NCBI GenBank assembly: GCA_002070205.1
Contig: MWCU01000117.1
Coordinates: 1,993 to 65,992, forward strand
Source of the DNA: Firmicutes bacterium ADurb.Bin182
Lineage (GTDB): Bacteria; Bacillota; Clostridia; Christensenellales; CAG-138
Reading direction: 5' to 3'
Length of the DNA stretch: 64,000 bases
The notes beneath the pieces are model-generated. The model made no database searches and had not been told where the DNA came from. It saw nothing but the letters and a program-made list of their open reading frames with translations. Within the stretch, counting starts at the first letter, position 1. Each line of letters begins with the position of its first letter. Positions 1 through 64,000 of this stretch are shown in pieces. The position numbers and the translations under genes were made by a program.

Positions 1-1
1 A

Positions 2-1933
2 ACAATTGTCGCAGCAAGAAATGCGCTTGATGGACTGGAACAGAAGTACTGTCTGGTTAGAGAATTAATCGACCATTGCTTCGACTACGCCAATCCTATG
101 GATGTATCTAAGATAGAACAAGCAGCATTAATATTCAAGAATGCCTATCATAAAGCACGCAAGGATGAGCAAAATTTCTTTATGAAGCTATTTTGGTTCT
201 GTATTGGTCCAGGGCGAATTACATCATGTGAAAAAGCTGCAGGAGATTACAACGTATATGCTTCACGCTATAAGCTGTCTTTAGCAAAGACGAACCTTTC
301 GAATGCCGAAGTAAGCCAACTGGCATCTGATGCAGGCAAATTTGATAAAGCACTTTCGATAGCAACGGAATACAAAATTGCTCTTCAAAAGTTCAAATCA
401 TTTGAAACTCTGGAAAACATTGACAGAAGTTTGTTGAATATTAAGTCTGACCTTGCGGAAATCGCATTCAAACTCTGGAATAAATGGCTCATATCACAAG
501 CGGCAACATTCTCTGCAAGCGAACGACAAGAAATGTCGAACTTCGTAGCTGCGATGAAATTAGCGGGAGATGTGGATCTTTCTGATAACCCTGACCTAAA
601 AAGGCAATTTTCTAGGCTGTCTCAACAAATGACAAAGTATTTACAGTGCTGGGCAGTTACATCACTTTCTGCAAAAAGCCGCGTTCCATTTTTGGCCGGT
701 GTGTTTGACTATGTAATAATTGATGAAGCCAGTCAATGCGACATAGCATCTATTCTACCTTTACTGTACAGAGCAAAGCGCGCTGTAATTATCGGTGACC
801 CGAAGCAGTTGAGCCATATATCACAGTTATCGAGACAACAGGATTTAGCATTACTGCAGAAATATAATGTTCAGCCTGCCTGGTCCTACTCCACCAATTC
901 ACTTTACGCGCTTGCGGCAGGCAAGGTCGAACCGGAAGATATTGTACAGTTAAAGGACCATTTCAGAAGTTGTGCTGATATCATAGAATTTTCCAATGAG
1001 GTTTTCTATGATGGAAGCCTTAGGACAGCCACAAAATATACTGGTCTAAAAACACCCGAAGGAGAAAAACCGGGAATAAGATGGATCAATGTCTCGGGGA
1101 AAATTATCCGCCCGAGCACCGGCAGTGCTTATAATGATGAAGAAGCAGTTGCCGTCGTTAAAGAACTCAAACGCCTTGTAAATGCAGGTTATGCAGGAAG
1201 TATAGGCGTTACTACGCCATTCAGGCTTCAAGCAGAAAGAATTAAGAGTGCGCTTGAGAATACTGAGCCAAGACTATACGACATACTACTACGCGATCAC
1301 GAATTTATTGCAGATACCGTACATAAGTTTCAAGGCGATGAACGCGACCTGATGATTTTTTCTTCTGTTGTTACTCAAGGAACGCCGAATTCAACGCTTG
1401 GCTTTCTCAACAGCACAGGGAATCTGTTTAATGTCGCAATAACACGCGCAAGAGCTGTGCTGGTAGTGATTGGTGATTACAGATACTGTACAAAATGCAA
1501 TATTTCATATCTCAACAAATTTTCCGATTATTACGATAAGCTTATTGCAGGAGAACGAAAAAATCAAAAGATCACTTCTATTCCTGATAGCAGAGATTAT
1601 CCTTGGGTCGCTAATCCTGAACAAGTTTCCGTTTGGGAAAAAGTTTTATATATTGCATTGCATGATGCTGGTATACAGTCCATTCCCCAGTATCCTGTAG
1701 ATAAGTACAAGCTTGACTTTGCATTAATTCTGAACAACGACAAGAAACTTGATATTGAAGTTGACGGTGCCATGTATCACCGCAAATGGAATGGAGAGCT
1801 CTGTTATCGGGATCAGATACGTAATCAACGATTGTTTGAGCTCGGCTGGGACGTTAAACGTTTTTGGGTTTGCCAGATAAGAGACGATATGCCTTGGTGT
1901 ATCCAGCAAATCAAAGAGTGGTGTAAAAATTAA
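2..1933 (+). CDS. Superfamily-1 (Upf1/DNA2-like) helicase, 5'-truncated by the window edge, with C-terminal DUF559/Vsr-like endonuclease domain
   Basis: The reading frame is open from nt 2 up to the listed Met at 98, so the gene very likely begins upstream of the window. SF1 motifs are present: VIIDEASQ (II), IIGDPKQL (III), VHKFQGDERDLMIFS (V) and NVAITRAR (VI). The tail LDIEVDGAMYHR...RDQIRNQRLFELGWDVKRFW looks like a DUF559 restriction-endonuclease-like domain. Confidence 0.8.
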   Translation, partial: TIVAARNALDGLEQKYCLVRELIDHCFDYANPMDVSKIEQAALIFKNAYHKARKDEQNFFMKLFWFCIGPGRITSCEKAAGDYNVYASRYKLSLAKTNLSNAEVSQLASDAGKFDKALSIATEYKIALQKFKSFETLENIDRSLLNIKSDLAEIAFKLWNKWLISQAATFSASERQEMSNFVAAMKLAGDVDLSDNPDLKRQFSRLSQQMTKYLQCWAVTSLSAKSRVPFLAGVFDYVIIDEASQCDIASILPLLYRAKRAVIIGDPKQLSHISQLSRQQDLALLQKYNVQPAWSYSTNSLYALAAGKVEPEDIVQLKDHFRSCADIIEFSNEVFYDGSLRTATKYTGLKTPEGEKPGIRWINVSGKIIRPSTGSAYNDEEAVAVVKELKRLVNAGYAGSIGVTTPFRLQAERIKSALENTEPRLYDILLRDHEFIADTVHKFQGDERDLMIFSSVVTQGTPNSTLGFLNSTGNLFNVAITRARAVLVVIGDYRYCTKCNISYLNKFSDYYDKLIAGERKNQKITSIPDSRDYPWVANPEQVSVWEKVLYIALHDAGIQSIPQYPVDKYKLDFALILNNDKKLDIEVDGAMYHRKWNGELCYRDQIRNQRLFELGWDVKRFWVCQIRDDMPWCIQQIKEWCKN

Positions 1934-2134
1934 ACATTTAATTTATTTTGCATTAACCTAAAAAATCATTGTGTGATTCAGTCCACCTTTTCAAAGTTAT
2001 ATTGTGCAATTAAGAGTAATAACCCACAGAATGACATAAATCCGAAGCAGAGGACGGTTCTTTTGCTTGTATTCTATCCACTCATATTATTTAAATATCT
2101 GGAGCAACTGAACCGACCGCAAAAACGGAACAGA

Positions 2135-3340
2135 TCAAGACAACATAAAAATCAAACGGATGCGCTCGACGCATTCATGTATGAAATCATTGAAAAAAAC
2201 CTCATCAAACAGATTGAAAAATACGGTATTGGGCTCCTTGAAGTTGGGAGAATCATTCTCATTTGCTCGAGGTAAATAACACCAATAAGAATCTGAATCC
2301 GGCATATTATAAGATTTGGCTAATTGCTCATCACCTTTTAATGTTCCGTCGCGCAGCGCATAGAATCCTGCATACAGCCTATAGTTGATTTCGATGCGGA
2401 AACACTTTTCCTCACAGTTACCAATCCAACTGATACCCGGAAAAGTGGAATTCTTTTGGTCATAGAATGTTGATGCCTGCTCGATGTAATCCTTGCTGAT
2501 TTTCCTAGGCGTTAATATGGGTGCTAGTTCTTTTTCAAGCGCCTCAAACAGCTTAACGATCATATCATATTTGCATTTGTTGATGACGCGTGCAGTATCC
2601 ACGGCAGCGCGCATGTTTTCGGATGAACTTGTAATAATTTGCTGAATTTCCATTCCCCTTTTATCCTCCAATTGATTAGTAAAACCGCGTATAACTGTCA
2701 TAAGCTGCAGCAGCGTTTCGCGAACTGGCGCGACACAGATCGTTTCCTCCTGTTTCAAACACGCTGTGAGCCATGCAAGGATATGCTCACTAAATGAAAT
2801 GTTAGTTATCTCCACATACCCTTCCTCTATACGGGTGAGATTCTTTGCTTCTTCATCACATGCTTTTTCTGCGTTTGTGCTGAATTCGGTCGGTGAGCTG
2901 CCGTAACGTGTTAAATAATATAAATTCGAATTCCTGGCATATGGGTAATAATCGCGGCACTGGTTCTTTTGATCCTTTGCATAGATTTTTACCTCAATAG
3001 GTATGAAATAATCTCCTGCTTGTATATATAAATCAATCCTGCGGTCCTGAGCTATTATATATTCGGTTACCACGTTTGCGCGGCATAAATCGCCATAAGG
3101 GATATTCATTCGCAACACTATCTTGTTAAACAAGTCCAGATACAGCGCTCCCCTGCCATGCGACCCCTCGGGATCGAGGAGTTCCCGCAATACACGGCAT
3201 ATGTTTACTTCCCGGCTGCCGATACCAGAAATGCGAAAAACGTTGAACCCGGCTCCGGTATTCTTATCGATTTCATCATAAGCCCGATTAGCCGCGGCGA
3301 CTTTTTGGAGTAAGAACTGTACTGTATTTAACATAGTCAT
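2135..3340 (-). CDS. PD-(D/E)XK nuclease family protein
   Basis: This is a 401-aa ORF. The core RRIDLYIQAGDYFIPIEVKIYAKD gives a D...E-x-K signature. The N-terminal GFNVFRISGIGSREVNICRVLRELLDP block is typical of PDDEXK-type family proteins. The gene is convergent with the helicase. Confidence 0.6.
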   Translation of the reverse strand: MTMLNTVQFLLQKVAAANRAYDEIDKNTGAGFNVFRISGIGSREVNICRVLRELLDPEGSHGRGALYLDLFNKIVLRMNIPYGDLCRANVVTEYIIAQDRRIDLYIQAGDYFIPIEVKIYAKDQKNQCRDYYPYARNSNLYYLTRYGSSPTEFSTNAEKACDEEAKNLTRIEEGYVEITNISFSEHILAWLTACLKQEETICVAPVRETLLQLMTVIRGFTNQLEDKRGMEIQQIITSSSENMRAAVDTARVINKCKYDMIVKLFEALEKELAPILTPRKISKDYIEQASTFYDQKNSTFPGISWIGNCEEKCFRIEINYRLYAGFYALRDGTLKGDEQLAKSYNMPDSDSYWCYLPRANENDSPNFKEPNTVFFNLFDEVFFNDFIHECVERIRLIFMLS

Positions 3341-3586
3341 CTCCTGATTTTACGGACCGATTGTTTATTGCGAAGCTGAAATATAATCCAATTAACAAAG
3401 CTATTGATCATTAAATAATTAGAAACTTGAGATGCATCCATTTTAATGAAAATATTCTTTTTTATCAAGGATAAAAAACGCCAAATGTATACAGATTAAT
3501 TGATCTGGGATTTTGATGAAACTCTCAGAAAAATGCTGCAACACAAACCACAATGTTAAGCAAGACTAAATGAAGCGGCAGACTCA

Positions 3587-4132
3587 TTATATGAAACCTC
3601 GAACCTTACACAGCCATATCATGTGATCATAGCCCGGTCCCCAGTAATCCTTCACAGTCATATATGGCTCACCAAACTTTCTCCGCCACTTTTTTTGAGC
3701 GAGTTTATACCCGCTGTCCAAACAAAAGCGTTTGATCCCTTGTGCGGAAAGCTCAGACACCATTTTTTTAATTAAAAGAGAACCGATCCCCATCCCCTGA
3801 TACTCCGGCAGGATAAACAAACTGCCCAGTTCGCCGATGCGGGATAAAGCGCTGTTGGTACATTTTCGAATATCCTCTCCGCACGGACCGTATGATACCG
3901 TTCCGACGACCAACTCTCCCAACTTCGCGACAAGAAAAAAGATGCCGCGCCCTTCGATGGACTCATCAAGCAGACGCTTTTTCAACTCGATTTCATTTTT
4001 GATGAGATCTCCGGGGAGCGTGATATTTTCCTTCAGGAATGTATCGGGTATAGTCACCGCAAAAACATTGTACACGACATCTATATCCTCTTTGGCAAGT
4101 CTATTGATTTTCAACTCGTCGCTCAATCGCAC
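3587..4132 (-). CDS. GNAT family N-acetyltransferase
   Basis: The acetyl-CoA binding motif QGMGIGSLLIKKMV is present and the size (181 aa) is typical. Confidence 0.8.
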   Translation of the reverse strand: MRLSDELKINRLAKEDIDVVYNVFAVTIPDTFLKENITLPGDLIKNEIELKKRLLDESIEGRGIFFLVAKLGELVVGTVSYGPCGEDIRKCTNSALSRIGELGSLFILPEYQGMGIGSLLIKKMVSELSAQGIKRFCLDSGYKLAQKKWRRKFGEPYMTVKDYWGPGYDHMIWLCKVRGFI

Positions 4133-4211
4133 GTCCCCTTAATAAACGCTATTTTAATAATTATACTTTAGATGAACAGACAGGGCAAACGAAATGACAG
4201 GAACTACTTAA

Positions 4212-4408
4212 GTCTGTTGAAAAACCCTACTCGAGGATTATCAAGGGGTCAGAGCCCCTTAATTTTCGTTCCGGCTTCAGCGGCATGTACGGTGAAACGG
4301 ATGAAATCTGCAAGGATTTCGTACTTTGCACGCTTTGCCGCCCAAAAATCTTCGATTTTAGGCAAAGCGTGTAAAGCTCGAAGAAGTCTATTAAGACTTC
4401 TTCGACAC
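4212..4408 (-). mobile_element. MITE-like structured repeat, copy A (inverted relative to copies B and C)
   Basis: This is the reverse complement of the ~196-bp element at 17013-17208 and 27286-27481, with the same internal hairpins. It is flanked by the imperfect direct repeats GGAACTACTTAA (4200-4211) and GGAAGTTACTTAA (4420-4432). Confidence 0.7.
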
Positions 4409-4424
4409 TGCGAAAAGGCGGAAG

Positions 4425-5246
4425 TTACTTAAATAACGGCATGATATACGCGATTGAATTAGCCACCATATGCCCGCAATCAGGAATAAGATGGATTTCG
4501 GCTGACGGCACAAGATGGGCGAGCCTTTGCTTCGAGCTTTGAGCATCGATGATAACGTCGTCTTCCCCGTCAATAAAGAGTACCGGCATGTTAAGCCGTT
4601 TCAATTCTTCATTTGCATATACGGGCAGATCCTTAACCGGCTCGTAGTTTTCAACGATCAGATTCATAAATTCGAGCACTTCCTTCGGAATGCTCTGTTC
4701 CCCGACGATTTTCGGGTTCACCGGCACAGTACCGTCCGCATTCCGATTTTGCTCCGCATCAGCAAGAAATTGCGGACGGATTTGCGCAAGGCCGGCGGAT
4801 GCGATCAATATGAGCCTGGAAACGCGCTCCGGATATGCCGTCGCGAATTTGAGGGCCATCCAGCCGCCGAGTGAGTTGCCGATCAAATAGGTTTTTTCAA
4901 TGCCAAGCGCATCAAGGACATTCTGAAGCCAAAGAGCATAAGAGTCCGTACTCAGGTCGAGCCTGTATTCCTCGCTGTTCCCCGCTTCACCGATAATGTC
5001 AACCGCATAAACCCTGAATTGATTGGAAAGAGCCATGATCTCAGGAAACCAAAATGCACTGTTGCTGCAGGAACCGTGCAGCAAAACAACCGGCGGATTC
5101 GACTCATGCCCTGCAGTCAGCATAAACGTTTTCCCAAAAGCAGTCTCGACGTATCGCTGCCCGAAGGGCATTTGACTAAGTACCCGGCTATAATAGGCAC
5201 GGACTTTATCCCGCCCTTCTTCGGTCCTAAACACGCTTTTTCTCAT
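4425..5246 (-). CDS. alpha/beta hydrolase
   Basis: It has an HGS oxyanion-type block (VVLLHGSCSNS), a nucleophile elbow GNSLGG and a C-terminal DCGH histidine block. Confidence 0.8.
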   Translation of the reverse strand: MRKSVFRTEEGRDKVRAYYSRVLSQMPFGQRYVETAFGKTFMLTAGHESNPPVVLLHGSCSNSAFWFPEIMALSNQFRVYAVDIIGEAGNSEEYRLDLSTDSYALWLQNVLDALGIEKTYLIGNSLGGWMALKFATAYPERVSRLILIASAGLAQIRPQFLADAEQNRNADGTVPVNPKIVGEQSIPKEVLEFMNLIVENYEPVKDLPVYANEELKRLNMPVLFIDGEDDVIIDAQSSKQRLAHLVPSAEIHLIPDCGHMVANSIAYIMPLFK

Positions 5247-5406
5247 TTCAATTTACTCCTTTATATTTTATTTTCCGGCGAGAATTGCGCTCAGCAACAC
5301 CGCCAATAAGCGGATAGTTCACACTGAACACCAACGGATGAACTATCTGCAAAACTATAATCCGTCCTGTTGTGCGACAATCCCTCAACACACCTATAAT
5401 TCCCTG

Positions 5407-5447
5407 TGATTACCTATATGGTAATTATAGGGTACTATAGGTAATCA
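5407..5447. promoter_or_regulatory. Candidate operator: perfect 12-bp inverted repeat TGATTACCTATA / TATAGGTAATCA
   Basis: The arms lie at 5407-5418 and 5436-5447. A nested related repeat is CCTATAATTCC (5393-5403) / GGTAATTATAGG (5420-5431). It sits in the intergenic region between the divergent hydrolase and lipoprotein genes. Confidence 0.3.
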
Positions 5448-5732
5448 GTCAAGAAAATTTTATTTTTTTCTTAATGATCGACTCAGATCGTAAACAAGTC
5501 GTTTATAGTCTTTTAAAGTCGAAAATTATCGATTTACATCTAAAGCATTTCCTGTTATTATTTAACCTAGCAAAAAAAGGAAGCAATGCGCGGCAAGTCG
5601 CTCGTGACGCGCGCGCTTGAAACGACTTAATAAAACGGTTTCGTGCTTTCATGCAAGCCGGCCGCTGATCTCCGTTATAAACCGCAAATTTCTGTGGTTT
5701 ATTATATAAAGAAGCATGGAGGAGAATTGTAT

Positions 5733-6086
5733 ATGAAAATCAAAAGAAGTCTTTTCGCTGTGTTGATACCGGTTTTAGTGCTGGCACTCGCCGCCTGTTC
5801 GTCCGGGCCGGATATGAGCGAACTGACCGACGCCTACAACAAGTTGAACGAGACCTACAGCGAAATAGTTTCCATCGCAATCGAGAACGGATGGGATCAG
5901 AAAGAAGGTGCTTTGGAATCGCTGGACAGCGCCAAGGAGAGCGCCTCATTTGTTGAAGATATGCTCGAAAACCCGGACCAATATTCACAAGAGCAGGTCG
6001 ACGAATTTACGGCACAAGTAAACATAATTGCCGAATCGATCGAAGGTTTCAGGGATACTTTTTCCGAGCCCTGTCCTCTTGGCTGA
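5733..6086 (+). CDS. small secreted lipoprotein, unknown function
   Basis: The ATG at 5733 is preceded by GGAGGAG. The signal peptide MKIKRSLFAVLIPVLVLALAAC has a lipobox Cys. I prefer this start over the longer ORF start at 5643. Confidence 0.6.
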   Translation: MKIKRSLFAVLIPVLVLALAACSSGPDMSELTDAYNKLNETYSEIVSIAIENGWDQKEGALESLDSAKESASFVEDMLENPDQYSQEQVDEFTAQVNIIAESIEGFRDTFSEPCPLG

Positions 6087-6110
6087 GCGCCTCTTCGGTT
6101 TGAATTATTA

Positions 6111-6139
6111 AACCCGCCTGCAGATTACCCGGGCGGGTT
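6111..6139. terminator. Hairpin between convergent genes, possibly a bidirectional terminator
   Basis: AACCCGCC...GGGCGGGTT forms a 9-bp stem with T/A-rich sequence on both sides. It lies between the lipoprotein gene end (6086) and the ppa end (6188). Confidence 0.45.
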
Positions 6140-6187
6140 CATTCTTCTGACAGCACATTTTCTGTATGCTTAAACTCTATAGCCCCG

Positions 6188-6718
6188 TTATTTGCAAAAG
6201 GTAATAAGATAATTTTCGATTTCTTTGCGGATCGCTCTTATTGCTTTTTCGTGCCCCTCCACTTCCGTGACTTCCGTTTCGATTTCCTCGAGCTCCTTAT
6301 ATACTCTGAAGAAATGAGTCATCTCCAGAAATACGTGTTTCGGCAGTTCGGAAACGTCAGTATACCCGTTATAGCTCGGGTCGCTGAACGGAATGGCGAT
6401 GATCTTCCGGTCCTTTCTGCCGTTATCGATCATCGAAAACACGCCTATAGGATAGCACCTGACAAGCGTCATTGGCACTATCGGCTCGGAACAAAGTATC
6501 AATACGTCGAGCGGATCGTTATCGTCGCCGTAGGTGCGAGGGATAAACCCGTAATTCGCCGGGTAATGGGTGGAGGTTGAAAGTATGCGATCAAGCACAA
6601 GCATACCGGTCTCTTTATCGAGTTCGTATTTGGTTTTTGAACCCTTTTGAATCTCTACGACGGCATAAAAATCTTCGGGCACTATCCTCTCAGGGCTGAT
6701 ATCATGCCAAATATTCAT
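6188..6718 (-). CDS. ppa: family I inorganic pyrophosphatase
   Basis: Motifs YPANYGFIP and DDNDPLDVLIL are present and the length is 176 aa. The start overlaps the upstream stop as ATGA (6715-6718). Confidence 0.9.
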   Translation of the reverse strand: MNIWHDISPERIVPEDFYAVVEIQKGSKTKYELDKETGMLVLDRILSTSTHYPANYGFIPRTYGDDNDPLDVLILCSEPIVPMTLVRCYPIGVFSMIDNGRKDRKIIAIPFSDPSYNGYTDVSELPKHVFLEMTHFFRVYKELEEIETEVTEVEGHEKAIRAIRKEIENYLITFCK

Positions 6719-7500
6719 AAAGTAACCTCCTTGTCAATATTAACGCTGCCCGAAGGAGCCATGGAGGAAATACGGCTTAGATTTAAAAACTTTTTAGCGG
6801 CCATTATCGAAAACACGACCCACGGAACAAGCGAAGCGAGCGAGAAGTAACGCCCGAGAGTACCAGCAGAGGAAGGAATAAGCATAAGGATCCCGGACGA
6901 CAGACCGATCGCGGCCATAATCTTGCCGTAGATGGCGCTTTTAAACATAACGGCTGCTATAATGATCAAGCATATCGCGCTCAAAATATAGTAAATGTCG
7001 AATGAAGTGCCTTTCCACTGCGCGATCAGAGCGCGGCCGACGCCTTCCAGCGCAGCTCTTTCAAGCCCTTGAGAACTTTCAAAAAATTGGCGGCTCAAAG
7101 AAAGCATTTCAAACGCCGGGTTTGAGGAATAATACGCCGCTGTCGCCAAAAGGCCTGTTACAAGCGCGATAAGCAGCCAACCTTCGTTCTTGCGCCTTAA
7201 AGAAAAATAAAAAGCAACATACATAACAGCCACAATGGTATTATTAACGATATACAAAATATCAAGGTGCGCTAGACCAAGGATCCAACTGTCTTTAAAC
7301 AGCTGAAACCACCCTGTAGCGGATCCGGGAGTCGGGTAAATCGTGAACACTGCTATCTGTACGGGGATCAGGACCAGCATCAATATTGTTGCAATACCGG
7401 CTATTCCGTAAAGAGAGCCCCATTTGGGAAGACCGGCTTCGCTTTGAATGTTCAGCTTATCCTGCTCGAGCAGGTTGTTGTAATTTTTCAACACGTTCAT
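6715..7500 (-). CDS. multi-pass membrane protein (DUF4386-like)
   Basis: The 261-aa product has several hydrophobic helices. The family assignment is from memory only. It has ATGA overlaps with both neighbours. Confidence 0.5.
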   Translation of the reverse strand: MNVLKNYNNLLEQDKLNIQSEAGLPKWGSLYGIAGIATILMLVLIPVQIAVFTIYPTPGSATGWFQLFKDSWILGLAHLDILYIVNNTIVAVMYVAFYFSLRRKNEGWLLIALVTGLLATAAYYSSNPAFEMLSLSRQFFESSQGLERAALEGVGRALIAQWKGTSFDIYYILSAICLIIIAAVMFKSAIYGKIMAAIGLSSGILMLIPSSAGTLGRYFSLASLVPWVVFSIMAAKKFLNLSRISSMAPSGSVNIDKEVTL

Positions 7501-7922
7501 TTTCCGTCCTCCACGCCGTCGTTTACGGCACTAAGCAAAGCGTTTTCTATAGCTTTCAATATGACCATGCTGCTGTGCGTTGCGCCCGATACGGAGTCCA
7601 CATCCAGGGACTGAGATTCAACCACCTTTTGGGGAATGACTTCGGCAGGCTTTCCCTGACCGTTATCGTGCTTTACAAGCTCGATATCGGTTATCGCGTG
7701 ATCCTTTACTGTCACGTTGACTTCGGCCGAAACGGGGAATAATGAATAGCTTCCGGGATAAACTCCGTCTTCGATAACCGATAAATCTATGTCGGCGGGC
7801 GGCGTATTTTTAAGCGATTCAAAGCTCGATTCGATGTTTGAAAGCATTGCCCTGATGCCGAGGTAGCCCCCGGCGACAACAACAAGTATGACCGCTAGAA
7901 TGATTATGGTTTTTTTCTTCAT
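7497..7922 (-). CDS. FMN-binding domain protein, membrane anchored
   Basis: The ATG at 7922 is preceded by AGGAGG. There is an N-terminal TM helix, and the SVSGATHSS motif is typical of FMN_bind domains. Confidence 0.7.
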   Translation of the reverse strand: MKKKTIIILAVILVVVAGGYLGIRAMLSNIESSFESLKNTPPADIDLSVIEDGVYPGSYSLFPVSAEVNVTVKDHAITDIELVKHDNGQGKPAEVIPQKVVESQSLDVDSVSGATHSSMVILKAIENALLSAVNDGVEDGK

Positions 7923-7958
7923 GATTTTAACCTCCTGATAAATTACGCGCAAAAAGCG

Positions 7959-8429
7959 TCAAGCGGGATTGCCCAGCTTTTCGACCGCGGACTCGATAAG
8001 CTCTTCGCGCTTTGCCGCATTCGCCCAGTTGACAATACCCGTTCCGTAAGGATCCGCTCCCTTGCTCCTGCATATCTCGACCAGCTGCCCGAGCGCACGG
8101 TTGCCCCCCATCCATGGGAACGGAAAGGCCTGCGTCATAAAACAAGCTGTCTTTTTGCCCTTAAATGAGCCGACTCCGTTCAGATACGCCTGCATGACAG
8201 GTGAAAGCGAGAAACCGCGCACGGGAGCGCCGAAAAGCAACGCATCGTATTCACCGATATCGGGTTTTTCGCTCAGCCTGATTTTCCCGATATCGCTCTC
8301 ATCATCGTTGATTGCTGATACCCGGAGCAATGATACCGTATGCCCCGAGGCTGAGAGTTTCGCCATTATCCTTTTCGCAACAGCAAGAGTGTTGCCTGTT
8401 TGTGAATGCACAACAATACCGATTTTCAT
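7959..8429 (-). CDS. flavodoxin family protein
   Basis: It has the N-terminal MKIGIVVHSQTGNT phosphate-binding loop and is 156 aa long. Confidence 0.8.
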   Translation of the reverse strand: MKIGIVVHSQTGNTLAVAKRIMAKLSASGHTVSLLRVSAINDDESDIGKIRLSEKPDIGEYDALLFGAPVRGFSLSPVMQAYLNGVGSFKGKKTACFMTQAFPFPWMGGNRALGQLVEICRSKGADPYGTGIVNWANAAKREELIESAVEKLGNPA

Positions 8430-8447
8430 AATAATACCTCCGTTTAT

Positions 8448-9050
8448 TTATAAAATATAATCGATGATCATATTAAGATCCCTGAACAGGTTCCCCTCTT
8501 CGCCAAGATCGCCGTTGCCTGAGAAACTCAGTGTCAGCATACCGTGAATTGCGTAAATCAAAGTTTTAGCCGCTGCCTCAACGTCTCTCTCGCGCAATTT
8601 TCCGCTCGATACGAAACATTTGAATACCTCGTTCCACATCGCGCCGAAGTCCGGTTCCTCATTCGCTTTTTCCGGTTTTTTACCGGGATCGATCAAATGA
8701 TGGAAATAGAAGAATTTGAAAATATTTGGATTTTCCAAATAATACTCAATGTACGTTTTGAACACTTTCTTGATCCCTTCCTTATCTTCTACGGCAAAAT
8801 CCATCTTCTGCGGCATTTCCATGGTCATTTCCCTGATCATGTACTGCCTTGTTTCCCAAAGCAGTTCATTAAGATCCTTAAAGTAATTATAAAGAGTCGG
8901 ATAAGAATAGCCCGCAGCATCAGCAACTCTTCTTACGGAAACGCTTTCCACTCCCTCCGCAATAATGATCGTTTTTGCAGCTTCAAGAAAATACGTCCCG
9001 GTCCTTTGACGCTTAAGCTTTTCCTTTGTGTACGATGCTTTTTCGCTCAT
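8448..9050 (-). CDS. TetR/AcrR family transcriptional regulator
   Basis: HTH region: VSVRRVADAAGYSYPTLYNYFKD. I prefer the ATG at 9050, which has an AGAGGA RBS, over the longer ORF start at 9113. Confidence 0.85.
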   Translation of the reverse strand: MSEKASYTKEKLKRQRTGTYFLEAAKTIIIAEGVESVSVRRVADAAGYSYPTLYNYFKDLNELLWETRQYMIREMTMEMPQKMDFAVEDKEGIKKVFKTYIEYYLENPNIFKFFYFHHLIDPGKKPEKANEEPDFGAMWNEVFKCFVSSGKLRERDVEAAAKTLIYAIHGMLTLSFSGNGDLGEEGNLFRDLNMIIDYIL

Positions 9051-9292
9051 AAATTCCTCTTTGCTCGGCAGCCGCTTCATGCTGCTTGAACATCTATTAA
9101 ATATTACTGACAACGTTCAAATATTTGAACACTGTTAGTATACTCATCATTATTTATTTTGTCAACAAGAAAATAAAAAAATTTTTGAATAAGATATCTT
9201 TATGCGAGCGGAACAAAAAACTCGATAACATGAATAATAAAGCGCTTGAGATAAAAAATAAGCGTAACATCTCAAACTAAAGGAGCAACAGA

Positions 9293-9478
9293 ATGGTACA
9301 GTTAAATGAACTTGAACTTCAGAACCTTAGGCATCTGATCGGCTCGCATGAAACGGCTTATCAGAAAATGACGGTTTATGCGCAATCTGCAAGCGACCCG
9401 CAGGTCAAACAGTTTTTCCAAAAGTCGGCGCAGGATGCTCAAAAAACAAAGCAGCAGTTATTATCGTTCTTAAGTTAA
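9293..9478 (+). CDS. small CotF-associated (spore coat-like) protein
   Basis: This 61-aa ORF has a GGAG RBS and lies directly upstream of a CotF-like gene. It is helical with a Coat_F-like composition. Confidence 0.5.
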   Translation: MVQLNELELQNLRHLIGSHETAYQKMTVYAQSASDPQVKQFFQKSAQDAQKTKQQLLSFLS

Positions 9479-9493
9479 GGGAGGTATGAATCA

Positions 9494-9742
9494 ATGTTGA
9501 ATGAAAAAGAAATGGTCAATGATACCCTCACGATGTTAAAAAGCAGCATCACGGGATATTCAAACGTTATATCAGAAGCGGGCAATCCGCAATTCAGGCA
9601 GACAATACAGCAAATAAGAAATAACTGCGAGCAAAGCCAATACGAGCTTTATAAACTGGCCGAACAAAAAGGATATTATCAGCCGGCCGCGCAGGCAAGG
9701 CAGGATGAAATCCAGCAGATAAAATCCAGCTTCATTCAGTAA
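9494..9742 (+). CDS. spore coat protein F (Coat_F domain) family
   Basis: The block MVNDTLTMLKSSITGYSNVISEAGNPQFRQTIQQIRNNCEQSQYELYKLAEQKGYY matches the Coat_F pattern. Confidence 0.7.
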   Translation: MLNEKEMVNDTLTMLKSSITGYSNVISEAGNPQFRQTIQQIRNNCEQSQYELYKLAEQKGYYQPAAQARQDEIQQIKSSFIQ

Positions 9743-9826
9743 TTCAAAGTACGCATCGGCTCTTACTTCCGTCGTATTTATAAAACGAAAAAAAACGCGA
9801 AAGAATCCCGAAACAAATAAAAGAAA

Positions 9827-9860
9827 CTGCCCCCGGATACGGAAGGGGCAGTCTCTTTTT
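9827..9860 (+). terminator. rho-independent terminator of the coat-protein pair
   Basis: The stem CTGCCCC...GGGGCAG is followed by TCTCTTTTT. Confidence 0.6.
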
Positions 9861-9882
9861 AAGGCTTAATAAAAGACCGGAT

Positions 9883-10653
9883 TTACCGGGTCCCGTTTTT
9901 CAGCATATCCAAAAACGCAATGAATTCCCGGATAAGCAGCGCAGTGTCATCCGGCGGTATATAATAATGCCCGGAACGTTCCAAAACCAGCTTGTCGTAC
10001 TTTTTGAGCGCATTCTCCAAAATCTTTACGCCTCTGATGTCCGCCACTTCATCACCGGCCGCATGAACTATAAGCACCGGCACGTCTACCAGACAGAGCT
10101 TCCTCCTTGTTTCGCGAATGATGTGAAACAGATCCAAATATCGCGGCATTCCGCGCATATATGTGAGCAGATGCGACCTTTCGACGCTGCAAAGCTCATA
10201 TGCCGTTTTTATCCGCTCATCGTCGCTTGGTTTTCCGAATGCTACCGAATAGCTCATTTTTACCGCATCCGGCCTTAAACGGATAAAAAACGGTGATGCG
10301 ATCGCAACGACGCCTTTCACGGCAGAGGGAAAATCCGCGGCCGCGCTCAGGGATAAAAGCGCGCCCATGGAATGACCCGTCAGTACGATATTGGGATATT
10401 TGGCCGCATGCTGCCCGATGTGCTCATTTACGGCTTTTTCCCAGTTGCGCCTGCCGGTTTTCGCGAAATCCCACCCGCTGCCGCCGTGGCCGGGCAGCAA
10501 AAGAGAGGAAACGGAGTATCCTCTTTTCACGGCAGCATCCGCCAGAGCTTTAAACTGATTCGGACTCCCCATAAAGCCGTGAATGAATATAACAACGGTA
10601 TCCGCATTTTCCGCCTCGTGCAAAAAAGGAGCATGCGTTATTTTAGATTCCAT
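9883..10653 (-). CDS. alpha/beta hydrolase (carboxylesterase/monoacylglycerol-lipase-like)
   Basis: It contains the IFIHGFMGSP block, the nucleophile elbow GHSMGA and a C-terminal SGH block. Confidence 0.8.
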   Translation of the reverse strand: MESKITHAPFLHEAENADTVVIFIHGFMGSPNQFKALADAAVKRGYSVSSLLLPGHGGSGWDFAKTGRRNWEKAVNEHIGQHAAKYPNIVLTGHSMGALLSLSAAADFPSAVKGVVAIASPFFIRLRPDAVKMSYSVAFGKPSDDERIKTAYELCSVERSHLLTYMRGMPRYLDLFHIIRETRRKLCLVDVPVLIVHAAGDEVADIRGVKILENALKKYDKLVLERSGHYYIPPDDTALLIREFIAFLDMLKNGTR

Positions 10654-10759
10654 TTCGCACCCCCGGCGATCCGTATTTGATTATCAATATACTACTAAAT
10701 ACTTTAAAGGACAAGGAAGCGCCTCTCAGTTTTCTTCACCGCAAGCATAGTTTTGTTTT

Positions 10760-11060
10760 CCCTTAGTCTTCCTCGAAGACAGCCCCCTTGCAAGGGGAGT
10801 CAATACGCACCCTTCAGTCTTCCCCGAAGACAGCTCCCCTGCTAGGGGAGCCAAAACGCACCCTTCAGTCTTCCCCGAAGACAGCCCCCTTGCAAGGGGA
10901 GTCAAAACGCACCCTTCAGCCTTCTTCGAAGACAGCTCCCCTGCTAGGGGAGCCGAAACGCACCCTTCAGCCTTCTTCGAAGACAGCTCCCCTGCTAGGG
11001 GAGCCGAAACGCACCATTCAGTCTTCCTCGAAGACCGCTCCCCTGCGAGGGGAGCCCCGG
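10760..11060. repeat. Six tandem copies of a 51-bp unit, each carrying two short hairpins
   Basis: Unit starts are at 10760, 10810, 10861, 10912, 10963 and 11014. The consensus is CCCTTCAGTCTTCCCCGAAGACAGCTCCCCTGCTAGGGGAGCCAAAACGCA. The hairpins are GTCTTC-n3-GAAGAC and CTCCCCT-n3-AGGGGAG. The whole period is repeated and there are no unique spacers. Confidence 0.9.
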
Positions 11061-11086
11061 ACGAAAGCAGGCTATTCGAAGATACA

Positions 11087-11111
11087 GAAGCACCCTTGAA
11101 ACGGGTGCTTC
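11087..11111 (-). terminator. Hairpin downstream of rsgI, a weak terminator candidate
   Basis: GAAGCACCC-TTGAAAC-GGGTGCTTC forms a 9-bp stem about 60 nt after the rsgI stop. There is no clear U-tract. Confidence 0.3.
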
Positions 11112-11171
11112 GATAACCAATCCTATGCGGCAAGGTTGCTTTCGATTTACAGCCCGGTTTCCGAGGGAAAC

Positions 11172-12323
11172 TCAGGCTCCGTTATTCCCCTTGCCGTTTC
11201 CGTTGTTGCTCTTATTGCCGTTGTTGCCGTTTCCATTATTGCCGTTGCCGTTGCTGCCCTTATTTCCGTTGTTACCGTTTCCGTTATTGCCCTTATTTCC
11301 GTTGTTGCCGTTTCCGTTATTGCCTTTATTTCCGTTGCTGCCGTTGCTGCCCTTTCCGTTTTTCTGCTGTTCGGACCGGGTTTCAAGTTCGATCTCAATA
11401 TCCTGAGCCATTTCCCCGCTCTGATCCTCATCCTGATCCGGAGCTTCCTCACCGTCATCCGTTCCGAATTTTAAAGCCTTCCTGTTGGCTTTTATTTCGG
11501 CCTGGATTTCCTGAACGGATTTTGATATCCACTCTTCGGTAACATAATCATCTTCGATATCCGGGGTGCTTACCTGCAGCTTCTGTACCAGATTAAGCTT
11601 TCCGGGGGTCACGCCGAGCGCCCTCGCCTGCTGTACGCGTTCGTAACCGACGCTTATAACCTCTATCTTGATGCCTTCGCCGCCCTCTTCTCCTTCATCC
11701 CCGTCGCCGTCGGGCTCAGGAGTTACGGTCGGCTCAACGGGATCCAATGTAGTTCCGGGGGTCTCGCTCGCTTCGGGAGTGGGAGCCGGGCTTTCTTCGT
11801 CGTTAAGGTCGTTGTTGACGGTATTGTAAATATCCTCTGCAAGGCTGTCGGCCTTGCTCCGGTTCTTGGAAGCCGCAGCGATTATAATGCCGCCTTCACC
11901 CCGTTCAAAATAACCTTCGTTAGAAATTTCCGTTATGATTTTGGTGATAGCATCGTTGATATTTTGATTGTTCAGTTTGTTCACATCGATCCGGCTAAGG
12001 ACCTCCGCGCCGTCTTCATTGACCGCTTCCACCGAAATCACCCTGTCAAAAAGATTGAGAGTAAGCTCAATGGAGGGGTTCACGTCGACGCTTACGTATG
12101 AATACGGAGCGGAAGCAAGAGCGCTTGTCCCGCCGACGAGTATTATAAGCGCCGCCGCGGCCGCCGCCCAAACTTTCAGCTTGCCTGCTTTAAACGAAGT
12201 TTTTTCTTTCATCTCAATTACCTGCCCTATCGCGAAGTTTTCGTTTTGTACTTTTTTTATGCATCCATCACGGGACAGGACAGCAGCGCTCCGTCCTCTG
12301 ATTTCAACGACCACCGCTTTCAT
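11172..12323 (-). CDS. rsgI: anti-sigma-I factor RsgI-like protein with Asn/Gly/Lys-rich C-terminal tail
   Basis: The ATG at 12323 has an AAGGAGGAG RBS and overlaps the sigI stop as ATGA. The N-terminus MKAVVVEIRGRSAAVLSRDGCIKKV resembles the RsgI_N domain. There is a single TM helix (VWAAAAAALIILVGG). The C-terminal 65 aa are almost entirely N/G/K. Confidence 0.7.
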   Translation of the reverse strand: MKAVVVEIRGRSAAVLSRDGCIKKVQNENFAIGQVIEMKEKTSFKAGKLKVWAAAAAALIILVGGTSALASAPYSYVSVDVNPSIELTLNLFDRVISVEAVNEDGAEVLSRIDVNKLNNQNINDAITKIITEISNEGYFERGEGGIIIAAASKNRSKADSLAEDIYNTVNNDLNDEESPAPTPEASETPGTTLDPVEPTVTPEPDGDGDEGEEGGEGIKIEVISVGYERVQQARALGVTPGKLNLVQKLQVSTPDIEDDYVTEEWISKSVQEIQAEIKANRKALKFGTDDGEEAPDQDEDQSGEMAQDIEIELETRSEQQKNGKGSNGSNGNKGNNGNGNNGNKGNNGNGNNGNKGSNGNGNNGNGNNGNKSNNGNGKGNNGA

Positions 12324-13072
12324 GTGTCCGACTCCTCCTTGATGTATTGCATATAATCCGAAAGGCAAGGATACTCTCCGGATAGTATCTCTGCCGCCGC
12401 TATTATATACTTTCGATGGCGTTCAAGTTTTTTTCGGGGTATATTGAGATTTTTTTCTATTATTTTCAGCGGAAGCTGCTTTGAGGTTTTCATTTCACTG
12501 AGCAGCAAAGGATTTCCCAGAATATATTTAACCGCTTTTGCGCAAACGGACTTTGTTTTCTTCGATCTCGGGGAACATTCGGATAAATCCATAAATGTAA
12601 AGCCGTACTGCCGGAAAACCCTGCCTGCGGCCTCAATTTCCATTTTGACAGCGCTCTCCGTATCCTGCACAGCTAAGCGGGCTACGGCTTTTCGAACGGA
12701 GCCGCTTAGCTCTTCCTCATCCTCATCCGCGCCGAATGCCGTCGGATTCACGGGGATCTCTTTGCTGTATTTGCCTTTGTTTCGCTGATAATCGATTAGC
12801 CTTCTTCGAATCACCGTTTCCGCAAAAAACAGAAAGCTCCCTTTATCGAAACGGTATTTGGAAACGGCTTCCGCAAACGCAGTCAACGCGACAGACCATT
12901 CGTCATCGCTTTTTGTAATGTACCTGTGCGCAATCAGCGATGAACACTTCAGTATGAATTGCTCATTTTCAACGATCAGCCGGTCGAGCTTACTCTCGTC
13001 TAGCGCAGCCTCCTGAGCCAAACAATCGAGTTTTCGCAATTTTTCACCACCAAATTGCACTGATATCGTCAT
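12320..13072 (-). CDS. sigI: RNA polymerase sigma-I-type factor
   Basis: The product is 250 aa. The region-2-like block FLFFAETVIRRRLIDYQR and the C-terminal block NLNIPRKKLERHRKYIIA are present. It is coupled to the rsgI-like gene. Confidence 0.75.
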   Translation of the reverse strand: MTISVQFGGEKLRKLDCLAQEAALDESKLDRLIVENEQFILKCSSLIAHRYITKSDDEWSVALTAFAEAVSKYRFDKGSFLFFAETVIRRRLIDYQRNKGKYSKEIPVNPTAFGADEDEEELSGSVRKAVARLAVQDTESAVKMEIEAAGRVFRQYGFTFMDLSECSPRSKKTKSVCAKAVKYILGNPLLLSEMKTSKQLPLKIIEKNLNIPRKKLERHRKYIIAAAEILSGEYPCLSDYMQYIKEESDT

Positions 13073-13239
13073 TATAACTTGAATTTATGAACAAAGAATT
13101 AATAACCCCGACATAAAATGTTAATTTTCTCCTTAAAACGCTTAATAGACGCAAAGAAGGCTCCTTGCTAAATCGAAATATTATGCATTATAATAAAAAA
13201 TGTTGTTAACAGGCGAAACCGCGTAAAAGGATAATAACG

Positions 13240-14394
13240 ATGAACGACGCTTTCTCAATAATACGATGCGATACATATAACGATTTTGACGTCGCCTCCG
13301 CTTTGGAGCGGGCGCTCGGCCAAATCGACGGATTACGGGATGTGCGCAAAGGAATGCGCGTAGTCATAAAGCCCAACCTTGTTCTGCCGAGGCGGCCGGA
13401 AGCCTGCGCTACAACGCATCCTCAAATATTGAAAGCATTGACCGAAATGCTAATATCAAAGGGAGCGGAGGTCATTATAGGCGACAGTCCCGGCGGACCT
13501 TTTTCGGAGTTTTGGCTCAGTGCCGTATATGAAGGAACGCACATAACGGGGCTTACGAAATACGGAGCAAAGCTGAATTACGATACAGGCGTCGAAAGGA
13601 TTTCGTTTCCGGGGGGAAGAACATTAAAGGGCGCGGACGTCGCCGAATTCATACTCAACGCTGACGCGGTAATATCCGCGGCAAAGCTTAAAACTCATAC
13701 ATTCATGCAGTTTTCGGGAGCCGTTAAAAACCTGTTCGGAGCCATACCCGGAACCGTAAAAGCCGAATATCACCAACTATATCACGAAACGGACAAGTTC
13801 GCCGATATGCTCGTCGACCTCGCGGAGCTTATAAAACCGCAAATCAGCATAATCGACGCCGTGACAGGAATGGAAGGAAACGGCCCGAACGGCGGTAAGC
13901 CGAGGCAGGCAGGAGCTATTATAGCGTCCAAAAATCCCCACACGGCGGACCTTGCGGGCTCCTGGCTCATCGGGATCGATCCTTTCGAAGTGCCGACTTT
14001 AAAGCGGGCAATCGAAAGGGGGCTGTGCCCCGCTTCCGTAGAGGACGTTCTCCCCCGTATTGGCGAGCTTGACGGCTTGCGCGTGACGGATTTTAAAAAA
14101 CCTGATACGGCGTTCGGACAAAGAGCGCTCGGCATCAACATGAACTCCGCCATTATGAAGAGGATATTCAGGTGCGACCCTGAAGCGAACGAAAGCGTAT
14201 GCGCAGGATGCGGCGAATGCAAAAGCGCCTGCCCTCCCAAAGCGATCGAAATCAAAAACGGCTTCCCGAGATTTGACCGCAAGAAATGCATCCGGTGTTT
14301 TTGCTGTCAGGAGCTTTGCCCTCAAAACGCGATATATATAAAACGGACTAGGATAGCCGAGTTTCTCCAAAAAGCGGCTCAAAAGCACGGCTGA
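13240..14394 (+). CDS. DUF362 domain protein with C-terminal 2x[4Fe-4S] ferredoxin motifs
   Basis: Cys clusters CAGCGECKSACP and CIRCFCCQELCP are present. The N-terminal body is DUF362-like. Confidence 0.75.
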   Translation: MNDAFSIIRCDTYNDFDVASALERALGQIDGLRDVRKGMRVVIKPNLVLPRRPEACATTHPQILKALTEMLISKGAEVIIGDSPGGPFSEFWLSAVYEGTHITGLTKYGAKLNYDTGVERISFPGGRTLKGADVAEFILNADAVISAAKLKTHTFMQFSGAVKNLFGAIPGTVKAEYHQLYHETDKFADMLVDLAELIKPQISIIDAVTGMEGNGPNGGKPRQAGAIIASKNPHTADLAGSWLIGIDPFEVPTLKRAIERGLCPASVEDVLPRIGELDGLRVTDFKKPDTAFGQRALGINMNSAIMKRIFRCDPEANESVCAGCGECKSACPPKAIEIKNGFPRFDRKKCIRCFCCQELCPQNAIYIKRTRIAEFLQKAAQKHG

Positions 14395-15011
14395 GCCGCG
14401 GAGCATTTCTCAAGAAATAAGCGTATGGTTTCTTCTTCGCGCGCCCGGTCGGCCCCCTTTCTGCCCATGCGGTCGCACAATCCCAAAAGAGCGACCTCAA
14501 GGACATCGGTATCTCGGCGCATGCTTTGAACGTCCGCAAAGGGCAGCCCTTTTACTACGAACAAAATCTGCATATGCCATCTGACAAGCGACGCCGTTTT
14601 ATCTGTAAAAGTTCTATCGACAGGCATTTTCTCCAAAAATTCCCTTACCAATTTTGCGCCCAGTTTATCGTGATCGTATGAGGTTATTCTGCCTTTGCGG
14701 TATTTTGTAGTGCCCGGCTTGCCTACGTCATGCAGGAGCGCAGCCCACATAAAAACGCAGGGATCTTTGCTTTTCGATTTTACGGAGGCGGCTTCGTCCA
14801 CAACCATCAAAGTATGCATCCAAGCGTTCCCCTCGGGATGATGCAGCAAATTCTGCTCCGCTTTTTTAAGATCAAGCAATATATTAAAAGGGGGCTGTGA
14901 AAACCACGGCAAAGCCGATATCCTATCGAAATATATCGAGGGAACATCATCTTCGGTCAAATGCGTGTTCATTTCCCGAAAAACAAGCTCTGTCTCCTCA
15001 GTTCCCAACAT
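14379..15011 (-). CDS. HD domain phosphohydrolase
   Basis: Motifs H...HDVGKP (LLHDVGKPG) and HPEGNAWMH are present. Its 3' end overlaps the DUF362 gene by 16 nt (convergent). Confidence 0.75.
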   Translation of the reverse strand: MLGTEETELVFREMNTHLTEDDVPSIYFDRISALPWFSQPPFNILLDLKKAEQNLLHHPEGNAWMHTLMVVDEAASVKSKSKDPCVFMWAALLHDVGKPGTTKYRKGRITSYDHDKLGAKLVREFLEKMPVDRTFTDKTASLVRWHMQILFVVKGLPFADVQSMRRDTDVLEVALLGLCDRMGRKGADRAREEETIRLFLEKCSAAQPCF

Positions 15012-15159
15012 GCCTTAAACCCCTTTTTTTTAAATTCGCCCTGAAAGTATTATTCGACGCCGGAGGCAGGATATCCAAAGCGCCGCAAAACCAACCTTTC
15101 TGTTGCCGGTTTGAGATGCGTCAAGTATAATTTTACCATAACTTGAAGGCGGGGCGTAT

Positions 15160-15762
15160 ATGTGCGGACGTTATTACATTGAAAACGAAGAAGAAACCAT
15201 TGCGATGCGCGAGATACTGGACGAAGTCAACCAGCGCTATTATAACACGGATAAATCAGCCCGGATGAAAACAGGCGAAATATTCCCGACGGATATAGTT
15301 CCGGTTTTGACAGCCGGGGGCGGCTGCCGAAAAACGGAGCTTATGAAATGGGGATTTCCGCGTCCGAACTCCTCCGGCGTCATAATCAATGCAAGGGCCG
15401 AAACGGCAAATGAAAAACCGATGTTCCGCGGTTTAGTCAAAAACAAGAGGTGCCTCATCCCCGCGAGCGGTTTTTTTGAGTGGAAACAGTCCGCGCCCAA
15501 GGAAAAAACCAAATACCTGCTTAAGCCCGAAAGCGGCCGCATACTCTTTTTCGCGGGAATTTTTAACACATATTCGGATGCTGACTTTCCGGCTTTTGCG
15601 ATTTTGACCACCTCAGCCAACCGTTTTGTTTCACAAATACACAGCCGCATGCCTTATATTTTGACCGGGGATAAAGCGGATGTGTGGCTGTTTGACGAAG
15701 CTCTGTCAATACTCATGCTAAGCTCTGAGTGTGACGCGCGGCTGACTGTAAAAGCCGTTTAA
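15160..15762 (+). CDS. SOS response-associated peptidase (SRAP/YedK/HMCES family)
   Basis: It has the N-terminal MCGRY with catalytic Cys2, the block NARAET and the block ASGFFEW. Confidence 0.85.
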   Translation: MCGRYYIENEEETIAMREILDEVNQRYYNTDKSARMKTGEIFPTDIVPVLTAGGGCRKTELMKWGFPRPNSSGVIINARAETANEKPMFRGLVKNKRCLIPASGFFEWKQSAPKEKTKYLLKPESGRILFFAGIFNTYSDADFPAFAILTTSANRFVSQIHSRMPYILTGDKADVWLFDEALSILMLSSECDARLTVKAV

Positions 15763-15926
15763 ACCCGCTCCATAGCCTTGCAGTTTTTTTTAATAAGAGA
15801 CCCGGCGCTTGATTTTTTTCCGATTTTTTTTAGTGCGCTTCATTTATAAATACTCATTGACAACCGCATTGTTTAAGCCTATACTTGCCATGAATTCAAC
15901 AGAATATCAAGAAGAAGGTGATTCAA

Positions 15927-16958
15927 ATGGAGGAAATCCCGGAACAAGACCCCCTGCCTCCGCTTCGAGTCGGATTGACCTATAACCTGAAAAAGAACGT
16001 CAACAGCGATATCGAAGACATCGAAGCCGAGTATGACAGCATGGATACAGTGCTCGCCATCAAAAACGCGCTTGAACAGTCAAACTGCCGGGTTGAATTG
16101 ATGGAAGCCACGGGAGAGCTTCTCAATACGCTGTCGCAGTCCAAACCGGATATTGTTTTCAATTTCGCGGAAGGTATCAGCGGGCGCGGCCGCGAAGCAC
16201 AGGTACCTGCAATAATGAATCTGCTGCGCATTCCTTTTTCGGGTTCGGACGAAACGACATTATGCATCGCCCTTGACAAAGCGCTTGCCAAAAGACTGGT
16301 TGCGTCCTATCACATCAAAACCCCGAAGTATAAAATCGTATTTCATGAAAACCCGAAGCCGATACATAACTTTTCACTGCCAGCGATAGTTAAGCCGAAC
16401 GCGGAAGGCTCAAGCAAAGGGATATCCGACGTTGCTATAGCTACGGGCATAGAAGAGCTCAATAGACTCGTATCAAGAAATATAAGCATTTACCGGCAGA
16501 ACATGCTGGTTGAAGAATACATCGAGGGAAGAGAGTATACAGTCGCCTTGCTCGGCAACGATAGCGACCTGAAGGTGTTCCCGCCCATGGAAATAATCCA
16601 TCGGGATCAAAGCAAACCGTTTCACATTTACAGTTATTCGGTCAAGCAAAACTGCATGGAACTCATCAAATATGAGTGCCCGGCGTCCGTCGACAGCCAT
16701 ACGGAAGCGGAAATGATCCATACAGCCAAAAGGATATATAATATCCTCGGCTGCAAAGATTTCGCGAGGATAGATTTTCGCCTCGGGAACGACGGAAAGC
16801 TGTATTTTATCGAAATCAATCCGCTTCCGGGGCTTGCGCCGGGATACAGCGATTATCCGATGATCGCAGAGGCGTGCGGGATGGAATACGAAACTTTGGT
16901 GCGAAAAATACTGAACAGCGCGCTGAAAAGATTCGATATGCCCGAAATCCCTGAGTAA
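15927..16958 (+). CDS. D-alanine--D-alanine ligase family ATP-grasp enzyme
   Basis: ATP-grasp blocks AIVKPNAEGSSKGI, LVEEYIEGREYTV and FIEINPLPGL are present. I prefer the ATG at 15927, after AAGGTG, over the GTG at 15918. Confidence 0.75.
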   Translation: MEEIPEQDPLPPLRVGLTYNLKKNVNSDIEDIEAEYDSMDTVLAIKNALEQSNCRVELMEATGELLNTLSQSKPDIVFNFAEGISGRGREAQVPAIMNLLRIPFSGSDETTLCIALDKALAKRLVASYHIKTPKYKIVFHENPKPIHNFSLPAIVKPNAEGSSKGISDVAIATGIEELNRLVSRNISIYRQNMLVEEYIEGREYTVALLGNDSDLKVFPPMEIIHRDQSKPFHIYSYSVKQNCMELIKYECPASVDSHTEAEMIHTAKRIYNILGCKDFARIDFRLGNDGKLYFIEINPLPGLAPGYSDYPMIAEACGMEYETLVRKILNSALKRFDMPEIPE

Positions 16959-16981
16959 ATAAATCATGTCATATCTTATAC

Positions 16982-17008
16982 GAACGGGCGGACAGTGTCC
17001 GCCCGTTC
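16982..17008. repeat. 27-nt perfect hairpin, left copy of a duplicated terminator stem-loop
   Basis: The sequence is GAACGGGCGGACAGTGTCCGCCCGTTC. An identical copy lies at 17211-17237. This left copy lacks a T-tract. Confidence 0.85.
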
Positions 17009-17012
17009 CAGC

Positions 17013-17208
17013 GTGTCGAAGAAGTCTGTATAGACTTCTTCGAGTTCTACACGCTTTGCCTAAAATCAAAGATTTCCGGGCGGCAAAGCGTGCAAAGTAC
17101 GAAATCCATAGGGATTTCATCCGTTTCACCGTACATGCCGCTGAAGCCGGATTGAAAATTAAGGGGTTGCGACCCCTTAATAATCCCAAAATGACTTTTT
17201 CGACAGTC
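17013..17208 (+). mobile_element. MITE-like structured repeat, copy B
   Basis: The ~196-bp element has imperfect terminal inverted repeats, GTGTCGAAGAAGTC and GACTTTTTCGACAGTC. Internal stems are TCGAAGAAGTC/GACTTCTTCGA, CACGCTTTGCC/GGCAAAGCGTG, GAAATCC/GGATTTC and TTAAGGGGT/ACCCCTTAA. It has no coding capacity of transposase size. Confidence 0.75.
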
Positions 17209-17210
17209 TA

Positions 17211-17243
17211 GAACGGGCGGACAGTGTCCGCCCGTTCATTTTT
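17211..17243. terminator. Intrinsic terminator hairpin plus T-tract, right copy of the duplicated hairpin
   Basis: GAACGGGCGGACAGTGTCCGCCCGTTC is followed by ATTTTT. It lies between the Ddl-like gene (+) and the helicase gene end (-). Confidence 0.6.
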
Positions 17244-17267
17244 CCGCCACTTCAATGCGATGCGACA

Positions 17268-19448
17268 TCAAAGCGAAAGTATCTCTTTCGACATGCCCTC
17301 GATATCGAGGCCGTCCGCCGCAAACGCCTTGCGAAGAAGCGCGTGAGGCACGAATTCGTCATATTTGCCGAGATAGGGCGCTTCGTCCGCTTCCATAAGC
17401 GAATAAGGGTCGGGCGGATTTTCGGCCTGCCGAAGGATCGCTTGCGCTACCGTATCAGCGTCAGGCGTTCCGGCGACCGTTAAATAGTACGGTTCCGTCG
17501 GAAGTATTTTCCTAAGCCCCAAAGGCCTGGAAAGGAGAAGCTTCAGCTCCCTCGTCAAAGTGCGAAACTGCCTGCTCCCGAGCCACGGCAGAATAAACAG
17601 CGTATCCCCTCCCGCGTTGAGCACGAAATTGCGCAAAAGTCCGCTCTCTTTTGCAAGCCTCCGCGCGCGTTCCAGCCTGCCGGCCGCGTTGGGCCTCAAA
17701 TAGGGATAGACCTCAGTCCCTTCGAGTATTTCATACATTTTTTTTATAACGCGCGTATGTATGTCCCCGCCCGCGCCAAGCCACAGAGTATCCGCTTTGC
17801 CTCTTATAGGCTCGACGTATACAGCCTTGTGCTTGGCGTCCACCTCGAGAATGCGCCAGGCTTTTCCCGCAAGCGTCATCGCGTATCCCGGCGGAGGCAC
17901 TACATTGATGCTTCCTATCTCCTCCGTCCCGGAATATACGGAATGCTCCTCATCGTCCTTGAATACCGCGTAAAAACGGAAGTTGTTCACTATTCTCTCT
18001 CCCGCCAGCCCGATTATAAGCGTTCCCTCTTCCGTATTTTGAATGTGATCGGTCTCTGTCAGGTACCGAAGCAGCGCTTTATAATCTTCAGGGTCTATAT
18101 TTTTAAACGCGGGCAGGGACAGAACCTCCCGGGCCAGCCGCGCGGGAGCCGTTTCACCGAGGCTTTTGAGTACGCTCATCGTCTGGTGATACAGAAGGCC
18201 CATAGGCTGCGAGCGAAGAGTAAAGGGTTCTATCCATTTATCCTTGGTATAAAGCTCGATGACCGATACGGCGCGCAGCAGAGTCCAAGGAATCCTCGAC
18301 GGCAGTGGCGCTTCCTCATCCTCCTCCTCCGCACATACGAAAAGCATTTCGGGAGGATTTCCCCTCCGTCCGGAGCGTCCGAGCCTCTGCACAAAGCTTG
18401 AGCAGGTCGTTGGCGCTCCGAGCTGCAGCACCCTGTCAAGATCGCCAAGGTCAATTCCAAGCTCAAGAGTTACGGTCGCCGCAGTTACGACGGGTCCCGC
18501 ACCGGTTCGCAGCTTAGACTCGGCCTCCTCGCGAAGCATGGCGGAAATGCTTCCGTGATGGACGTAAAACACATCCCGTTCCGCCCTTTTCCCCGCTACG
18601 ACGCGAAGCTCCCGTGTTATCATTTCCGCGTCGTCGCGGCTGTTGGTAAATATCAGGCTTTTTTTTGTGTGGGTATGGTCATAAACATAGTCGAAATACG
18701 CCTTCCGGGCGTTTTCCAGAGCTTTTGCCTGCTCCTCGTCCCGCGCGTCCGGAAGCGAAAAATGCTCGACCGCCAAAAGTATCCTCCTGCCCGCATCCGG
18801 GTGTACGACCGACACGCCGCTCAAAGTGCCCTCCCTCAGCCACGCGACAGCCGTTTCATAATCATCCATAGTCGCGGATAAACCGATGCGCCTCGGAGAA
18901 CATCCCGCCATGCGCTCTATCCTCGAGAGTTGGCAAATAAGCTGCGCTCCCCTCGTCTCGTTCATAAAAGCGTGGACTTCGTCCACTATTATGAATCTTA
19001 AGTCGCAAAAAAGGGAGGGAATTGAATTTGGCCTGTTCATCAAAAGCCCTTCAAGCGATTCCGGCGTGATCTGCAAAACGCCCGAAGGATTTCGCATAAG
19101 TTTGGTTTTTTCGGCCTGCGACACATCTCCGTGCCAATGCCAGACCGGAATATTCGCTTCGTTCAAGAGGTCGTTCAGGCGTTCGAACTGATCGTTGATA
19201 AGGGCTTTTAAAGGGCCTATATATAAAATCCCGACGCTGCGGGAAGGGTTTTCATAAAGCTGAGTCAGCGCGGGGAAAAAAGCGGCTTCGGTCTTACCGC
19301 TCGCTGTTCCTGTCGCTATCAGGAGATGGTCTTGAGTGTCGAAAAGGACCCTGCAAGCTTCGATTTGGGCATCCCGAAGCTCTTCCCACCTTTGCGCATA
19401 TATCCACTCCTGAATGAAAGGGGCAAGACGGTAAAAAGGATTGCTCAT
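17268..19448 (-). CDS. sngC: Lhr-like DEXH-box helicase (Shango SngC-like / BrxHI-like)
   Basis: Helicase motifs are GTASGKTEA (I), IIVDEVH (II), LSAT (III), ELGIDLG and QRLGRSGRR (VI), followed by a long C-terminal extension. The start overlaps the upstream stop as ATGA (19445-19448). Confidence 0.75.
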   Translation of the reverse strand: MSNPFYRLAPFIQEWIYAQRWEELRDAQIEACRVLFDTQDHLLIATGTASGKTEAAFFPALTQLYENPSRSVGILYIGPLKALINDQFERLNDLLNEANIPVWHWHGDVSQAEKTKLMRNPSGVLQITPESLEGLLMNRPNSIPSLFCDLRFIIVDEVHAFMNETRGAQLICQLSRIERMAGCSPRRIGLSATMDDYETAVAWLREGTLSGVSVVHPDAGRRILLAVEHFSLPDARDEEQAKALENARKAYFDYVYDHTHTKKSLIFTNSRDDAEMITRELRVVAGKRAERDVFYVHHGSISAMLREEAESKLRTGAGPVVTAATVTLELGIDLGDLDRVLQLGAPTTCSSFVQRLGRSGRRGNPPEMLFVCAEEEDEEAPLPSRIPWTLLRAVSVIELYTKDKWIEPFTLRSQPMGLLYHQTMSVLKSLGETAPARLAREVLSLPAFKNIDPEDYKALLRYLTETDHIQNTEEGTLIIGLAGERIVNNFRFYAVFKDDEEHSVYSGTEEIGSINVVPPPGYAMTLAGKAWRILEVDAKHKAVYVEPIRGKADTLWLGAGGDIHTRVIKKMYEILEGTEVYPYLRPNAAGRLERARRLAKESGLLRNFVLNAGGDTLFILPWLGSRQFRTLTRELKLLLSRPLGLRKILPTEPYYLTVAGTPDADTVAQAILRQAENPPDPYSLMEADEAPYLGKYDEFVPHALLRKAFAADGLDIEGMSKEILSL

Positions 19449-20818
19449 AACTCGAACTCCGTTAAGAACCCGGTCAAGTCCTCGTCGGGATCCTTGGAAG
19501 CGGGTTTTACTTTATGGTCCTTGACCAGCTCTTCAAATTTCACGTCCGGATTTTGCAGCAGGACGTCCTGAATATCCATAAAATCGCGTATCACCTCGCG
19601 CGGGGTAAGCAACGCGTCCGCCCCCATTCTGCCAACAGCCGTCTCCATAAACAAAACAAGCTCTTCGTCGGTTATTTTCGATTGATAGCCGTGATGCCCG
19701 CTATGAAGAGCCCTGAGTTTTTGGAGCAGGAGAAAAATCTCCTCGTTGGAGAGCATTTCAAGCTTTAAAACGGGTCCCGAGGTGTTTTTAAATCCTCCGG
19801 AAGAAAACCTTCCTTCAATAAGCCTTGTGCGCAGCGCTTCATAGCTGTAAAGCCCCCTTCGCTGATCCTCCACAAACTGGGGAGTTCCGCCCATGAAAAT
19901 TGCCAGGTGCGACGCTTTACCCTGCATGGTGTCATTGAACATCATGAGCAGCTTCTCGTAATTTGCGGTCCTTGCAATGCTGTTCGTTATTTTGTAAAGA
20001 TTGACGCCCTCGTCGATAAAAAGGATCAGCCCCCTGTAACCTATCCTGGTCACAAATTCCGCCCAGAGCTTGATATAGTCGTACCAGCTTTCGTCGTCTA
20101 TTATCGCGCTAACGCCCAAAGCCTGACGCGCTTCGGTTTTTGTTGAAAACTCGCCTCTCAGCCACCTGAGCGCTGCCTGCGTTTTTTGGTCGTCCGCTTC
20201 TTTGTAACCCCGGTAATATGTCGCGACAGCCAAAGAAAAATCAAACCCGTGCACCATGTATTCAAGCTCGCCGGCAGCAAAGAGTATGCTCTCCTCGACC
20301 ATTCGGGGCAGCGCCGGATCGCCGGGATGCAGCCCGTTTTCCTTCATCAGTTTTTGGGAGATTCCCGTTATCCATTTTTGAAGTATCATTTCAAGCGCGC
20401 CTCCGTCGGGGCGGGTGCGCGTCGCGAGATTGGTCATAAGCTCCCTGTATGTTGCGTGTCCCTGCCCTTTCGTACCCACAAGCCTTCTTTCAGGAGAAAG
20501 GTCAGAGTCCGCCACGACAAAATCGCGATCCATAGCAAAGTTCCGGATAGTCTGAAGCATAAAGCTCTTCCCGCTTCCGTATCTTCCGGTTATAAGCTTG
20601 AACGCGGCTGCGCCCTGAGCCGTATTGTCAAGGTCGCTTAAAAGAGCCTGGATTTCAGCCTTGCGGCCGACCGCGATATGCTCGAGGCCGACCCTCGGCA
20701 CCACGCCCGCGGTCAGCGAGTTGACGAGAGCCGTGGACACGCGTTTGGGTATTTTAAATTCGTTCATTAAGCCGTTCCTGCCTGTCAAATATCTTGCCGA
20801 GGACGGGTACGTATTCAT
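19445..20818 (-). CDS. sngB: P-loop ATPase, DUF2791/BrxD-like (Shango SngB-like)
   Basis: It has Walker A GRYGSGKSF and Walker B LILFIDEG. The ATG at 20818 has a GAGGA RBS and overlaps the upstream gene by 65 nt. An alternative ATG at 20767 would overlap by 14 nt. Confidence 0.7.
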   Translation of the reverse strand: MNTYPSSARYLTGRNGLMNEFKIPKRVSTALVNSLTAGVVPRVGLEHIAVGRKAEIQALLSDLDNTAQGAAAFKLITGRYGSGKSFMLQTIRNFAMDRDFVVADSDLSPERRLVGTKGQGHATYRELMTNLATRTRPDGGALEMILQKWITGISQKLMKENGLHPGDPALPRMVEESILFAAGELEYMVHGFDFSLAVATYYRGYKEADDQKTQAALRWLRGEFSTKTEARQALGVSAIIDDESWYDYIKLWAEFVTRIGYRGLILFIDEGVNLYKITNSIARTANYEKLLMMFNDTMQGKASHLAIFMGGTPQFVEDQRRGLYSYEALRTRLIEGRFSSGGFKNTSGPVLKLEMLSNEEIFLLLQKLRALHSGHHGYQSKITDEELVLFMETAVGRMGADALLTPREVIRDFMDIQDVLLQNPDVKFEELVKDHKVKPASKDPDEDLTGFLTEFEL

Positions 20819-23800
20819 CCTCTATCCTCATATCCGTTATGATTATATCATTAAGCGTTTCCATCGCGGCTTCGTTTACGGAGTCTACCATTATTTGCGT
20901 CATCACTCCCGACTTGTCCGCCAAACGCTGAAGCTCGCCGGCATTATTAAAATAAACAGCGCGAAGGATTTCCAGCAGTTCGGGGGGCAAGTTTTCAACA
21001 AACGACTTCCAGCCGCCGCCCAATTCCGCAAGCCCCGAAAAAGCGGCCTCGTTCTCGCGTTTTTCGCCGAGCAGCATTTGAAGCTCATCCCGAAAATCCT
21101 CGTCGACCAGTATTTTGTGCCCCTCCTCAACAATCAGAAGCCTTTTGAGCATGTCAAGCGCTTTTTCATTGACCGAGTTCACGGCAAGCTCCGCAAAAAA
21201 GCCGGACTCGCTGCCGAGTTCGCTGCCGCTCACCTCCCACCCGCTTTCAAAAAGATGAGTGAGCAAACGACTCTCGTCGATTGAAAGGGACTGTACGAGC
21301 TCTTTTAAACTTGAGGGTCCGGTTTTATGCAAGTTCGCTTCTGCACCATACGGGAATCCTGTTTCCTCCGGCTCGTCGAAGCCTTGCACAGTCAGCATTT
21401 CCCGGGTCATATCCGATTCTTTCGCAATGCGGGCAAGTTTATCCCGGTCAAGCGTGACTTTGACCGGTTCCGGCTTTTCAGTGAACTCCCTCTCCAGATA
21501 AAGCTCTATAAGCTTTTGAATATCGAGCTCAAGATCGACGCCCCTGAGCTTTCCCGAAGCACCTTTTATATCCCTTAGCTTATTCTCCGCGCACCGTATG
21601 ACCTGCGCCAAAAAATCCCTTAACGGCGCGTGCGTGCTGAGCGGAGCGACGGTGAGCTTTATTTCACGCACCGTCCCCGTATAGACAGCGCTTCTGAATA
21701 CGGAGCGCGTTCGAACGAGCCGGCCGGGATTGAACATTTCGATTATCCTTTGCCCATGCCTTTTTTTCAGGTATGAATCCACAAGCGCTATCACCTTGGG
21801 CAGGCAGAGGTCAATTTCTGCCGAATCTACGCTTTGATAAAACCTGCTTTGCCGGATATCGTAATTCGAGGCGCGTGAAAGCATTGAAATGCCGATATCC
21901 ACAGGCTCTGCGCTCAACCTGCGATAAAGCTCCATATCCAGCAAATCTCCGGTTATATTGTTCCCGCTCAACGATAAAATTTCCTGCACGGAAACATCGA
22001 TTTCGTATAAAAATATGAAATCGACCATCCAGTTTACGAGGTATTCGTCAAGCTTCGGATAAGTTTGCCTGTAAGCCCTCCAAACCGCCATCAGCCTGTC
22101 ATACCCCTGCCGTTTCGTTTCGCAGCCTACGAGGTTCAAAAGCTCATATATGTAAAGGAATATATAGGAAAGATCGGTCTTCGGATATCTTTGGTTTCGA
22201 ACCTCGCTTCTCCAGTAAATATACCATTGAGTTTGCTCCTGCGTCATCCGGTCATAGGTAGGCCAATAAGTCATGAACGGAACAAACTCGGCGAAATCGA
22301 GAGATCTGTCGGCGAGCTCGTGCGCCATCCTTATAAACCGCGGCTCGGGGCTTTCAAAAACGGGTCTTCCGGGCGGAATTCCGGCCGTACCGGTATGCGA
22401 AAAAACGGGCCTTTTGGGGATGGAAACTCCTTTTGAATGCAGCGCTCCGGGTATTTTGACGGAGGCGAAGTTCTGCTTTTCGAAATTATAATACGGACGA
22501 AAGCTGTGAGGGCGGGGCAGCCTCGGAAACTGCCTGTCGGGATCGATAACGGAGAACATCCCTATGAACTTATTCGGTATCCTTAAAAGCGATCGTTGGA
22601 TCTCTTCATGCCTTTCCGTCAGTTTATAGGCGTTTTCGGAATAAAGCGCGATCCTGAGCCTTGCCTTTATGCGATATAAATCCCGAAACGTTTTGCTTAC
22701 CTCCGTTTTTGTCATGTTATCGGGCTCGAGCAATATAAGCAAGTCAAAAGCGGCGGATAATACTTGATCGGACTTTTCCAGCTCGCCTGAAGAAATGACC
22801 CGTATCCCTCCCGGGTGCAAGTATGCGAAGGCGTCTTCAGGCAGGATATAAGGGCGAAGCCGCGCCAAATAAGAATCGATTTCCTTTAAAAGAGCCTTTT
22901 TCCCGACTATAAGCACCCTGCAGTCAGGAGCGGCGGTTTGAAGGCCCGATAAAAACTCGACCGTATCCTGCATGTTCCGCTCAACGCCTCCCAAAAGACC
23001 GCCGCTGACGCCCCATTTCGCCAAAAACGCGAGGTGATGGAAACTCCTTCTTTCCTGCGCTTCTCCATAGCCGAAGTCAATTATCTCCATATGCGTCCAG
23101 GGACCTTTAAGCCTGTCGCTGCCGCGCCTGAAAAGCTCTTCGTCCTTTAAGGGATACGGCTTGTCCAGCGGCATTCCGTCCGAGGTCCTTCCCATTCTCC
23201 CAAGTCCCGCCGAATTCAGCAAGGATACGGGCACAAACCCGTGATCGAGCCGAACGTAGCCGGAAGAAGAGATCGACCGCGAGACTTTTGCGGGGTCATA
23301 CTCTTTCCCGCCCGCTTGGAGAACCGCCCTTGCATAAGGCCGGCCGACGCCTTTTTTTAATTCCGGATATGCCTGAAGCTTAAGTTCCGCCTTATCGAAC
23401 ACGTCATGCATCCGAATAAGCAAACTCAAATCGCCCTGTATGAACGGCGCCCATACGCCCTTTGCGGCCAGCACGAAATCCGCAATGTCGTCGCCCTCAA
23501 GAACACGCCGCTGCCCGCTTGAAAAAAACCTGTTAAAAAGCTCCCCGGAAAGCTTCGGGCGAACCGCACCGCAACATACAGCAAAATCCTCCGTTTCCCG
23601 GATCCTCACAGCATCGGCGCATTCGTCTCTAAGTTCTATTTCAACTGTGTTTTCACCGGCGTTTATTATGCGGATTTTATTTAGCGGCTCATCGAGATAG
23701 ACTAGCGGACAGTCGTAAGCTACGCCTTTTTTTGACCATTCCGGCAGCACGTCCCTTAAAAATGCTACAAGCGCAGCGCCTTCGATAATATTGCCGATAT

Positions 23801-24302
23801 ACTGAGCATGAGAAGCTTCAAGCCCGCTTTTCCACATTTGCTCGCCGCACAGGAACCATCCGTCACCAAGTGAGATCACTTCGTTTTGCGGCTTGAAGAG
23901 CAAAGCCCCGCCCTCCCGAACGAACGAAATGCGAAACCAACCGGGCGGCTCCGTTATATCCACCCTTTTTACAAACGCGTCCAGTTCAAAGGCGGCGATC
24001 TTTTTTTCTATTTGGATCGAGCATTTGAACATCCACGCGCGGACCTGTTCAAAATACGCGGGTCTGATATTTACCGAATCCGAATTCGTAAACAACGGCA
24101 CGGGAGGGATCAGGCGGAACGGCAGCGAATCCATCGCCTTGCGCAATGACACGGGTTCGCCGTTATCGGATGCATGCAGAATGAAGCATGCCTGATTTGC
24201 TTCAAAAGACAAACGGAAGCACGGATGCTGCTCCGAAACCGGAAACGACGGCCTGTCCACTTTATTACATCCCTTTTTCACCGGTTTTTTGCGAGAGAAC
24301 AT
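20754..24302 (-). CDS. sngA: TerB-N / TerB-C domain protein with long N-terminal extension (Shango SngA-like)
   Basis: The TerB-N-like block is FVPFMTYWPTYDRMTQEQTQWYIYWRSEVRNQRYPKTDLSYIFLYIYELLN (aa ~670-725). Two TerB-C-like modules lie near the C-terminus, containing AVNSVNEKALDMLKRLLIVEEG and MVDSVNEAAMETLNDIIITD. The first ~650 aa have no family that I can name with confidence. Confidence 0.7.
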   Translation of the reverse strand: MFSRKKPVKKGCNKVDRPSFPVSEQHPCFRLSFEANQACFILHASDNGEPVSLRKAMDSLPFRLIPPVPLFTNSDSVNIRPAYFEQVRAWMFKCSIQIEKKIAAFELDAFVKRVDITEPPGWFRISFVREGGALLFKPQNEVISLGDGWFLCGEQMWKSGLEASHAQYIGNIIEGAALVAFLRDVLPEWSKKGVAYDCPLVYLDEPLNKIRIINAGENTVEIELRDECADAVRIRETEDFAVCCGAVRPKLSGELFNRFFSSGQRRVLEGDDIADFVLAAKGVWAPFIQGDLSLLIRMHDVFDKAELKLQAYPELKKGVGRPYARAVLQAGGKEYDPAKVSRSISSSGYVRLDHGFVPVSLLNSAGLGRMGRTSDGMPLDKPYPLKDEELFRRGSDRLKGPWTHMEIIDFGYGEAQERRSFHHLAFLAKWGVSGGLLGGVERNMQDTVEFLSGLQTAAPDCRVLIVGKKALLKEIDSYLARLRPYILPEDAFAYLHPGGIRVISSGELEKSDQVLSAAFDLLILLEPDNMTKTEVSKTFRDLYRIKARLRIALYSENAYKLTERHEEIQRSLLRIPNKFIGMFSVIDPDRQFPRLPRPHSFRPYYNFEKQNFASVKIPGALHSKGVSIPKRPVFSHTGTAGIPPGRPVFESPEPRFIRMAHELADRSLDFAEFVPFMTYWPTYDRMTQEQTQWYIYWRSEVRNQRYPKTDLSYIFLYIYELLNLVGCETKRQGYDRLMAVWRAYRQTYPKLDEYLVNWMVDFIFLYEIDVSVQEILSLSGNNITGDLLDMELYRRLSAEPVDIGISMLSRASNYDIRQSRFYQSVDSAEIDLCLPKVIALVDSYLKKRHGQRIIEMFNPGRLVRTRSVFRSAVYTGTVREIKLTVAPLSTHAPLRDFLAQVIRCAENKLRDIKGASGKLRGVDLELDIQKLIELYLEREFTEKPEPVKVTLDRDKLARIAKESDMTREMLTVQGFDEPEETGFPYGAEANLHKTGPSSLKELVQSLSIDESRLLTHLFESGWEVSGSELGSESGFFAELAVNSVNEKALDMLKRLLIVEEGHKILVDEDFRDELQMLLGEKRENEAAFSGLAELGGGWKSFVENLPPELLEILRAVYFNNAGELQRLADKSGVMTQIMVDSVNEAAMETLNDIIITDMRIEDEYVPVLGKIFDRQERLNERI

Positions 24303-24572
24303 GCCGCTTTCATTACAGTCGCCAAGTAATCACAGATTGAATCATGCGCATCGTCATGCCGGCGTTTCTCACCACGCCGGTTGAACGGTACCGGCGGGCT
24401 TCGCCGAAAATGCTCGTTACGGCGCTGCTATTCCCAAACTGTTCGCATAGCGGCACAAAAAACCTTCGCTTTACCGGCGATCATCCTTCTTATTCAGTGT
24501 TTACTTATTATCATACCAAATATTCCCGATGTTTTCTATACGGGATGGCCGCCGAAACTTCTAAGACGCGCC

Positions 24573-24863
24573 CTAGTATATGGAAGTATAGCCGGACATG
24601 GTATGGCGGTGCCCGTCATTAAATCCCGTAATTCCGGTGTAATAATGTACATGCCCTCCGTCGCTGCCCATTTCGGGCCCGGACGTAAAAGCATAGCTGT
24701 GCATATGGCGGTCTGCAACAGCAGTTCGTCCGTCCAATGCGTGCTTGTGTCCGGGAACGTCCGGAGCTGCGCCTGTTTCGCCGGAATAGCGATGCCTGTG
24801 GCCGTCGTTAAATGAAGTTTCTCCGTTATAAGAATGAGTATGGAAACCCTGAGTATAATCCAC
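24573..24863 (-). CDS. YmaF family protein (His-rich repeats)
   Basis: It has a GTG start 7 nt after GGAGGTG. The motifs DGHRH, GHKH, DRHMH, GGHVH and DGHRH recur and the product is 96 aa. I prefer this over the overlapping 178-aa ORF. Confidence 0.7.
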   Translation of the reverse strand: MDYTQGFHTHSYNGETSFNDGHRHRYSGETGAAPDVPGHKHALDGRTAVADRHMHSYAFTSGPEMGSDGGHVHYYTGITGFNDGHRHTMSGYTSIY

Positions 24864-25116
24864 AATTCTTCACCTCCGTATATTGTATGTATGTATTCAC
24901 AGATCTGACACTCCGTTTCCGTTTCGGGCAAGCCCGTAACGATACAACCGCTGAGCCCCGCGCCGAACGCGCTCCCGCCGCCCCCGAAAAGCCGCGCGGC
25001 TAAAAAAACATATATATTGATATTTTTAATATTCGCTTGACTTTTTTTAAGAAAACCATTAATGTCATTCAAGCATGGATTTTTGAAACTGTATATTCTT
25101 GATAGGAGAAAGCCGA

Positions 25117-25650
25117 ATGGAATTCTTGTCCGGAAACAGCATTTGGGTCTATATGTTTATTTTCCTCGGGAAAATAATCGAAGTAACGCTGTCTACGCTA
25201 AGAGTCGTACTCATCAGCCGTGGAGAACGGCTTGCGGGATCGGTCATAGCTTTTTTTGATATTTCATTGTGGATTCTTGTTACCGGAACGGTTTTGGTCG
25301 GGTTTCAGGAAGATCTTATGAAATGCGCCGTATTTGCGGTAGCATTCGCTCTCGGCAATTATATTGGTTCCTGGCTGGAAGGAAAGCTTGCTTTCGGATT
25401 GTGTTCCGTTCAGGTAATTGTGAATGAAGACGTAGAAACACGAAATCTGATAGAAATATTAAGAAAAAACGACCTTGCCGTCACTGCCGTAAAGGGTAAA
25501 GGAAAAGACGGCGACCGGGAATTGCTTATACTTCACATAAAACGAAAACGCATAAAGGAAACCGTTGACCTTATTAATCGCAACCTGGAAAACGCTTTGA
25601 TAGTCGTATCCGATTCAAAGGTTTTGAGGGGCGGATATATCAAAAAGTAG
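25117..25650 (+). CDS. UPF0316/DUF2179 family membrane protein
   Basis: The ATG at 25117 follows AGGAGA. The N-terminal TM region contains LGKIIEVTLSTLRVVLISRGERL, and a soluble C-terminal domain follows. Confidence 0.7.
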   Translation: MEFLSGNSIWVYMFIFLGKIIEVTLSTLRVVLISRGERLAGSVIAFFDISLWILVTGTVLVGFQEDLMKCAVFAVAFALGNYIGSWLEGKLAFGLCSVQVIVNEDVETRNLIEILRKNDLAVTAVKGKGKDGDRELLILHIKRKRIKETVDLINRNLENALIVVSDSKVLRGGYIKK

Positions 25651-25766
25651 CTCCGGTAACTCCGGCAGCCCGCTGCCCGCAGATTTACGGGACGAATACA
25701 GAAATCAAAATGAGCGTACACAAAAAATTGCATACGTTCAAGAAGTGTTAAACCGGTCTTGTTTCA

Positions 25767-26129
25767 TTATATTCCCGGAATGCTGCCTATTATTTCGCGG
25801 GTCGAAGGGTCTACGACGTATGTCGGACTAGGTCCTTCCCATAGAGTTTGGTCGAAGCTCACCAAATAATATTCTCCCTTTTTCAGTTCGATCGGTTTAT
25901 TTGTTTTAAAATCGCGAAGCAACCTGGGACCCAATTCGGCTCGCGTAATGCTCGCAAACGCAATCCAGCTTACGGAACGGCCGGTTCTGTTCAGGGTTTT
26001 TCGGACTTGGCTTACGACTTCCGCGTTTTCAAGCGAAAAGTCCATCCTTATAAAATTTATCACGAATATCGTCGTGACGACAACGACAATAAAAAGGAGC
26101 ACATACGCAACAACTTTTGCAATTTTCAT
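25767..26129 (-). CDS. membrane-anchored hypothetical protein
   Basis: It has one N-terminal TM helix (VVAYVLLFIVVVVTTIFVINF) and no recognisable domain. The start is uncertain (26129 or 26144). Confidence 0.45.
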   Translation of the reverse strand: MKIAKVVAYVLLFIVVVVTTIFVINFIRMDFSLENAEVVSQVRKTLNRTGRSVSWIAFASITRAELGPRLLRDFKTNKPIELKKGEYYLVSFDQTLWEGPSPTYVVDPSTREIIGSIPGI

Positions 26130-26603
26130 AGTTATCCCCATCAATCAAGCTCTTTTTTAAGTTGTCACCAATCGTTGAAAGACGCTTAAAAAATATCCGG
26201 TATCCTGTTGTCCCCATAGACGCCGCATTGCGGCCGGGTGAGCTTTTCATTTGCCGCTTTTGTTGCGCACATTCCGAGCTGCGGCGCAACATTTTGAGAT
26301 GGCGCTGATGATTTAAAATGTTTTTTACTATTGTATATTTATGTTATCAATAAGCCGGGCAGATTGCAACGGATATTACATAATAAGACAATTTTTTTAT
26401 TCTGCCCCGAATCAGATTTCGTTCCGCCGCAACCCGGAAGGAATCTCACCGCCTTTCCGCTTATGTTTATTATAACAATATACCTGATGATGAAAATTTC
26501 AGAACTGTAAATTTTTTTGTTTTTGGCATTTTAACTTTTTATTAAAAAGAATAAATACCGGTGGCGGAACGGATAATATATAGTAAAAACGGGAGGTGAT
26601 ATC

Positions 26604-27221
26604 TTGAAAAAAACAATCGGGCTGATTTTGGCGCTTCTGCTTTTATGCCTGACCGTACAATCGGCGCTCGCGCAGGGAACTGTTTACACGGTCGTCAGGG
26701 GCGATACCATGTGGAGGATCGCCGTTAAATACCAAATCGGCGTTTCGGAACTCATCAAAGCAAATCCGCAAATCAAAAATCCGAATTTGATTTATGTGGG
26801 ACAGAAAATCAATATCCCCGCAGCCGATCCGCTTCAAGCCTTTGAAACGGAGTGCATCCGCCTTATCAATATCGAACGCACGAACCGGGGGCTGCAGGCG
26901 CTTCAGACAAACTGGGAGCTTTCGCGCTGCGCCAGATATAAATCGCAGGATATGATAAATAAAAATTATTTTTCGCACCAGTCTCCGACTTACGGGTCAC
27001 CGTTTACGATGATGCAAAGCTTCGGATTGAAGTTCTCCGCAGCTGCGGAAAATATCGCATACGGACAGAGGACCGCCAGGGAAGTCGTGAACGCCTGGAT
27101 GAATTCTCCGGGCCACAGAGCAAACATTCTTTCGCAGGCATATACGGTTACGGGCGTCGGTGCGGCGAAAAAGGCCAACGGTACCCTTTATTGGACACAG
27201 ATGTTCATGAAACCTTATTGA
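26604..27221 (+). CDS. secreted LysM + CAP/SCP (YkwD-like) domain protein
   Basis: It has a TTG start after GGGAGGTG, followed by a signal peptide. The LysM block is YTVVRGDTMWRIAVKYQIGVSELIKANPQIKNPNLIYVGQKINIP. The CAP block is WMNSPGHRANIL. Confidence 0.85.
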   Translation: MKKTIGLILALLLLCLTVQSALAQGTVYTVVRGDTMWRIAVKYQIGVSELIKANPQIKNPNLIYVGQKINIPAADPLQAFETECIRLINIERTNRGLQALQTNWELSRCARYKSQDMINKNYFSHQSPTYGSPFTMMQSFGLKFSAAAENIAYGQRTAREVVNAWMNSPGHRANILSQAYTVTGVGAAKKANGTLYWTQMFMKPY

Positions 27222-27285
27222 TGAAGTTTCTTGATTTCGGCAGAATGAACAGAAACGGGGCTTCCCGGAAACGGAAAGCCCCAAC

Positions 27286-27481
27286 GTGTCGAAGAAGTCT
27301 GTACAGACTTCTTCGAGTCCTACACGCTTTGCCTAAAATCAGAGATTTCCGGGCGGCAAAGCGTGCAAAGTACGAAATCCTTACGGATTTCATCCGTTTC
27401 ACCGTACATGCCGCTTAAGCCGGATTAAAAATTAAGGGGTTGCGACCCCTTAATAATCCCCAGACAACTTTTTCAACAGTC
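27286..27481 (+). mobile_element. MITE-like structured repeat, copy C
   Basis: It is the same element and orientation as 17013-17208. It is bracketed by two diverged copies of a hairpin: GGGGCTTCCCGGAAACGGAAAGCCCC (27257-27282) and GGGGCTTCCCAGAAACGGGAAGTCCC (27484-27509). Confidence 0.75.
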
Positions 27482-27532
27482 CTGGGGCTTCCCAGAAACG
27501 GGAAGTCCCATTTGCACAGCTTGAAGTACGAC

Positions 27533-29035
27533 TCAATAAACCATTACGGGTGTGGGTGAAGGTGTGGGTGTGGGTGCGGGTGTGATAATGATGATCGACG
27601 GTATTACAAAGCTGACTATCGGAATAGTAGGCTTGGGCGTAGGCTTGGGCGTAAATATATGATACGACGGTCTGATAGTAAATAACGGGAGAGAGAGCGT
27701 CGGGGCGGGAGTGCTTGACTTTGAAGGACGCACAGGCAATACATATTCCTCATACAGCGTTTGCGCTTCAAGAGGATCCGTCGTTATCATCTCGTTCCTC
27801 AAGCACAGTTCAGTGTCGTTAACCTTTGCAAACACTGCTGAAACGCAAGCATAGTATCCCACGCAGGAATACACGGTAAAAGGCCGGCCGTATTCCAAAA
27901 GCCCCATGCTTGTAACAAGCGGTTTGCCCATGAAATCTTTGACGTCATCCATAGACATCCCGGGAAGCATTTGCGGCGCATAACGCCCCAGAATTTCCTC
28001 ACCGCCGGAAGGAAGCGCTTCTGCGCGCTTCATAACCAGCGCCGCCGAAGCGTCGTTCGTCACCGAATACACGTACACAGCCTTCCCTCCGGAATATCCG
28101 GGATCGCTGTATTCGTATGTCAATACTTTAAGATCTCCGTCCTCGGCAGTGAAAGACGGTGTACCAAGCTTCGCGTTTATATTGCTTTCGCTCATGCCGA
28201 TATCGATGTCTTCGAATTTTTTAAACGCGCCGGATTTGGAAAGCGTGCTGTTGGCGTTATCGGGATCGGGCTCAAGATAGCGCGGCACTCTCGGCGTAAC
28301 TCCATCCACGGCCGCTGCCATGAGCACGACGTCTTCCGGCTGGTATTCGCTGCGCAGCACCACCCCGTTTTGAACAACGGCAACAAACTGACCGTCATCA
28401 TCCGGCCACAGGCAGACCTCATACCGGTTTTCATCCGAATGCGCGTTTGGCGCAAGAAATGCCATCCAAAGATACGGATCAACTCCCGCAGCAGCCAAAA
28501 GTCCCGAGTACGGCGTGCCGTCCGGCACAGCCAGCATGCTTGCGTCATCAAGCAGTTTCGGGAAAGCTCCGGGAGAAGAGACCTGCTTTTTCAATATGCG
28601 TCCGTCCAGCGCGCTGACTATAAATTCAAAGCCGACGGAATCGATTTTATATCGATATACGAGCGCACTCTCAGTTTCTGCCGCCCCGGCGACGACTTTA
28701 TACTCATAGGCGTTTTGGCCGAAAATGGCTTCGGGTTCGCCGAAAGCGGCTGTGACATTCCCGACAGGCTGATTAAGCGCAATGCTCATATAGGTTTCCA
28801 TCAACGCGTTCTGCGGAACAGAAAACGCTAACGGAGGCGGTTTAGGCGTCGGGATCGGAGTGGGCGCAGGAGCGGGAACTTCCGTTTGCACCGCAACGGA
28901 CGGCTGATTTGAGGTGCCGGGCAATCGCGCAACGAATGAGCATCCCGCGCTGAATATAAAAAGCAAAACCAGCACCGGCACAATCAGCGAGCGCAATACG
29001 GACTTTCCACTAATGCGGCGAGAACTTGTTTTCAT
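27533..29035 (-). CDS. lipoprotein with Pro/Thr-rich termini, unknown function
   Basis: It has a signal peptide with the lipobox FSAGC and Pro-rich linkers (PAPAPTPIPTPKPPP; the C-terminal PKPTPKPT...PAPTPTPSPTP). It is the only long ORF in this interval. Confidence 0.6.
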   Translation of the reverse strand: MKTSSRRISGKSVLRSLIVPVLVLLFIFSAGCSFVARLPGTSNQPSVAVQTEVPAPAPTPIPTPKPPPLAFSVPQNALMETYMSIALNQPVGNVTAAFGEPEAIFGQNAYEYKVVAGAAETESALVYRYKIDSVGFEFIVSALDGRILKKQVSSPGAFPKLLDDASMLAVPDGTPYSGLLAAAGVDPYLWMAFLAPNAHSDENRYEVCLWPDDDGQFVAVVQNGVVLRSEYQPEDVVLMAAAVDGVTPRVPRYLEPDPDNANSTLSKSGAFKKFEDIDIGMSESNINAKLGTPSFTAEDGDLKVLTYEYSDPGYSGGKAVYVYSVTNDASAALVMKRAEALPSGGEEILGRYAPQMLPGMSMDDVKDFMGKPLVTSMGLLEYGRPFTVYSCVGYYACVSAVFAKVNDTELCLRNEMITTDPLEAQTLYEEYVLPVRPSKSSTPAPTLSLPLFTIRPSYHIFTPKPTPKPTIPIVSFVIPSIIIITPAPTPTPSPTPVMVY

Positions 29036-29197
29036 AACAGCCTCCTTTAATTCTTTTAATAGGTAACCGGCAGTGATGTTTTCTTACAAAGACGTGTATT
29101 CAAATATTTATACATCCAGGAGTCTTTTTTCTGTTTTATTATAACATATATTTCAAAATATGTAAATTTCGGTAAATAAATCAATGGAAATTTTGAC

Positions 29198-30220
29198 CTA
29201 GCCCAAAGTATTGTCTAAAAACATCATGACGACAAAGCCGATAAGCAAAGCATGGGTCGCGAGCCTCGAACTGCCCGAGTGGTTCTGTGTTTCCGGTATG
29301 ATTTCGTTGCTTATGACAAAGAGCATCGCCCCCGCGGCAAATGCCATTGCAAAGGGCAATACGGGTTTTGCTATTTGAACAAGACCGACCCCCAAAAGAC
29401 CGCCTATCGGCTCCACCAGCCCGGTTGCCAAAGCTATCAGAAACGCTTTGCCGCGCGGGTATTTTTCCCTTATCAAAGGCAACGCTACCGCAAGCCCCTC
29501 GGGAAGGTTCTGAAGGCCTATGCCCACAGCGAGGCATAATCCGTTCGCGATATCTCCGTCGCCGAAACCTACACCCACCGCAAGTCCCTCGGGGAAATTG
29601 TGTATCGTTATCGCGATAATAAAAAGCCATATCTTTCGCATTTTGGGGCTCATATTCAGATTCAGGCGTTTTTTCGAATTATTGGCTGACCCGTTATCGT
29701 TCACGGCGTTTATTAAAAGATTGGTATCGGGGAAGAACTTGTCGACAATGTCGATGAATAATCCGCCGCAAAGAATGCCTACCAAAGTTATTACCGCGCC
29801 CTGCACTCCTCCGCCGCCCTTTTCAATCGCGGGTATAATTAGGCTGAATGACGTAGCCGCAAGCATAACGCCTGCGGCTGCTCCGAGCAGCGCATCCAGC
29901 AGCTTTCTGGATACGTTTTTTGTGAAAAAAACCGGAACGGAACCGGCCCCCGTAGCCAGCCCGGCGGCAAAGCTCGCCGCGATACCGAGCCAAATCAAAT
30001 CAAATCGCGACAAATACTCAACCACACTGCCCACCTCATATAATACCGATAGTTTCATAGTATGAAAATAAAATAAGATGGGCACTGTTTTTGAACGGGT
30101 CGTCATTCCAAAATCGAAATGCTTGAGTAAAATCCTGTTTACAGCAAATACCGTAAGGCTAAACAAAAACCCGCCTGCCGGCAGAATATTAATGATACCG
30201 GCAGGAAATATGAAGGGCAT
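29198..30220 (-). CDS. ZIP family metal cation transporter (ZupT-like)
   Basis: The signature HNFPEGLAVGVGF is present along with multiple TM helices. The start is uncertain. An internal ATG at 30058 (MKLSVLY...) would give a more typical ~287 aa. Confidence 0.8.
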   Translation of the reverse strand: MPFIFPAGIINILPAGGFLFSLTVFAVNRILLKHFDFGMTTRSKTVPILFYFHTMKLSVLYEVGSVVEYLSRFDLIWLGIAASFAAGLATGAGSVPVFFTKNVSRKLLDALLGAAAGVMLAATSFSLIIPAIEKGGGGVQGAVITLVGILCGGLFIDIVDKFFPDTNLLINAVNDNGSANNSKKRLNLNMSPKMRKIWLFIIAITIHNFPEGLAVGVGFGDGDIANGLCLAVGIGLQNLPEGLAVALPLIREKYPRGKAFLIALATGLVEPIGGLLGVGLVQIAKPVLPFAMAFAAGAMLFVISNEIIPETQNHSGSSRLATHALLIGFVVMMFLDNTLG

Positions 30221-30267
30221 TTTTAGAGGCGAAGATATTTAGAAGGATGCTTTTAACGGCTTCCCTA

Positions 30268-32130
30268 TTAAGCATCACACTCGGAATCGCCGGGGTCCTT
30301 TCCCGATGCGATAGTTTCGGCCATAGCTTGAGTGGTCGACATATAAACCGCTATTTTGCCGTTCTCGGCAAGCTGCGCGTCACGAAGCAGACTATCCGCC
30401 ACACACGCGCTTACATGAGCGCCGGTTATAAGCAGAACTATTTCTTTTTCGGGCTGCAATTCTATTTGCAAAATCGGCAATTTAACCTTTTGATTCTCAT
30501 CGACACCTCTTCCGTGTATTATCGTAGCGCCGCCGGCTCCTGCCTGACGAGCTATGTCGACGACTTTTTCGGCAAATCCCCTGTCTATGACAGCCAATAT
30601 GCAATCATGCCGCACGGTTGCTTCCTCCAACAAATGAGGTGCTTTAAACGCCTTATTCTCAACCGCGGGATATTCGACTTTCTTATGCCTGAATATGGTC
30701 CCGAGTATCATTATGGAAAGAACGGGAGCCATCGCCACCATTGCGATAACGCCGAACCCGTCCACAAGTACGTTTGCGGTGTCGACAACCGCGGCCGCGC
30801 CTTGAGCGAAGGCGAGTACAAACGTCGCGGTCATAGGGCCTGAGGCAACCCCGCCGGCGTCAAATGCGATACCTATAAAAACCGGATCGGAAAAAAAGGA
30901 AAGCAATATCGCGATTGCAAACCCCGAAAGGAGAAAATACCACAGCTTCACCTCGGGAACAGCGATCCTTACCATGGAAAGGGCTATAGCGATACCGACG
31001 CCTATGGAAAGCGATATTCGAATCAGGTTTATCGGTATGTGGCCTCCCGTCACTTCTTCGATCTGCCCGCCCAGCACATGAACGGCGGGCTCGACGAGAA
31101 CGGTTATCAGACCTAACAAAAAGCCCGTCCCTATCAACATCCACCTGTTCAATCCGGCTATTTCCATGCCGATGATCCTTCCCATATCCAAAAATCCGGA
31201 GTTTACGGCGGCAAGGAAAAGAGTCAGGCCGGCGAGAGTAAAGACCAACCCCTTTATTATTCCGGAAATTTCATCTCTGGATAATTTGAATTTTTTAAAA
31301 TCAAAGATGAAGAACAAAACCGATATCGGCAAAAGCGCAATGAGCGATTCGACAAAGACCGCGGGGATCGAATTTATTATAGGCCCCAGCACGCCTTCCG
31401 CCGCAACGAATTCGCCCATATCGCCACGGATGTTTTTCTGCCCCGAAATAACTGACATAAGCATTACGGCGAGTACGGGTCCGGCGCTCATTATGCCGAC
31501 AAGCCCGAACGAGTTCTCCTCCGAGTGCTTGCCGCCCTTCACTTTTGATAACCCAAGAGACAACGCGAGAACAAACGGAGTCGTAAGCGCCCCCGTGGTC
31601 GCGCCGGACGCGTCAAAAGAAATCGCAAGAAATTCCTCCGACACAAGAAACGCCAGAACCAATATGACCCCGTACGTTATTGCCATAAAGGCGCTTAGCG
31701 GCTTATCCTGCAGAAGTTTAAAAACACCGAGCGAAACCATAACTCCCACGCCCGTTGATACCAGATACACAATGGCAGATGCGTTAAGAGCGCCCCCCGA
31801 CGCCTGTTCGAGCTGCATGCCGAGTATAAGCAAGTCGGGCTCCGCTACCGTTATTAAAAAGCCCAATAAAAAACCTAAAACCGCAATTTTAAAGGGCGAC
31901 TTTGAATAAGCGACCTCAAGGGACATTTGTTCCCCTATGGGTTTCATGGCAAGATCCACGCCCCATAAAAAAACGGACAACCCGATAAGCAGCATAACGC
32001 TGCCGACAATGAAACGGATGATGATATCCGCTTCCGCATCGATTATCGTAAAGCAGAGCACCATCACCAATATTGTGACCGGCAGCAAAGTCCTTGCGAC
32101 TTCTTTGATTTTTTCAAACAGCGGGATCAC
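30268..32130 (-). CDS. membrane protein with two DUF1538-like halves and a C-terminal P-II-like domain
   Basis: The polytopic sequence contains the repeated blocks ITVAEPDLLILG and ITVLVEPAVHVLG. The soluble tail ILAVIDRGFAEKVVDIARQAGAGGATIIHGRG is P-II-like. It overlaps the upstream gene by 4 nt. Confidence 0.65.
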   Translation of the reverse strand: MIPLFEKIKEVARTLLPVTILVMVLCFTIIDAEADIIIRFIVGSVMLLIGLSVFLWGVDLAMKPIGEQMSLEVAYSKSPFKIAVLGFLLGFLITVAEPDLLILGMQLEQASGGALNASAIVYLVSTGVGVMVSLGVFKLLQDKPLSAFMAITYGVILVLAFLVSEEFLAISFDASGATTGALTTPFVLALSLGLSKVKGGKHSEENSFGLVGIMSAGPVLAVMLMSVISGQKNIRGDMGEFVAAEGVLGPIINSIPAVFVESLIALLPISVLFFIFDFKKFKLSRDEISGIIKGLVFTLAGLTLFLAAVNSGFLDMGRIIGMEIAGLNRWMLIGTGFLLGLITVLVEPAVHVLGGQIEEVTGGHIPINLIRISLSIGVGIAIALSMVRIAVPEVKLWYFLLSGFAIAILLSFFSDPVFIGIAFDAGGVASGPMTATFVLAFAQGAAAVVDTANVLVDGFGVIAMVAMAPVLSIMILGTIFRHKKVEYPAVENKAFKAPHLLEEATVRHDCILAVIDRGFAEKVVDIARQAGAGGATIIHGRGVDENQKVKLPILQIELQPEKEIVLLITGAHVSACVADSLLRDAQLAENGKIAVYMSTTQAMAETIASGKDPGDSECDA

Positions 32131-32810
32131 GGAGTCACCGCCTCAGCGTCTGCGGACATGTTTTCGATGAGGCCGCTTGCCCGGATGACAGGCAGAGTGA
32201 ATATGATGCCGTTCCCTATTTTCCCGAGCTCCAGATCTGCATAGATCCTGTCCCGAATCAAAGGAGTTTTTTCCTTTGAAGATATTACCATAACGATATC
32301 CTTTTGAGGTTCGATTATCAGAGGGAAATAAAAATCAGCGGGTATACCGGCCCCTCGGCCGTGAATCAAAGTTCCGCCCCGGGCGCCCGCGGCTCTTGCC
32401 GCTTTTATACAGGCTCTGCTCCGCCCTTTATCGACGATAGTCATAATACAATAATGGGAGGGGTTGAAATCCTCCTGTGAGCTTTCGCGCTCCCGGCCGC
32501 CCGCATTAAGCTGCCAACGCATGAACGGAATTGAAAAAGCGATCCCTTTATTCCTTTTTTCGAACATGAATTCCTCAAGAACCATTTTATGCAGCCGTTC
32601 GCAAATCTCGGATGATGAAGGAATCATCAGGATTTCTTTTTGTATCTCTATCTCGGTCCGGCCTGTCATCTCCGGCAGTTTGGATTCCGCCGAGCCTTCC
32701 CCCAAAAAAATGGTGCCTCCCGCCGCGCCGTATTCCCCGGCTTTGTGCAATACCGCATTAGCCTTGCCTCGATTTACTACAGCGAAAAAAAATGTGTTTA
32801 TATATATCAC
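32127..32810 (-). CDS. tandem P-II-like (nitrogen regulatory protein P-II family) domain protein
   Basis: There are two repeats of the P-II-like pattern: AVVNRGKANAVLHKAGEYGAAGGTIFLGEG and TIVDKGRSRACIKAARAAGARGGTLIHGRG. The GTG start has a poor RBS, so the start is uncertain. Confidence 0.6.
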   Translation of the reverse strand: MIYINTFFFAVVNRGKANAVLHKAGEYGAAGGTIFLGEGSAESKLPEMTGRTEIEIQKEILMIPSSSEICERLHKMVLEEFMFEKRNKGIAFSIPFMRWQLNAGGRERESSQEDFNPSHYCIMTIVDKGRSRACIKAARAAGARGGTLIHGRGAGIPADFYFPLIIEPQKDIVMVISSKEKTPLIRDRIYADLELGKIGNGIIFTLPVIRASGLIENMSADAEAVTP

Positions 32811-33071
32811 TCCTTGTCATTCACGATCGATGCTAAAATACAAGCGCAACATGAACCAACTTTAAAGAAAGCATTTCCTAAAATTCAGTAAAACTGCGCC
32901 GGTTTGAAGGCGGCTTTACACCTGACCTTTTAAAACATTGAACTGTTCAGCCCCGGTAAAAACCGGTGAATTTAAACGAATCAGAACATAAGTAAATGAG
33001 CGGTCAATCTTTCCTGGTTTACAGGCGAAAAACGCTTTATATCATCCGATTAGTCATAATGCTACTTAGTA

Positions 33072-33100
33072 ATTATACCATAAAGAATCGGCGTCCGCAA
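33072..33100 (-). promoter_or_regulatory. Candidate sigma-A promoter for the P-II/DUF1538 operon
   Basis: The minus strand reads TTGCGG-17 nt-TATAAT with a TG extension (TATGGTATAAT). This would give a leader of about 250 nt. Confidence 0.4.
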
Positions 33101-33251
33101 CATCAGGGGGCATAGCAAGCTCTTTGATTCCTGCGCATCGTGCGGCTGTCCCGCGAAGCAGGCAGATATGAACAGCTTTTTTATTTTAAATGTCCATGAT
33201 ACAATTATTCCGTTCGATTTTTTAAAATCAAAGGAAATTCGAGGGAGCCGC

Positions 33252-33752
33252 ATGAACTTTAATTACCGGAGAATAGAACCTCGGGACATAGAAAGCATCT
33301 GGTCGTTGATTGAAATACTTAAATCCGAAAAGGCGAATATGAGCTTAGCGGAGATCAGCAGCAAAGAAGAAATCATGGAATTTATAGATAACCCGGCGCA
33401 GCTTACGTATGTCGCCGTTGACGAAAAGGAACCGTACCGCGTTTTGTCCATCGTAAAAGGAAGGAGAGATCTATCCGAAGAAAAATCTCATTCGGTTTTT
33501 CTTTCCGCGGCGACTCATCCCGACGCCCGCGGCTTGGGACTTGCGGCGAAGCTGACCGGATTTGCCCTTGCTCAAATGAAGAACGAAGGCGTCAATACAG
33601 CGAGGATCTACGTTTACAGCGATAACATTGCCTCCTTGAATGCCGTAAAAAAACTCGGGTTCGTACATGCGGGAACCGTTTTAAGGCATCATAGGTCCGC
33701 TTCAGGCGAATATGTGGATGACCTTATTTTTCATAAAATACTTGACGAATAG
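33252..33752 (+). CDS. GNAT family N-acetyltransferase
   Basis: The ATG at 33252 follows GAGGGAG. The motif ARGLGLAAKLTGFAL is present. Confidence 0.8.
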   Translation: MNFNYRRIEPRDIESIWSLIEILKSEKANMSLAEISSKEEIMEFIDNPAQLTYVAVDEKEPYRVLSIVKGRRDLSEEKSHSVFLSAATHPDARGLGLAAKLTGFALAQMKNEGVNTARIYVYSDNIASLNAVKKLGFVHAGTVLRHHRSASGEYVDDLIFHKILDE

Positions 33753-34090
33753 AAGCAGAAGCGAGCGTGAAAGAAGGCCGTCAACAGCATTCTCGCCAAA
33801 GTCAAAATCACGTTACGCTCGTCGCCCTTTGTATTCGCTGTCAATGAGGGTAAAGAATCTTTGATAGCTCTTTTGATATCTGTCAGAGGCACGGGCTCAA
33901 GCACTTCGGCTGCTTTAGGTCCGAAAAGATTGATGCCGGTTTTTCTTACTTGCGCTAAAAGAATTGCCAAATCCGGCTCATATACGGGCTGCCAAACAAC
34001 TCCTGCAAAACACTCAATGCCTGAGCCGCTTCATTCGGTATTTTATTGCTGTTCAAATCTAGCCACTTCCTTTCGTCAAAATGCAAGTTG
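33731..34090 (-). pseudogene. Remnant of an aminoglycoside nucleotidyltransferase (AadA/ANT(3'')-like), truncated at both ends and frameshifted
   Basis: One frame reads LHFDERKW. A second frame reads FAGVVWQPVYEPDLAILLAQVRKTGINLFGPKAAEVLEPVPLTDIKRAI...GDERNVILTLARM. The frames switch near 34010-34020. This order matches AadA (LQFGEWQR..ILAGIFEP..DLAILLTKAREHSVALVGPAAEELFDPVP...GDERNVVLTLSRIW). The N-terminal NTase domain is missing. Confidence 0.6.
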
Positions 34091-34091
34091 C

Positions 34092-35561
34092 TTATTTCAA
34101 CGAAAAATCCCTGCCTTCCCTTACGCAGATTTGCTTGATAAGCCTTCTTGCCATTGACAGGCACATCGGAACGCCTCCGCCGGGGAAAACCCATTGGCCG
34201 GTCAAGTAAAAATTGCTAAGCCCCTGCAATTCCCTCGGAAGTGTTCTGCCGAAAAGCCTGACCTCGGGCAGCCATCCCTCATAGGAGCCCATCCAGTTGC
34301 CCGTGTATCTCTCCCAGGTCAATGGCGTCGCGACGTCGCTTGCCTCAATTTGCTCACCGACTCCTGGAAGTTGAGTCTCAAGCGCGGCGACGAGCGCATT
34401 AAGAACATTCCGCTTTTCATTTTCGTACGCTTTTTTATCGCCGCTCAGCGCTTTCCAGTAACCGTAATCCGTATCAAACTGCATAGCGATCACGCTCTTG
34501 CCCTTGGGTGCGAACGCTCTGTCATGGCAGTAATGGGAATAATAGATCCTCTCGAGCTTTTGACCGCAGACCTCAACAGGATTATCCGGTTTGAATGTCT
34601 GCAGTTCGGCCTCCCCGGAAAGGTCGCGGTTTACGCCAAGGCTTACGCATACTATGGGAGGCCACAGGCAAGGTTTTTTGAATATTTCTTCCCAAGCGCG
34701 CGGCATGTATTTGCCTTCCAGCATATCATAAAGCACTGTCCTGGCGTCGCAGGCGGAGATTACTATATCCGCATAATGCTTTTCTCCGTTTTTCGTTTCG
34801 ACCCCTGCTGCTCTGCCCCCGTCAACGATTATTCTGTTTACTTTCTCGCGATAGCGGATATTCCCCCCCAACCTGATAAAATTATCCGCTATTGCCCGCG
34901 CAAAATTCAAAGAACCTCCCATAGGATAACCGCCTTCATGATTGTGAAAATACGCGAGCGGCATAATGACCATAAGGGCGGGCATATCCGGAACGGGGAA
35001 CATGCTGAAAAGCACTTCCCGAAGAACGGGGTCGCGGAACTGTTCAATGTATTTTTTTACGGTTATGCTTTTGAGCCTGAGAAACGAGGGCATGAAGGGA
35101 AGCATTTTCAAAATACCGGCAAATCCGAAATTGCCGAAGTCCGCATCCATAGGCGGACGAAAACGGGTGTAGAACCTTACCTTCGCCGTCATTTTGCGAA
35201 GCCGTTTGCTTTCCTGCGGAAAATGGCTGATAAGTTCTTTTTCCAAAAGGTCAATGTCCGTATAAACCGTTACGTCCTTTCCCCCGCATTTTATTCGCCG
35301 GAAACGGTCCGATTGATAAAATTCAACGGAATCGGTTATGCGCAGTTCCTTAAACAGAGGGTACATGGAATTTCCCTTCCCCGAGCCCAATACCCAATGA
35401 AGACAGTGATCAAACAGATACTCGCCCCGCCTCCACGAAGCGCATACCCCGCCCGGCGCGGAGCCCATCTCGAAAATCTCCGTGTCGAATCCGTTCATGG
35501 CCGCGTAGCACCCCGCCGCAAGGCCGGACACGCCGGCGCCTATTATGATTATCTTTTTCAC
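34092..35561 (-). CDS. FAD-dependent oxidoreductase (phytoene desaturase/amine oxidase-like)
   Basis: The dinucleotide fold KKIIIIGAGVSGLAAG is present. The GTG at 35561 lies 7 nt after AGGAGG, and I prefer it over the TTG at 35582. Confidence 0.8.
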   Translation of the reverse strand: MKKIIIIGAGVSGLAAGCYAAMNGFDTEIFEMGSAPGGVCASWRRGEYLFDHCLHWVLGSGKGNSMYPLFKELRITDSVEFYQSDRFRRIKCGGKDVTVYTDIDLLEKELISHFPQESKRLRKMTAKVRFYTRFRPPMDADFGNFGFAGILKMLPFMPSFLRLKSITVKKYIEQFRDPVLREVLFSMFPVPDMPALMVIMPLAYFHNHEGGYPMGGSLNFARAIADNFIRLGGNIRYREKVNRIIVDGGRAAGVETKNGEKHYADIVISACDARTVLYDMLEGKYMPRAWEEIFKKPCLWPPIVCVSLGVNRDLSGEAELQTFKPDNPVEVCGQKLERIYYSHYCHDRAFAPKGKSVIAMQFDTDYGYWKALSGDKKAYENEKRNVLNALVAALETQLPGVGEQIEASDVATPLTWERYTGNWMGSYEGWLPEVRLFGRTLPRELQGLSNFYLTGQWVFPGGGVPMCLSMARRLIKQICVREGRDFSLK

Positions 35562-35774
35562 TGCCCCGCCTCCTAAAAACAATCATCTGTAGCCATATAT
35601 TACCATAACTTCGGCTGCCGGCGGTGATCTTTTTCAAAAACGCAGACCCGGATTTCATTTGCTCACCGCCGGTTTCTTTCCATAAACGCATACTCATACC
35701 GCACGGTCGTACCTCACTTCCCGGCTTTCCGGCAAAGAATATACAGAACACCGTATTGAATAAATCCATATAAG

Positions 35775-35802
35775 TTGATATATTAGGATTATGAATTATA
35801 AA
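35775..35802 (+). promoter_or_regulatory. Candidate sigma-A promoter of the ornithine operon
   Basis: The sequence is TTGATA-16 nt-TATAAA, about 80 nt upstream of the ord start. Confidence 0.3.
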
Positions 35803-35882
35803 TATGTGCCAAATAACCCACAATACTTCAATTCTTTTATTTTCACTTTAGTAACAGTATATTTTAAAGGAGGATACTTTTC

Positions 35883-36929
35883 ATGGAAAACATCAAAATA
35901 GCCGTATGGGGATTCGGAGCAATGGGCAGCGGCATAGCCTCTATGCTTCTTAAGAAAACGGGGGCGGAAATAGTCGGCGTTTGCGATATTCATCCTGACA
36001 GGGCAGGAAAAGATATGTATGACATACTCGGCATCGACCGGAAAGGTAAAGCCCCCTTAATAATCAAAAGCAATATTGAAGAAGTCATTAAAGAAAAAAG
36101 CTGCGATGTGGCGATCATCGCTACGGATTCCTATACAAAAAACGCGTTTCCAAAGATTAAATTTTGTCTTGAAAAAAAAGTAAACGTTATATCCACGGCG
36201 GAGGAAATGGCTTTTCCCAAAGCGCAATCCCCCGAATTGGCGGAAGAAATGGACAGAATAGCCAAGGAGAACGGCGTGACCGTTCTTGGGACGGGCATAA
36301 ATCCCGGTTTCGTTCTTGACTACCTTATATTGGCTTTAACGGGAACCTGCGAAGCAGTGGAAGTAATAAAGGCTTCCAGGGTCAACGACTTATCTCCGTT
36401 CGGTCATGCTGTTATGGAGGAACAGGGAGTGGGAATTTCGCCCGAAGAGTTTAAAAAAAGAATAGCGAACAACGCTTTGGCGGGCCACGTGGGATTTCCG
36501 GAATCGATCCGGATGGTTGCCGAAGGGATAGGCTGGGATATCGAGAAAATTGAGCAGACAAAAGATCCGATAATATCGAACACATACAGAAAAACAAAAT
36601 ACACTGAAGTAAAACCGGGAAATCTGGCGGGCGTCAGGCAAAGAGGGTTCGGTTATGTGGACGGCACTTTGAAAATCGAAATGGATCATCCGCAGCAAAT
36701 CCTTCCGCAGACGGAAAATATAGATACCGGGGACTATATTACAATCAAGGGAAATCCTGCAATAAACCTTCAAATCAAGCCCGAAATACCCGGCGGGACA
36801 GGCACTGTCGCCATGTGCGTCAACATGATCCCGCATGTAATCAATTCGCGCCCGGGCCTAAAAACAATGCTTGACCTGCCCGTACCCAGGGCAATAATGG
36901 GCGATATGAGAAAACTGATAGAAAGATAA
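35883..36929 (+). CDS. ord: 2,4-diaminopentanoate dehydrogenase
   Basis: It has the N-terminal Rossmann fold IAVWGFGAMGSG and a DapB-like fold. It is the first gene of the ornithine fermentation cluster. Confidence 0.8.
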   Translation: MENIKIAVWGFGAMGSGIASMLLKKTGAEIVGVCDIHPDRAGKDMYDILGIDRKGKAPLIIKSNIEEVIKEKSCDVAIIATDSYTKNAFPKIKFCLEKKVNVISTAEEMAFPKAQSPELAEEMDRIAKENGVTVLGTGINPGFVLDYLILALTGTCEAVEVIKASRVNDLSPFGHAVMEEQGVGISPEEFKKRIANNALAGHVGFPESIRMVAEGIGWDIEKIEQTKDPIISNTYRKTKYTEVKPGNLAGVRQRGFGYVDGTLKIEMDHPQQILPQTENIDTGDYITIKGNPAINLQIKPEIPGGTGTVAMCVNMIPHVINSRPGLKTMLDLPVPRAIMGDMRKLIER

Positions 36930-36939
36930 TGGTGACATT

Positions 36940-37251
36940 ATGAACGCTAAAAAAGGCGATTGGGTTCAAATCCATCAAATAGTTTTGGAGCCTTCCGGGC
37001 GCGCCCCGACGGTTCCGGAGGATACGAAAAAAGTTCCGCTGGAGCTATGGGTCAAAGGCTATGCTCTTCACGATTCGAAAATCGGTGAGAATGTTGAAAT
37101 CAGAACGATTACGGGGCGCAAAGCAAGCGGAGAACTTACGGCAGTAAACCCTTCATATAAGCACTCTTTCGGCGACTTTGTGCCGGAGCTTTTGCAGATA
37201 GGCAAACAGGTTAAAGGAATTTTATACGGAGATGAATATGATGAGAGATAA
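36940..37251 (+). CDS. ortA: 2-amino-4-ketopentanoate thiolase, alpha subunit
   Basis: The 103-aa product lies directly upstream of, and overlaps, the PLP-dependent beta subunit. This is the conserved position in the cluster. Confidence 0.75.
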   Translation: MNAKKGDWVQIHQIVLEPSGRAPTVPEDTKKVPLELWVKGYALHDSKIGENVEIRTITGRKASGELTAVNPSYKHSFGDFVPELLQIGKQVKGILYGDEYDER

Positions 37252-38680
37252 ATCCTATGCCGCCGTTATGGGAAGAAAAAACGAAATAATGAAAAAAGCC
37301 GTCGGCATAGATTACAGCGTTTTTGAATCGGGCGGCATTTCGTTTGACTATGAAAGAATGATGGCGGACGCCGGCTATACACTTGAAGAAATACAAAGGA
37401 TACAAGCTGAGGTCCATGTTGGGAACACACCTCTTATAGAATTAAAAAACCTGACCGCTTTAGCCCGCAAACTGGCCCCGGAAGGAAAAGGAGCAAGAAT
37501 TTTCATTAAAGACGAAGCATGCAATCCTTCCGGCAGCTTTAAGGCAAGAAGGGCGGCGACCGCCGTTTACCATGCCAAAAAGAACGGATATAAAGGCGTG
37601 ATCGCCGCCACAAGCGGTAATTACGGTGCGGCCGTGGCCTCCCAGGCCGCAATGCAGGGCCTTAAATGCATAGTAGTTCAAGAGTGTTATGACAGCAAAA
37701 TGACAGGTCAGCCCGAAATACTCGAAAAACAGCGCGCATGTGAAGCATTGGGCGCCGAAGTCGTTCAACTGTCGGTCGGTCCCGAGCTTTTCTATACTTT
37801 CCTTTGCCTTTTGGAAGAAACGGGATATTTCAACGCTTCTCTTTATACCCCTTTCGGAATATCGGGAGTTGAAACTTTGGGGTATGAGCTTATTGCCCAA
37901 TTCCGCGAAAAAACAGGCAAAGACCCGGATAAAGTAATCGTAACCCATGCGGGCGGAGGAAACGTTACCGGTACGGCAAGAGGGATAATCAAGGCCAATG
38001 CCAAAAATACGGAAGTTATCGGCGCAAGCGTGGATCTGTCGGGCCTTCACATGGCCTCCGATACTGATTTTAACAGAAAATCCTTTACGACAGGCCATAC
38101 GGGTTTCGGCATTCCTTTCGCTACCTGGCCCGACAGAGCCGACGTTCCCAGAAACGCGGCAAGGCCATTGAGATATATGGACAGATATGTTCTCGTCAAA
38201 CAGGGAGAAGTTTTCTACATAACCGAATCTCTGGCTGTTTTGGAGGGGCTTGAAAGGGGCCCTGCCGGAAACACGTCATTAACGGCCGCGTTTGCGTTAG
38301 CGCAGGAAATGGACGAAACCGAAACCATTGTCGTTCAGGAAACCGAATATACAGGCGCCGGTAAACACCCTTTGCCTCAGCTGAGCTTTGCAAGAGCCAA
38401 TAATATCGAAATCAAATTCGGAGATCCGGATGAAGAAATACCGGGCAAAAATATTATTCTGCCCCGTCATCCTTCAATGATCAAGGCCAGGGATTTTGAC
38501 TTGAATAAAGCAAGGACTTCATATATAAAAAATTGCGTGAATGCCTGCAATGCAACAAAAATAAATCAGGAAGATCTTCGGTTCCTGATTGAAGATACAA
38601 AATCAAACGAGGATTTTGTATCACAGGTGCTTAAGGAATTAAACATAGAAGTTTTAAGGAAAACAGGAGGCAAAACATGA
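37232..38680 (+). CDS. ortB: 2-amino-4-ketopentanoate thiolase, beta subunit (PLP-dependent)
   Basis: It has a Trp-synthase-beta-like fold with the lysine block NPSGSFKARR and the glycine loop HAGGGN. Confidence 0.8.
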   Translation: MNMMRDKSYAAVMGRKNEIMKKAVGIDYSVFESGGISFDYERMMADAGYTLEEIQRIQAEVHVGNTPLIELKNLTALARKLAPEGKGARIFIKDEACNPSGSFKARRAATAVYHAKKNGYKGVIAATSGNYGAAVASQAAMQGLKCIVVQECYDSKMTGQPEILEKQRACEALGAEVVQLSVGPELFYTFLCLLEETGYFNASLYTPFGISGVETLGYELIAQFREKTGKDPDKVIVTHAGGGNVTGTARGIIKANAKNTEVIGASVDLSGLHMASDTDFNRKSFTTGHTGFGIPFATWPDRADVPRNAARPLRYMDRYVLVKQGEVFYITESLAVLEGLERGPAGNTSLTAAFALAQEMDETETIVVQETEYTGAGKHPLPQLSFARANNIEIKFGDPDEEIPGKNIILPRHPSMIKARDFDLNKARTSYIKNCVNACNATKINQEDLRFLIEDTKSNEDFVSQVLKELNIEVLRKTGGKT

Positions 38681-39036
38681 AACGTGCGGATGATTTTGAA
38701 GTCAGGCGCCAACATTTAAAGGAGCTTTCGGATGAACAGCTGAAAGAACGATTCTGGGAACTGGCTGAAAAGATCGTTGAACCGATGCTGGAGCTGGGAT
38801 ATAAAAATACTACTCCCGCAATAGAGCGCAGCATCCTTTTGAGAATGGGTTTTTCAAGCCTCGAAATCCAACCTATTGTTGACGGAGTTATGAAGAGAAA
38901 TCTCACGGGCAAAGGCTGCGGCAATATTGTTTGGCGTTTAGCCAAAAAACTCGGCATATCGGTAAGGGAAGCCGGCTTAGGTCTTTCAAACGGCAAATAC
39001 TGGGAAGACGTCGACACTTTGTTTAAGGAGGAGTAA
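38677..39036 (+). CDS. oraS: D-ornithine 4,5-aminomutase subunit S
   Basis: The 119-aa product starts MKRADDFEVRRQHLKELSDEQLKERFWELAEKIVEP. It has an ATGA overlap with ortB and precedes the large B12 subunit. Confidence 0.8.
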   Translation: MKRADDFEVRRQHLKELSDEQLKERFWELAEKIVEPMLELGYKNTTPAIERSILLRMGFSSLEIQPIVDGVMKRNLTGKGCGNIVWRLAKKLGISVREAGLGLSNGKYWEDVDTLFKEE

Positions 39037-39039
39037 AAA

Positions 39040-41241
39040 ATGAAGCTGCGCGAAAATGAAAAATTGAATATTAAAGAGCTTCTTAAAGACCTGGATAAAT
39101 ACGAACCGAAAAGAAGAGGCTGGCATTGGCGCGAAAACGCTGATGTTAAAAGAAAAATAGGAGATTTTGAATATCACGAAACATCAGAGGGATTGAAAAA
39201 ATACATACCGCTGCCGGGAAGCAGAGGATTTGACCATATAGATCCTCAGCCTGACTGCGTTATTACAACCGAAATCGCCTCCGGCAGATTTGAGGACGAT
39301 ATTCGCAGGATGAGAATGGCCGCATGGCACGGCGCCGATCATATCATGGTTATCCGTACTGCGGGTCAGTCCCATATCGATTCGCTGCTTGAAGGAACGA
39401 CTCAAGGCATAGGCGGTATTCCCGTTACCAGAAAACAAATACGCGCCAGCAGAAAAGCTTTGGACCTTATAGAAGAAGAAGTCGGCCGTCCCATAAACTT
39501 CCACTCCTATATCTCCGGGGTGGCAGGTCCCGATATAGCGGTCATGTTCGCAGAAGAAGGCGTCAACGGCGCGCATCAGGATCCGCAGTATAACGTTTTA
39601 TACAGAAACGTCAACATGATAAGAAGCTTTGTCGACGCTTGCGAAGCAAAAAAGATAATGGCCTGGGCGGATATGCTTCAAATAGACGGAGCGCATAATG
39701 CAAACGCCACGGCAATGAAGGCATGGAAAGTAATGCCCGAATTGATGGTACAACACGCTATAAACTGCATGTTTTCAAGAAAAGTAGGAGTCAAGCCCGA
39801 GAACATAGCGCTTTCAAGCGTTCCTCCGACCGCTCCGCCCGCGCCGTGCATGCGTTTGGATTTACCTTACGCGGTTGCCTTAAGAGACTTTTTCTCCGAA
39901 TATAAGATCCGCGCACAGCAGAACACGAAATACATGGAATCGGACACGAGAGAAGCTACAGTGACCCATACCCTGAACCTGATGATATCAAGGCTTACAT
40001 CCGCCGATATACAATCGACTATAACGCCCGATGAGGGCAGAAATGTTCCCTGGCATTATAATAATATCGCCGCGATCAATACCGCCAAGCAGGCTCTTGA
40101 CGGCATGGACGGCTTAAGGGAAATGGTCAAACTTGATAAAGACGGCGTTTTGGGGGAAACCGTACGTGAACTGAAGGAAAGAGCTGTCCTCTTTATGGAA
40201 GAAATACTGGAGACAGGAGGATATTTCAATGCGGTCCAAAACGGCTTCTTTATAGACAGCGGTTATTATCCCGAAAGAAACGGCGACGGAATCCCGAGGG
40301 ATATTGACGGCGGCATAGGCGAAGGCATGATATTCGAAAGGGATAAAGGCTATTTTGCGCCGGTATCCGTTCATTACGGATATAACAATATTCCGGCCGG
40401 GTTTAAATCCGCTTCCGAAGCCATAAACGGAGACACGTTTGAAGACAGGTCTAAAATAATATACGTCGATGAGTTGGATGAATTCGATAATGTAAACGTT
40501 CGCTTAAAAGAGGCGGAAAAATACTATGATTCGAATTTCATAAAACCGGAAGTGGAATGGCGTGCCGACGGCATAGTTTTAACCACAATATTCCTTCCCG
40601 TCGATGAGAGGACCGCCGAGTTTGCCGCAATCAAATGCGGCGAGAAAATGGGGCTCGAAGACGTAACGGTAGTCCACAAGTACTGCATGCACCCTGCGGA
40701 AGGCACCATGGTGGAGATAAAAGGCAAAGTGAGGTTCGACATAGATATAAACGAACTCGTCATTCCGGAAAAAGTTCCTGTTTTATCCGAAGACGAAATC
40801 AGAGCGGACATAGCCGAAAAGCCGATGTTCGTGGTGGCATCGACGGTCGGCGAAGACGAACACTCCGTCGGGCTTAAAGAGACTTTGGATATCAAACACG
40901 GAGGAATCGAGAAATTCGGCATCAAGTATCTTTACCTTGGAACTTCTTGTCCCGTTGAAAAGCTCGTCGACGCCGCAATCGAAACAAATGCGGATGCGAT
41001 ACTCGCTTCAACCATTATTACACACGATGACGTACACATTAAAAACATGAAGAAAATCAGTCAGTTATGTGTGGAAAAAGGAATCAGAGACAGGATAATC
41101 CTCGTCTCCGGCGGTACTCAAATCACCAATGAAATCGCAAAAGAGGCCGGTATGGACGCGGGCTTCGGCAGAGGCAGCAAGGGAATAGACGTCGCAAGCT
41201 TCCTTGTAAAAAGACGAAGGGAAATGCAAAATGAAGGTTGA
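39040..41241 (+). CDS. oraE: D-ornithine 4,5-aminomutase subunit E (B12/PLP-dependent)
   Basis: The product is 733 aa. It has a C-terminal cobalamin-binding DxHxxG motif (GEDEHSVGL) and a Rossmann-like tail. Confidence 0.85.
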   Translation: MKLRENEKLNIKELLKDLDKYEPKRRGWHWRENADVKRKIGDFEYHETSEGLKKYIPLPGSRGFDHIDPQPDCVITTEIASGRFEDDIRRMRMAAWHGADHIMVIRTAGQSHIDSLLEGTTQGIGGIPVTRKQIRASRKALDLIEEEVGRPINFHSYISGVAGPDIAVMFAEEGVNGAHQDPQYNVLYRNVNMIRSFVDACEAKKIMAWADMLQIDGAHNANATAMKAWKVMPELMVQHAINCMFSRKVGVKPENIALSSVPPTAPPAPCMRLDLPYAVALRDFFSEYKIRAQQNTKYMESDTREATVTHTLNLMISRLTSADIQSTITPDEGRNVPWHYNNIAAINTAKQALDGMDGLREMVKLDKDGVLGETVRELKERAVLFMEEILETGGYFNAVQNGFFIDSGYYPERNGDGIPRDIDGGIGEGMIFERDKGYFAPVSVHYGYNNIPAGFKSASEAINGDTFEDRSKIIYVDELDEFDNVNVRLKEAEKYYDSNFIKPEVEWRADGIVLTTIFLPVDERTAEFAAIKCGEKMGLEDVTVVHKYCMHPAEGTMVEIKGKVRFDIDINELVIPEKVPVLSEDEIRADIAEKPMFVVASTVGEDEHSVGLKETLDIKHGGIEKFGIKYLYLGTSCPVEKLVDAAIETNADAILASTIITHDDVHIKNMKKISQLCVEKGIRDRIILVSGGTQITNEIAKEAGMDAGFGRGSKGIDVASFLVKRRREMQNEG

Positions 41242-42586
41242 TGTTTTAGTGGCTGAAATCGGCAGCACTACGACAATAATAAACGCGTTTCAAGAAGTCG
41301 GGGGGGGTTCCCCCCTCTTTCTCGGGCAGGGCTTCAGTGCGACCACGGTCCTTGAGGGGGATGTAACTATCGGCCTTAAAAACGCGGTCAATGACCTTTC
41401 CGTTAACTTAAACGTACCGGAGATAACCTGGGGAGAAATGCTTGCTACAAGCAGCGCCGCGGGCGGACTCAAAATGACCGTGCACGGACTTGTATATGAT
41501 ATGACGGTCAAAGCGGCCAAAGAAGCCTCGCTCGGAGCCGGAGCGATATTAAAGCTGATAACGGCAGGCACTCTCCGAAAAACCGACATATTGAAAATCA
41601 AAGCGATCACCCCCAACATAATACTCATTGCGGGCGGAGTGGATTACGGCGAAAGAAATACGGCTTTGAATAATTTTGAGCTTATCGCAAGCCAGAAACT
41701 GAATATCCCTTTGATCTATGCGGGCAATATCGAAAATCACGATGAAATAAAGCTGATAGCTGAAGAATACGGTACAACGCTTTACATAGTGGACAACGTT
41801 TACCCCAAAGTCGATGTGCTGAATGTCGAGCCCGCAAGAAAGATCATACAACAGGCATTTGAAGAGCATATCATACACGCTCCCGGAATGACAACCATAC
41901 GCGATATGGTCAGCGGTCCCATCATCCCGACGCCCGGCGCCGTTATGGAGGCTGCAAAGCTTCTCAGAGAGCATATCGGGGACCTTGTGGTTTTTGATGT
42001 GGGCGGAGCCACAACCGACGTCCACTCAGTAACGGAGGGGTCGGATGAAATCAGCAAGATCATGATAAGTCCCGAGCCTGTCGCCAAAAGAACGGTTGAA
42101 GGCGATTTGGGAGTTTTTGTCAGCATACAAAACGTGGCGGATAAAATCGGGACGGAAGTTTTGAAAAAAGAATTCCCCGATGCGGATGAGTTAATAAAAA
42201 ACGCGAAACCTATTCCTTCCACCGAATTGGAGAAAAGGTTTATTGAGAGGCTGACTTTGGAGGCCGTCCTTACTTCTTTGGAGAGGCATTCCGGGGCAAT
42301 CAGAAATCTGTTCGGTCCCGGCGGGAAAAAGACTATTGCGGAAGGAAAAGACTTGACGAACGTAAAGTATATAGTCGGAACCGGCGGAGCGCTTACAAGG
42401 CTTCCGGGCAGAGTTGAAATACTGAATAAAGTGCCCCTTCACAACAAGGGCCTTGATTTGTTTCCCAAAAAAGATTCCAAAGTCTTGATTGATAATGATT
42501 ATATAATGGCCTCTTTGGGCGTACTCTCCAAAAAATATCCCGAAGCGGCGCTGAAACTCTTAAAGAGAAGTTTAAAAATATCCTGA
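41231..42586 (+). CDS. GlmL/MutL-like protein (putative aminomutase reactivase)
   Basis: It has ASKHA-like blocks VAEIGSTTT and VFDVGGATTDVHS. Its position after oraE is as in known ornithine clusters. Confidence 0.7.
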   Translation: MKVDVLVAEIGSTTTIINAFQEVGGGSPLFLGQGFSATTVLEGDVTIGLKNAVNDLSVNLNVPEITWGEMLATSSAAGGLKMTVHGLVYDMTVKAAKEASLGAGAILKLITAGTLRKTDILKIKAITPNIILIAGGVDYGERNTALNNFELIASQKLNIPLIYAGNIENHDEIKLIAEEYGTTLYIVDNVYPKVDVLNVEPARKIIQQAFEEHIIHAPGMTTIRDMVSGPIIPTPGAVMEAAKLLREHIGDLVVFDVGGATTDVHSVTEGSDEISKIMISPEPVAKRTVEGDLGVFVSIQNVADKIGTEVLKKEFPDADELIKNAKPIPSTELEKRFIERLTLEAVLTSLERHSGAIRNLFGPGGKKTIAEGKDLTNVKYIVGTGGALTRLPGRVEILNKVPLHNKGLDLFPKKDSKVLIDNDYIMASLGVLSKKYPEAALKLLKRSLKIS

Positions 42587-42602
42587 AGCGTTGAGGTTTA
42601 AA

Positions 42603-43664
42603 ATGCGTTATCCATCAGTGACAATAAATCTCGAAAAGCTCGAGAAAAACACCGCAACCATAGTAAACCTTTGCAAAAAGCATAATATATCCGTTTCGGG
42701 CGTTACAAAGGTTTTTTGCGGGATCCCGGAAATCACAAACGCTATGGTAAAGGGCGGAATAAGTTTTATTGCGGACTCGAGAATCGAGAATTTAAAGAAA
42801 TCAATGTGTTTTAACTTGCCGAAAATCCTTCTCCGGCTTCCTATGCTGTCTCAAGCAGACGATGCTGTAACTTATTCAGATATAAGCCTCAACTCCGAAT
42901 ACGTTACAATAGCCGCTCTTTCAGATGCAGCCCGGAGAATGAATCAGACACATAAAATAATATTGATGATAGATGTGGGGGATTTAAGGGAAGGCATACT
43001 TCCGAAAGATTGTCTGAACCTCGTTGAGAAGATACTGAAGTTGAAAGGCGTTGAGCTTTTCGGATTGGGAACAAACCTCAACTGCTTCGGAGGCGTGATC
43101 CCTTCATTTGAAAACCTCAGCATATTGACGGACCTGAAAAACAAGATCAAAGAGAAATTCAATTTCGAAATCACAATGCTGTCCGGAGGGAATTCCGGCT
43201 CTTTGCACTTGCTTGAAAGCAACAAAATTCCGAAAGAAATAAACAATCTCCGGCTCGGAGAATCTATATTAAGAGGAATGGAATCATCTTACGGCAGATA
43301 CCTTGACGATACATTTGATGACGTGTTTATTTTCAATGCCGAAATAATAGAATTGAAGGAGAAACCTTCCGTTCCTGCGGGCGAAATAGGTCCGGATGCA
43401 TTCGGAAATAAACCTGTGTTTACCGACCGCGGGACAATAAAAAGAGCGATCGCGGCTTGCGGACGACAAGACGTGAATATCAGCGGTTTGCGCCCGCTTG
43501 ATAACCTTATTGAAATCCTGGGCGCAAGCAGCGATCACATGATTTTGGACGTAACAAAATCAAAAACCGATTATAAAGTCGGAGATGTCGTTAAGTTTTC
43601 ATTGGATTACGGCGCATTGTTATCCGCCTTTACGTCGGAATATGTGTTAAAGTATTATACATAA
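42603..43664 (+). CDS. orr: ornithine racemase (alanine racemase-fold, PLP)
   Basis: It has an alanine-racemase N-terminal-type fold (VTKVFCG lysine block). It is the last gene of the cluster. I prefer the ATG at 42603 over the TTG at 42591. Confidence 0.75.
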   Translation: MRYPSVTINLEKLEKNTATIVNLCKKHNISVSGVTKVFCGIPEITNAMVKGGISFIADSRIENLKKSMCFNLPKILLRLPMLSQADDAVTYSDISLNSEYVTIAALSDAARRMNQTHKIILMIDVGDLREGILPKDCLNLVEKILKLKGVELFGLGTNLNCFGGVIPSFENLSILTDLKNKIKEKFNFEITMLSGGNSGSLHLLESNKIPKEINNLRLGESILRGMESSYGRYLDDTFDDVFIFNAEIIELKEKPSVPAGEIGPDAFGNKPVFTDRGTIKRAIAACGRQDVNISGLRPLDNLIEILGASSDHMILDVTKSKTDYKVGDVVKFSLDYGALLSAFTSEYVLKYYT

Positions 43665-43729
43665 CGGGGGTTTTCTTCACCCTATTCTAAAATATCATAG
43701 TTGCTTTCACCGATCACAAACCTTTCTGT

Positions 43730-43966
43730 TTACTCAATGTAAAAGGAAGCTGTATTCACCATTCCGATAATAACCGTACCGATAATAAAAAGCAAACATG
43801 CTCCGCAGATAAAACCCGGCAGGAAGACGAGAACGAAGTTTCGCCTTTTATGGAAACTGTTTTTTATCATATTGAACTTATATACCGCCATACACGCCGG
43901 CAGCATGGGCATCGCACCGAAAGCAAGCCATATAAATGCCTGCTCTTTCCATGTTAAGGGGAGCAT
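43730..43966 (-). CDS. small membrane protein
   Basis: The 78-aa product has two hydrophobic helices. It lies directly downstream of the HTH gene on the same strand. The frame stays open upstream to ~44089 without a canonical start codon. Confidence 0.4.
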   Translation of the reverse strand: MLPLTWKEQAFIWLAFGAMPMLPACMAVYKFNMIKNSFHKRRNFVLVFLPGFICGACLLFIIGTVIIGMVNTASFYIE

Positions 43967-44078
43967 CGCATCGGGATTTACGGTTTCGGCTGAACCGAAA
44001 AGCGCGATACAGGCAAGTCCGGCAGTAATGAGAGCGCCTGTTGCGTAAACGGTATTGCTTATTATCCTTGCAATCTTA

Positions 44079-44294
44079 TTAATCGCCCTTTACCTCTTTC
44101 CTGTATTTCAAAATATCGCCGGGCTGGCAATCGAGGGCTTCACACAGTTTTTCGAGCGTAGATATTTTAAGCGCTTTGACCTTTCCTGTTTTAATCATCG
44201 AAACATTGGCCATTGTGAAGCCGACGCGCCCGGCTAGTTCAGTGACGCTCATTTTGCGCTTCGCGAGCATGACATCCACGTTAATTATTATCAT
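44079..44294 (-). CDS. XRE-family HTH transcriptional regulator (YozG-like)
   Basis: The HTH block is MSVTELAGRVGFTMANVSMIKTGKVKALKISTLEKLCEALDCQPGDIL. The product is 71 aa and overlaps the upstream gene by 4 nt. Confidence 0.8.
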   Translation of the reverse strand: MIIINVDVMLAKRKMSVTELAGRVGFTMANVSMIKTGKVKALKISTLEKLCEALDCQPGDILKYRKEVKGD

Positions 44295-44770
44295 ATGGTT
44301 CCCTCGCTTTCCTCTTGCAGTACGGCGGCTTTCGTCAGATAGCGGGAAAGAACCGCCGCCAAAAGGGCGAGCGCGACTATGAAAATGACTCCTATAACGG
44401 ACAAAAGAAGGAAGCCCGGGTGGTTCATATCAAGCAAAAGCAATACAATATTGCCGGTAAAAAGAAGAACCGCGTCATACAAAAGCAATACAGCTCCCGC
44501 TTTGACCCATTTAGCCGTTAATACAGTAAACACGGTATCATTCGTTACCGCACCCGAGACTTTCCATACAAAAACGAGTACGGCAAAGCACGGCAGCGCG
44601 ATCAACCATGCGAATATCAACCACGGCCAATACCATCCGCTGAATTCGGGGTTCGCATCGATAATACTCCTTCCCCAGGCCGGTACGACATAGAGGCAGA
44701 GGAATAAGCCGCTTATAATAACTGCTGCTACGGAAATGCGCATCAGGCTTCCTAAAGTTTTTGACGTCAT
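44291..44770 (-). CDS. DUF2975-like membrane protein
   Basis: It has four hydrophobic helices and shows the classic pairing with a YozG-like HTH gene. Confidence 0.6.
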   Translation of the reverse strand: MTSKTLGSLMRISVAAVIISGLFLCLYVVPAWGRSIIDANPEFSGWYWPWLIFAWLIALPCFAVLVFVWKVSGAVTNDTVFTVLTAKWVKAGAVLLLYDAVLLFTGNIVLLLLDMNHPGFLLLSVIGVIFIVALALLAAVLSRYLTKAAVLQEESEGTI

Positions 44771-44830
44771 ATAAAGTCCCCCTCCTTATCTTAACTGCCA
44801 TTAAGTATATCACAGACGGAAGAAAACACA

Positions 44831-44863
44831 ATAATATTTTACCGCAATACAGTAAAATATTAT
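44831..44863. promoter_or_regulatory. Candidate operator: perfect 12-bp inverted repeat ATAATATTTTAC-n9-GTAAAATATTAT
   Basis: It lies 60-90 nt upstream of the DUF2975/HTH operon start. Confidence 0.35.
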
Positions 44864-45091
44864 CGACAGTAAAAAGTGTTTTTATCAACTGCTGGATAAT
44901 ACACAGCCTGCCAGGGCTTTGAACAGGCATATGAACCGCAGTGCCTTCCCGTCATAATGCAGGTGATATCCGTCCGAAGGAAGTATGGAGACGATTCTTA
45001 TGCCTCAAATTCTCAAAATATATATGTAGGTATACGGGCAGCCCGGAGTATCTGTCGCGTTTAACTTAACACCCGGTTAACCGAGCAGCCT

Positions 45092-45334
45092 TTACCGTTC
45101 AATAACGATCGTGCATTCTGTAGCAAGAGCCGTGATAGTTGCGACAGCTGCGAAAACAGGAGCCAAAGCCATGCCGACTACGCCGACGGTCAGCGGAAAG
45201 CTTATAATCTCCTTATCGTCCTTATCCTTAATCGTAACTTTTCTCGCGTTGCCTTCCTTGATGATCGCCTTAATTTTCGCCATCAGGTCCTCTCCGCTGA
45301 CCCTGAACTCTTCCGTTCTCTTTTCTTCGTCCAT
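45092..45334 (-). CDS. DUF4342 domain protein
   Basis: The 80-aa product has a pattern (RKVTIKDKDDKEIISFPLTVGVVG..APV.AAV..I) that matches my memory of DUF4342. Confidence 0.6.
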   Translation of the reverse strand: MDEEKRTEEFRVSGEDLMAKIKAIIKEGNARKVTIKDKDDKEIISFPLTVGVVGMALAPVFAAVATITALATECTIVIER

Positions 45335-45436
45335 AATACCCTCCTTGATTTATTGAATCAATATTATATTATTGTGCAAGTGCCCTCTCAACAGATATTT
45401 GATCTCTTGTCCCGATTGCGGGCAACTCGCCGGCGG

Positions 45437-45895
45437 TTAACAGCGCTTGACCATTCTATAATTCATCAATGTAACGCCGTTTCGGATAACTTTATTTTCC
45501 GCTTCAACCGAATAACCTTGATTTTCAAAAAAGGCTTTGGCGGTGATTGACGCATGCGTTTCAAAGCTGAATAAGCCGGCTTTTCGAGCGCGCCGTTCCA
45601 ATTCGTTTATAAGAGCGGAAGCGATGCCCCTGCGCTGAAAATCCTTATGAACATAAAGCTTGTCCAGCAAGCCCGTATCATCCATGTCCGCAAATCCCGC
45701 GATTTCTCCGTTTATTTCCGCGATCAATGTATTATGCGCCAGAAATGAACGATTCCAAGCTTGCAAATCAACGCTTCCGTTTGCCCATGCGTTCAACTGC
45801 TCACTTGTGTAATCCGCTGCATTGACCGTATGCACAGTATCATAAAACAGTTTTGCCATTGATGTGCAGTCGCCCGGTTTATATTCCCGAATCAT
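45437..45895 (-). CDS. GNAT family N-acetyltransferase
   Basis: The motif FQRRGIASALINELERRA is present and the product is 152 aa. Confidence 0.85.
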   Translation of the reverse strand: MIREYKPGDCTSMAKLFYDTVHTVNAADYTSEQLNAWANGSVDLQAWNRSFLAHNTLIAEINGEIAGFADMDDTGLLDKLYVHKDFQRRGIASALINELERRARKAGLFSFETHASITAKAFFENQGYSVEAENKVIRNGVTLMNYRMVKRC

Positions 45896-46068
45896 AATAA
45901 TGTCCTCGTCAATTCAATCAAATCCGCGCTGTGCGGATCACATTTGTTGAGCATAATTCGCCTGACGCGATTTTTATTCATTCTATGTCCTGCTTACAGA
46001 TTCCTATTTAACCCTGCAAAATCGTTTATGTCCTAATCGAACCTGGCCGCTTGTTTAAATATACGGGT

Positions 46069-47907
46069 TCATTTTCCTTGCCTTTGCATCGATATGATAT
46101 CCGTCAAATAATCCATCGTTTTGTTTCTGTCCAAAGCGTCGACAACGGTTATATTTTCGATTTTTTTCAGAAGCATATCGTAGTCGGCAAAAACGGGCCT
46201 TGTTACAAAAATCTTATTGTTTTTAGTGGACTCAACGTCCTCTTCCGGCAGAAGCAGCTCCTCGTGAAGGTTTTCCGCAGGCCTAAGCCCGGTAAATTTT
46301 ATCATTATGTCCGCATCGGGCTCATACCCGCACAGCTTGATATATTTTTTCGCAAGACCCAGTATGTTTATAGGCTCTCCCATGTCCAGAACAAAAACTT
46401 CTCCGCCCTTAGCTATGGCCGCCGCATGAATAACCAGATGAGCGGCTTCGGGAATGGTCATGAAATACCTCGTCGCGTTTCTGTCCGTAACCGTCACGGG
46501 TCCTCCGCGCTCGATCTGCTTTCTGAATATCGGGATAACGCTGCCGCTGCTTCCGAGAACGTTGCCGAATCTTACGGAAGAGAATTCCGTATTGCTGCGC
46601 GCGTTAAGCGACTGTATTATCATTTCCGCGACTCTTTTCGTCGCACCCATAACGCTTGTCGGCTTGACCGCCTTATCGGTCGATATCAGCACAAACTTCT
46701 TTACGCCGAATTTTTCGGAGCAATTCGCCAAGTTCAAAGTGCCGAACACGTTGTTTTTTATCGCCTCTCCGGGATTGGTTTCCATAAGGCCGACATGTTT
46801 GTGCGCCGCCGCGTGAAAAACGATTTCGGGACGATACCTCTCGAAAACGTTCTCCAGCCTCTGCTTCTCCCGGATATTCGCTATGACGACAACAACGGCG
46901 CTCTCGCCGCGCAATGCGTTTAAGTCATTTTCGACTTCAAACACGTTATTTTCGTAATTATCCAGCAGCACAAGCAGTTTCGGCTTATACAATATGATCT
47001 GCCTCGAAAGCTCCGACCCTATTGAACCTCCTCCTCCCGTAACCAGGACGACCTTGTCTTTCAGGCAATCGGATATATCGCAGTCGTTAAGGTCAATGGG
47101 CTCCCTGCCCAGCAGATCTTCAAGGTTAACGCTCCTTATTTCGGGGAATGCGAAAGGCCGGTCAAGCAGCTGCATGAAAGAAGGCACGATCTTGATTTCG
47201 CAGTTCAGCTCGCTGCACGTGTCATTGATATTTTCGATCGTTTTTCGGGTAAAGCTCGTTAATGCGATAATGACTTCGTCTATTCTTTTTTCACGGATGA
47301 TGCTTTTGATGTCCTGGATCTGTCCGGCAATGGGCACACCGTTTATTTCCTTGCCCGCTTTTGTTTTATCGTCATCGACTATAGCGACAGGCACGCATTT
47401 CATTTTTGGATTCTCTTTAAACTCTTTTACCAAAACGGCGCCGGTCTCGCCGTTGCCGATTATCAGTATCCTTTTTGCCCCCTCTTTGTCATACAGATAT
47501 TTGTTTTTGATTCTCCTTATACCCCTGTAAGCAAACCGGCTGCCGCCTATCAGAAAAACATCGGTTAAAAACGTTATAACAAAAACACTTTCCGGAATCC
47601 CCGCGCCTAATATTTTAAACGCGCCGAATATGGCCGCGTTGCTTATGAAAGCTGAGGTTATTATCACAATCATCTCGTGCATCCCGGCGAATCTCAAAAT
47701 ACTGTCGTAGTGCCTTAATAAATAAAACAGAGACAATTTTATGAGTATCATGGCGGCTAGTATCAACGCGCCGCGTCTTGGGATTTCAAACGGCATGCTC
47801 TCAAACCGTGCGTCATATTTAAGAAGAAGCGCCAGAGTGAAAGAAATGATAATCAGGCAGGCGTCCGCGATGAGCAGCGCTGTTTTTTGCAGTCTTATAA
47901 ATTTCAT
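46069..47907 (-). CDS. membrane-bound UDP-HexNAc 4,6-dehydratase (CapD/PglF/WbpM family)
   Basis: N-terminal TM helices are followed by the Rossmann fold VTGGGGSIGSEL and an SDR-extended body. Confidence 0.85.
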   Translation of the reverse strand: MKFIRLQKTALLIADACLIIISFTLALLLKYDARFESMPFEIPRRGALILAAMILIKLSLFYLLRHYDSILRFAGMHEMIVIITSAFISNAAIFGAFKILGAGIPESVFVITFLTDVFLIGGSRFAYRGIRRIKNKYLYDKEGAKRILIIGNGETGAVLVKEFKENPKMKCVPVAIVDDDKTKAGKEINGVPIAGQIQDIKSIIREKRIDEVIIALTSFTRKTIENINDTCSELNCEIKIVPSFMQLLDRPFAFPEIRSVNLEDLLGREPIDLNDCDISDCLKDKVVLVTGGGGSIGSELSRQIILYKPKLLVLLDNYENNVFEVENDLNALRGESAVVVVIANIREKQRLENVFERYRPEIVFHAAAHKHVGLMETNPGEAIKNNVFGTLNLANCSEKFGVKKFVLISTDKAVKPTSVMGATKRVAEMIIQSLNARSNTEFSSVRFGNVLGSSGSVIPIFRKQIERGGPVTVTDRNATRYFMTIPEAAHLVIHAAAIAKGGEVFVLDMGEPINILGLAKKYIKLCGYEPDADIMIKFTGLRPAENLHEELLLPEEDVESTKNNKIFVTRPVFADYDMLLKKIENITVVDALDRNKTMDYLTDIISMQRQGK

Positions 47908-47990
47908 GGAAGCCTCACATTATATAGAAAAATGATTTCTCGGCAAAAAGCTTCGAAACCATTGAGTTTTATTAAATCGGAATTCTGAAA

Positions 47991-48722
47991 CTAAAATATT
48001 TTATTGTATATGCCGATGTTCTTTTCAAGCTCGCTGTCGAAAGCTCTGAGTTTATCCGCAAGAAAACCCTCAATAACCGTTTGAGCGTCGAGGGTACTGT
48101 CCGTCCACCAAAGTGGGTGAACAAGGGCCTGTATCCGGTCGGGAGAATTTATTCCGGCTTTCAAAAACCCGCATAAACAACCGTCCTTCCAGGCGCGCCT
48201 TGAATCGGATATATATTTGAACTCCTTCGTGAAAATCCGGCCGTATGTGTTGACGAGCCCGTCATTCAGCTTGATATCAGAGTTCAGTATAAGCTGTGAC
48301 GGCCTGTGGAAAGATACAGCGCAAACAGGTGCTTCAAAAGAATCCCTAAGCAATCGCACCTCACAATCCACATCGCTTGCGATTGTATCAATGTCGTCCG
48401 AATCGCAGAAGCTTTCGTCAAAATGCAGTCCGATTTGATGGCCGAGAGCCAATATCCCTCTGATATAGGCGAAATTCGCTTTATCGAAAATATTGTAAAA
48501 GGGCGACCTCAGCATAATAAAATAGGTTGTCCCTATTCCGTACCTGTTTTCCAATACGGCCATCTTATGCGCCAAGCTCAAATCCACATCGACGTCGTGC
48601 CTTATTATCAATTCCATATCACGGCGGCGGGAGGTATCGAAAAAAACGACCTTATAGTCCGAGTTATTTATTAAACGAAGAATTTCTTCGTAGTGCGAAT
48701 ATGTGAATCCGCAATCGAGCAT
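47991..48722 (-). CDS. polysaccharide deacetylase-like protein
   Basis: The block IIRHDVDVD...GHQIGLHFDE resembles a CE4-like metal-binding pattern. The assignment is tentative. Confidence 0.5.
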   Translation of the reverse strand: MLDCGFTYSHYEEILRLINNSDYKVVFFDTSRRRDMELIIRHDVDVDLSLAHKMAVLENRYGIGTTYFIMLRSPFYNIFDKANFAYIRGILALGHQIGLHFDESFCDSDDIDTIASDVDCEVRLLRDSFEAPVCAVSFHRPSQLILNSDIKLNDGLVNTYGRIFTKEFKYISDSRRAWKDGCLCGFLKAGINSPDRIQALVHPLWWTDSTLDAQTVIEGFLADKLRAFDSELEKNIGIYNKIF

Positions 48723-48739
48723 TACACACCTCTTGTAAG

Positions 48740-50302
48740 CTAAAAAATCTTAAGGAAGCTTTCCGGCCAGCCGAACTTTTTCAAAACCGGTTTTACAATA
48801 TGGGTCAGTTCGCTTGTTTTTAAAATAAACAGCATGCATATATAAGCGATGAAGCCCGCGCTTGAGATGACGGCAAGCTTTAAAAACACGGTGACGGAAG
48901 CGGCGCCTTCATGAAGCGGCCAAACCCCGCGCGAGCTGAGGAAGTACATGAGGCTCCCCGCCGCAGCAGCAGCCGCGCCGCATTTTATCAGCAGTTTTCC
49001 CATATCCCCGAAGCGAAGGCTTATTCTTTTACCGATCCTAATAAATAAGGATAACCCGCAAAACAATGAAGCGAAAGCCGAGGCAGACGCAAGGCCGAAA
49101 ATGCCCCAAATCCTTGCAAATATGAAACTTAGAACGATATTTACGCATATGGAAAGTATCCCGTTTACCATAGGCGTTTTCGTGTCTTTAAGCGAATAGA
49201 ACGTTCTGTTCAGCAGCGCGGTCACACCGCTGCCCATGATCCCGATCGAATAAAACCCCAATAACGCCGACGTAGTTTTAGTGTTGACCGGGTCAAACGC
49301 CCCTCTTTCGAATAAAAGCCTTATGATAGGCACCCTTTGAACGAAAATCACCGCCATTATAGGGAAGGATATCAGGATAACGGTTTTCAGCCCCGCCGTG
49401 ACCGCTTTGGCGAATTTGCCTGCATCCTCCGACGCGGCCGCCAATTCCGGAAACAAAACGATAGCGAGCGAGCTGAAAAAAATGCCCCCCGCAATGCCGT
49501 TTACTTTCGAAGCATAATCGAGTACCGATATGCTTCCCGCATCAAAGCCGGACGCCAGCATTTTGTCTATCAATATGGAAGCCTCGTTAAAAGCGGTGCT
49601 GATAAACACCGGGACGGACAGAATCAGAACTTTTCTGAAGCCCGGCTCCTTAAAGTCAAAAACCGGAAAAAAGCGGTACCCCTCCTTGAACAACGTGGGC
49701 GCCTGAATTAAAAACTGGCTTGCCATAGCGAGGAGACTTCCGACCGCCAAAGCTTCGATTCCTGCTGACCCGAATAAAATCACGCTGAAAATAACGGTCA
49801 AATTGAGAGGGATGCCCATAAACGCGGTAATCGCAAATCTCCGGTTGCTCTGCAAATATCCGTTTGCAAGATATGCAAGCGCTAAAAATACAACGGACGG
49901 GCACAACAAAACGGTAAATTTGACGGCAAGCTCATGTGTTCCGCCCTCGAACCCCGGAGCAATGAATTTGACCAGCAACGGGGCGGCTGCCATGCCGAAG
50001 ACCGCTATCAAAGCCGTTATCAGTGTGACGATGTTAAATAAGTTGTTTACGAAATACAGCCTTCGTTCACGGGTTTCATTTTTAAAATCGCTGTAAACGG
50101 GAATGAAAGTGGTGGCGATGGCCGCATAGATAACGCCTGTTAAAACGGAAGGAACTTCGAACGCAACTCTGTACGCGTCCGTCTCCGATCCGGCTCCGAA
50201 AAAAGCCGCAATCACGCTTTCGCGAAAAAGGCCTAAAAACTTGCTCAGCGCAGATATTATCATTATTGCGGCAGCCGACTTTGCGGCCCTTCCGGCAAGC
50301 AT
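48740..50302 (-). CDS. murJ: MurJ/MviN-family (MOP superfamily) lipid-linked glycan flippase
   Basis: The N-terminal block is SKFLGLFRESVIAAFFGAGSETDAYRVAFEVP. The product has about 14 TM helices and is 520 aa. Confidence 0.8.
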   Translation of the reverse strand: MLAGRAAKSAAAIMIISALSKFLGLFRESVIAAFFGAGSETDAYRVAFEVPSVLTGVIYAAIATTFIPVYSDFKNETRERRLYFVNNLFNIVTLITALIAVFGMAAAPLLVKFIAPGFEGGTHELAVKFTVLLCPSVVFLALAYLANGYLQSNRRFAITAFMGIPLNLTVIFSVILFGSAGIEALAVGSLLAMASQFLIQAPTLFKEGYRFFPVFDFKEPGFRKVLILSVPVFISTAFNEASILIDKMLASGFDAGSISVLDYASKVNGIAGGIFFSSLAIVLFPELAAASEDAGKFAKAVTAGLKTVILISFPIMAVIFVQRVPIIRLLFERGAFDPVNTKTTSALLGFYSIGIMGSGVTALLNRTFYSLKDTKTPMVNGILSICVNIVLSFIFARIWGIFGLASASAFASLFCGLSLFIRIGKRISLRFGDMGKLLIKCGAAAAAAGSLMYFLSSRGVWPLHEGAASVTVFLKLAVISSAGFIAYICMLFILKTSELTHIVKPVLKKFGWPESFLKIF

Positions 50303-50344
50303 GCTCGTTCCCTTTCCTGTCCGGTAATTTTTTATCGTCTCCGC

Positions 50345-51460
50345 TCAGCGGCCGGCCGCTATACCTTCTTTAAGCACGCTGACCACATAATCGATTTGTT
50401 CATCCGTTATATCGTTAAAAAACGGAAGCGCCACAGTGGAAGCCGCGACTTTTTCCGTGACGGGGAAATCGCCTTCCCGGTAACCGAACATCTTTTTAAA
50501 GTACGGCTGAAGGTGAAGCGGCGTGAAGTAAGGTTTACAGGCGACGCCGTTATTTATCAGATGCCGCATGACCTTGTTTCTGTCAATTGATGAGTCCAAT
50601 CTTATAACATATACGAACCGGCTTATTCCGGTTACTTCGGGAGGAATATGCTGAACCGTGATTTCCCTTTCTGCCGACAGCCTTTCGTTATATATTTGAG
50701 CGGCCCGGCTTCGCTTTTCGATAATTTCGTCCAGCCGGTCCATCTGGGCCGAGCCGAGCGCGGCATTGAGTTCGCTGAGCCGATAATTATAGCCGAGCCG
50801 TTCATGCTCCAGCCACAAGCCCGTCACCGCCCTCCCTTGACTTCTGTAACTTCTGCAAAGCCCGGCAATTTCGTCGTTATCCGTTACTATCATCCCGCCT
50901 TCGCCGGTGGTTATCTGTTTATTGGGATAGAACGCAAAAACAGCTCCGTCCGATCCGGAGCCGCATTTTATGCCGTTGTATTCCGAGCCGAGAGCTTCAC
51001 AGGAATCCTCAAGCAGAAGCAGCCGGTACTTTTCCGCTATTTTTCGAAGACCTTGAATGTCAACGGGATTGCCGAACACATCCACAGCGAGGATTGCTTT
51101 TGTATTTTCGGTGATCTTGTCTTCGATAAGCGCCGTGTTTATGTTGAATGTATCGGGACATATATCCGCAAATACGGGCTTTGCGCCTTCAAAAAGAATG
51201 CAGTTCGCGGAAGCCACAAAGCTGAAAGGCGTCGTAATGACTTCGTCTCCCGCCTTTATTCGGTGTGCTTTCACAAGCAAATGAAGTCCGCTCGTGCCGC
51301 TGTTGACCGCAATCGCGTTCCCGACGCCTATATATTCCTCGATTTTTTTTTCGAATTCACTGACCTTGGGACCTATGCTCAAAATACCGGACTTTAAAAC
51401 CTCTGTTACCGAATCGATCTCCTTTTGCGTGATGTCCGGTTTGGAAAGCGGAATATTCAT
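50345..51460 (-). CDS. DegT/DnrJ/EryC1/StrS family sugar aminotransferase (PglE-like)
   Basis: The blocks LSKPDIT...EF and NSGTSGLHL are present. The product is 371 aa and overlaps the upstream gene by 4 nt. Confidence 0.85.
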   Translation of the reverse strand: MNIPLSKPDITQKEIDSVTEVLKSGILSIGPKVSEFEKKIEEYIGVGNAIAVNSGTSGLHLLVKAHRIKAGDEVITTPFSFVASANCILFEGAKPVFADICPDTFNINTALIEDKITENTKAILAVDVFGNPVDIQGLRKIAEKYRLLLLEDSCEALGSEYNGIKCGSGSDGAVFAFYPNKQITTGEGGMIVTDNDEIAGLCRSYRSQGRAVTGLWLEHERLGYNYRLSELNAALGSAQMDRLDEIIEKRSRAAQIYNERLSAEREITVQHIPPEVTGISRFVYVIRLDSSIDRNKVMRHLINNGVACKPYFTPLHLQPYFKKMFGYREGDFPVTEKVAASTVALPFFNDITDEQIDYVVSVLKEGIAAGR

Positions 51461-53364
51461 CGTCTACCCCCGTTTTTCGTTTGAAAGCTCCTCCTTATGC
51501 TTTCGAGCGCAAGAAGTGCTGTTATTTTTCCGGCGGCTTTTGTTTTTAATTTGGATATCAAAGCCCTGAAAGGATATAAAAGCGCGATGAGAAATCTTAA
51601 TGCGGGGGCATAAACAACATTCAGACGACAGAATGCTTTTCGAAAATTCATTTTATCCATAAGAAATTTCTGCACGTCCGTCTTGTGGCTGATACTCCTC
51701 GCGCCCGCGCAAACATACTTAAAGCCCAGGTCGCCGAGATAATAATTTGTCATTGTGTAAACTAAAGCCGGATGCGCGCCAAGCTTTAAAAACTCGGGCT
51801 TGAACTTGCCGGTTGAGTATACGCAACTGCCGTGACCCACTCTGTTCATGAAATACGCGATTATATTATTATCGGTCTTGTCAAACGCGGCCCAAAAATC
51901 AAAAACCGGGATGTCCTGCCTGGACATCATGCTTAAATAGAATTCTTCAGGACCGGAAGGCTTTTGGTACGTATCGTAAGAGTCAAACGCGCTTTTGTAT
52001 ACCTCATAGCCATGCTTTGCTATGAACGCCGCGTCCACCTTCTTTACGACACACTTTTTGAGGCCGTTTTTTATATGCTGCCTTCTTTTGGAATTAAATT
52101 CGGCGAGCTCTATTATTTTGTCTCTGATTATATACCACCAATCCGTCTCAAACCCGCAGTCGAAATCGCTCGGCCACTCCATTAAAAGCGCTTTGTATTC
52201 TTTTAACAATTTCTTTGCGGCCGTTGCGGACATGAGTATTCGGGTGTGAGGCGGAGCATCCGGCACAAGCGCTCCGTTATATAATTTCCAACGGACGCCG
52301 TCCGTTCTGCCCGAATGGCTTTTCTGCGCCGGTTCGTTTATAGATCCATCTTCTGTTTTATAATCCCCGTCGCTTTTCAAAAATCCCGAAACTTTGCTTA
52401 TGAAACAGGCTATAAAAGCGACGATGAAAATCGATGCGACCCTCCAAATCGAGCCCGAGTAAACGAGTCCGCAGGAAAGCACTATAAGCCCTGCCTGGAC
52501 TGCATATATCACGAGAACCGTGTTCCTGTGTCCGATGCCGGAAATGTCGATCATCAAATTATAAAAATGGCTTCTGTCAGGCTGAAACAGGGGTCTATGG
52601 CGGACCATACGCCTGACGATGGTAAGCAAGGTATCGAATATAGGTATCCCGAGCATGAGCACGGGAATAATGACGGCGGAACTCCCGCCTATAGCATTCC
52701 CCGAGAGGATCCCGAGGACAGCGAGGTTATACCCGAGAGGTACGCTGCCTGCGTCCCCCATAAAAACTTGCGCGGGCCTGAAGTTATACTTCAGAAAACC
52801 CAAGCACGCTCCCGCGACCGTAAGCGATAAAAGCATCAAATAATGGGCTTGGAAGACCGCCCCGATAAAAGCAAACCCTGCCGAGGAGAGCACCGCGACG
52901 CCCGCCGCCAAACCGTCCAGCCCGTCGAGCAAATTTACCGCGTTTGTTATGCCCAGAATCCATAAAGCGGTCAACGGAATATCCAGAGCTTCAAAATCAA
53001 AAAAATGAAATTTAAGTCCCGCGGCCAGAGTAAATATCGTAAGCGTTATTTGAACGCCCAGCTTTATTTTCCAGTTAAAGTCATATTTATCGTCCAGCAA
53101 ACCTGTAGCGCTAAGCGCTGCTGTTACGAATATGACCGTCAGAAATCTGAAACTTTCGGGAGCGGAATATACTTTAAAAATCAAAAATGCCGCCAGTTCC
53201 AAAAGGATAACAGGTATAAAAATGCCAATACCGCCTCCTTTGGGTATTGGCTCTTTATGAATTTTTCTGTAGTCCGGCCTGTCCATGATTCGCAATCTCC
53301 TTGCCCGGGGAGTAATTATGAGGCTCAATATACCCGCGGCAAAAAAGCAGATTATCATCCACAT
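51457..53364 (-). CDS. fusion protein: WecA/MraY-family polyprenyl-phosphate HexNAc-1-phosphate transferase + C-terminal FemAB/Acetyltransf_6-like domain
   Basis: The N-terminal ~330 aa are polytopic with NAVNLLDGLDGLA and the VFMGDAGS motif. The C-terminal ~290 aa are soluble. They parallel the standalone FemAB-like protein at 60077-61036: YIIRDK...SKRRQHIKNGLKK versus YVIRDL...RSTKKNIRRAER. Confidence 0.7.
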   Translation of the reverse strand: MWMIICFFAAGILSLIITPRARRLRIMDRPDYRKIHKEPIPKGGGIGIFIPVILLELAAFLIFKVYSAPESFRFLTVIFVTAALSATGLLDDKYDFNWKIKLGVQITLTIFTLAAGLKFHFFDFEALDIPLTALWILGITNAVNLLDGLDGLAAGVAVLSSAGFAFIGAVFQAHYLMLLSLTVAGACLGFLKYNFRPAQVFMGDAGSVPLGYNLAVLGILSGNAIGGSSAVIIPVLMLGIPIFDTLLTIVRRMVRHRPLFQPDRSHFYNLMIDISGIGHRNTVLVIYAVQAGLIVLSCGLVYSGSIWRVASIFIVAFIACFISKVSGFLKSDGDYKTEDGSINEPAQKSHSGRTDGVRWKLYNGALVPDAPPHTRILMSATAAKKLLKEYKALLMEWPSDFDCGFETDWWYIIRDKIIELAEFNSKRRQHIKNGLKKCVVKKVDAAFIAKHGYEVYKSAFDSYDTYQKPSGPEEFYLSMMSRQDIPVFDFWAAFDKTDNNIIAYFMNRVGHGSCVYSTGKFKPEFLKLGAHPALVYTMTNYYLGDLGFKYVCAGARSISHKTDVQKFLMDKMNFRKAFCRLNVVYAPALRFLIALLYPFRALISKLKTKAAGKITALLALESIRRSFQTKNGGRR

Positions 53365-54347
53365 AATACTTCACTCCTCCCTTTTCCTATAAGACCCGCA
53401 ATCAAGCCTGTGCCGACAGAGAAATGTATCAGCAGATATAAAAATAATGCGGTCAATAAATTCACCCGCTTCGGGATCAAATCTTTTACCGCGAAAAAAG
53501 CGTAAATACCTAAGTAAGGAACAAATTCAAGCAATAAGGGCAAAGCCGTGCCCTTTAATAAAAAAAGCAGCACTACAAATAAAGAATACAAAACAAAAAC
53601 CGCCGGTATAAACGTTGAGATTGACAACTGCGACTTTCTCTTTTTTATAAGCCTTGACTCCCAGTATCCGTAACCCGCCATCTGGCGGATCATGCCTTTA
53701 AGGGTATCCCGAGCGTAATAATAAAAACTTATCGCGGGATCAAACAGTATTTTCCCGCCCGCCTCAACGATCCTTTTGTTCAAATCATTATCCTGATTTC
53801 TGACCAAGGATCCATCAAAACCGCCGACCGCAGTCAGTATTTCTTTTGTGTAGCATCCGAACGCAACCGTTTCGACGAATTGCTTTTTGTTGGAATAGCG
53901 ATAGGCGGACAAGCCGCCTCCGAAAGCGGTATTCCTTACCGCGGCAAAGGCTTTGCCGAGCCGCTTTTCGCTTACTTCTATTTCCCTCCCGCCGACGCAG
54001 TCCGCGTTGTTTTCCTTTATGCTCTCAAGGCTTTTGCCTATGAAATCCGGAGGATACTCGGCGTGCGCTCCGGCAATAAAAATATACCTGCCTTTAGCGT
54101 GCGTGATGCCTATATTGAAGGCTGAGGAAGCTATCATTTCAGAGTTTTGTAAAAGAACGATATTCCCGTACTTTTGCTGCATTCGCGAAATTTCATCCGC
54201 CGTATTATCAACGGACATGCCCTCGACGATCAAAAGCTCATAGTTCGATCTGTCAATCTCCTGGTTCTCAAGCGATTCAATGCAGCGGCAAATAAATTTT
54301 TCTTCATTTCTCGCGGCTATAATGATCGAACAAAGAATCTCATCCAT
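53355..54347 (-). CDS. family 2 glycosyltransferase
   Basis: It has the N-terminal CSIIIAARNEEKFI block, a DxD-type block (VEGMSVDNT) and C-terminal TM helices. Confidence 0.8.
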   Translation of the reverse strand: MDEILCSIIIAARNEEKFICRCIESLENQEIDRSNYELLIVEGMSVDNTADEISRMQQKYGNIVLLQNSEMIASSAFNIGITHAKGRYIFIAGAHAEYPPDFIGKSLESIKENNADCVGGREIEVSEKRLGKAFAAVRNTAFGGGLSAYRYSNKKQFVETVAFGCYTKEILTAVGGFDGSLVRNQDNDLNKRIVEAGGKILFDPAISFYYYARDTLKGMIRQMAGYGYWESRLIKKRKSQLSISTFIPAVFVLYSLFVVLLFLLKGTALPLLLEFVPYLGIYAFFAVKDLIPKRVNLLTALFLYLLIHFSVGTGLIAGLIGKGRSEVLCG

Positions 54348-54362
54348 AACAGTACCTGTTTT

Positions 54363-55040
54363 TCAACCGTCCCATGCGTTTTCGATTTGCGGACCGCAAT
54401 TAAATATATAATCGATGACGGATAACCCGGCGGTATAATCCCCCCACAGCTGTTGATGCGGCCTCTCATTAAAATCCGAGTACATGAGCTCTATTGAATG
54501 CTCTTCAAACTTTTTCTCGTCCTGATATTTGATACCGCCTTTGCCGGACAGGTACCGGTCCGCTCCGACTGTTTCGCAAATGCGGATTATCCGTTCGGTG
54601 CTTGTTTCCTTTATATCGAGCTCGGAAGACAGTACAATACCCGTCTTGATATTTAAGAATTTGCATATTGCTTTTATGACGTCGATGTTCAGCTCGGACA
54701 GATATCCATGGCCTTTCATGATACATTCCCTGAAAACATCAAAAAAATCGCGGAAATGATCCGCTTTTTTATAGTTCAATTCAACAGTCCTTAAATGCTT
54801 TTCCTCCCAGCCCTCATCCGCAATCCTTATTTCTTTTATATTGCGTCCGTAGCTGCCTTTGTTTTCGACCGGCACAGTGAGCCATGATATCCCCTGAGGA
54901 GTTTTTATCCTGTTTCTGTTGATAAAGCCTCTTTTGATGAACTGGACATCGTCTAAAATGACAAACAGATCGCTTTTATGTATCTTGTAAAAATACCCGA
55001 GCCACGGAATATAATTCGGCTGGTGCACCGAAACGACCAT
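54363..55040 (-). CDS. WbqC family protein
   Basis: The N-terminal VHQPNYIPWLGYFYKI is characteristic of WbqC-like proteins. Confidence 0.75.
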   Translation of the reverse strand: MVVSVHQPNYIPWLGYFYKIHKSDLFVILDDVQFIKRGFINRNRIKTPQGISWLTVPVENKGSYGRNIKEIRIADEGWEEKHLRTVELNYKKADHFRDFFDVFRECIMKGHGYLSELNIDVIKAICKFLNIKTGIVLSSELDIKETSTERIIRICETVGADRYLSGKGGIKYQDEKKFEEHSIELMYSDFNERPHQQLWGDYTAGLSVIDYIFNCGPQIENAWDG

Positions 55041-55066
55041 AGCTGCCGCCCCCCGTTAAGCCGAAA

Positions 55067-56203
55067 TCATCGGCGAATCATAAATTCAGCTTCAATTATT
55101 CTCACTATTTTTTCGGCGGCTTTTCCGTCGCCGAAATAATTCTTTTCCACTGCTTTTGAGTCGATGCGCGTGCTCATGACGCAGCGTATGATCTCGTTCT
55201 TATCAGTTCCCGAAAGAACATTCCATCCCCCGTCCAGGGTCTCGTTCCACTCCGTTTGTTCCGTCAACGTCACACACGGTATCCGCAGAAAATACGCTTC
55301 CTTTTGAATGCCGCCCGAATCGGTAAGCATCTTTTTCGCGTTATTCATAAGAACTATCATATTACGGTACGAAACGGGATTTACGAACAATATGTTTTCA
55401 TAAGCGCACTCGTTCAGGTATTTTCTGAAAATGCTCAGGGTCCGCGGGTGGACCAAAAAGAGAACGGGGAAATCAAGCGCCTCGAAAGCTTCTATAATAT
55501 TGCCGAGCTTTCGGATGTCATCCGTGTTCTCCGCGCGGTGGACCGTCGCGAGATAATATCCCTTGCTTTTGAGATCGGATATTTTTTTATGCGCAAACCG
55601 GATATCCGGGTACGGTTCAAGCCTTGACAAGCATTCTTCATATGATATTTCCCCGAGCGCCGTATCCCTGTTGTTCAATACGGAGTCCAGCATGACGTCC
55701 CCGACATTGTATACACCAATCAGTATCGCTTCCCTTTTCAAGTTTTCCACTGCCGACTCGGTAGGACAAAATAGCAGGCTGGACAGATAATCCGTTATAA
55801 CTCTGTTCACTTCTTCCGTAATAAGCTTATTATGGTATCTTAATCCCGCTTCGATATGGATAACCGGTATCAAAAGCTTTGCTGCAGCGAGAGCTCCTGC
55901 AAGAGTTGAATTGGTATCGCCGTAAACCAACACGGCGCCGGGCTTTTCGGATATAAGTATCTCCTCGATTTTTTCCAGCATGCCTGCGATTTGTTTGCCG
56001 TGAGTTGCGGAACCTACTGACAAATTATACTTGGGAGCGGGCAAACTGAGCTCGTCAAAAAAAACGTCCGACATGTTTTTGTCATAATGCTGTCCCGTGT
56101 GAATAATGGTTTCTTGAATACTCGAATGATTTTTAATATATTCGCTTACAGGCGCGGCTTTAATAAACTGCGGCCTGTTCCCCAGCACCGTTATCAGTTT
56201 CAC
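55067..56203 (-). CDS. wecB: UDP-N-acetylglucosamine (or UDP-2,3-diacetamido sugar) 2-epimerase, non-hydrolysing (WecB/WbpI-like)
   Basis: The blocks LGNRPQFIKAAPV, HTGQHYD, GDTNSTLAG and DSGGIQKEA are present. Confidence 0.85.
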   Translation of the reverse strand: MKLITVLGNRPQFIKAAPVSEYIKNHSSIQETIIHTGQHYDKNMSDVFFDELSLPAPKYNLSVGSATHGKQIAGMLEKIEEILISEKPGAVLVYGDTNSTLAGALAAAKLLIPVIHIEAGLRYHNKLITEEVNRVITDYLSSLLFCPTESAVENLKREAILIGVYNVGDVMLDSVLNNRDTALGEISYEECLSRLEPYPDIRFAHKKISDLKSKGYYLATVHRAENTDDIRKLGNIIEAFEALDFPVLFLVHPRTLSIFRKYLNECAYENILFVNPVSYRNMIVLMNNAKKMLTDSGGIQKEAYFLRIPCVTLTEQTEWNETLDGGWNVLSGTDKNEIIRCVMSTRIDSKAVEKNYFGDGKAAEKIVRIIEAEFMIRR

Positions 56204-57329
56204 TGCTGTTTCCTCCGGTTAATCTTTTATACAGGTCAATGAGCGATTTGCTTTCGCTTTCCCATGAATACTCATTTTCGATAAGCACCGCTCCCGCCCG
56301 TACGAGCTTCATCCTAAGCTCGCGGTCATCGAGCAGCGTTCTGATTTTTTTAGCAATACTCACGGGATCGAAAGGATCCGCAAAAACAGCGCATTCCCCG
56401 AAAAGCTCCTTCCAGTAATCGAAATTTGACATTACGACGGGCAGCTTGCACACCAGGTACTCAAAAACCTTATTGGGCAGCGATTGGACTGAGTTGGGGA
56501 CGGGCAAAAAGTTTACTATCCCTATATCCGCCCGCTTCATTATCGAATAGGTATCTTCCAAAGTTTTTTCCCCGAAATATCTTACGCGCTTCCATCCCGC
56601 GAGCTGAGCGCATTGTTTTTCATAAACGGGGTCTTCCCATCCGCCCATGAGCCATAATTCGACCGAATCGTCAAGCAATCCCGCGGCTTCGATAAGCTGC
56701 CGTATCCCCCTTATTTCCGACAGTCCTCCGGCGTATATGACGGAAAAGCCCGTTTTTATCAATGGAGAGGGCTCAATGTTTTCAATAAAGGAAACGTACG
56801 GTACATTTCGCAAAACAATTGTCTTATCGGTCGGGAACCCTTTTGAAATGCCCGGCGTTGCTGCAATTATGCCGTCGAAAAACAAACACGCGAAGTTTAA
56901 AAACGATTTGAATAATAAAGATACGAACCGCCTGATTACAGGGCTTCCTATCCATTCCTTGCTTAAAATATCTTTGGGCACGTCCTCATGCATATCATAA
57001 ATAACTTTTTTCCCGAGCAGTTTTAATATAAGCCCCGCAGGTATCAAATCGGGATCGTGGAAGTGGATGATATCGGCATTAAGTTTTATCGCTTTGAATA
57101 ATACCGACAAGCCCTTGACAAAAAATCTGTAGGCTCTGCTTCTCCCGGGTTTTACGGAAACTATATTTATACCGTCGACGGCCGCGTCCCTCTCGCTGCC
57201 TGCTACCAGATACACTTGATACCCGGCTTCAAAGAGGCTTTTGCATTCTTTATAAAAAATGCGTATATCGAAAGCCTCATGCCCGGAAGTCAGAACGCAT
57301 ACTTTATTCTTCAATTTGTTTTTCTTCAT
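56160..57329 (-). CDS. GT-B fold glycosyltransferase (GT4 family)
   Basis: I prefer the ATG at 57329 (MKKNKLKNKVCVL). The C-terminal block has the EX7E-like region LPNKVFEYLVCKLPVV. Confidence 0.75.
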   Translation of the reverse strand: MKKNKLKNKVCVLTSGHEAFDIRIFYKECKSLFEAGYQVYLVAGSERDAAVDGINIVSVKPGRSRAYRFFVKGLSVLFKAIKLNADIIHFHDPDLIPAGLILKLLGKKVIYDMHEDVPKDILSKEWIGSPVIRRFVSLLFKSFLNFACLFFDGIIAATPGISKGFPTDKTIVLRNVPYVSFIENIEPSPLIKTGFSVIYAGGLSEIRGIRQLIEAAGLLDDSVELWLMGGWEDPVYEKQCAQLAGWKRVRYFGEKTLEDTYSIMKRADIGIVNFLPVPNSVQSLPNKVFEYLVCKLPVVMSNFDYWKELFGECAVFADPFDPVSIAKKIRTLLDDRELRMKLVRAGAVLIENEYSWESESKSLIDLYKRLTGGNSSETDNGAGEQAAVY

Positions 57330-58584
57330 AAGCCATGAGCCCCAAAACCGCAAAAAGAATACGGTTATCATTCAAGTCGCCGCTGAACATTGCGCCTATA
57401 ATGACATTAAAAAACAACATCTTGTTCAAAGGCCCCGGAAATGCCGCCGAGGGAGCGATTTGTTTATTGAAATTTTTGAACGCGAAAAATACGGCAAGCC
57501 CGAAAAGCAACAAGCCCGCAATACCCATTTCAACCAATATCTCAAGTATCAGATTATGGGGATAGGCAATTGAATCGGGCAATCCGTTCAATACAGGCCA
57601 AGACCCGATTCCGTATCCTGACAAAGGCCGTGATAGCCATAGCTTTTGAGCGACAGAATAATACTCTATTCTTGTTCCGACCGACGTGCCCATGCCGGAG
57701 TCCAAAAACAAAAGCATCCGCTCCAATGTCGCGGCGGGAAGATCCTTTAAATAAAAATAGAGGCTTGCCAAAACTATCGCCGAAAACAAAACGGCCGTAA
57801 ACAATATATATCCCTTAAGCTTTGATTTATCGGCTATTTGACTCCTTCCGCCGGCCAGCAAAGGAACCGACAGAGAGGCAAGGCAGCCGATAAGAGGCCC
57901 CCGGCCTCCCATTATAAGCAATAAGAATATAAAATAAACACAAGCTATCAGCATGAATGCCCGTTTAAGCCGGCTTTCATCCGAGAAAAACCCGTACGCG
58001 GCAAGAATCAGCGAGCCCATTCCCATCGTGTATCCGAGGGCCAAATAATTCGAATTCAAATTGATCACGCCGGGTCCGTTGTTGATATATTCCATAGTGC
58101 TTTGTGCGGCTATCCAAACGGAAAACAACAATACCGAATTGAGAAAACGGACCATTCGGGTTTTATCGGACGCGATGATCACCGCCGCGCCGATAAGCGC
58201 CCATAATGTCAGTGTCGATAAATACAAGGCTTTCTTTTGAGCGTACAAATCACCTTCCGTCCAAACAAGGCTGAGCAGCGCAAGCATAACAAATGCGATC
58301 CCCGATAACACAATTAGACCGGCTTTTTTTCCGATGCGCTTCTTTTCTGCTATAAAGACAAGGGTCCCGGAAAAAACGCTGATCATAAAAAACAATTGCG
58401 TCGGATCTATCGAAAAGCTGAACCTCGGATCAGCTTTATAAGCCCATGCAAACAGGAAAAGAGCGAATGTAAGCTCAAAAGAAAATAAATATTGAACCAA
58501 TCCGACAAAAATATTATTCCTTGGCTCTATATTCGAATTTATTTTCCCCCTTAAATCCCGCTCTGAAAATCCGCCCGTTCTCAT
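57304..58584 (-). CDS. O-antigen ligase/polymerase-like (Wzy family) membrane protein
   Basis: The product has about 10-12 TM helices with a large loop. The ATG at 58584 overlaps the upstream stop as ATGA. Confidence 0.65.
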   Translation of the reverse strand: MRTGGFSERDLRGKINSNIEPRNNIFVGLVQYLFSFELTFALFLFAWAYKADPRFSFSIDPTQLFFMISVFSGTLVFIAEKKRIGKKAGLIVLSGIAFVMLALLSLVWTEGDLYAQKKALYLSTLTLWALIGAAVIIASDKTRMVRFLNSVLLFSVWIAAQSTMEYINNGPGVINLNSNYLALGYTMGMGSLILAAYGFFSDESRLKRAFMLIACVYFIFLLLIMGGRGPLIGCLASLSVPLLAGGRSQIADKSKLKGYILFTAVLFSAIVLASLYFYLKDLPAATLERMLLFLDSGMGTSVGTRIEYYSVAQKLWLSRPLSGYGIGSWPVLNGLPDSIAYPHNLILEILVEMGIAGLLLFGLAVFFAFKNFNKQIAPSAAFPGPLNKMLFFNVIIGAMFSGDLNDNRILFAVLGLMAYEEKQIEE

Positions 58585-60071
58585 GCCGTTGAAACCCGCG
58601 ATAGTCTCATTGCCTCGATTATTTCCCTTCCCGAAAGGCCGATGCAACCCGACGATCCCAAATATCCCATCATATCTTCGTATACCGTATGCCAGCCTTC
58701 AAAGATCAGGTCAAACGAAGAGTTGTGCCACAGAACAGAGAACACGCCCCCATACTTTTTGACAGTCTCGATAATGTCAATAATGCTTGAAAGAGCTTCT
58801 TTCGGAGATAAATTTCTGTACATGGAGCTTTGCAGCGTTCCCTCCATTATCAACAGCGGTATCTCGTAAATATCCAATACTTTGCGCTCATAAATATCGA
58901 AAGGCTTGAACGGGAGACACATGCCGCACCTAAACCCCTCATGCCCCGCAAACGTCAATGAAGTATCGTATAACAGGCCCGATTCGGCCTGATACCTCCA
59001 TGTAACCGGTATTTGAAACTTCAAATAATGCTGTCTGCAGCCGTACGGTTTGCTTTTCACTATTTCATCCAGCCTTGATTTTACCGAAAGCATCAGCGCT
59101 TTGTCGCTGCAGCTTTGAAGGCTCCCGTGAAGGCCGATTTCACGCCCCTGTTTTTCGAGTTCGGCTATAAGATCTCTGACCTTTACGTCGCCGATATCGT
59201 ACCGGCAATCGGGATCGGAAAGCTTTGACGCCATAAAGTAAAAGGACGAATTAAACTCGTATTTCCTTTCGAGGTCTACCAAATACCCGAAAGTCCAATA
59301 GGGGTCTTTCGTATGGTCACGCCTGTTTTTCAAATAGTCTTTCAGGTATTCGAACGTCTTTTTTAAACTCATTGTCCTTAAAAGGACGCCGAGCGCATGC
59401 CTTAACGCAGAATACGGTCCTTTGTTTTTCATGACATGGTCCACATCGTGCGAAATGCAAGCGGCAAAGGCTTTACCGTTCCACCGGTCGACCCGCCTGC
59501 AGCCGGTTGAAAAGCTATACAGCCATGACCATAAAAGCTCAATATGTTCGTTTACTATTGGCCTTAAAAGAAAGTTGTTTTTATAAGCCAGAGACTCCGC
59601 AGCCGGGAATCTGCCGTGCTTATCCTTTTTGCCGCCGCTCACAACCTCCTCATACCGCGTCAGCATGAAGAAAATATCCGATATAATATCGATATTTGTT
59701 TCTGTTCGTTTACGCTCAGCGTCCGAGCTTATATACAGAGGTTCGCCGTCGTTATAAATCGAAATGATCCCTCCGTTAAAAACTCCGCCTGTTTCGTATA
59801 TGCCGGCATTCCGGGGAACCGAACAAGGCTTCAGGTAATCTCTGCCGAAAAGCATGCCCGATTCCTTGATGAAAATCAAATTTCGGGCGTCCGGCAGTTC
59901 CTGCGCATATGTATCTTTACCATAAACTATATGGACGCCTTCGCTGTTTTCGTTTATTTCGCGCAGGTCTTGCCCGTAAGCACACTCAAGCCCCAAAGAG
60001 AAAAATATCGTGTCAAATACATATTTAATTTCCGGATAATACCGCTTGTTCAATATATGTACATCTATCAT
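58581..60071 (-). CDS. polysaccharide deacetylase-like protein with extra N-terminal domain
   Basis: The blocks CISHDVDHV and GREIGLHGS are present in a 496-aa product. The assignment is tentative. Confidence 0.5.
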   Translation of the reverse strand: MIDVHILNKRYYPEIKYVFDTIFFSLGLECAYGQDLREINENSEGVHIVYGKDTYAQELPDARNLIFIKESGMLFGRDYLKPCSVPRNAGIYETGGVFNGGIISIYNDGEPLYISSDAERKRTETNIDIISDIFFMLTRYEEVVSGGKKDKHGRFPAAESLAYKNNFLLRPIVNEHIELLWSWLYSFSTGCRRVDRWNGKAFAACISHDVDHVMKNKGPYSALRHALGVLLRTMSLKKTFEYLKDYLKNRRDHTKDPYWTFGYLVDLERKYEFNSSFYFMASKLSDPDCRYDIGDVKVRDLIAELEKQGREIGLHGSLQSCSDKALMLSVKSRLDEIVKSKPYGCRQHYLKFQIPVTWRYQAESGLLYDTSLTFAGHEGFRCGMCLPFKPFDIYERKVLDIYEIPLLIMEGTLQSSMYRNLSPKEALSSIIDIIETVKKYGGVFSVLWHNSSFDLIFEGWHTVYEDMMGYLGSSGCIGLSGREIIEAMRLSRVSTA

Positions 60072-60076
60072 ATTTC

Positions 60077-61036
60077 TTAATGCTTTCCGGTTAAAAAATT
60101 ATATAATCGTGCTAAGCTTGAAACCGCGGGATTCTCTTTGAAAATATAGTGGTATGGTAGGGGCTCGGCGCCGAACTGCCTGTTATATTCCGCGATGCGC
60201 TCTATCATGCTGCCCTCGAAGTCAAACCTTTTTGTTACGGCGGACGCAAACTTGATAGCTTCCCAAACCAGCAGGGTCTTGCAGTTGAAATTCCTAAGCC
60301 CGGGATCGCTTCCCGACATCAACAGATAGGCGCTTTCAGCGTCCCAGACGATGTAGACGGCGGAATAGATTTTTCCGTCGCCGTCCTTCGCGAAGAAGAT
60401 CTTCCTGCTGTTGTGCTCTGCGCATGCGCTGTCCAGCCTCTTCAAAAACTCCGGGGAGTACGGGTAATTAAGCCCCTGCCTTTCAAACACTTTTTTGTTT
60501 ATTTCGCAAAAATCTTCTATACTCTCATCGCTAAAGACTTTTACATGCCTTTCGGCTCGCCTGATATTCTTTTTTGTGCTTCTGCCGAAGCCCTCATATA
60601 CCTTGTCAAGGTCACTCAGGTCCCGGATGACATAGGTATAAAAGGTAGTCTCACTGAAGCCTTTCCAGGCCAGGGGCTGCCAGTTTGAAAAGCTGTAATG
60701 GAAGTTCTGTCTGAATATGGACAGTCTGGGCAGCCTGTCAACGAGCTTGAATATGAGCTCTTTTTCATACGCTATGCGATTTTCCGTACTTTGTTTATCC
60801 GGATACTTTATACGGATACCCGCAGTCTGGGTCAGCTTCGGCATAGTTATTGCCTTAAACCCGAATTTGTTTTTTATATAGTAAGGCAAGCTCGCTATGA
60901 TTTTCCCGTTTTCCTCAACCAAAGAGACGTCCCAGTCGCCCTCCGCGCAAACGGCGTCCAGCCACCAGTCCTTTGAGAAAACCGGGATGGACTCATCCTC
61001 GCGGCATAATGCCCTGTATTTTTCTTTATCGGTCAT
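60077..61036 (-). CDS. FemAB-like / GNAT-fold (Acetyltransf_6-type) acyl- or aminoacyl-transferase
   Basis: The 319-aa product has the pattern SKDWWLDAV...GKIIASLPYY...KKNIRRAER...YSAVYIVWD..SAYLLMSGSD, typical of FemAB-like proteins found in polysaccharide loci. Confidence 0.6.
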   Translation of the reverse strand: MTDKEKYRALCREDESIPVFSKDWWLDAVCAEGDWDVSLVEENGKIIASLPYYIKNKFGFKAITMPKLTQTAGIRIKYPDKQSTENRIAYEKELIFKLVDRLPRLSIFRQNFHYSFSNWQPLAWKGFSETTFYTYVIRDLSDLDKVYEGFGRSTKKNIRRAERHVKVFSDESIEDFCEINKKVFERQGLNYPYSPEFLKRLDSACAEHNSRKIFFAKDGDGKIYSAVYIVWDAESAYLLMSGSDPGLRNFNCKTLLVWEAIKFASAVTKRFDFEGSMIERIAEYNRQFGAEPLPYHYIFKENPAVSSLARLYNFLTGKH

Positions 61037-61045
61037 AGCAGTAAA

Positions 61046-62365
61046 TCAGAGAAGTTCAACTTTTGCCCTGTTTGCCAAATCTCGCGTAGCGTTTTTTGTA
61101 TCAAACAATCTCGTTGAATTTTCATGGATAAAGTCATAGTCATAACAGCTGTGCATTGTCGTTATCACAACAAGGTCCGCTTCTTTCAGGGCTTGCGCCG
61201 TCAATTCCGTGCTGATGTAACGCTTGCCTTTATGGTGGAACTCGGGTATATAGGGATCGTTATAGCTTACTATTGCTCCGTACTTTTCGAGGTTTTCAAT
61301 TATCTTCAAAACAGGGCTTTCCCTGTAATCGTCAATATCCTGCTTATAAGCGACTCCGAGCAGCAAAATCCTCGCCCCGTTGAGAGCAATTCCGCTATTG
61401 TTCAAAATACGGATAGACCTGTCTACCACAAACATCGGCATTGAAATATTTATCTCGCCGGCGGTTTCTATCAGCTTGGTGTGATAATCAAAGGCTCTTG
61501 CTTTCCACGTTAAATAAAACGGATCGATCGGGATGCAATGCCCGCCGACCCCCGGCCCCGGGTAAAACGCGGCATACCCGTACGGCTTCGTCTTGGCCGC
61601 TTCAATAACTTCCCAAACGCTTATGCCCATTTTATCGCACACGATCGCCATTTCGTTGGCAAGCGCAATGTTGATGTTTCGATAGGTGTTTTCGAGTATT
61701 TTTTCCATTTCCGCAATAGCGGGATTGGAGACCTCAAAAACCTCTCCCTCAAGAATATTCCTGTATAGGGCCGCCGCGACTTCCGTGCAGTCCTTCGTCA
61801 CGCCGCCCACCACCTTGGGAGTGTTTTTAGTTTTATATTCCTTGTTGCCGGGATCCACCCTCTCGGGCGAAAACGCGAGAAAAAAATCGGTCCCGCACTT
61901 CAACCCGCTTTCTTCCAGAACCGGCTTGATAACCTCTTCGGTCGTTCCGGGATATGTTGTGCTCTCCAAAACTATCAGCATACCCCTATGCAGATATCTG
62001 GCGATCTCTTTCGTTGAGTTTACCACATGCGTAATATCCGGCTGATAATGCTCGTCAAGTGGTGTGGGCACGCATATTGCCGCGCAGTCCACTTCTTTAA
62101 TGACGCTGAAATCGGCGGTTGCCCTGAGAGATCCGCTTTTGACGACGCCTGCCAGCTCGCCGTCGATAATATCGCCGATATAGTTTATTCCGTTGTTTAC
62201 CATTTCGACTTTATCCGCAAGTATATCGAGACCGATGGTTTTGTACCCCGCTTTAGCTTTTTCAACCGCCAGGGGAAGACCGACGTAACCGAGGCCTATC
62301 ACCGCAACCACCGCTGTCTTGTTGATTATTTTATTTAGCAAATCTTTTTTTGTGTCCATATTCAC
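61046..62365 (-). CDS. UDP-N-acetyl-D-hexosamine 6-dehydrogenase (WbpA/WecC/Cap5O family)
   Basis: The Rossmann fold VIGLGYVGLPLA, the catalytic Cys block GVGGHCIP and a length of 439 aa support the call. Confidence 0.85.
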   Translation of the reverse strand: MNMDTKKDLLNKIINKTAVVAVIGLGYVGLPLAVEKAKAGYKTIGLDILADKVEMVNNGINYIGDIIDGELAGVVKSGSLRATADFSVIKEVDCAAICVPTPLDEHYQPDITHVVNSTKEIARYLHRGMLIVLESTTYPGTTEEVIKPVLEESGLKCGTDFFLAFSPERVDPGNKEYKTKNTPKVVGGVTKDCTEVAAALYRNILEGEVFEVSNPAIAEMEKILENTYRNINIALANEMAIVCDKMGISVWEVIEAAKTKPYGYAAFYPGPGVGGHCIPIDPFYLTWKARAFDYHTKLIETAGEINISMPMFVVDRSIRILNNSGIALNGARILLLGVAYKQDIDDYRESPVLKIIENLEKYGAIVSYNDPYIPEFHHKGKRYISTELTAQALKEADLVVITTMHSCYDYDFIHENSTRLFDTKNATRDLANRAKVELL

Positions 62366-62385
62366 ATCCCCGATTATTTAGAATT

Positions 62386-63519
62386 TCATGTTCGTGAGAA
62401 GCAGCTTTGTATGACGCCCGTTATTTTTTCAATCGTTTCGTTCTCGATATACGGATGCATGGGAAGGCTGAAAATTCTGCTGCTGACGTATTCCGATACG
62501 GAAAAGTCTCCTTTTTTATAACCTAAATACGAGAAAGCCTTCTGTAAATGCAAAGGAACAGGGTAGTAAACCGCTGTCGGAACGCCCGCGTTTTTAAGCT
62601 CGTTTCTGAGGTACTCCCTTTCGCCATCGTCTTTTGCCAAAACCGAATACTGAGCCCAACAGGATTCAAGTCCGTCCGGAACGACGGGCGTTTTTAAAAC
62701 ATCTTTAAGCAGAAGGATATACCGGGAAGCGATCCGCTTCCGGGAGATCAGTTCTTCGTTAAAAATATTGAGCTTGACTAAAAGTATCGCCGCCTGCAGC
62801 GTATCCAGACGGCCGTTTATCCCCGTCCTTACGTTTTCATACTTGGCATTCCCCTGCCCGTGCGCCCTTATTGAAAACAGCTTTTCCGCCAAATGATCGT
62901 CGCCGGTAAATATCGCGCCACCGTCGCCGTAGCATCCCAGCGGTTTTGCGGGAAAGAATGACGTAGCGACCGCGTCGCACAGGCTCCCTGTCCGCTTTTG
63001 CTTATATACGCTTCCGAATGACTGCGCCGCGTCTTCCAATACCTTTAAGCCGTATTTTTCGGCTATTCTCAGAATATTATCATAGTCCGCGGGCAGGCCG
63101 AACAGATCGACAGGTATAATCGCTTTGGGAGTGAGATTTCCTTCGCTTATCGTTTTTTTAATGGCCGATTCGAGCAAGTTCGGGTCAATATTAAAAGTGT
63201 CGGGATCGATATCGACAAATACCGGAACCGCGCCGAGCAGGCTGATAACCTCCGCGGTCGCGATAAACGTGAAAGGCGTAGTAAACACCGCGTCGCCTCT
63301 GCCAACCCCCCATGCCATCAACGGCATAAGCAGCGCGTCCGTTCCGTTTGAGCACGTGATCACGTGCTTTGCGCCTGTGTATTCGCCGAGTTTTTGTTCA
63401 AGTTCCTTCACTTCGGGACCGAGAATATATTTGCCGTACTTCAATACGGCCTCGATGTTCTTATCTATATCGCTCTTTATACGGCGATACTGAGCCATAA
63501 GATCTATAAATTCAATCAC
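62386..63519 (-). CDS. DegT/DnrJ/EryC1/StrS family aminotransferase (WbpE-like)
   Basis: The blocks IEFIDL..QY, CSNGTDALL and the PLP-fold body are present in a 377-aa product. Confidence 0.85.
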   Translation of the reverse strand: MIEFIDLMAQYRRIKSDIDKNIEAVLKYGKYILGPEVKELEQKLGEYTGAKHVITCSNGTDALLMPLMAWGVGRGDAVFTTPFTFIATAEVISLLGAVPVFVDIDPDTFNIDPNLLESAIKKTISEGNLTPKAIIPVDLFGLPADYDNILRIAEKYGLKVLEDAAQSFGSVYKQKRTGSLCDAVATSFFPAKPLGCYGDGGAIFTGDDHLAEKLFSIRAHGQGNAKYENVRTGINGRLDTLQAAILLVKLNIFNEELISRKRIASRYILLLKDVLKTPVVPDGLESCWAQYSVLAKDDGEREYLRNELKNAGVPTAVYYPVPLHLQKAFSYLGYKKGDFSVSEYVSSRIFSLPMHPYIENETIEKITGVIQSCFSRT

Positions 63520-64000
63520 TTGAGGTCACCTCTCTTAATGAGCCTTTTTCCTCAACATATACCCTGCCGCACTTTTTGCAGGCGACATCCTTCAGCTGTT
63601 CCCCGCACTCGCAGACCCAGCCCTTTCTTTTCGCAGGGACGCCGGCCATCAAAGCATAGTCCGGCACGTCCGAGGTCACAACGGCGCCCGCGGCAATGAA
63701 CGCGTGCCTGCCTACCGTATGTCCGCACACGATCGTTGCATTTGCGCCGATGGACGCGCCTTCCTTTATTAACGTCTTTAAAAAAAGAGAGCTTTCATTT
63801 TGAGGATATTTCGACCGGGGGGTTTTGATATTCGTAAATACCATTGAAGGTCCGCAAAAAACGTAGTCTTCCAGAACAACGCCCTCGTATACCGAAACGT
63901 TATTCTGAATTTTCACGTTATTGCCGACAACAGCATTACTGCCGATATTCACGTTCTGCCCTATGGAGCAGTTCCGCCCGATCACGGCTCCCTTTTGAAT
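63512..64000 (-). CDS. left-handed beta-helix (hexapeptide) N-acetyltransferase, WbpD-like, 5' end beyond the window
   Basis: Hexapeptide repeats are present (IGQNVNIGSNAVVGNNVKIQNNVSVYEGV). The frame remains open upstream of the listed GTG through nt 64000. Confidence 0.8.
   Translation of the reverse strand: MQKGAVIGRNCSIGQNVNIGSNAVVGNNVKIQNNVSVYEGVVLEDYVFCGPSMVFTNIKTPRSKYPQNESSLFLKTLIKEGASIGANATIVCGHTVGRHAFIAAGAVVTSDVPDYALMAGVPAKRKGWVCECGEQLKDVACKKCGRVYVEEKGSLREVTSSD

What the first reader, a model, noticed from the sequence alone, without database searches (positions are those of the whole stretch)
17268..24302. Tightly coupled TerB-N/TerB-C + BrxD-like ATPase + Lhr-like helicase operon, a Shango-type anti-phage candidate
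**Seen in the sequence.**
- Three co-directional minus-strand genes have overlapping junctions. The ATPase stop and helicase start share ATGA at 19445-19448. The ATPase start (20818 or 20767) lies inside the last codons of the TerB gene.
- The first product has a TerB-N-like block (FMTYWPTYDRMTQEQTQWYIYWR...SYIFLYIYELLN) and two TerB-C-like modules.
- The second product has Walker A GRYGSGKSF and Walker B LILFIDEG.
- The third product has a complete DEXH helicase motif set: GTASGKTEA, DEVH, SAT and QRLGRSGRR.

**From established knowledge, as I recall it.**
- The TerB-N/TerB-C + P-loop + helicase neighbourhood was predicted as a conflict system by comparative genomics (Anantharaman, Iyer, Aravind 2012).
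- It was validated as Shango (SngA/B/C; Millman et al. 2022).
- The same ATPase + Lhr-like helicase pair occurs as BrxD/BrxHI in type 2 BREX.
- The mechanism is still unknown.

**Inference.** This is a functional defence operon. It is flanked on its 3' side by a MITE-like insertion and sits in a region with other accessory genes.
Basis: partly seen in the sequence, partly recalled or inferred. Interest (0 to 1): 0.8.

Follow-up and report, generated by a model that had tools for sequence, protein, structure and literature searches.

The report
Shango defence operon, long SngA variant
This is a complete three-gene Shango anti-phage operon, a known system whose mechanism is unknown, and its first protein carries an undescribed 600-residue N-terminal module that includes a catalytically dead half of a SNF2 DNA motor.

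Summary
Three co-directional minus-strand genes with overlapping junctions lie at 17268-24302, and every quoted motif is present. PADLOC models assign them to Shango: SngA 2.7e-99, SngB 1.4e-194, SngC 5.8e-246. The BREX BrxD and BrxHI models are clearly second best. Pfam gives TerB_N plus two TerB_C units, BrxC_BrxD, and DEAD plus Helicase_C.

Residues 1-621 hit nothing in Pfam, PADLOC or NCBIfam. An exhaustive search finds 114 relatives, nearly all at the N-terminus of 1050-1280-aa SngA proteins. Every one whose context I checked is followed by SngB and SngC.

AlphaFold models (pLDDT 88 and 85.5) searched with Foldseek show residues ~419-606 as SNF2 ATPase lobe 1. Best matches are Chd1, the Zorya protein ZorD and Sulfolobus 1z63. 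The P-loop is absent in 51 of 51 family members and the Walker-B aspartate in 48 of 51. There is no lobe 2.

SngA diverges much faster than SngB and SngC and occurs in short, medium and long forms, so it looks like the sensor subunit. The operon is solitary, not in a defence island. The 3' inverted-repeat element is real, but I found no other copy. Phage defence is untested.

The parts
20754..24302 (-). sngA, long form. It is 1182 aa from ATG 24302, or 1168 aa from GTG 24260 as in public gene calls.
   Evidence: ORF. PADLOC SngA 2.7e-99, covering only aa 639-1077. Pfam TerB_N and TerB_C. Full-length AlphaFold model with pLDDT 85.5.
22485..24230 (-). N-terminal module of SngA (aa 25-606), absent from the canonical SngA model. 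It consists of beta-rich domains (aa ~25-418) followed by the SNF2-like lobe.
   Evidence: No Pfam, PADLOC or NCBIfam hit, even at E <= 10 for Pfam. 114 relatives at E < 1e-3 among 1.84 billion representatives. AlphaFold pLDDT 87.9.
22485..23048 (-). Catalytically dead SNF2 (Swi2/Snf2) ATPase lobe 1, aa ~419-606. No lobe 2 follows.
   Evidence: Foldseek against PDB: 84 hits at E <= 1e-3, with SNF2 ATPases filling the listed top 50 (Chd1 1.9e-8, ZorD 3.4e-7, 1z63 1.5e-6). The lobe superposes at rmsd 2.5-5 A over 155-200 columns. The viral library gives SNF2 helicases too. The profile against PDB sequences aligns LLEPD with the DEAQ box of 1z63. No GK[ST] in 51 of 51 members, and the Walker-B Asp position is hydrophobic in 48 of 51.
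22356..22484 (-). Predicted disordered, basic linker (aa 607-649) between the N-module and TerB_N.
   Evidence: pLDDT below 50. Net charge +5. In locus L030 the protein is split into two ORFs at about this point.
21756..22439 (-). TerB_N domain (aa 622-849). It is all-helical in the model.
   Evidence: Pfam PF13208 2e-35. Invariant residues P681, Q690, W693, R698, Y713, E720, Y744 and D761 across 51 homologues.
21081..21473 (-). First TerB_C unit (aa 944-1074).
   Evidence: Pfam PF15615 1.4e-18. Helix-strand-helix-helix-strand-strand topology in the model. Strongly acidic, net charge -12 over aa 995-1093.
20832..21005 (-). Second, partial TerB_C unit (aa 1100-1157).
   Evidence: Pfam PF15615 1.2e-7 on the isolated C-terminal fragment.
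19445..20767 (-). sngB, a BrxD-type (ORC/Cdc6-clade) AAA+ ATPase of 440 aa. An alternative start at 20818 would give 457 aa.
   Evidence: PADLOC SngB 1.4e-194, with profile position 1 at M18. Pfam BrxC_BrxD 8e-162. Walker A and Walker B intact. The ORC/Cdc6 clade assignment comes from PMC12839542.
17268..19448 (-). sngC, an Lhr/Ski2-like SF2 helicase of 726 aa. Its start overlaps the sngB stop (ATGA at 19445-19448).
   Evidence: PADLOC SngC 5.8e-246 over 3-714 of 720 profile positions. DEAD and Helicase_C. Closest solved structure is Lhr 5v9x at 6e-33. Motifs I, II, III and VI are present.
24510..24538 (-). Candidate sigma-70-type promoter (TAGAAA, 17-nt spacer, TG-TATGAT) in the 270-bp spacer upstream of sngA.
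   Evidence: Consensus scan only. Promoter-like sites were no more frequent than in shuffled sequence, so this is weak evidence.
16982..17237 (.). 256-bp inverted-repeat element between the convergent ATP-grasp gene and sngC. The hairpin at 17211-17237 lies 31 nt after the sngC stop codon.
   Evidence: 45-nt terminal inverted repeats at 89% complementarity and two identical 27-nt palindromes. Spacer folds at -153 kcal/mol, z = -13.4. No Rfam family matches. No other copy found.

Best explanation
The locus is an intact Shango anti-phage operon, sngA-sngB-sngC, of a 'long-SngA' subtype.

Shown here: all three genes are full length, translationally coupled and catalytically competent where that is expected. 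SngB has intact Walker A and B motifs, and SngC has helicase motifs I, II, III and VI. SngA is a soluble protein with four parts: (i) a conserved ~400-residue beta-rich region; (ii) an ATPase-dead SNF2 lobe 1; (iii) a disordered basic linker; and (iv) the canonical TerB_N domain plus two acidic TerB_C units.

Inferred mechanism, about 35% for the full chain. SngA is the variable sensor and adaptor subunit. Its dead SNF2 lobe and neighbouring basic segments bind DNA or a phage DNA-associated protein without translocating. The BrxD-type ORC/Cdc6 AAA+ ATPase SngB responds by loading or switching on SngC. SngC is an Lhr-like 3'-to-5' translocase that unwinds or strips phage replication or recombination intermediates. 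This blocks phage DNA replication, either directly or by exposing the DNA to host nucleases, because no nuclease is encoded in the operon. The acidic TerB_C units may hold SngB and SngC inactive until the trigger arrives.
For: Identity: PADLOC SngA, SngB and SngC are the best hits at 2.7e-99, 1.4e-194 and 5.8e-246. Pfam finds TerB_N, TerB_C, PF10923, DEAD and Helicase_C.

Operon structure: overlapping junctions. The same gene order occurs in 21 other genomes and in 3 divergent long-form loci.

Intactness: all catalytic motifs are present.

Dead SNF2 lobe: high-confidence models. Foldseek hits at E <= 1e-3 are SNF2-type in PDB, and essentially all SNF2 helicases in the viral library. The alignment to 1z63 is in register at motif II. 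Motif I and the Walker-B aspartate are lost across the family.

SngA as the variable subunit: its TerB half is only 26-43% identical to relatives whose SngB is 50-73% and SngC 46-73% identical. The N-terminus comes as short (509-672 aa), medium (860-950 aa) and long (1084-1197 aa) forms beside near-identical B and C genes.

Loader and helicase logic: BrxD and BrxHI are a tightly linked dyad, BrxD is proposed as the loader or activator of the helicase, and an inactive Swi2/Snf2 P-loop in PglZ is proposed as an invader-recognition module (PMC12839542).

Solubility: no transmembrane-like segment, with maximum KD19 of 1.28.

Family activity: anti-phage activity of Shango was shown in E. coli and P. 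aeruginosa.
Against: No experiment exists for this locus or for any long-SngA Shango. Even for the canonical system the mechanism is unknown.

The operon is not in a defence island. Its neighbours are SigI/RsgI, DUF362, HD, SRAP, ATP-grasp, YmaF, DUF2179 and LysM genes.

DNA binding by the dead lobe is inferred only from the fold and a mild positive charge (+5).

The TerB_C units have a winged-helix-like topology but are strongly acidic (-12 and -7), which argues against DNA binding by them.

The TerB_N and TerB_C half produced no solved-structure match at E <= 1e-3, so an unrecognised enzymatic activity there cannot be excluded.

Similarity of residues 25-418 to the ZorD N-terminal domain is not established. 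The long alignments have rmsd of 23-28 A.
Confidence: 0.85

Rival explanations
1. The operon is a housekeeping DNA-repair module, with an Lhr-type helicase and accessory factors that process damaged or stalled replication intermediates. It is not an immune system.
For: The SngC core is closest to the repair helicase Lhr and to ligase-associated DEXH helicases. The neighbours include SRAP (an abasic-site sensor family) and an HD hydrolase, and there are no flanking defence genes.
Against: All three proteins match Shango models far better than Lhr-type equivalogs. NCBIfam scores of 212 and 196 bits fall far below cut-offs of about 850.

Distribution among relatives is patchy. SngA diverges rapidly and its N-terminus is modular.

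Related copies lie on a plasmid (P0025), next to primase/DUF5906 mobile-element genes (L027), next to NurA/HerA-type genes (L025) and disrupted by an IS element (L030).

The family has been experimentally validated as anti-phage.
Confidence: 0.06
2. The locus is a remnant or satellite of a type 2 BREX (Pgl) system. On this view the BrxD and BrxHI pair survived after the methyltransferase, PglZ and PglW genes were lost.
For: BrxD (3.2e-50) and BrxHI (1.7e-125) are the second-best PADLOC hits. PF10923 is named for BrxC/BrxD.
Against: The SngB and SngC models score about 3.8-fold and 2-fold higher than BrxD and BrxHI. NCBIfam BREX_BrxD scores 171 bits against a cut-off of 350.

A TerB_N/TerB_C gene is translationally coupled upstream, as in Shango. 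No PglZ, PglX, BrxC or PglW gene lies nearby. The same three-gene unit recurs in 24 other loci.
Confidence: 0.02
3. Shango acts by membrane surveillance. In this model SngA is a TerB-like amphitropic protein that senses phage-induced envelope perturbation at the membrane, as suggested when the system was named.
For: Millman et al. proposed membrane surveillance for TerB-containing systems. The 2025 Dionysus preprint repeats the idea for TerB proteins.
Against: SngA here has TerB_N and TerB_C but no TerB (PF05099) domain. No hydrophobic segment in SngA, SngB or SngC approaches a transmembrane helix.

The extra module is derived from a DNA-dependent ATPase fold. The two partner proteins belong to DNA-loader and DNA-helicase families.
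Confidence: 0.07

Closest known systems
Shango (SngA/SngB/SngC; Millman et al. 2022; Johnson et al. 2023)
   Same: Same three families, in the same order, as one tightly coupled operon. All three proteins score best on the PADLOC Shango models. SngB and SngC are canonical over their full length.
   Different: SngA is 1182 aa against a 528-position model. It carries a conserved ~600-residue N-terminal module with a dead SNF2 lobe 1, which no Pfam, PADLOC or NCBIfam model covers, and a second TerB_C unit. The host is an uncultured Bacillota (Clostridia-type) bacterium, whereas the validated systems come from Proteobacteria. The operon is solitary, not in a defence hotspot.
BrxD + BrxHI of type 2 BREX (Pgl)
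   Same: The same pairing of a PF10923 ORC/Cdc6-type AAA+ ATPase with a Ski2/Lhr-like helicase carrying wHTH and Lhr-CTD-like domains. The two genes are tightly linked.
   Different: There is no methyltransferase, PglZ, BrxC or PglW. The pair is coupled to a TerB_N/TerB_C protein instead. Scores are well below the BREX equivalog cut-off.
ZorD of type I Zorya (PDB 8qy7)
   Same: It is the best or near-best structural match to the SngA N-terminal region, at 3.4e-7 and 5.5e-7. It is a defence protein with a large N-terminal domain followed by a SNF2 module.
   Different: ZorD has a complete, active SNF2 core. Its DEAQ residues 730-731 are needed for its ATP-dependent nuclease activity. SngA has only lobe 1 and lacks the P-loop and the Walker-B Asp. 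Only the lobe superposes well, and equivalence of the N-terminal domains is not established (rmsd 28 A). No sequence-level hit to any PADLOC ZorD model was found.
Inactive Swi2/Snf2 P-loop domain at the N-terminus of BREX PglZ (PMC12839542)
   Same: A catalytically inactive SNF2-derived P-loop domain fused to a defence protein. It is fast-evolving and proposed to act as an invader-recognition module.
   Different: It belongs to a different host protein and system. I did not compare the two domains directly.
Lhr (mycobacterial Lhr core, PDB 5v9x and 7lhl)
   Same: It is the closest solved relative of the SngC motor domains, at 6e-33. There is also a weak WH_Lhr match.
   Different: The match covers only residues 3-289. 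SngC is 726 aa, and its C-terminal half follows the BrxHI/SngC pattern, not the Lhr tetramerisation domain.

Membership tests
Shango | SngA: a protein with TerB_N and TerB_C domains | tested here: met
   Pfam TerB_N 2e-35 and TerB_C 1.4e-18 in two units. PADLOC SngA 2.7e-99.
Shango | SngB: a PF10923 P-loop ATPase that matches SngB better than BrxD, with intact Walker motifs | tested here: met
   SngB 645 bits against BrxD 170 bits. GRYGSGKSF and LILFIDEG are present.
Shango | SngC: an SF2 helicase that matches SngC better than BrxHI, with a complete motif set | tested here: met
   SngC 817 bits against BrxHI 418 bits. GTASGKTEA, DEVH, SAT and QRLGRSGRR are present.
Shango | Three adjacent co-directional genes in the order A-B-C, conserved across genomes | tested here: met
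   Overlapping junctions. The same order occurs in 21 genome loci and in 3 further long-form loci.
Shango | Protects cells against phage infection | not testable with these tools
   Shown only for the E. coli and P. aeruginosa PA14 systems. No data exist for this locus or for any long-SngA form.
Type 2 BREX | Core genes BrxC, PglX methyltransferase and PglZ (plus PglW) in the same locus | tested here: not met
   No such Pfam domain appears among the genes called within +/-10 kb. No PADLOC hit among the 10 nearest neighbours, apart from a generic HD match.
SNF2 (Swi2/Snf2) ATPases, for the SngA N-module | RecA-like lobe 1 with the SNF2-type fold | tested here: met
   Foldseek E = 1e-8 to 1e-4 against Chd1, ZorD, 1z63, ISWI, Mot1 and INO80, with rmsd 2.5-5 A over 155-200 columns. 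Phage SNF2 helicases match in BFVD.
SNF2 (Swi2/Snf2) ATPases, for the SngA N-module | Motif I (GxGKT) and motif II (DExH/Q) | tested here: not met
   None of 51 members has GK[ST]. The Walker-B Asp position is L, I, M or F in 48 of 51, and the box reads L-E-P/A-D.
SNF2 (Swi2/Snf2) ATPases, for the SngA N-module | Lobe 2 (Helicase_C) following lobe 1 | tested here: not met
   There is no Helicase_C hit in SngA. Lobe 1 is followed by a disordered linker and the helical TerB_N domain.
MITE (for the 3' element at 16982-17237) | Short non-coding element with terminal inverted repeats | tested here: met
   256 bp with 45-nt TIRs at 89% complementarity.
MITE (for the 3' element at 16982-17237) | Multiple dispersed copies and a target-site duplication | tested here: not met
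   Only these two palindrome copies occur in the 64-kb window. There are zero exact matches in the JGI metagenome contigs. The flanks TCTTATAC and ATTTTTCC show no duplication. The rest of the source genome could not be searched.

The most novel reading that the evidence does not exclude
Long SngA is a pseudo-enzyme built from the front half of a ZorD-like SNF2 defence protein. The motor was killed and its second lobe was replaced by TerB_N and TerB_C.

On this reading the dead lobe is the trigger sensor of Shango. It binds phage DNA, or a phage protein that normally targets SNF2-type motors, and gates the SngB-SngC loader-helicase pair.

The short, medium and long SngA forms would then be interchangeable sensor cassettes on one effector chassis. 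The same N-module may also be reused outside Shango, as suggested by L029, where it stands alone beside HSP70-like and AAA genes.
Probability: 0.3. Interest if true: 0.6.

Novelty: new variant of a known kind. Interest (0 to 1): 0.4.

Why it matters
Shango is widespread and experimentally validated, but its mechanism is unknown. Its signature protein SngA has had no interpretable domain beyond TerB_N and TerB_C, which are themselves of unknown function.

One SngA lineage carries a conserved, confidently modelled, ATPase-dead SNF2 lobe. SngA is also the fast-evolving, modular subunit, set beside nearly invariant SngB and SngC. Together these point to a nucleic-acid-centred sensing role, not membrane surveillance.

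This suggests concrete experiments: deleting or swapping the N-module, DNA-binding assays, and comparing short with long forms on the same SngB-SngC pair.

It also shows that current SngA models annotate only about 40% of these proteins. For the window itself, the practical result is simply a correct annotation: a complete, probably functional Shango operon in an uncultured Bacillota genome.

Tried and rejected
1. The word-indexed homology search was useless for SngA. The N-terminal query found nothing. The full-length query and the 51-sequence profile each found only the window's own protein. The index saturates at 8000 candidates. The exhaustive HMMER search was needed instead.

2. I looked for an SngA-SngB fusion as evidence of physical interaction. 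A 90% cluster mixed 1444-aa SngA proteins with 465-aa ATPases, but BLASTP and Pfam show they are unrelated proteins. The link is probably a chimeric 2091-aa gene call in a contaminated plant assembly. Rejected.

3. I considered equivalence of SngA residues 25-418 with the ZorD N-terminal domain. The long Foldseek alignments (582-627 columns) have rmsd of 28 A and E-values no better than lobe-only hits. Not claimed.

4. I considered the TerB_C units as DNA-binding winged helices. The topology fits, but the net charges of -12 and -7 argue against it. Not claimed.

5. I tested mobility of the 3' element. There was no extra copy in the window or in the JGI metagenomes, and no Rfam family matched.

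6. I tested for recent horizontal acquisition. Operon GC is 0.520 against 0.464 for the rest of the window, the top of all 7-kb windows, but GC3 is similar to the neighbours. No flanking direct repeats were found. Inconclusive.

7. I could not read Anantharaman, Iyer and Aravind 2012, so I could not check whether a SNF2-like fusion to TerB_N was already noted there.

The model was built from database proteins only.

Full report
**1. The observation**

The window carries three co-directional minus-strand ORFs at exactly the stated coordinates: 20754-24302 (1182 aa), 19445-20818 (457 aa) and 17268-19448 (726 aa). The second gene's stop and the third gene's start share ATGA at 19445-19448. Both candidate starts of the second gene (20818 and 20767) lie within the last codons of the first gene.

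Two details need refining. The ATPase most probably starts at 20767. The SngB profile begins at that methionine, public gene calls use it (440 aa), and homologues align from it. The SngA start is ambiguous between ATG 24302 and GTG 24260, and public calls use the GTG (1168 aa).

**2. Family assignment**

Pfam gives these hits:
- Gene 1: TerB_N (2e-35) and TerB_C (1.4e-18, two stretches).
- Gene 2: BrxC_BrxD PF10923 (8e-162).
- Gene 3: DEAD and Helicase_C, with a weak WH_Lhr match.

The second TerB_C unit was confirmed separately on the C-terminal fragment (1.2e-7).

PADLOC assigns all three genes to Shango: SngA 2.7e-99, SngB 1.4e-194 and SngC 5.8e-246. BrxD (3.2e-50) and BrxHI (1.7e-125) are distant seconds. 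NCBIfam has no SngA model, and its BREX_BrxD and Lhr-type equivalogs score far below their cut-offs. SngC's closest solved relative is mycobacterial Lhr (5v9x, 6e-33). SngB and the TerB half of SngA have no solved relatives by sequence.

**3. Conservation**

A scan of one genome per species with SngB returned 21 loci. Most are Paenibacillus, with Fontibacillus, an Eubacteriales MAG, a Bacillota MAG and a Ruminococcus MAG. All have the A-B-C order.

Compared with our proteins, SngB is 50-73% identical and SngC is 46-73% identical. The TerB half of SngA is only 26-43% identical. SngA is thus by far the fastest-evolving subunit.

**4.

The canonical SngA model has 528 positions and aligns only to residues 639-1077 of the 1182-aa protein. 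Residues 1-621 hit nothing in Pfam even at E <= 10, and nothing in PADLOC or NCBIfam. The word-indexed protein search also found nothing.

An exhaustive phmmer search of 1.84 billion representatives found 114 relatives at E < 1e-3, of which 43 were below 1e-30. Nearly all are 1050-1280-aa proteins that match at their N-terminus.

Among the 21 fetched loci, SngA comes in three sizes:
- Short, 509-672 aa: no extension.
- Medium, 860-950 aa: shares only our residues ~296-600.
- Long, 1084-1197 aa: shares the whole extension.

Three divergent long forms (P0016, P0046, P0010) are each followed by a PF10923 ATPase and a DEAD/Helicase_C helicase. Public records call these proteins 'TerB N-terminal domain-containing protein' or 'hypothetical protein'.

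**5. Nature of the extension**

An AlphaFold2 model of residues 1-621, built on a 22-sequence alignment, is confident (pLDDT 87.9, pTM 0.72). Foldseek against the PDB gives 84 hits at E <= 1e-3, and SNF2-family ATPases fill the listed top 50. They include Chd1 (1.9e-8), the Zorya defence protein ZorD (3.4e-7), the Sulfolobus SWI2/SNF2 core 1z63 (1.5e-6), ISWI, Mot1, INO80 and SWR1. The viral library likewise returns essentially only SNF2 helicases from phages and large DNA viruses.

The part that superposes well (rmsd 2.5-5 A over 155-200 columns) is RecA-like lobe 1, at residues ~419-606.

A profile search against PDB sequences independently puts 1z63 first. The hit is not significant (E = 0.078), but it aligns our ...WDLLILLEPD.MTKS... 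with ...WKYIVIDEAQNIKN..., which is SNF2 motif II.

Across 51 family members:
- None has a GK[ST] P-loop.
- The Walker-B aspartate position is L, I, M or F in 48 of 51.
- The following glutamate is kept in 36 of 51.

No lobe 2 follows. The full-length model (pLDDT 85.5) shows a disordered basic linker at 607-649, then an all-helical TerB_N, then the TerB_C units after a second disordered stretch at 972-994. The module is therefore an SNF2-derived, ATPase-dead half-motor.

All 47 PDB hits at E <= 1e-3 for the full-length model are SNF2-type, so the TerB half has no close solved fold. The longer alignments to ZorD (582-627 columns) have rmsd of 28 A. I therefore do not claim that residues 25-418 correspond to the autoinhibitory N-terminal domain of ZorD.

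**6. Modularity and decay**

In L030 the N-module and the TerB part are separate adjacent ORFs, split near the predicted linker. SngB there is truncated by an IS element, so this is a decaying locus. In L029 a 612-aa N-module ORF with its own stop codon follows HSP70-like and AAA genes, and no TerB ORF starts in the remaining 180 bp of the contig. This may be reuse of the module in another system, but the contig ends too soon to tell.

An apparent SngA-SngB fusion suggested by clustering proved to be an artefact.

**7. Surroundings**

The source is assembly GCA_022706985.1, contig JAKJBM010000011.1. The identical SngA gene with sngB and (complete or cut) sngC downstream also occurs in two independent sequencing runs.

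The neighbours are a SigI/RsgI-like pair, DUF362, an HD hydrolase, SRAP, ATP-grasp, YmaF, DUF2179 and LysM-CAP genes. None matches a defence model apart from generic HD similarity. This is a solitary Shango, not part of a defence island.

Operon GC (0.520) is the highest of any 7-kb stretch in the window (mean 0.474, sd 0.019), but GC3 resembles the neighbours. No flanking direct repeats exist. Recent acquisition is possible but not shown.

The 3' spacer holds a 256-bp element at 16982-17237. It has 45-nt terminal inverted repeats, each ending in the same 27-nt perfect palindrome. It folds far more stably than shuffles (z = -13.4) and matches no Rfam family. I found no further copy in the window or in the JGI metagenome contigs, and no target-site duplication. 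'MITE-like' describes its anatomy fairly, but mobility is unproven.

**8. Mechanism**

The literature held here shows Shango protects E. coli and P. aeruginosa and that its mechanism was still unknown in 2025-26.

The 2026 BREX survey classifies BrxD as an ORC/Cdc6-clade AAA+ ATPase. It classifies BrxHI as a Ski2-like helicase with wHTH, a HAS barrel and an Lhr-CTD-like domain. It proposes that BrxD loads or activates the helicase, and it interprets an inactive Swi2/Snf2 P-loop in PglZ as an invader-recognition module.

Combined with my results, the most likely working model is as follows. SngA is the variable sensor and adaptor. In the long form, its dead SNF2 lobe and basic linker bind DNA or a phage DNA-associated factor. 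SngB couples that signal to loading or activation of SngC. SngC then unwinds or strips phage replication intermediates. No nuclease is encoded, so any degradation would depend on host enzymes or on an unrecognised activity in TerB_N or TerB_C.

What is shown: family identities, intact motifs, the dead-lobe fold, the modularity and the divergence pattern. What is inferred: the binding target, the order of events and the outcome.

The published 'membrane surveillance' suggestion fits this locus poorly. There is no TerB (PF05099) domain and no transmembrane-like segment, and the added module has a nucleic-acid-motor fold.

**9. Novelty and verdict**

The operon itself is a new member of a known, validated family. 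The long-SngA architecture, with its dead SNF2 half-motor, is conserved in at least 114 sequence clusters. It is not covered by any domain model I could search, and it is not mentioned in any paper I could read. I could not access Anantharaman et al. 2012.

I rate it a new variant of a known kind. Its interest is moderate. It would not astonish a specialist, but it gives a concrete handle on how Shango senses infection.

Noticed in passing
window 16982-17237: A 256-bp non-coding element sits between convergent genes. It has 45-nt terminal inverted repeats, each ending in an identical 27-nt perfect palindrome. The 308-nt spacer folds at -153 kcal/mol (z = -13.4). It matches no Rfam family, I found no other copy, and no target-site duplication is evident.
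   Followed up: partly
L029:6001-7839 (Logan ERR11637157): A 612-aa ORF consists only of the SngA N-module and has its own stop codon. It directly follows an HSP70-like (834 aa) gene and an AAA (470 aa) gene. No TerB ORF begins in the remaining 180 bp. The module may be reused in a different system, but the contig ends there.
   Followed up: partly
L030:5216-9841 (GCA_011440305.1): A decaying long-form Shango. The N-module (515 aa) and the TerB_N/TerB_C part (569 aa) are separate adjacent ORFs. SngB is truncated after about 225 residues by an IS (rve transposase) insertion, and SngC is missing.
   Followed up: yes
L025:1-5803 (Logan SRR25213505): A divergent long-form Shango lies immediately downstream of SMC/SbcC-like, NurA, DUF8166 and HerA-like genes. 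That looks like a defence-island context, unlike the window.
   Followed up: no
window 24573-24863 (-): A 96-aa histidine-rich YmaF-family ORF (Pfam 1.5e-17) lies on the same strand, 270 bp upstream of sngA. It is probably unrelated to the operon.
   Followed up: partly
window 11172-13072 (-): A SigI/RsgI-like sigma and anti-sigma pair (RsgI_M 1.9e-26, with a weak Sigma70_r2 match). This is consistent with a Clostridia-type Bacillota host.
   Followed up: no
protein cluster of P0018: A 90%-identity cluster mixes 1444-aa SngA proteins with 465-aa SngB ATPases. The link is apparently a 2091-aa chimeric gene call labelled Corchorus olitorius (a plant), which points to bacterial contamination of that assembly.
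   Followed up: yes
window 20832-21473 (SngA aa 944-1157): The TerB_C units are modelled with a winged-helix-like topology but are strongly acidic (net -12 and -7). That is unusual for DNA-binding winged helices and suggests protein binding, metal binding or DNA mimicry.
   Followed up: partly
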